Source: Dimargaris cristalligena (Eukaryota). From it: a DNA stretch of 33,507 bases. The DNA lies in assembly GCA_003614675.1 (NCBI GenBank), contig ML002405.1:1-33507 (forward strand), in the 5' to 3' direction. Both the position numbers and the translations under genes were made by a program. Below are positions 1 through 33,507 of the stretch, piece by piece. The first letter of the stretch is position 1. Each line of letters opens with the position of its first letter. The notes under the pieces were generated by a model that was not told the DNA's origin, did not search any database, and saw only the letters and a list, made by a program, of their open reading frames with translations.

Positions 1-48
1 GGGGGGGGGGGGGGGGGGGTGGGGGGGGGGGGGGGGGGGGGGGGGGGG
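1..48. repeat. Poly-G homopolymer tract (one T interruption at 20)
   Basis: Seen directly. It sits at the window edge, so it could be a real poly-C/G tract or an assembly artefact. Confidence 0.9.
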
Positions 49-721
49 AGGAGGGGCTGTCGGGTGAAACGATGAAGTGAAGGAGACGGGGTTAATGGAG
101 GAAGTTCTGGTTGGATACTGTGTTAATGGGAATGTGACGGCCAAAGTCGCCAAAGGGGTCGATAGACTGAGGGTACAGGGGGATAACGAACTGAGCTGAA
201 CCAGAAGAAGAGGAGTGAGTGAATGAATGCGGAGTTGACTGGACAGTCGTCGACGTAAGTGGTGTAACGTCAAAGGAAGCGAAGGAAGGGAAAACGCTAA
301 CGAACCTAACCGAAGGGGACTGGTGTTATAAAGAATGACTTGGGCAGGGAGGGAAGGGGAGTATAGTAGTGGAGGGAAGGAGAAGAGGGGAGGAGAGGGA
401 AAGGAGAACTATAAGGATGTAGGTTTCGCAACGGGTAAGACTGGGCACCCAGTGCGGGGCTTATAAGGCGGGGCGGGATGGGAAACGCGACCCTGTGGAT
501 GACGTCGAGCCCTTCCCCAATCGATTCGTTAATGATTAATCCCGATAACGATCGGCCCTTCCGCTGCGCTGTTTTCTTCGCCTTGGCTTGCGTCTACGCC
601 GCTGCCCGTCACACAATTGGGGAGGCAGAGCATATTATTATTATTAATAATAAGAGTTCCTCACTCTATTATCCTTAAATTGGGGGAGTGGGGAACCTAT
701 ATCTATTACTACGAAATGCCA

Positions 722-724
<3 letters not shown>

Positions 725-758
<34 letters not shown>
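725..758. repeat. (AT)17 microsatellite
   Basis: Seen directly. It generates the spurious IYIYIY ORFs at 617 and 688. Confidence 0.95.
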
Positions 759-760
<2 letters not shown>

Positions 761-2022
761 TATACCCAAATATATATCTCCCTCCGTCTCCCCCACCTTC
801 TCTGTTCATTCGGGCAATTACCAAAAGTTTTTCCCCGTCACCGAGCCGCACCCAACCACAATTCCACCATTAAACATGTTCTTATCAACCCCCTAATGCC
901 TTTGACGTATGGGGGTTTTATCCAGCAGCCCGTTTGTCTTGCTTGGTCCGGTGGTTTCAGCCAGCTCCCGGATAACAGTCTCACTGCTCTGGAATAACCG
1001 GTCTATGGAAGACGTGCTTGGTGTACCCGACCCACATCGCCCAAATTGGTTGTGTAGCCTTATCACCTCCCTTACTTCACCCTCCTCTGGCTTGGCCTTG
1101 TATCCGCCACCTCCCCAACCGTCCAACAACAACAACTGTCCCCCCCTCCCTTCAGTCTACTAGGAATGGGTGACAGTAGATACCGCGCCAGTCTCCGTGA
1201 TAAGAATAGCACCTGGGGGAAAGATAGTACAACCATCCCCCCTCACTCACAACAACCACCACCACAACTGCCCGCAGTTCTGTCACGAACCCCTAAACCC
1301 TTCGGCTTATCGCGTCGATCGGTTGAGTACTGGGCCTTGGTTTGGGTTTTTGGCTGTACACCCAAGCCGGGTATTTTTCTGAAATCACTCCATCAATGTA
1401 CATGTCCCCGATAAATTAACCGCCGTCGGATGTTTATGACAGGTACGTTATTGTAGGTAGAAATAAATGGTCCCTTCGAATGTAATCTTGCAACGACGGA
1501 GGTCAGGTGAACTCTCCAGATAGCCGAACCCTCACCCCCCCCTCCACAATTCCTTTCTCGGATAGAAAAAACCTAGTCCACCGGATAAATAAAAGTATAT
1601 TCCATCGCTATGTAGGTGTGAAATGGTGAAGCCAGAAGCAGGCACATTCATTATTACCTTCTTCTAATCCGTACCAGCAAGAAATTGCATTTCAGCTGCC
1701 AATTATCCTCGTCCTCACACGCTGCCTGTCTAAGCGGCCTATTGGTTGCCGACGTCACCAGATGAAAAACCCGCCGAAATAACAGGCCCATTTATTCATT
1801 GTTGCCGTCGTCATTTGGTAAGAATTGGCCAGATATATAAAATATGCAATTAAACGGTAGGTGCAGGCGGAGAGGCATATCTAATAATGGGATGGGTCTA
1901 CGCCACACCACCTAGTTTCCCACCCACACGACCCCGCTCCCTAAGCCAGTTGTCGTTGAACAAGGCGATGTGCCCTAGTCGAGGTTATAGGACTATTCAA
2001 ACAAAACAAAAAAATCCGTCGA

Positions 2023-2989
2023 CTAACCTCCCAACCGATGGCCATGGCCCCAAGGGTGACCCCCGCCAGCATTACGGGCGGGTCGACCGCGTCCCGAGAC
2101 CGGAGTAGGGTTGTTTTCCCCTCCGAACCAGCGCACCAAAATGCCCGGCGTCTTCAGCAAAGCCCCGCCCGGCTGCGAGCGATTTTCGACCGTGAGGTAA
2201 TTCACGAAATGGCCCACCACGATGCCAATCGCATCCAGCTTAATGGTGGGGTTATCCATCAAAAAGTGGATGGCCATGAATACCCAAGGGAGGTAGGCCC
2301 CTGGGAACCGGATGCCGAAATAAAGGGTTACCGGCTGCGTGGGGAACCGCCGCGACCAAACGTAGAGAATGGCCGACATGAGGCCCGGGAAGAGATTGAA
2401 GAACGGCATGTAAAAGGTGGCTAGGGCCACACCCACCATAATCAGGCCCACGAAGAAGATACCGTCGCCCTTGCGCTCGTTGAAAAGGTCCTTCTCCAGT
2501 TCACTCGAGAATTGGGTGAAGAAATACCATTGGAAAATCGCCGTTAGGGAGAGGATATCCGCAAAAAAGCCGGTAAAGAGGCGCCATAGCTGAGTCGGGT
2601 AAGTGGGGCATTCGTGGGCACATAGTACCCATACATATAAATATATAAATACAGCGTGGTTAATGGATGTAGTATAAAATACTATTGGCAAGGGAAAAGT
2701 GATCCATCCCAGTCAAATGTCGCGGATATTGGGAGGGCCTCTATCTCTATTCGGGAATAATCGAAACTAGTGTTACGGGAAAAGAGCAATGGGGGATATG
2801 TCTGTAGTGTGAGTAGCGCCATACCTGGAATTGTTGGATAATAAGGTCCCAGTCGAAATAGGTGGGGTATAAGCCGAACCCTATTTTATGGGCCGTACCT
2901 AGGCCCACGGCAAGGGTAACGAGCACCCGCGTAATCGGCGGAATACGCTGGTACCAGTCCTGGATTTGTACCAAGGGACTGTCGGACAT
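2023..2989 (-). CDS. DERL1: Derlin (Derlin-1/Dfm1 type), ERAD rhomboid pseudoprotease; 2 exons, ~243 aa
   Basis: Exon1 2989-2825 (MSDSP...IPPITR...QQFQ), GT-AG intron 2824-2590 (CAG|gtatgg ... ctcag|CTA), exon2 2589-2023. Contains the WR motif (QLWRLFT), YVWSRR, AYLPWV, GxxxG (GIVVGH) and a C-terminal SHP-box-like p97-binding tail GHPWGHGHRLGG. Confidence 0.93.
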
Positions 2990-3591
2990 GCCGGTATGTT
3001 AATGTCTGGGGAATTACGAGAGGCTCAAAGATGGAAGGGGGGGGGGGTATATGTGTGTAAGGTCTGGCGGGATGACCGGTGGTAGCCAGCTACAATAACG
3101 GAGTAGAGAGTGCGATAGATGAGATAATATAAGCGAGCGTGAATAGTCCGAATTCAAAGGTATATTAGACAAGCCGCAGTCATCCGTGGAAGGGCCAAGT
3201 GGGAGGATGGTGAGCATCACCGTCACCAACCTTCCTTCGTACGTGTGGCTGTTACTCCCTTTGGGGCCATTCTTGTCTCCTTAGGGAAGGAGCTTCGTAA
3301 CGGGCGGCTCAACTTGCTCCATTCGCTAGGCCAGTTGGTTCTGGACCCAGAGACCCTCTCCCCAGCTCAGAATATTGAAAAGAACCTGTAGCTCATTCTC
3401 CCACCAACAACCACCCGCATTCTTTCCCGATCCCCTCCGTACCCCGCGAGTCCCGGTGGCCGCATTTCACCAACTCCGCCTTAGACCAGCTCTTCCCCGA
3501 TTCCGCTCTACTACTACATGAATCCATTTTGACTCAAGTTCCATTCGTAGTTTTATCTAATATTATTTTTCAGGAGTAAATTACCGCCACA

Positions 3592-4525
3592 ATGAGATTA
3601 GTAAGTTGATTGTGCTCGACTGCAACTGGCCTCTAGCCCACTACCTTTGGCAACTAAAGACCCGGTACTTTCGGGACACTCCCATGCTAAACACCTGGCC
3701 TCTACTTGCTTTGGGGCAGAAGCCTTACCAACGGCACTAACACCCGCATTCCCCTCCCTCTACGACATTGCCCCCATGACCCCTCAAATAGATGAAAGCG
3801 AACGAACATGCCGATATCGAGGTCACTTGGGAAGACCAGAAGAATATCAACGCATTTAGCAAACTCAATGTCAAACTCGAGGATGAACAAGAACGCTATT
3901 CCGAACTCAAGGTCAGTACTATTCGCGTCTTTTACCATCTTACCTCCCCTACCCTCGCAAACAAGGCTCGTACCGGGTAGCCACATTACCTCCGGCCCTC
4001 ACTAGATCATCTCCCCGGTTGCTAACCTTTTCCCCAAGACATCCCGTATACCAATCGCTGCATTTACAGTTGGAATTAGAGTACCTGGAGGATCTCGCCA
4101 TGGAACTCGAATTGGCCGATGAGGACGACCCAATCAAGTAAGTAAAGCATCCGGCCAACTGTCCAGGCAGGCTGTACCCGAAAATATAAACCTATAAATT
4201 GTTGTACTTATTTTTTCGGATTTCTTGATCGGCTCACTGGTATCTATCTCAAATCCCCCTCCCATTAACTCATCCGACTTTTGATAATGCACAATACCGT
4301 GTCTAAATTGCATCGCCACCGTCTTCTAGCTTTAAGATCGCCGATGTATTCATCGAGCTGCCCCTCGAGGAGGCTCAGGAAAAAATCCAGACCGAGAAAG
4401 AGCGACTGGAAGAAGAGGTTGAGAAAATCAAGTCCAACCTCAACCAGATGGAAGAGCAGCTGGCCGCCCTCAAAAAGGTACTTTACGGCAAATTCAAGAA
4501 CGCCATCAATCTGGAGAAGGATTAA
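3592..4525 (+). CDS. PFDN4: Prefoldin subunit 4 (Gim3); 4 exons, ~130 aa
   Basis: Exons 3592-3600 (MRL), 3792-3911, 4070-4137, 4330-4525, all GT-AG and in frame (393 nt). Motifs EVTWEDQ..IN.FSKLN, ELELADEDD, LKKVLYGKF..AINLE. Confidence 0.93.
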
Positions 4526-6016
4526 TGGACACGCACCACCATGTGAATTAATACAGTATTATTGGCCCCTTCACCCTAGTGAATGCAATTGGCATCCCAC
4601 CCTTTAATAATAAATACCTAGTTCATTTGGGTGATTGTTTGGCACCATTACAAGACAAAGTGCTCGTAATTGCCTGATTATATAGATCCCCATTTAGGGC
4701 AGGCGGACTTTGAGTTGGACAATACCCATTTGAATCACACGAAATTTAATCTAAGACTAGTATAAGTCCGTACACATGCCGTTTTGTTCCCAAAGCTTCG
4801 CTTGGTCTGTCCATGGGCAATATTATCGAACGAATTGATTGGGAATGTGTGGTCTTGGCAGTAATGATCGGCAGTGTACTAGCGAAAAGTAGATACCATG
4901 CAATTAAATTGATAAAAAATTGACCTAACCAATCGGCTAAATCGGCCTAGTGAAGTACATTCAAATATGGCGAACAGGAATTGGACATATGTTAAAGTCA
5001 ATGGTTAAGTATACGGGCCCAATTCCGAAGACTCTACTGGGATTAGATCAGTAAGAGGTTCTTAATATCTTTTACTCCAGCACCCATTGTCGAGCACAAT
5101 AGTCGCTGAACTGCCCACTAAACGATTGGTGATGGCGAAAATCCCGCATCTTTAACGAGGAATTCGGAAGAAGGATTTTAGCTCCTCCATCCTTGAGATT
5201 GAGCCTATGCCATTGATGCCATACCTACTTATTGTAATGAAATTGTATTTTAGGTAACCATCTATCACATAGACTGGCGTCAAGCAATAGGGGGTAGTTT
5301 GTATTGCGCTATGGCCTAACTCGGCCACCCTGGGGGCGTTCGTTTTCCTTAGTCCCATTTAAATTCTAATGACCACCTATATTGATGCTCGACAATGGAA
5401 CAAGGCGTATTCCGAAATGCTACCAATGGTTTATTAACCGACTCCGATAATACAGCCCCTCTGCATCAAATCGAATGGGTGGCGTCATGTCGTTTTTGTG
5501 CGGCTTTATAGACGGACAACATTGAACACTATTCTCTCCACTCCTGATTACACTACTCATCTCGTACCCCTAAACTCTGCCGAGTATATTAACAGCGATA
5601 TTTCGCCCGATCTCGATAATTTCCGTATTACCGATTTTCCCTATCATATTTTCACAATCATTTCCTAATCCGCGACCCTTCATCCGTCTTCTATATTACT
5701 GTTCGATGGGTTTCTGGGGTGTCCACCTCACCCCCTTATAATCCATACTATATCCACACTAACCCTAATCACCTCATTCGTGACCTCACCTACCTTCCCG
5801 CTAAACTGCCCGCCAGACTATTGCTGGATTTAGTGGCACTACCTGGTTCCCCCGGGCTAACTGAACCCTGTCTACTCCAACTCCACAGCCAAGAAAGCCA
5901 CCGATCCCTTTGCCTGTACGTTTGACATTTCTCCCTCATCACTGAGCTGGACTGAAGTAGCCCCCCCTGAACAGAACCCACGAACCGCATTTCGCTAAAC
6001 CCTCTACGCCGACATA

Positions 6017-6244
6017 ATGTTCCAAAAGGGGGATAAAACTACGGACGGGGTCGAGCCGAAGTCCCCCCGAAAGAAGCTGAATGCCAGGAAAATGAAATCC
6101 ATTAAAATTGCCGGTATAGCCCAGCTGGAGAAGCAAACCAAAAAGCTCCGTCGTATGACTAAGCACGATTGCGAAAAAGAGCCACTGGATGAAATGGCCA
6201 AATTAATTAACGATTTCCAAGCGAGGCTTATTCTGTGCGAGTAG
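6017..6244 (+). CDS. Small basic hypothetical protein (75 aa) or 5' part of a decayed gene
   Basis: ATG follows a CT-rich leader-like region. Lys-rich, helical-looking, with an SPRKK motif. No family recognised. Confidence 0.35.
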   Translation: MFQKGDKTTDGVEPKSPRKKLNARKMKSIKIAGIAQLEKQTKKLRRMTKHDCEKEPLDEMAKLINDFQARLILCE

Positions 6245-8197
6245 AACGACTTCTAATCGAAACAAGCCCGACAGAATATTCCAACCAGAGACCGCCTTTT
6301 CAAAAGGCAGGTCCTTTAACTGTATCATTCTAGTTATAAGATATAACGAGGCGGGACTCATTAGGTTGGGCAGCTGTGGTATTCGCCTACTTCAACAGCA
6401 CATATATGTAGTGCCGCCCAGCACACCATGATTGATTGCTAGTGGTTGATACGATATCCCGCACATGGAGTATCCACCAATTCCATGTTTAGCTTGCTTT
6501 TATCCCGGAAACGCCAATTGTGACAGTTTCCATTGATGGCATTGTTGCGATTAATGACATGTAATTATTCTAGTGTTGATGTATTGTCAACAACCACATC
6601 ATATCGTAGCTTTGCTTTTAATTATTTTGTATTTATTCTGGTAGCGTAATTATAATTTCTACAGTATCCGAGTTTATATCTAAAAGATGGAATCCTGTGA
6701 GGGAAGAGTCAACAGTCGGTTACCCATTGAACTTCATAATTTCAATGCTATTATTTTTTAAAATAAAACCTTTTTGTTTGTACCTGGTATTTTTCAGAGT
6801 ATTTTAGCAATCGTAATCTCTTGTTTCCTACAATTGTACCCTGCATCTAGCACGAGTTCCAGGGCCTCCGAAACTAATCAGTCTGCATTTTTGAGCATAC
6901 CCAAACCAGTAAAGCCGGGACCCTCTGTTGCAGCGTCAAAGCAACCTGAGAAGGAAGGCAATGTCATTTTGCAGCTCCCTAAGCCCAGTACGTCGAAGGT
7001 GACGTCACCCAGCACTTTATATAGAGATAAGCATCATTTCCCAGCCCCGACGCATACCTCTCTAGCACAGGCATGGATGAATGGTCAACGTTGGCGTTAT
7101 AGAGCAGGACAAGGGACGCCCAGCCTAGTTATAATATAAAATAACTATTTACTAAGTCGAAAGTATATGTACAACTTAATCTATCATATAATCTACCGCT
7201 TATTATCCGTTCACAATAGGGTATTATACCATAGGAGATATTACTGGTGACTACTAGAATCCCTGTACCTGGGAAGCGTAGATGGGAAGACACTACTAGG
7301 TGATAAAACATAAAGATAATGAATAATGAAGACAAGACCGCGAATATAATAATAAAACCGTTTGATAAGGGGGTCCGGAATGGCCGAAGAGGAGTAGTAC
7401 CTTCGTTGATTGAATTCGCGCACCCCATTGATAGCAGTTGGCCACGGTTGAAGCTAGAACCCAAAGGTGGGCCAGTTTTAGTCGATAGGGTCTGTCCATG
7501 CAAATATATATTTTAGATAGCCAGAGTATTAGTTGTATAGATAATGTGAAAAGGCTGGTGTAAATATTGGTCGTAAATGGCCTAAGCCCTAGATAATGGC
7601 AATGCAGGATAGAGCGAGGGTGTAGTAACCAAGCCAGTACGTAGTCTTCGAGGGGCGAATGTATCTATTAGAGAGCCCATACGAATTAAAGGCATCATAC
7701 ATTCGATTAAATAGAGTTTATAAAGCTAGAATCTATTATAAATTACCTTAGCAGCCAAGACATCTCACAATCAATAAATCCCCGTGCAATCCCTTAACAG
7801 GTATAATTCAATACGGCTCATTATCCATTTCAGAGCGACAGTCAAATAAACCTAACCACCGAACAGAACCGGACGCATTAACCCTTTTCAACCCGTCAAA
7901 TAATCCGAGTCAATACACATCAGCACTTTTTATTCCAATGACTGGTGAAATCGACGGGCAAGTGGAAAGGAGATTGAAGAAGAAAAAAGGTGATAACGGA
8001 AGAGGGAGTTAGAGAACGGAGACACAACCCTAAATACTAATCCAGCCATATCAGAAATGGGAGGGGGGTTCGAGGAAAGAGAGTTGGGATTTATTATAAG
8101 AGAGGGGAGGGGGAAGTTGTCGACGTGAGGGCACACGAATGAGTTACAGACATCCAAGCATTTTTTACGCGATAGTAGTAATGGCGAATCAAAAAAT

Positions 8198-9261
8198 TTA
8201 CTCCTTCATGGCGGTGGCATCCTCCTCGGTCTTCTGCTTGTCAGCGGACTTGCGTTCCAACAGAGCCTTGCGGTCGTTATCGAGCTTGATCTTGATGATC
8301 TGGACGTTGGAAGGGTGGATGCCAATGGGGGAGGAGGCACCGTTGACCTTCTCGCGGACGACGCGGTCAATGTGGATAATGAACTTCTTGCGGGACACCT
8401 CGGTGACACGACCCTCGCGGCCCTTGTAGGTACCGCGCACAACGACCACCTCGTCGTCCTGACGGATAGGCAGAGTGCGGAACTGATGCTTGGCGCGGAG
8501 CTCCTTGGACAGGGAAGAGCTCATGATCTTTCTGCGCTCACCGCTGGAGGCGGAGAAGTGGGCCTTGCGGCACTTACGCCGGGAAGAGGTAACTTCTGTG
8601 AACGGGTAGATAGAGAGGGAAGGGGCCAATAAATTATAATATATAGATATATATATATATATATGAATATGAGTCTCGTGGGTGAGAATAGGGGAGGGTG
8701 ATTCATAATAATTCACCGTTATAGAGATTCGAATGTCCTTAGTGGTTAGACATTGTAGTATGTCGCGCGATTCCCGCTCGTCCAGAAGAGCCATAGTGGG
8801 CAGATTCCTAGCCCTTGGGTATCCAAGGGAATCCGAGGTCCGCCCATCCTAACCCATTTCCGGCCACGGGGTAGTTCGTTATGGGAGACTGTCGCCAAAC
8901 TCTAACTACACATCAGCCTCGACTGACCGAAACGAAGAGCCGAGAGTGGTTCCGCCTATTCGGCCGGTTGAGTCAAGTGGTAAAGCTAGCCGGGCAGTTC
9001 AACCGTTAAGCCACAGCAACTTGCGCAAAACAGGTGAATAACGGATGGACCTTGCCCGATAAGAGTGTATATGCGGTCGCCTAGCCCACCTACAGGACGG
9101 ATGGATGGATAGATGGATGGATGGGTTCGGAACGGACTACCACGAATCAGAGTGGCCTTTGCCAGCGGGGCGAGGGTTGGACGAGCGGTTGGCGAACGGA
9201 CGGACGGACGGGTGTATGGTCTAACGAGGGCGCGACGGCACTTACTGCGAGCGTAGGCCAT
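8198..9261 (-). CDS. RPL26: 60S ribosomal protein L26 (uL24); 2 exons, ~137 aa
   Basis: Exon1 9261-9246 (ATGGCCTACGCTCGCA|gtaag), 650-nt intron 9245-8596 (cacag|AA), exon2 8595-8198. Protein [21 protein letters not shown]...[14 protein letters not shown]...[13 protein letters not shown]...GIHPSNV. Confidence 0.97.
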
Positions 9262-9562
9262 CGTGGTGGTGTGTATTTTCGTCGACACGAGTGGAAGCAA
9301 ATGTGCAACTAGTTACGGAAAAATACAGGAAGAGAGGGAGCTTAGATTATTCCACTTTGCCATCAATAAAATAGAGCCCTCTCCATCGGATTTCTCTTAC
9401 CAATTTGTTTGCCACCCTCATCTTACTCTCACACACACGCACTCCCTTTCTCTCGCTAGGCTCGGCGCATGGTTTGGTGCCTATCAAAGCCCCACCCACA
9501 CTGCTGCCACATCGCAAACGGTATAGCAAAATCCCATTATAGGCGCGGGTCGAGCTATTATA

Positions 9563-9571
9563 GTCACGTGA
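9563..9571. promoter_or_regulatory. E-box/Cbf1-type palindrome GTCACGTGA in the RPL26 / Nudix-TatD divergent intergenic region
   Basis: TAGTCACGTGATTA near-palindrome about 300 bp upstream of the RPL26 ATG. Cbf1 sites are known in some fungal ribosomal protein promoters. Function here is inferred. Confidence 0.4.
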
Positions 9572-10216
9572 TTATTTCACCTGGATTAATTTGACCCACA
9601 CCTTATATATTTTCCCATTCTCAACTACCAAATCCCAATGAAATCCGGCTTAAATGGCACCAAGTTACCCAGGGTAAGCATACATGAAGATAATCAAAGT
9701 AAAGTTGTGAGAGAGGGTGCTTTATAATATACATAATAGAATGGATGAAGGGCGTTGTATAAGGAGTGAATTAGCTAGTATAGGTTAGAGCTACTAGATA
9801 CTGAACATAGCAAGTAGGAATGCCTGCAAAAGTAGATGCGCAATAGCCATCTAAAGGATTCAAAGATTAAGTAGTGTAAGGAGAGCTATTCGCAAAAATG
9901 AATGGTTTGCAATGGCAGTTAAGGATGTAGTGTTTATTGAATATATATATATATATATAATTTTCGTATCCACCATTTCTAGCATCGTAGTCAGTAGTAT
10001 ATGATTGTGTATATAAATCCCTAGGCATTATTTAATGAGAAATGATCAATTTTCTGATTAGCTCTATCTATTCGGAATTCTATTTCCAATACTAAAATGG
10101 TGTGCCACCAGAGATATTACCTTTCATCCGCAGCCTTATACAGTTAGGCTGTATTGTATTTCTCCCAGGTGCTTTATTGACCTAACTTGCCCTTATTCCC
10201 TCCTAGTAAATGCATC

Positions 10217-11929
10217 ATGTCCGACCCCTCCTCAAACTTTACTTACTCTCCGAATGTAGCCAATCGGTTAGTCCCGGCCACAAACATCCTTGCCTCATTG
10301 TCGAACCATGTCACCCGAATAGTGGTGGGTGTGGCCATTTTCCACCCCACTAACCCGGACCAGGTGCTCATTGTACAGCGTACCGATGCCGAAGAACATT
10401 TCCCAAGCCAATTCGAATTACCCGGTGGTCATATGGAGCCTACCGATGCTACCGTGCTTCATGCCGTCGTTCGCGAGACCCAGGAGGAGACGGGATTGAA
10501 GGTCACCAAAATCACGACTGAGTTTGAACCGTTTGAGTATCAAGTGACTTATAATAACACCAACAACGACCCCGAGACCCAAACCGAACCGGTTGCCCAA
10601 ACCATCACCACCTTGCAATTGAATTTCCGTGTCCAAGTTTACCCCGGCCCTATCAAACTCAACCCAGACGAACACCAAAGCTATGCCTGGGTCGCTCTAG
10701 ACGATATTGACCGCTATCGAATGAGCCCCACCATGGCGCAGGTTGTACGGAATGCTCTTGCCTACAACCATACACTTTCTACATCTGATAGTATCCCGCA
10801 TGTCCCACTCATCGACTGCCACGCTCATTTTATACCGCCGCATATCTCTTTTGCGGATTTACAGACCCAGCTCCAGGAGTGCAAGAAGCAAGATGTTTAT
10901 ATTGTGGCGGTGTCTGAAGGCCTACAGGATGCCCAAGCAATTGCTGAGGTCTGGCAGTCCTTGAGTGAGTCGAATGCTCACTCCAAAAATCCGGGATCCT
11001 CTTCCTTGTGGGCCGTCCCCCGAGAGGCCCACAACCCACAAGATTGGGAGACCTTTGTTCAGTGTTACCGTCAGTACGTGGCCCCCTGCTACGGGATCCA
11101 CCCTGCCCAAAAAAACGAACCATTGGAGACAGCTGAGTCTGTTGTCACCTCTAGCCTTGATCGATCCCAGTACCGCTCGGCCAGATTTATAACCGCCACT
11201 AGCCATCCCGATGGCAATGCCATTGCAGATGACGACTGGCCCCTCATGACCGAATTCATCCGCCGCGAGACTGCCCGAGGCCAGTGCGTTGGAATTGGCG
11301 AAGTGGGTCTTGATTTTTCCCCGCATGTGCTCCGGGGAGACCCCTCCACCGATGAAGGAAAGCGTAGCCAGCGGTCTCTGTTGCAGCACCAGATCCAGCT
11401 GGCCCGGTCCCTGGAGTTGCCACTTAATGTCCACTCCCGCCAGGCCGGAAAGTACGTACTCGAGATACTGGAGGCCGAGCTCAAGCAAGCTAGCCAGCGG
11501 GATGTCGGTGACGCCGATGGACCCCCTACCACTCCGGTCTCGCCCCCCATGGTCCCTGTTCTCTTACATGCCTTCGATGGGAAGCCCAGTGTGGTGCGAC
11601 GGGCCCTCGGCCTAGACTTTGTTTATTTTTCCATTGCCCCCGCCGTCCTTCGGGAGCCCCAGTTTCAACGCCTAGTCGAACTAGTTCCTTTGGATCGCCT
11701 GGTGCTGGAATCGGATAGTCCCGCTTTGGGTGCCGTCAAAGGCGAACCAAGCCACCCCGCCCATATCCGACAGGTGGTGGCGCACATTGCTCGGATTAAA
11801 CAAGTGCCCGAGATTGAAGTGGCCCGCCAGACCACGCGGAATGCATTGCGGATTTTTACCCGGCTGGCTCGTATGTGGCCCCACGTAGCAGCAGCTGTTG
11901 GAATGCCATCAATCTCTGGTCAGACCTAG
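10217..11929 (+). CDS. TATDN3: Nudix hydrolase - TatD (TATDN3-like) nuclease fusion protein, ~570 aa, intronless
   Basis: First ATG at 10217 within the 10187 ORF. N-terminal Nudix box PGGHMEPTD..LHAVVRETQEETGL plus LNPDEHQSYAWV. C-terminal TatD motifs DCHAH, GIHP, GEVGLDFSP, NVHSR, LLHAFDG, LESDSPALG closely match TATDN3. Confidence 0.9.
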   Translation: MSDPSSNFTYSPNVANRLVPATNILASLSNHVTRIVVGVAIFHPTNPDQVLIVQRTDAEEHFPSQFELPGGHMEPTDATVLHAVVRETQEETGLKVTKITTEFEPFEYQVTYNNTNNDPETQTEPVAQTITTLQLNFRVQVYPGPIKLNPDEHQSYAWVALDDIDRYRMSPTMAQVVRNALAYNHTLSTSDSIPHVPLIDCHAHFIPPHISFADLQTQLQECKKQDVYIVAVSEGLQDAQAIAEVWQSLSESNAHSKNPGSSSLWAVPREAHNPQDWETFVQCYRQYVAPCYGIHPAQKNEPLETAESVVTSSLDRSQYRSARFITATSHPDGNAIADDDWPLMTEFIRRETARGQCVGIGEVGLDFSPHVLRGDPSTDEGKRSQRSLLQHQIQLARSLELPLNVHSRQAGKYVLEILEAELKQASQRDVGDADGPPTTPVSPPMVPVLLHAFDGKPSVVRRALGLDFVYFSIAPAVLREPQFQRLVELVPLDRLVLESDSPALGAVKGEPSHPAHIRQVVAHIARIKQVPEIEVARQTTRNALRIFTRLARMWPHVAAAVGMPSISGQT

Positions 11930-12330
11930 TAAACTAATCTGTTCATATTATGGCCCTAACCTTTGTCCTGTGCATCGCGCTATTTATTACCAGTGGCCTG
12001 TGAACCAATTTAGGCAATCAGCCATATTCAGACGGGTGAAAGGGTTTTCTTCTTCCACTTTTCGAGCCATTGATGTTTCTTTTCAAAGCTTCGTATGACT
12101 AAACCAGCTGACCTTGGTTAGTTTCGATTGTATTCTTACCAAACCATACTTCTGAATAAATATATTCAAGCATTCTTTACTTAATTTCATTTAATTATGG
12201 ATGACATATAATTAAGTATCAGGGATTCAATGATACCATCCTCCCTCATCTAATTGTATAATTTTTACAAAATGCATTTAATAGAAGCAATATAAGCATA
12301 GTTGCTACCCATCTCAAGGGATGCTCCTGC

Positions 12331-13200
12331 TTACGGCTTGGTCTCTAGCGACTTCTCGAACTTAGCGAACTCGTCTCCGCCCAACTTGTCCAGCTCCGTT
12401 TCTACTTGTTCAACGGACGTGACTTCGGGGATATAATGCATCAACATATTCTCGATACCGTTCTTCAGCGTGATAACCGACGAGGAACACGTGCGGCAGG
12501 CGCCCTTCAGGGCCAACTGAACGACCCCCGATTCCTCGTTAAAGCCGATATACTCAATATCGCCACCGTCCTCCTGGATCGAGGGGCGAATGCGGGTATC
12601 CAGCAACTCCTTAATCATTTGAACGACTTCCGAGTCATCGGGCAATATTTGGGTGTCGCGCGGGGAAGTGGGCATCTCGTCCTCGGTCTGGAACACAATC
12701 GGTTGACCCGAGGAATAAAAGTCCATGATGGCGCCGTAAATGTCGGGTTTCAACAACTGCCACGGCGTGTCCTGGTCCTTGGTCACGGTAATGAAATCGC
12801 GGCCGAAAAAGACGCCGGTAACACCGTCGACCATGAGGAGAGCCTTGGCCAACGGGGAGGCGCGGGCACTGCGCATGTCCAGGAATTCGAGGGTCCCCGA
12901 TTGACCCTCGGGGAGGACGGCTTCGCCGGGAACGAATTTGAGGGAATCCTGGTTGGGGGTGGTTTCGGTGCGAATGAACATGGACCGACGGGACATTAGA
13001 CTGCCTAATACGGGTCCGGTGAACGGAGAGGGGGAGGAGGAAGTAGGGGCAGTCCAGCCGCGGGTGGGAATGGTGTTGGGGAGGAAGGAGAGAGACCGGG
13101 TCTGGATCAGTCGGCCACCCAGTCCCCGCAAAGGAGCAGCAACCAAGCGGAGAGGAAGCCTGGTGGCGGTGGTAGCGAGCGAGACAAAATGGGAGACCAT
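12331..13200 (-). CDS. NFU1: Mitochondrial Fe-S cluster scaffold/carrier Nfu1, 289 aa
   Basis: Arg/Ser/Leu-rich presequence, MFIRTETTPN..SLKF Nfu_N domain, and ELLDTRIRPSIQEDGGDI...GACRTCSSS..TLKNGIENML NifU domain with CxxC. Single ORF. Confidence 0.97.
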   Translation of the reverse strand: MVSHFVSLATTATRLPLRLVAAPLRGLGGRLIQTRSLSFLPNTIPTRGWTAPTSSSPSPFTGPVLGSLMSRRSMFIRTETTPNQDSLKFVPGEAVLPEGQSGTLEFLDMRSARASPLAKALLMVDGVTGVFFGRDFITVTKDQDTPWQLLKPDIYGAIMDFYSSGQPIVFQTEDEMPTSPRDTQILPDDSEVVQMIKELLDTRIRPSIQEDGGDIEYIGFNEESGVVQLALKGACRTCSSSVITLKNGIENMLMHYIPEVTSVEQVETELDKLGGDEFAKFEKSLETKP

Positions 13201-14618
13201 GGTTTTCTATAGAATGGCAGAGTGACTGCTTGAATCAAAATAGGGAAAGTCGAATATTGGAGCGTAATGAAATATACAATTGTAGGGAAAACCTAATGGT
13301 ACTGGAACGCATGAGAGCGAGGCATTCAGGTACATGGTGGCGTGGCTTTGGGGCAGCGGTTGCTGAACGACCCACTCCTGGCATAATTATCAATTCAATT
13401 CTACCACCCCAGGAATTTCTCCCAGGGCGCAGGAATGTATGCCGTTGGGAGATTTGACCAATAGAGCTCCGTAGTTGATTTACCCACTTAATTTGCTTAG
13501 AAATACGACTGGCCGCCAGCTCCAATTTCTGTCAAATCGGCCTGATACGGGAAAGCTCGCGTAGTACTGTCCTTTTTTAGAATGGGGGGATGTTGGGTAT
13601 GCATCATTATGACCTTTTAAGCCGATTCCTTGAACTATACCGGTAAAAGGTGGTAATATATATGAGGATGATTACCCAAAAAACCCCTCTCTGTCGAGGA
13701 TATGTCGAATATTCTTTGAATGTCCCATTTGGTCGGATTACGATGCGACGGGGGCAACCACGTGCTCTGAATAAATCGGATTAGACGGCACATCGCGTCT
13801 TTGACCAAGTTATTGGTACTGTGCCATTTGGAAGGTTGTATTAGCTGGTTATTCTCTTTTGCCCACCACTTAATACTACCGAGTACACAAGTAAGATGCA
13901 GCTAGTGGCGCATGGGCGTAGATGGGCAAGGTCCATGCTTAATATTCAGGGCAAACGGGCGACCAACGGGCTTGCACCCCGTTTTATTCACCCCAGTTTC
14001 ACGTTCGCACTTCAAGTCCCATTCTACACTTTTGATAAACCTGCTTAACGAACGCTGGGGTTCCTATTTGCCGGAAACTGAACCGAATGAGGCTGATGCA
14101 CCCTGTTCGCATAGTAAACAGAATAGGTGGAGCCGTCACCACTAACAGGAAAAAGAGAACGTCTCTTCCAGAGTAATCCACCTCATCATCCATTGTGGAA
14201 TCATCGAACCTCCGTCACTTCGTCCACACCCGTGATGTCATCGTTCCACCCCACCAACACCCATTTTAGTACAGGCGTATATAATCCACCCCGTCTTCCC
14301 TCATCTAGCAAGTGTATAATAGCCGGTCTATTCCTTCAATTCCTTTTACTTTGCCCCTCTGTATTATATTTTGTCATTTATAATATCCATGGCCCAATTC
14401 ACTCAAATACATCATCTTTGAACTAGTTTCCTTTGCCCCGCTGGTTCCACCAGCCACGTTGGGCATTAATACCTATCCATCAACCTAGAAAGTGGCAGTT
14501 TAAATTTATCTCACTCGTATTTCCGCTTCTTATTGTCAACGCATATCACAATACACCTGGGCCATACCCAGTCAAACACCCCAGTATCCTATATTTTCCC
14601 ATACAATTGCAGTCGACC

Positions 14619-15341
14619 ATGTACCTGGGGTTCCCCTTTATCCACCTGGGGGTATGGATTTTCCTCCTGGGCCGCCTTGCCGCCTCACCTCTTCCCACAG
14701 CCAGTCCAACAGCTTCCTCCACCGAGTCGGTGCACCCCACGACTGATTCTGCAAGAAGTTTACTCGGGACGCCCATGATCCTGTACAGTTACCACGTGGC
14801 CTACGAGAGCAGCACCCGCGGTCCCCAGTCCGTGGCCCTCTATGACTGCGAGGGAACCCTCCTCGCCCATTCGACCGCCGACTTCGCCCGAAACCTCGTC
14901 AAACAAGGCTCGGGCCGCCTATTCGACGGTCGTTACATCAACCAGTCCTACTGCACCTGCGACTCTGACCAATATAACTGTTTCAGTCTTGTGGACGGAC
15001 CTTTGGGCTCGGGCGGCCAAACCCTGAACTCCTACACGAGTGCCAGCTCGGACTTGTATCCCATCGGCACGACCCTCTGGATAACCGAATTGGCGGACCA
15101 GCTCCTTGCCAATGGCCAACACCACTCCGGGTGTGTGCGGGTGGACGATTCGTACGATGAACCCCATTCGGGTATTCTGAGCCTGTTTATCGGTCGGGAA
15201 ATTAGCGGTCAGTTTTTGATGAAGGAACTGCAGTCGGATTCGACCCCGATTGTCCATGCTCAAGTGGCCGACTGTCAACCCCGGGAGTATACAGACCGCT
15301 ACTTGCGCCCCATCGCCTTACGCTACCTACTTTTCAAATAG
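14619..15341 (+). CDS. Secreted MltA/3D-domain-like (double-psi barrel) protein, paralog 1, 240 aa
   Basis: ATG 14619, signal-peptide-like MYLGFPFIHLGVWIFLLGRLAA, S/T-rich linker, then QGSGRL, SASSDLYPIGTTL, GCVRVDD and six Cys. Clear paralog of 17766-18551. Confidence 0.75.
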   Translation: MYLGFPFIHLGVWIFLLGRLAASPLPTASPTASSTESVHPTTDSARSLLGTPMILYSYHVAYESSTRGPQSVALYDCEGTLLAHSTADFARNLVKQGSGRLFDGRYINQSYCTCDSDQYNCFSLVDGPLGSGGQTLNSYTSASSDLYPIGTTLWITELADQLLANGQHHSGCVRVDDSYDEPHSGILSLFIGREISGQFLMKELQSDSTPIVHAQVADCQPREYTDRYLRPIALRYLLFK

Positions 15342-17640
15342 CCTTATTATCCTTATAAAATATAAGTGTATATATAAATGTATATTACCATTCCTCAAAA
15401 CTGTTTATTTATAATTTCGACAGCTTTGAGCGGCACAGACTTGATGCTGGCTTTCCGTAAGGAACTGCCGCTTGGTAACCGGGTATTGGTTAATCATTTG
15501 TGAATTTCGAGTAGGTCGTCCACACTGTCGCGGACTGTAAATGGGTGCCCATTGTGCCAATCAATCCCCTCGATTTGCTTAATAGGTAATGCAATATTGG
15601 TATTATATGGTCACCGAGTAGTGGCTTGGTCTGGAGAAAGGGAGGTGGTTAATACGAATTCCTTTTATCTAAAGGAAGATGCCCTTCTCTACGGCTAAGA
15701 AGGCAATTGTATCCCTCCTCAACCACTCGGTAGGTATAGGTAGAATGCACCCATTAATAGCGACGAACACATGTCCAAGTCGGTTTGATAAGGCTGATGT
15801 GCTTCCCTATTAGCTATTGATGGATCCCGTTGAACGAGGTATTTTCATCCTTGAAGGGGAAATCCTTCACCACTGCACTGGGGTAGTTTTGTTCACAGGC
15901 CCTTAGTATCATTCCCCAACAGGTCGAAGAAAGGGTGGCTAGCACCCCACCTAAAACGATCATTTTAACACTCTTACACATACGCACACACACACTCATT
16001 CTCTCTCTCTGGGTGGATCATTCGCTAACACCGAAGCCGGGTGTTGAACCCCTCTTTGGGGAGAAGTGGTATGTCGTTTATATTGCTACCCCATCCGGGA
16101 TTTCCTTTGGGAATATAAACATTTTGGGGCCAGTATGATCTCCCCTCGCCAAAGAAACAAGAACAAGTGGTTGAGATAATCATCATCATCTCAGTACCCG
16201 TCGCAAACTACAGCAGGCCTCGATAGTACAGACACACCTTAGTCAAATTACCTGTTTGCCAAATAGAGGGTGGGATACGGAACTAGTCCACTGTCCTCTA
16301 CATGCTCAGCAGGGGGTTCAAAGTGGATCGTTATTTCTATCCGACTCCCCACCAGATAAAATCACCCATAGTTGTTCGTGGGTAACTCCTAATGGCGGCT
16401 GGCATTAAAAGTTATCAGTTGGCTGAACCCGGCTTAGTTAGTAGCTGAATGGACCCCAAGTCATTAAAGACAACCATACAGTCCTGGCATTTTTCTTCTC
16501 TTAATGACCCCCCACTCCAGCTCAGCAAACAAAAGAACTGTATGGCTAGATAAATTAATAGAAGGGAGGAATGGGACTCGGTTTTAACGATCTGTATCTC
16601 CCTGTCCTTCCCGGCCTGTTTTGATCAACGCCCCAGCTTTAATGTCCATGAATTCTACTGATAGCCAGTCGCACCACGCGCTCATCCCCATTAGTTGTAC
16701 CGTGGGCACTTGGCCATGCCTCTAACTAGGCGAATCCATAATTTCTATGAAAGCCAAAAGAATCTAAAGCAAGCGCTTGAAATATGTTCAGTGGATCTGT
16801 AGAAGAGCATTCCATATTTATTCGACCTTATTCCTAACAAGTATGCTATATGTAGGGAAAGCTGGACCAATCCTTCTTGACCTATTGCTAAAAGGATACA
16901 TTTACGAGAGGCCAAATGGTAAAAGATACGGTATGAGTGGGGGTGGGTAAAAGTACCATTCCCATGTCCAGTATAGAAGGACATATCCATGCGTGTTCCC
17001 TCGTCCACCCACGTTTATCCCTAATCCAGCGTTAAAGGAAAATCGCGAATACTGTAACCCTCATTGGCCGATCCATTACGCATAACTACACATACCTAAA
17101 TTGATAAGCGGTGTGGCCTTGTAAGCCCCTCCTCCCCCTAATGCGAGTAAAAATTATACCACTTGAAGTCAAGCCTGAATAACGGATACTAATTAGGCCC
17201 AAGCAAGGGAATGGCTGCCTGTCCACAGTATAAGCCGGGTAATGAGAATGTTCATTCCCGAAGCAACTCCCGCACTCACATTTTCTCATGATTTTTAAGC
17301 CATCGGGTCTTGCATTGTGCTTTATTAAGGGCACCGTCATGAATGAGGATTTTCACCCATTACCGGCATTGATGCACTGTTTCCTGTCGTACTGATTTAA
17401 ATAGTGCAATTGCGGTCTACCATTCTAAAGTATATATAGTAGATTGTGCCGCCCCGCCTCTATTGAGCAAACTGGCGATATTTTTTAGCGGCTCTCCCTC
17501 ATAATTACTACAATTCATATATATTTATATTTATTCCAGGTGTTTTCTATACCATTGCTTTATATTTGAACTAGATTTTAATTTTTCCAACGGCGACGTG
17601 CCTGGGTCTCCAAGGTGGCGCTACCGCCGACCAAGAGCCT

Positions 17641-17647
17641 TATAAAA
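17641..17647 (+). promoter_or_regulatory. TATA box upstream of 3D-like paralog 2
   Basis: TATAAAA about 125 bp before ATG 17766. Confidence 0.45.
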
Positions 17648-17765
17648 CTGTATCGACCTTTAGATATTCCAACTAGTTGATTTCAAGATATCTGTCAACT
17701 CTTGGTCATATCTCTTCCCTGCTCCCTATCCCCAGTTCGACCCGCGATTATAGTCGTTTTTGACC

Positions 17766-18551
17766 ATGGTCCTATGTGGTGTTTGGGGGATTTTCCTCTT
17801 CGTTTACTTAATCGTACTCACCCGGGCCGATCCGTTTTTTAACTCCACGACCCTCACTAACAGCCGGAACCCCTCTTTTCCCGCCGAACTACAACCATTG
17901 CCGCCGTCCACACTGGCGGCCACCCGTACCACGCGAAGGATTCGGGCGGTTGACATCGTCCTCAAATACGATGCCAGTAAGGACGGTACCCACGAACTGA
18001 TTTTCAGTTCGTACAATGTGGCCTACGAAAGTCGCACCCGGGGCACCCGCGATACGTATGTGCGGGACTGCCAAGGTCAACCGCTTGTCAAGGTCACCCA
18101 CCAATTCGCCGAGGATCTTTTGCGCCAGGGGTCGGGGCGACTCCTGACGGGGCAGTACATGAACATTGGGGACTGTCTCTGCGAGAATAACTTCAGCTGC
18201 TTCATGTTCACCGCAGCGGCCATGGGTATCGGGGGCGCGCAACTCCAGGCTTTTGTGAGTGTGTCGTCGGACGTGTACCCGTTGGGCACTTATTTGATGG
18301 TCGAGGAACTCAAGGGTCTTTTACTGCCCAATGAGGAGCACCACGACGGTTGCGTGCGGGTCGATGATTATTACGAAGACTCGATTCTGGGCAACTTGAC
18401 GCTGTTCGTCGATAAGAAGGGCAACGATGATTTTATCCGGGGCTTATTGCACAATGATAATGTCCGCGCTACCCCTTCTGACTGCAAACCCAAACACTAC
18501 ACGGATCGTTATTTGTTTCCCATTTCGATGGTGCTCTTCAAATTTACCTAA
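17766..18551 (+). CDS. Secreted MltA/3D-domain-like protein, paralog 2, 261 aa
   Basis: ATG 17766, signal-peptide-like MVLCGVWGIFLFVYLIVLTRA|DP, then VAYES.TRG, QGSGRL, SVSSDVYPLGT, HHDGCVRVDD, YTDRYL.PI. Same six-Cys pattern as paralog 1. Confidence 0.75.
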   Translation: MVLCGVWGIFLFVYLIVLTRADPFFNSTTLTNSRNPSFPAELQPLPPSTLAATRTTRRIRAVDIVLKYDASKDGTHELIFSSYNVAYESRTRGTRDTYVRDCQGQPLVKVTHQFAEDLLRQGSGRLLTGQYMNIGDCLCENNFSCFMFTAAAMGIGGAQLQAFVSVSSDVYPLGTYLMVEELKGLLLPNEEHHDGCVRVDDYYEDSILGNLTLFVDKKGNDDFIRGLLHNDNVRATPSDCKPKHYTDRYLFPISMVLFKFT

Positions 18552-19614
18552 TATACACACGCACACATGCGAACTAGCAAAGACACCCCTTATGAGCCTT
18601 ATTTCTATATGATTACAATCTCACATTGGCCGAGGTAAGATGTTATAATTCTACCCCTCTAATTCATGTTAAGCTTATGTTTCTATTCCCTAATAATACG
18701 GTTTCTGTATTACGCCCATCTAAGGAAAACCAAGGTAGAGAGTATATCTTGGTTATTAACTGATTTTTGCTTCGACTTTACGATATAGAGTGTGCGGTGG
18801 GGCCCTCTATAAAGGTCGAGGGAATACATTAATTTATACAAATAGGGAGAATATATCGTATATTATCTGTAGCAATGAAATGAGCTTGAGAGCAAACAGG
18901 TTCAAATGACAGTGGGGCAATGGTTATACTAGGCTAATAAACTGATGGTGTGGTCCATTTCTTCAGTGATGCCACTAGCCCCCTAGTAAAAATATCGTAC
19001 CGGGCCTTAGAAGAACTACAACGTCAACTCTAGAAAATGAATTTAGTCTCGTTGAATTTGAACTATTCGGCTGGATTACCAGGGGCGAAGCAGATATAGC
19101 TGCCCTACTAGTTACTAATATGTATACCCTAAGGTGGTGGTGGAAAAGGTACATTTTTAAACAAATTGAGCGCTCCCAGTTAGCCACTTGTCACTTTTAG
19201 AAAGGAAAAGAAAGGTTGGCCAGAGAGAGCTTCGCTGCCGCGTAGATATAATAACTGTACGTACCATCTGTGGATAACTTATAAAACCGACGGCACCACA
19301 ACTAGTCCATAAACCTCCCCCTCCGCCGATTCACACAATCTGGAGCCACTAATTCCCCTCCCCTTTCAAACCCCAGCCCTCAGAGTCAGATTCACCCCCA
19401 CCCAATCGGCCAGGGGAAATGACCAACGATTCTCGACTTTATTGACCAGAATTCAATTTACTTTTTGAGCTCATCCAATCCCTACGATTCTTTACTTTTT
19501 CTATATTTTCTTTCGTTGCATCGGTCCCTATATTCAACTCGATTAACCCTCCGATCCCCCCTTTCCCTAATCCACTACTTTATTTACTAACCCGCCAATC
19601 TCCCAATTTCCACC

Positions 19615-20412
19615 ATGGTCGGTGCCGCTCTCCGTTCTCTGGCGCCTCTCGGCCGCCTGTCTGGCCGCACTTTAAGCACTTCCGCTCGGGTCGCCACCAC
19701 GACCGCCACCTCCGGTTCCGCCGTGGAGAAGCCGGGCCGCGAATCTAAATCGGTGGTGGATCCCACGGTCGGTGGGGCCTTGGTACACGCCGATGTGGTG
19801 TCGGGAGCCCCCGTGGAACTGCATAGCCGTATGGTGCGCATCTTCAAACCAACCAAATCGGCGATGCAGTCGGGTACGGCGGCCACCCAGAACTGGCGGG
19901 TGGACTTTGATGTGATTGACCACGGCGACCGTTGGGAAAACCAGCTGATGGGCTGGGCCAGTAGGTAAGCTACTTTTAAGCGATAAACTCGAATGCTGTA
20001 GTTTACAGGGCAAATGCATTCCCTTCCTCTCTTGCTTGCCCCTCGCCTACCTACCTATATATATATATATATATCGACCACTGGTCTAAGTCTAATGGGT
20101 GCATTAATAGAGGACCTATAAATCCTTAAATGCCCGACTATTTAGCCATGGATTGCATTTACTAATTACGCCCAACCCACTTCAACCCCGCCACTATGCC
20201 ATCTATTCGTTTTGACCGCCTATTCCAGCGCCGACTACATGCAGGCCATTCGCATGAAGTTCAAGACCAAGGAGGCCGCGGTGGAGTTTGCCGAAAAGCA
20301 GGGCTGGAACTACTACGTGCAGGAACCCAAAGTCCGGGCCTTTAAGCCCAAGGTGTATGCCGAAAATTTCTCGTACTCCCCGAACAAACTGCGCCTGATC
20401 CGAACCAAATAG
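19615..20412 (+). CDS. NDUFS4: NADH:ubiquinone oxidoreductase subunit NDUFS4 (fungal 21-kDa type); 2 exons, ~177 aa
   Basis: Exon1 19615-19964 (AG|gtaagc), exon2 20229-20412 (ccag|C). Motifs [47 protein letters not shown]. Mitochondrial presequence present. Confidence 0.96.
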
Positions 20413-21430
20413 ATTTCCTTTTAACTTGGCAATCCCCCGGCACTACTACTACAGCTACTATTGTGCATAGTCGCGTGCCTATAGTGGACATCTATTTGTT
20501 ACTGTTGTTGATTTTCTTTGGTTAGGGGATGCCTCTGTGTATTTTTTTTACCGGCTGGTTGTTTGCTGAAAGCCAGCCGGTGTTTCGTATTCGCTTTAGG
20601 CTTCACTCCGGGGATTCGTCGTATTTATTTCATATTCATGAACCCATTGCCGTTGGAAATAAACACCGATAATGGAGCACTTTTAACGGGTGGTTCGACA
20701 TACAGGTGAGGTGTTTTTGAGGCGGTTAATCTACATTACCCCTTTTAGCCATTGATGGATATGGCTCGTGCGGAAGGATGCTGGGATAGTCAGAGTGAGG
20801 TACCACTCAATAGGGCCCCAGGTTGGAGTGGGCATCTTTATGATGGACTGGGAGGGGGAGGAGGATACATACCATCCAAAGAAAGAGTTAAGTTGTGGAC
20901 CCTGTGCCACTCTAGGGGGGGGGGAATCTTTAAGCCGGGGTACACCAAAGGGGTCAGCTGATTCAAAGGAGCGTAGGCTGCACCACCTGAGCCTCCTCTA
21001 AAGATAAAGTGGAAGAGCACTTGAAAATCTTATGGACGTGGCCATGTCTTGGGGGAAGGAGGAGGGGGTTCTCGCCGCCAATAGCCTGCAGCTTATTACC
21101 TCAAATTATCGCCATCTGGGCTTGGCAATGGACAATGGTAGATGGCCATCCGATATAGGAATATTTAAAAGGTGAATAGGGAGGGGGATTGTCGCCCTCG
21201 ACTCTAACCAGGCAGAACATTCGGGCCGAACTGCCAAGCCCCGAAACGCAATCATTGGTACAGTTATCACACCATGGCATTTCCACCCAATGGAGTGTGA
21301 CCCCTTCTATCTCTCTTGGCTGCCCTTACTATTTATAAACGTATGCATCATATCTGGTGGATTCATTTCTTTAATCGGCGGGTGACAACTAGGTCCACGC
21401 CTTTAACTTTTATTAATAGCCCACCACGAC

Positions 21431-21463
21431 TAATAATAATGATAATAATAATAATAATAATAA
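21431..21463. repeat. (AAT)n microsatellite
   Basis: Seen directly. Confidence 0.85.
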
Positions 21464-22307
21464 TTAATATTATGCAAGGACCTGCGTGCCGAGCCCCGCG
21501 GGTGGAGGTGGTGCACAGAACACCGATGACGACCTGCCCCAGGTCCTTGGAAGGAGTCGGAGAAGGAGGGGGGCGCGCCGTGGCTTGGCAAGCCCCACGA
21601 GGCAATCAACGGCCCAGCGTGACCATAACAGATGGAGAAGGTGTAGGGAAGCTATAGACTTTTTATTCTTCTTATCTGAGACACCCCGCAGCCGAGACGG
21701 TCCGCGCGGCATTCTATAGAGAATATAATAGCACAGGCAGGCAAAGAGCGGTATTGCGTATAGTAGCAGCTGATAGGGAGGAGACAAGGAAAGGAACTGG
21801 CCATAAATTTTATTAGTCAAACCCCCCAAAAGATTGGGCCAGAGCAAGGCTTCCAAAACATTGGCTCGTTTGGCATAAAACCCACGAAGCAGACGGCGTT
21901 TCACCAAGGCCTTCCTATACTACAACCTCACAGCGGACCAATGAAATGACATTGGCGCTCTCTCGCCTGCTACTAAATCTTGCTGTATACTATTATATTA
22001 TATTAGATTATATTAATCGCTCGCTCAATCCATATAACTAACTCAACTTCCCCCTCTCATACTGTAAATTCCCGCCCCAATTCTCCCCCCCCTCTCTCTA
22101 TATTATCCTCCCCACCACCACCACCTCCTACAGTCATTATTATTGTCGTTTCTTGCTTTTCTTGGCATTTCCTAAATAACTCTGGTCTATCGCTCTTTCT
22201 TTCGCTCTTTGTTCCATTGCCTGAATATAACCTTATTCCTGGGTTTCATCTAGACTCGCCTCCCTCTTATTTCTTCTCCTTCGACTCCTCCTCCGATACC
22301 TTACACT

Positions 22308-23114
22308 ATGGACAAGGGCTACCCCAATCCTCCCCAGAACGCCTACGGTGGTGGCTACCCCCAGGCCCAAGGCTACTACGGCGCCCCTCCCCAGGGCCAA
22401 TTCCAGGCTCCTCCTCAGCGTAAGTTTCCCCCGCTGGCCCGTCCTTTTAACATCATCCATATATACCACGCCCCAGAATTGCGACGCCTTTAAAAATTAT
22501 CTAGGTTTTGTTTATAGGGGCGGAGAAATGAGACTGGCTTATAGACCACCCATCTCATTCGGTGCCCCCCTCGCCCTCCCAACACACCGGCTTATTAATT
22601 AACCCACCTGGCACGTATTGTCCGATCTCCCCCCCTTGGTCTCTCCCCTAATTAGAGTACTACGCACCCCCCCAGGGCCAGTACCAGCAGCAACCCCCCA
22701 TGGCCCAGCACTACCCCCCACAAGAGGATAAAGGCACCGGTGGCCTCTGCCTTGGCCTGTAAGTCCCATTATACGCATTTATTCTCCTATCTATTTATTC
22801 CCAGGCTTGGCTTAGGCTGAAGCCAAGGGTGGATACTACTGGCTCCCCCACCTGCTCCAAGCCCCCCCTTCTATAAAGAGAGCGGAAGCGTATTTCTGGC
22901 CCCATTTCTTGGGCCATGGTTCTTATGTAAGGGGAGGGCATACCTCCAGCCCTCCTCCCTATATATAAATATATATATATATATGTATTATGGCTTACTA
23001 ACCGTATTTTCCGTTGACCTGCCAACTGTCGCATTCTGCTATTCATAATTATTGATTACCTACAACAGGGGTCTCGGTGCTCTTTTATGCTGCTGCTGCG
23101 ATATCTGCTGTTAA
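22308..23114 (+). CDS. CYSTM-family (cysteine-rich transmembrane module) protein 1; 3 exons, 86 aa
   Basis: Exons 22308-22419, 22656-22758, 23069-23114 (GT-AG, 261 nt) give MDKGYPNPPQ...P/Q/Y/G-rich...EDKGTGGLCLGLGLGALLCCCCDICC*, the typical CYSTM layout. Confidence 0.88.
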
Positions 23115-24974
23115 TCCTGCCCTCCCACTGGCTAACCTTGCCGGCCGTGTAAGGAATACAATGATACCACTCTGATGGTCTTGTTCCAGGCCTTCTCACC
23201 CAGTATCCCGCTGTCAATCGCGCACTGCCCTTGCCTGGGTGCATCCTATTTCGCCCATTATCCTAACCCCCCTCCCCGACCCTCTCGTAAAATACTGACT
23301 GAGGTCTCAACCACCCATCTGTTTATAGCTTACTCTGTACCAGATTTCTCTTTATATTTTAATCGTCTCTATTAGCCATTCTTCCCCCTCCCCTCACCCT
23401 TTTATATACCGGGGGATTATAGTCCCGATCGCGTATCGTGTGGATTACTTGCTCCCGCTCTGTCCCTTTCGAAATGCACGACTTTGTTTAGCCCCCTTCT
23501 TATTTGTTTCGTCCTCTGATATACTTTACATAAATTTATTCGTCATCCGATTCAACATGGTATATCTAAAACTTATAGTGTACGACGTGGTCCCGTTGAA
23601 ATCCAGGTCAGTGAGTGGATGTTTTCAATCAATTTTAATTACGTCCTTATTAAGTGGGGCATAATGCACTGATGCTAGCTGTTACAGGTTGCTGTTGGAA
23701 ACCAAAATGACCCTCCAATGGACCATCCCCCCTCCTGCTTCTGCACTCTGAACCCAATGGGGTGGCGGGTTAATAACACTTTAATACACAATTCACACCA
23801 TCCACCCGAACCGGAAGGGAACGGCTGGGTACGAACACCGTGTCGGATACAAGCAAGCGTGGTCATCGTCAGCACTAACTAGGTGGCGAAGTAAGTGGTA
23901 GTAAGGTAGTAATAATCTTAATGACTTCCGAAATAGTTGTGGATGGGGTTTACCCTTTTCCCCATACCATATCCAACGTGCCAACTAGTATTTCCCAGGA
24001 TTGCAATGTCCTGCCGACCAAATCCCCCTGTCGAGGAGTATGTAGGTTGCCGCCCTTCGACCCTGTCTTGCTGCACAGTCACCTTGGCAGGTGGTTTGGC
24101 TGGCGTAATCGTATGGGGAAGAAGGCCTACGGCAGTGCCGCTAGTTTAGTATACCAAGATGATACGAAAAATTAAATGATGTGCAATTCATCCCTCCTCT
24201 TCTATTCTTTAATGGTCCCATCTCCATCTTCTCCTTCTTCTTCTACTGACCGTTCCCTACGAGTCCTTGATTACGCCAGTTTTACTAATACGGTTTTAAG
24301 ACTAACACTCACCACTTGTCGTAAATAACCTCGTCTCGAAAGAGAGAGAGAGAGAGATATATATATATCCAGATCGAACCACCGTTGCCTCCGCACGTGC
24401 GTAGTTCGTTAGTTAGAGATGTGTCAACCTCTCACCGCTTTTCCCGACAGCCCTTACCCCGCCGCCACACCCGAATGAACTGAGGGCGTTCCTTCCGGCC
24501 TGGAAGGGAGGTGGGAGAGGCCTTCTCTGCTTCACTCCTTCTACAGCAACATGCCGAACCGTAACAGTCCTGTAATTCAGCCCTACTATGCGGGTGTCAG
24601 CATTGCTTATTAGATGAGACCTGCACAGTAGGAGTGGTATGTATACAACATCCTTTTTCTCTGTCTCTCCTTCCATAATAACAGCGTACTGGAGTTCCCC
24701 GCTGCTCCGCTCCGCTGTACCGAACCTTTGATTCGGTCTATGGAGTGGAAGAGAAGGTTGCCGGGAAGTGTTGGTGGTGCTGGTGTATGAGGGCGGGGCT
24801 ATACGGTGTATAACATTCCGGGTGTGGCTTGTCCCCGCCATCGGCTCTAGAAATATGAAGTTGTATAGGGAGGTTTATTATGGAGGGGTTCCTGGATTAA
24901 ACAAAGCCTAAGTTGGATAGTAATGAGGCCAGTGTGGAGAAAGGAGATGCACTCTCCGCCGATGTTAAATATAG

Positions 24975-24981
<7 letters not shown>

Positions 24982-25017
<36 letters not shown>

Positions 25018-25052
25018 GACAGTCCACTATACTCTACTCTACTCTACTCTAC
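24982..25052. repeat. (AG)n followed by (CTACT)n simple repeats
   Basis: Seen directly. Confidence 0.85.
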
Positions 25053-25800
25053 TATAGTCTTAGCTACTCCTTTCCAAGTCCATCCAGCCCATTCACCCCT
25101 GCGCCTTCTCGTCCCCACTTTATGTTATATCGCCATACATTCCCTCACCCCCCTTGTCCCCTCCTCTGTCTTACTCTCTCTCTCCTTCTCCCTCATTATC
25201 CTTCCCTCGCTTTTCCTACTACTCTCTATAACCCTGAAGCACAATTCCCACTTCAAATTCTCTCTCCTCCCCAACACGCTACCCTGACCCGACCAATACT
25301 TTAAAGTAGACCTTCCACGGACCGCTAGGGGCCGGGACCTTTTTGGCTTCTCTTACTCTTACTTTCGCTACTTGCTTATTTTCTGGTTATAGGTTTCCCG
25401 GATAAAAATCCCCATTTTTATATGAGTATTAGACTGTACCCTAATATCGGACCACTATAACCTGTTTCTTCGACGCCGTTCGTGGAATAGGATCCTCTTT
25501 GTCACAACTGTACAACTTACCCACCCGGCAACGTACTACTGCCCCCGTTGCTACTATTACTCCAACCCCGCACCGAGAAAAACTACCGGACCTTCTAGAG
25601 AAAGAGAGACTACCTTTCACCGCTATTATTCCATTATTATTATTGTTATTTTAAAGAAATAATCAACTCCGCCGAACGACAAGTACGCACCCACCCACCC
25701 TGTCACTGTCTATATATTTGGCCACTATTACTCCACTCTCACTCCACTTCACTTTGCTAGACTCTGCTCTACCAGTGCCCCCCACTCCTCGTATTTCACC

Positions 25801-26885
25801 ATGTCCTCCGATGATACTAAACCCGCATCGGCCACTCCACGTCCCTTGTCCATGTCACTGTCGCACTTGACACGGCCAGTATCCGTTATGATGCCCGATG
25901 CGCCCAACCCCACGGATTTTAAAATCGGGTCGATGAGTATACCGGAGATGATTCAATTTGACCGTGATTCGCAAGGTAAATGAAACGACGGCTGACCGGT
26001 GACTGGAATCCTAGGCATCATCTATATTGTATACGTAGACCTCCCACTCCTTACACATACCCATACATACTGTATATGAAGAGCTAGATATAATATAGCT
26101 ACATCATCATCCGAATCGGCGCTTGTCGGAGGGATGGTAGTTGATAATTTAGAGGCGGCCAATCCCATATTACTCAGTACATGGGGGGAATCCTGGAATA
26201 CTCCTCCTTTTGAATGAGCTTCTTGGTCATCAATATGAATATTTTTTGGGATCATCAGCCTCCATTTCCGCTCACCTTGCGTATCTATCTTTTCGCCCTC
26301 CTAACTTTCCTTCATTTATTCCCCCGCCTCATTCACGATGACCCTCCACATGAATTAGACCTGACCTTTGAGGTCCCAGAACATATTCTGTATACGGTCA
26401 ACTCCGCCAAACTCGCGGCCATGACTCGCGATAAGGCGTCCTCGTCATACCAAGACCTACTGAACCAATCCATGGCCGACATGCATCAGCGGGCCACGTC
26501 GCCATCCCCCGATCCCACCGACTATTCCGGGGCTTCTTCCGCCTCGGTGGCCAAACCCAAACAGTCATTCCAAACCCACCATTCCTCCACCCGCGATAGA
26601 TACCAGGCGTCGTTACGATCCCAGGGAGGAGGTGGTGGTGGTAGTGGCAGTGGTGGACCGCAGACGTCGATGGATGGAACTCGGGGGGCGGTCATTAGTG
26701 ACTATCCGACCGACTCCGCCCGACCGGAACCCCTGACCCCCGCCGATATTCACTTGGCCGAAAAACAATCCATCACGACATCGGAGCACCATTCGGGTCC
26801 GGGAAAACAACGGAATGAATCCAAATCGTCGTTCGCCAGCTTCTTTACCTGTTGTTTCGGATCCTCGTCCCGTTATGACGACTAG
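25801..26885 (+). CDS. Hypothetical low-complexity protein with C-terminal FFTCCFG motif; 2 exons, ~233 aa
   Basis: ATG in ACCATG context after a long CT-rich leader. Exon1 25801-25975 (G|gtaaat) and exon2 26359-26885 (ttag|AC) join in frame (702 nt). Coding-like GC content. No family recognised. Confidence 0.75.
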
Positions 26886-27262
26886 TCGATGCGACGTTAA
26901 GCAGGGACGGGGGACTCCAATATAGATTGGTAGGTAAGTAGGTAGGCAGGGGTGTATAATGGATAGGGAGGGTATCTTTCTTTACCTGTTTCCCTACCTT
27001 CATTTTCCTCCTCTTGACTCATGTTGACCCTTTATATTTTTCGAATCCCTCTCCCCCTTTTACGCACCCGTTAATTCCCTGTATTGCTCGTCCCCTTCAC
27101 CCCATCCTTTCTATAAACGTTTACCCTCATCCTATTATGCCGTACCATACTTGTTTTCAACCTTGGATATATGAGGGCTACTTGTGTCCATTAGCCCCAG
27201 CATTATTAGCAGTCTCTCTTATTATCTGTGACTTTAGCATTGCAGCGGGACCTAGTTTCGAC

Positions 27263-27271
27263 TACTATTAC

Positions 27272-27313
<42 letters not shown>
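27263..27313. repeat. (TAT)n microsatellite
   Basis: Seen directly. It gives the poly-Tyr run in spurious ORF 27014. Confidence 0.9.
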
Positions 27314-27314
<1 letters not shown>

Positions 27315-30273
27315 TACAACTTAAATCCCAGTGGAAGTATTTCGCATCTCTACCTCTAGTCTCTTGTCTTATTCTAAACTCTGGCCCCTTACTACCATCA
27401 GCCCCCATCCAGTTGAGTTGTATTGCTTGCCCCCTTCTTATCCATCATATATTATCTAACTGGCTACACCCAACAACAAGAATACCCCTTCCTCTTCCCA
27501 TTGAGTCGATCTTATATATTCTCAAGAATAGCGGCGGTGTTTCTACTGTACCACCCTTTGGGGAGATGCTCCGATGCACTTAATCGGCCCTGTGTTTCCT
27601 ACTCTCTCGATTCCTACGCCTTCTTACCTAATACCAACCACACCCTTTATCCCTCTCCTCCCCCCGCTCATCCTAGTCACTCAATCTACGCCAACCTTAT
27701 TTTACTTATACAACCCCTCCTCTCCTCATTTTAAATATCCTCTCCCCGCCAGTGAGGAATCATGTTTATCCCACTTTCAGCATCTTTAAATTCCCTATGA
27801 CGCCTATTAAATCCACTTCCCTCCCTCTCGCAAATAGTGTGGCTTAAACTATACTTATTAATGAGAAGAGCGGTAAAGGTTGCTTTAAGGGAATAGCTTA
27901 GGTTCAACATACTACAACGCAGTTGGCTCACCTCGCTCCTGACAGCTTGAAATTCCACGTGTGGATCCGTCCATCGATTCTTTGACACCCCCACTAGTGG
28001 TGACGGGAGAGAGTGTGGCAATGGGTTCACCAATTAGATAATCTCCGGGATAGTATGTATGTAGTATCGCTCTAATCAGATGTCTTTGTTATAAAAAAGA
28101 AACAACAAAATACCCGCCTGGGTTGATTGAGGGACTTTAAGTGTTACGTAATTGTCTGTGGATGAGCACGGTGTAAATTAACCTAAGGAAGGGAATGATC
28201 GCATAGCCAATAATACTGTGTAATTAAAGGAGAGGAGATCCAGAGCTCTATCCGTCTAAATAGCACTATCCATTCTATCCAACCGAATTCCCCCTCCACT
28301 ACACTCTTACGGGGGGGCCTGTCGCCCAGCCATTCTAGCAATTTCAAGGTCTTGGCAAGGTAAAAGGGGTGGTGGTGAAATGTGATAGTGCACTATTTAT
28401 AGTTGTTGAATACGGCGACCCCGCTCCCGCTCTCGATCTCCATACCTACTAGTGGTAGGCATGAGCATGGTAAAGCTGTGTGGGGGGGGGGGCTATAGTG
28501 GATATACTTCTGGCCAGCATTAGGTATTGGTAGAGATAAAGTGAGGTATTTGGCCAAAGTTCGTCTCTCACGCTTTGTGGCTGGCATGACATCCCTCCCT
28601 CCTCCTTTTTTTCCTCCTCACTGGGGCCTATTCTCCCATACCCACCCTGCGTGAAGTCTTCGGAGGGGGGGGAGGTGCCTATTAGGAACCCCGCCGAAGC
28701 CACCCGCTTTCACAAGGAAGTACCTCTGCAACTCCTCCTACTTGGCAAACAAATGAGCAATCATTTCCACCAACACAAGGACTGAATGAAATGGGGATGA
28801 CTCGGTAGCTCTGGATAGGGAGGGATTGGGTGAAACATGGTGTGTAAATTTCTTGTTGTTTTGGTTTAATTAGGTTCACCAAATTCGGGACTGCAAATAA
28901 CTCACATATGGCATTTGATTTGGGTACCTTGCAGACGAACAGTCCAATGAATCATTTTATATTCGCGGGGCCGTTTGGTTAACAGTTTGGTATATTATAT
29001 GTATATATATATATATATATGTATCTATTCAGTATTGCAAATGCCCCTTTTTGGTCTAAGGGCCATTTGCTCAAACTGGTTCCCCCTCCACCGTAGCTGC
29101 AAGGCGAGCCAGGGTTATCTATCCAGCAGCGATGACACATGCCCCCTTTATTTTGTGGGTATAAATAGGATCAGCCTTACTAAGGAGGTGGTGGTTGATA
29201 CTCTCTAACAGGTTGTTGGGCCATGAATCATTTTTTACGCAATTCACTGAATAGAATGCGGCTAATGCCTAGCCCAGGGTCCCTCTCTCACTATTAGTAT
29301 CCGCAATTCACCAGTAACACATTACTTATTATCCTCCTCCCCCTGTTTGACTGAGGGTATGGTTAGATTATCGGAAATGTGGCTAATCGTTGTTTGGGTC
29401 AGAGTACTATGGGAGTGCCGGTCCATGTAGAGTGAGTAGGAGGGGTATGCGAGAGAGAGAGAGAGTAAGGGTGAGTATAGTGAGTGTGGGTGTGGGTGTG
29501 TAACCTTGTTGTCCCCGATGAAAAACGTCGATTGGGATGGGGATAGCAGGTAAAAAAGAGGAGAGGAAATGGAATGGATGTTGTGGGCGTGGAGATGCGT
29601 AAGGGGAGTAATGAGGCGTTGTGCATCTGCCATATGACACAGCCCAGGGCCATTACTCCTCCCCTAGAACAAGAGTGCTGTCCGTGTAGGGGAGAGAGTG
29701 GGCGTAATTCTTGGGATAGTAGGCCAAGGGTTCTCTACTTTGGCTGTACTAAACCCCCTCAACTAACTAACCGTTGCATTGCGAACCGGGAGTGTCTCGG
29801 TAGAATGAATGGCAGGGAACAGGAAAAGGGGGTTAAGTAATATAGGGTGCATTGCTGTGCCTTGGCAAATGAACCTACCTGACATTGACACATACCATAT
29901 ACTATGCCCTCCCTCCTTTCGTCAGTTCTCGAGCCATGTAAATCTAATAATAATCACTTGATGTATAGACACACCACGCTGCCGAATTTGCCTCCAGGAT
30001 AACCATGCCTGGTCCATTAAGTAATACCTCGTCTCCTCCGCTCTGTCCATAGCTTACCCACCGGTTGTTTATATTATTGGCGAATGTCAGGAGGGATCTG
30101 GCTGGCGGGGAGGTTAATCCTTTACCCACCCACTCGAGCTGACGGGTTGGCTAAGACGAGGCCTATGGTATGGTGGGGGCCTGTTTTGGGCAGGAAGAGA
30201 CCCCGCGGGAGGTTGTGATTGGATCTACTATGGCCTCGGAATATATATATAGACCTGTTCCTATATTAGTATA

Positions 30274-30304
<31 letters not shown>

Positions 30305-30552
30305 CCTTGATCCACGAGACAGGTCTTGGCATTTGTCCTACGGGGCGGCGGAGACCAGAAATCTAATTGTTTCGGACATTCCGCAAGCCACAGTACGTAC
30401 CACCCCGCCGCGGGTGCTATTTTTTTTACACCCATCCCTCTTCCTTATCCACCTTAGCATCTATGCGCATATACCCACCCTCATAATACTCGTAGTAATG
30501 CTGTCGTCATCGTCCTCCCCGTTTCCCTACATGCCATTCCTACCCCTGAGCC

Positions 30553-30560
30553 TATATAAA
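30553..30560 (+). promoter_or_regulatory. TATA box upstream of CYSTM gene 2
   Basis: TATATAAA about 250 bp upstream of ATG 30809, followed by a CT-rich leader. Confidence 0.5.
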
Positions 30561-30808
30561 AGTCGGGCCAGCGGCCTTCCCGCCGTGTTCCTGGTTCTGC
30601 TGTATAGTCTATTGTATTGCCTAGCCTGTCATTCGGTCTCTTATAGCCCCCCACTCATCGGTGGATTTATTTCTCAGTGACCCTATCTCCTTCACCTAGT
30701 TCTTCTACCCTCCCTTTTGCATCATAGTTACCTGCATATCTCCCTACTCAATATTTTCCTCACATCACTTACCCAGCCGCAGTCTTTTTCTCCAGTATCC
30801 TTTAAATC

Positions 30809-31230
30809 ATGCAGTACCAGCCCCAGCCCCAGTACCAAGGTGTTCCCCCCGGTTACGGTCAGCCCATGCCCCCACAGGGTTATCCCGGTAAGTTTGGCCT
30901 AGACCCGTATCTTTCTCATTCGTCGTTTGGAGCGGTTATTCCCCTCCTACTACTCCTCCTCCCCCTAGCACATTGCAACGCCCGCATGTCCCGTATTAAC
31001 CCGTCCCATATGTCTTTCGGAAATAAATTATCCTCGACCTATTTTCCCTATCACACCCAGTCGGTCAGCCAATCTACGTGCAATCCCCACCCATGGTGAT
31101 CCAGCAGCAGCCTCCAGCCAAGAGCGGTGGTGGATGCGGTGACTGCTGCTTAGGTTGTGGTCTAGCCAGTCTTTGCTGTTGTTGCTGCGCCGAGGAGAGC
31201 TGTGAATGCTGCTGCGACATCTGCTGCTAA
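30809..31230 (+). CDS. CYSTM-family protein 2 with extended Cys-rich tail; 2 exons, 82 aa
   Basis: Exon1 30809-30887 (G|gtaagt) and exon2 31061-31230 (cccag|TC) give MQYQPQPQYQGVPPGYGQPMPPQGYPVGQPIYVQSPPMVIQQQPPAKSGGGCGDCCLGCGLASLCCCCCAEESCECCCDICC*. Confidence 0.88.
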
Positions 31231-32137
31231 GGGCGAACATGGAGGTGATACCCCATCGGCCCACAATAGCCAAGTGGAAAAGGTTCACACCACCGCCCTA
31301 TCTACGGCTCCTCTTTCGGCCCACTCGTCGGCCGAGTAATTAATAGCCGACGACCCTTATCTTTCTCTCCCATGTTTATTATTAGCGGACCCCTCGGTTG
31401 ATGGAAGGGGGGGGGGGTGCCCCGCTCAACCGTGCCTGTCTCTACTTCCCACCCTATTTTTCTCTTACCTATTCTATAGTTGTCAAACTCTCTTCCTTGA
31501 TTACTGGGCTCGCACTATGGTATTTCAATCCCCCCCGGCCCTATGCGGTGGCTCTCCCCTGTCTCTGTTACTTCAGTCGTTTTTATCTGTTACAATTATA
31601 TATATGCGCATTTACATACCGATTGCCAATAGACCCATGTGCTGTTGTTACTGTGGTTTAAATTATTATAAATACTCACATTCTACTCCGATGTCTGATC
31701 GCCATAGATTTGGCTGGAAGGGGGTCCTCTGAACATCTGATGATGTGGCCTTCCTACCCGGTATTGCTGCATTGTATAGTTTGGGGCTATTCATAAGTAA
31801 CCGCTGCTTCGCACGCACCTTATGGGGTGTACTTGATATAAGCGACAGGGTTCCCAATTAACTTTACCAGCAGGTTAACCCCGGATAGATGGGTGGTACT
31901 TCATTTTTGGTGTGTTGCACCAGCACTAGCATTCATTCAAATAAAAAGACAACCTGTTTATTACATATGACCATGAATATAACGGTCTACTTTCTGCCAC
32001 TGGGATCCACTGCCAGAAGAATAAAGTGTGGGTAGGAGGATATGGAGAGGGTAAGGGTATAGGTGGACAACAGAAAGGCCCTTGGGGGTGGAGGAGGTAA
32101 CCTTATCACCACTACCAATGTACCCCCCGCTATTCTT

Positions 32138-33507
32138 TTAATGCCGAGCCCCGTCGGCATAGGAGACAAACAGATCGCCCATGTCATCGTCTTCGGGGAA
32201 TATGAAATCTTCAGGCAAACCCAGGATGGGATACAAAGCTGAAATGTCATCATATTTGGCAAACACGTTTACCAATTGCTTGTCGCCGATAGCCGTCTTT
32301 AGGGTATAACACAGTCCCCTCAATTTTGTTAGTCTTTCCTGTTCAGCCTGTTTCATCGATTTGACCGGCTTGACTGACTCGCAATCCACCGGGTCCATCA
32401 TCGTCGTGACGGCCGCCTCCTGATCCATAAACAGGGCCCAGTGCGCCCGTTTAATGATGAAGGTCCACCAATGCACCTGGGGCATTCCAAGAAGGTCCAT
32501 AATCTCCTGCGCCAGCTCAAAGCGATTGTACAACAGCAGGTTGCTCGCCAGGTCCGGCCAGAGCCGCAATCCCCAGAATTCCGGCCAGGTGACTATTTCA
32601 TTCAGCGTTTGGAAGCGGCAGGTGGTGCTCATGGTTTGTTTCCGCCTGCGGGCGGATAATTTCCTCGGGGTGGCCATCATGCGCCTCTGCTCGAGGGTAA
32701 ATCCGCCAAACGCCTTACGAATAAAACCCATCGCCACTTCGGGACGCTCGCCCAAAAGAATACTCAATAGATTCAGAGATTGCCGACCTTTTGACCGGTC
32801 CAGCGTGCCCACAGTATAGTTCAAAACCCGCTGCCCTTGGTTTCCCCACTGGCCATAAAAACCAATGTCGTTGACGAACGCTAAATGGGACATATAATTG
32901 CCCGGGTCGGTTTTGATGATACGCTGCACCTTCTCGAATTCGGCGTCATCTAGGGTGTCATCAATCAGAATATCCAATAACGTCTCCATCTATATATATA
33001 TATATATATATATAAAGGGTAGGTATATTAAAGGTTGGTCATTTCAGGCCCATAGAGTTTCGTTAATTTCAAGCACACTCTATAAATATACACTCAAATA
33101 AATATCTAAGAATATACGTTGGCCAGACCCATACATCCATTCGACCATCTATCCATTAATGGGTACTATTTACATTGTCTCTAAATTGGGAGCATAAGGT
33201 CGTTTTGCCCAGGCCAGTACTCTCGACCGGCTTTCTTCTTGGTATGGGAATAATCTTGCGCGGTTCGCCCGGCAGAGGGCCGATGCCTCCCATACTACCG
33301 CTGGGCGAATTTGCATTAGCAATTGGGTCCATATTGCCGTTATCGTTATCGTTATCGTTATCGTCGTCGTCGTCGTCGTCGTCGTCGTCATCGCCCAAGG
33401 TCATGGCCCACCTATTGCGTTTCAGGCTCGGCCCGGAGCCGGGCTTTACCAGATCCCCTCCGCTCTTCTGGCTGAAGTCGGTGGCCCCGCTTGCTTCCGA
33501 TTGGCCA
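32138..33507 (-). CDS. Hypothetical (orphan) protein, 5'-partial; at least 2 exons
   Basis: The frame is open from the window edge to 33174 (..SLKRNRWAMTLG-polyD/DN..CSQFRDN|gtaaat). Intron 33173-32990 (tag|ATG), then a 283-codon exon 32989-32138 in the same phase. No family recognised. Confidence 0.75.
33339..33393 (-). repeat. Coding (GAC)n/(GATAAC)n repeat encoding a poly-Asp/Asp-Asn tract
   Basis: Seen directly. Confidence 0.85.

Follow-up and report, generated by a model that had tools for sequence, protein, structure and literature searches.

The TATDN3 clade of TatD nucleases (Group II) is defined by an N-terminal HxH motif, and the human enzyme is described as both a 3′–5′ exonuclease on single-stranded DNA and an AP endonuclease on double-stranded DNA, with Glu107 and Asp218 needed for both activities (PMC10085689). 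TATDN2 and TATDN3 have been reported in early-diverging fungi (PMC10085689), so that a TATDN3 gene is expected in Dimargaris cristalligena, whose order, the Dimargaritales, consists of parasites of other fungi (PMC9866270). Among Nudix hydrolases, MutT relies on Asn119 for recognition of, and affinity for, 8-oxoguanine (PMC4338371).

Here we describe a D. cristalligena gene in which a Nudix domain and a TATDN3-type nuclease share one reading frame, an apparently undescribed domain architecture built from two known families. The gene lies in a window of 33,507 nucleotides, the whole stretch of DNA analysed. A preliminary description of this window had reported one uninterrupted frame of 570 codons, and translation confirmed it: positions 10217–11929 (+) hold 570 codons and a stop. 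Pfam assigned NUDIX (PF00293) to residues 37–178 (E 7.8e-21; 74.9 bits against a cut-off of 21.1) and TatD_DNase to residues 199–547 (E 5e-40), both far over the cut-off. Its neighbours are housekeeping genes of eukaryotic type, an intron-containing rpl26 in divergent orientation and NFU1 in convergent orientation. Its features are as follows.

10217..11929 (+): Nudix–TATDN3 fusion ORF, a single frame with no intron needed; identical protein annotated in another assembly
10217..10768 (+): Nudix domain (PF00293), residues 1–184; 37–47% identity to 17 free homologues
10424..10498 (+): variant Nudix box, residues 70–94; six positions (G71, D77, R86, E87, E90, E91) identical in 18/18 family members
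10733..10735 (+): M173 codon, for a residue that is invariant in this Nudix family and aligns with MutT Asn119; as an in-frame ATG with a strong initiation context, a possible internal start for a TatD-only form
10766..10807 (+): linker, residues 184–197, with AT-rich third codon positions and a silent strain difference at 10777
10800..10802 (+): out-of-frame ATG, located where sister TATDN3 genes start
10808..11875 (+): TATDN3-type TatD TIM barrel, residues 198–553; HxH (202/204), E362, H406, H451, E498, D500

Four sequencing runs were compared with the contig over positions 7900–13600; two of them (X1 and X2) may be the source of the assembly itself, and all are DNA, with the rpl26 intron present unspliced. 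X1 and X2 each match without a difference in a single contig, X3 covers the region in pieces, and X5—a run of another study—crosses all 5.7 kb in a single contig and differs there at 28 letters. The sole indel listed for X5 lies at 13347, outside the ORF, and the ORF itself has no listed indel or joint, in a comparison that skipped rows at three simple repeats, all of them outside the ORF. Three differences fall within the ORF, at 10243, 10777 (in the linker) and 11002, and all three are silent; with about 24% of random changes silent, this has a probability of ~0.014 under a uniform-mutation null, although the test is noisy, with n=3 SNPs and an adjoining NFU1 gene (12331–13200, −) in which three of the four sites that differ between the two isolates change a residue.

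Another assembly carries, on a 50,607-base contig, an annotated protein identical over all 570 aa, whereas the annotation of the present contig holds the Nudix part alone, as a 172-aa partial protein, a split that our reading corrects. Misassembly or sequencing error is very unlikely, because a run of a second study spans the frame and an identical protein occurs in another assembly; misassembly, which the preliminary description had named as a possible undoing of the fusion, thus largely falls away. The fusion frame is present in two isolates. Each half found one match in the assembly (30.7 Mb, 2,220 contigs), counts that are lower bounds; it therefore looks as if the fused gene stands in for both free genes, and it seems to be the only copy of each in this assembly. 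Further TatD matches, which the fusion protein did not match, sit on three other contigs. Two more TatD genes that look alike were seen on contigs C393 (L015) and C1235 (L016/L017); C1235 is a short contig, and its copy could be a paralogue or could derive from a different organism.

Immediately 5′ of the start codon, positions 10176–10216 (+) contain a branch-point-like CTAAC, a pyrimidine tract and TAG, which suggests an intron in the 5′ leader of the gene. An out-of-frame ATG at 10210, before M1, opens a 47-codon overlapping frame.

The TatD half begins with the Group II HxH motif (DCHAH, residues 200–204) and not with (G/A)xN. Its metal-binding and catalytic motifs had been called intact, and so they proved: of the 47 aligned TatD sequences, at least 46 retain each of H202, H204, H295, E362, H406, H451, E498 and D500, with E362 and D500, which were matched by motif to Glu107 and Asp218 of the human enzyme (2y1h), present in all 47. 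The earlier assignment to the TATDN3 type was upheld by a PDB sequence search, in which human TATDN3 (2y1h) was the best match (E 9.5e-37) and TATDN1 reached E 3e-4; judged by sequence, neither TATDN1 nor bacterial TatD is as close to this half as TATDN3. A tree of TATDN3-like rows only, which speaks to nearest kin and not to clade membership, grouped it with TATDN3 from Dimargaritales and Zoopagales. By analogy, it would act like human TATDN3, as a 3′–5′ exonuclease on single-stranded DNA and an AP endonuclease on double-stranded DNA. We considered and rejected QatD of the QatABCD anti-phage system, since NF041926 gave 73.7 bits against 230 and the neighbours are rpl26 and NFU1 on a fungal contig.

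The preliminary description had also seen a complete Nudix domain. That domain is present, with the RE and EE residues of its box (R86, E87, E90 and E91) kept, but the box itself is a family-wide variant rather than the textbook one: G71-X5-D77-X8-RE-T-Q-EE-T-G-L against GX5EX7REUXEEXGU, with Asp for the first Glu, one extra residue (X8) and Thr at the U position. The Asp is common to 18/18 aligned family members, and the variant is probably active. The family is mostly fungal, with free members of ~160–255 aa that have the motifs QxNF, EHQ and a Met-helix in common with the fusion; we know of no substrate for it. Neither half looks decayed: as judged by leave-one-out profiles, the Nudix half ranked 1/18 and the TatD half 24/47, ranks biased by the choice of homologues for their likeness to the query.

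The best solved relatives of the Nudix family profile are of the MutT, NudG, NudI and MutT2 types, at E 2.4e-12 and weaker (low scores). A profile alignment to 4v14 places Met173, invariant in 18/18 members, in the column of MutT Asn119, and the NCBIfam mutT equivalog TIGR00586 scored 37 bits against a cut-off of 97.9; on both counts we rejected the Nudix half as a MutT-type 8-oxo-dGTPase. It is probably an NTP/dNTP-pyrophosphatase-like enzyme, yet not a MutT. In a Nudix tree the query fell in no starred group, which supports neither vertical descent nor transfer of this half, and the named matches included no Nudix orthologue from another Dimargaritales species.

A structural model of the fusion gave residues 11–180 at block pLDDT 73–94, and a fold search with this part returned NudI (3n77) at TM 0.81 by target, with only 22–24% identity. 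The Nudix domain and the C-terminal half of TatD were confident, whereas the N-terminal half of TatD was mostly at pLDDT <60 with an rmsd of ~24 Å to 2y1h. The model was built on an alignment with the Nudix and TatD rows overlaid, making it unreliable between domains and silent on their packing; a single-sequence model reached a mean pLDDT of 34.

Between the two domains lies YNHTLSTSDSIPH (residues 184–196), the linker of about 13 residues that was described at the outset. As had also been reported, no separate Met stands directly before DCHAH: the only in-frame Met codons after M1 are M73, M169 and M173, all within the Nudix fold. The last helix of the Nudix family ends near residue 184, where the linker begins, and 5 of the 17 free homologues end 4–5 residues past the A180 column, the rest within 7–32. 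Third codon positions are G or C in 3 of 13 codons at residues 185–197, against ~0.6 in both domains (binomial 0.009, a test chosen post hoc), and values of three or fewer occur in only five of the 558 13-codon windows of the ORF, of which three fall on the linker and two on the C-terminal tail. This codon use points to the linker as probably former non-coding spacer DNA between two neighbouring genes, although a relaxed linker would show something similar. The ATG at 10800 is possibly, on weak grounds, a relic of the old TATDN3 start codon, the chance of such an ATG in a zone of 12–24 bases being 14–27%, and Tyr184 (TAC) is at most suggestive of a replaced Nudix stop. We found no GTAAG-type intron donor near the junction; the one candidate, GTACGG at 10745, lacks a branch point at the proper distance, and splicing there would break the TatD frame.

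Conservation in sister species, the check that the preliminary description had proposed, did not emerge: 7/7 TATDN3 sequences from five other Dimargaritales species are stand-alone, with DxHxH at residue 7 or 8 rather than at residue 200, in a comparison of annotated proteins. The TATDN3 proteins of the outgroups Thamnocephalis, Ramicandelaber and Ambispora are also free, and the fusion is a derived state because outgroup and sister proteins are free.

Wider searches gave a similar picture. In a full-length search that scored 8,000 candidates, 45 matched but no match combined the two Pfam families, and an exhaustive search of 1.84 billion representatives yielded 6,243 matches, the best 150 of which were considered. 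The 187 other retrieved proteins divide into 24 that match the Nudix half and 163 that match the TatD half, without overlap; likewise, 17 proteins of 444–2,000 aa matched the Nudix profile, none of them with TatD. Cluster-level searches may hide fusions, the 570-aa protein itself being filed under a 172-aa representative. A conserved fusion of the Rosetta-stone type was seen in 0/7 sister orthologues, 0/187 proteins and 0/17 long Nudix relatives. Metagenomes contributed 80 distant TatD loci (best-segment identity 24–44%), none near enough for synteny, and the Nudix profile matched at one of them, in a separate frame on the opposite strand. As far as titles and the opening lines of abstracts go, the papers retrieved mention no Nudix–TatD fusion and nothing specific on fungal gene fusion. 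The claim that the architecture is undescribed thus holds for the other proteins retrieved and for this portion of the literature, and the fusion looks young and narrow, so far confined to one species.

We regard it as fairly likely that this is a recent, lineage-limited fusion of two genes, yielding one mRNA and one protein in which two independently working enzymes share a tether. Two single-copy housekeeping genes, Nudix and TATDN3, would have stood head to tail; loss of the Nudix stop and the TATDN3 start would have turned ~13 codons of former spacer DNA into a flexible tether, and a single mRNA read from M1 would give a single 570-aa protein. The TatD barrel would bind two metals and act like human TATDN3, and the Nudix domain would split a nucleotide pyrophosphate bond, most likely of an NTP or dNTP in the manner of NudI or MutT2, without the 8-oxoguanine specificity of MutT. 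We infer that the halves work independently and that the fusion persists through tolerance rather than through any coupling of the reactions.

One frame might instead give two products, with an internal promoter or leaky scanning allowing a TatD-only protein to start at M173 (or M169) with ~25 extra residues, so that the full fusion would be one isoform or a minor one; we judge this unlikely. The context of M173 (cccaccATGG) resembles those at the starts of other window genes (tccaccATGG, aaaaccATGG) and is better than that of M1 (tgcatcATGT), which is also preceded by the out-of-frame ATG at 10210. However, M173 is a structural residue shared by 18/18 family members, which is reason enough for its presence, and the M169 and M173 forms are both absent from the protein collection searched. 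The contig’s own annotation does give the Nudix part separately, as a partial protein, but that 172-aa model has no stop and drops 11 loop residues, as is typical of a homology-built model; and because no stop closes the Nudix frame, every mRNA that starts at M1 and continues yields the fusion.

Improbable, in our estimation, is a coupled enzyme under selection of the ‘sanitise-and-repair’ kind advanced in the preliminary description; in this version the nuclease would bring the Nudix domain to damaged DNA, there to clear damaged dNTPs or to strip a pyrophosphate-linked adduct such as ADP-ribose off a DNA end ahead of TatD trimming. Both active sites are intact, both families serve nucleotide or DNA housekeeping, and the best solved relatives of the Nudix profile are MutT, NudG and NudI types. 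A protein-language-model search also returned, as leads only, bacterial clusters in which Nudix is fused to metal-dependent hydrolases of other families: Amidohydro_2+NUDIX in 22% of 77 members (score 0.88) and CpsB/CapC+NUDIX in 83% of 54 members (score 0.80). Against coupling, the fusion was found in one species only and the architecture is not conserved among annotated proteins of sister species, which leaves the proposal unsupported; just 1/80 metagenomic TatD loci has a Nudix match, and that one on the opposite strand. Moreover, an exonuclease releases dNMPs, which are products and not substrates of an NTP pyrophosphatase. Met173 at the MutT Asn119 position gives no indication of the suggested sanitising of oxidised dGTP. 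Removal of a 5′ cap ahead of the nuclease, also suggested, would feed no TATDN3 substrate, because caps sit at RNA 5′ ends and TATDN3 acts on DNA 3′ ends and AP sites (PMC10085689).

An artefact—misassembly, a sequencing error deleting a stop, an unrecognised intron or a decayed half—might be suspected in a fragmented assembly with one annotation that splits the gene, but is highly improbable given three runs that span the locus in single contigs, one of them from a second study without a listed indel in the ORF, the lack of a suitable intron donor near the junction and two domains that score intact.

Read as a recent fusion of independently working enzymes, the gene is a clean example of its kind: both housekeeping enzymes are intact, and the join between them is still visible as a scar, a short linker whose codon use resembles that of non-coding DNA. 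A fusion in one species is weak evidence for a functional Nudix–TATDN3 link. If the halves were coupled, they would offer an initial clue to the function of a widespread but unstudied fungal Nudix family, and TATDN3, an enzyme with a poorly known role in the cell, would gain its first partner activity. We give little credence to the bolder proposal of a young fusion, fixed in a mycoparasite, in which TATDN3 carries an orphan Nudix domain to DNA damage and both act in sequence, Nudix on damaged dNTPs or on pyrophosphate-linked adducts at ends and TatD by trimming or incision; if true, it would be the first Nudix–TatD enzyme and would bring a DNA-repair role to an uncharacterised fungal Nudix family.

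Several other observations were made in the course of this work. Within the window, the ORFs at 14619–15341 (+) and 17766–18551 (+) are tandem paralogues (41% identical over 222 residues) with signal-peptide-like hydrophobic N-termini and no significant Pfam match; their Asp-rich C-terminal part may resemble 3D/RlpA-like barrels. A 283-codon ORF at 32138–32989 (−) has no Pfam match at E up to 10. On contig C680 of the same assembly, positions 3000–10000 hold intronless, close-packed ORFs for PCNA, Nudix and DUF5832, the Nudix ORF (3088–4038, −; L101) with an N-terminal zinc-knuckle-like stretch. These families (PCNA, zinc-knuckle-like Nudix, DUF5832) have links to viruses, and the region has the look of a stretch of giant-virus (Nucleocytoviricota) DNA within the assembly. 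For D. cristalligena, a major capsid gene of giant-virus origin has been reported before (PMC13533422).

Set beside known systems, the fusion has the metal-site residues of human TATDN3 (2y1h), namely HxH, Glu, His, His and ExD, together with the clade motifs GEVGLDFSP, VHSR, LHAFDG and ESDSPALG. Unlike the human protein, it carries 196 N-terminal residues of Nudix domain and linker, and its loops contain long insertions such as those of the other orthologues from Dimargaritales. The nearest relatives of the TatD half are the TATDN3 proteins of Dimargaris verticillata, D. xerosporica, Tieghemiomyces parasiticus, Dispira parvispora and D. simplex (42–46% identity), with which it was grouped in the tree at 88/85, not starred; those proteins differ from the fusion in starting 6–7 residues before the Asp of DxHxH and in having no Nudix domain. 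The Nudix half shares 37–47% identity and the same box variant with a fungal ‘NUDIX hydrolase domain-like’ family (Heliocybe, Rickenella, Mycena, Absidia, Gongronella, Coemansia, Ramicandelaber, Cryptococcus), the 17 aligned members of which are free and, unlike the fusion, never joined to TatD. The best solved relatives of that family’s profile are the NTP pyrophosphohydrolases MutT, NudG, NudI and MutT2, from which the fusion differs in the Asp for the first Glu and the extra residue of its box and in the Met at the Asn119 position.
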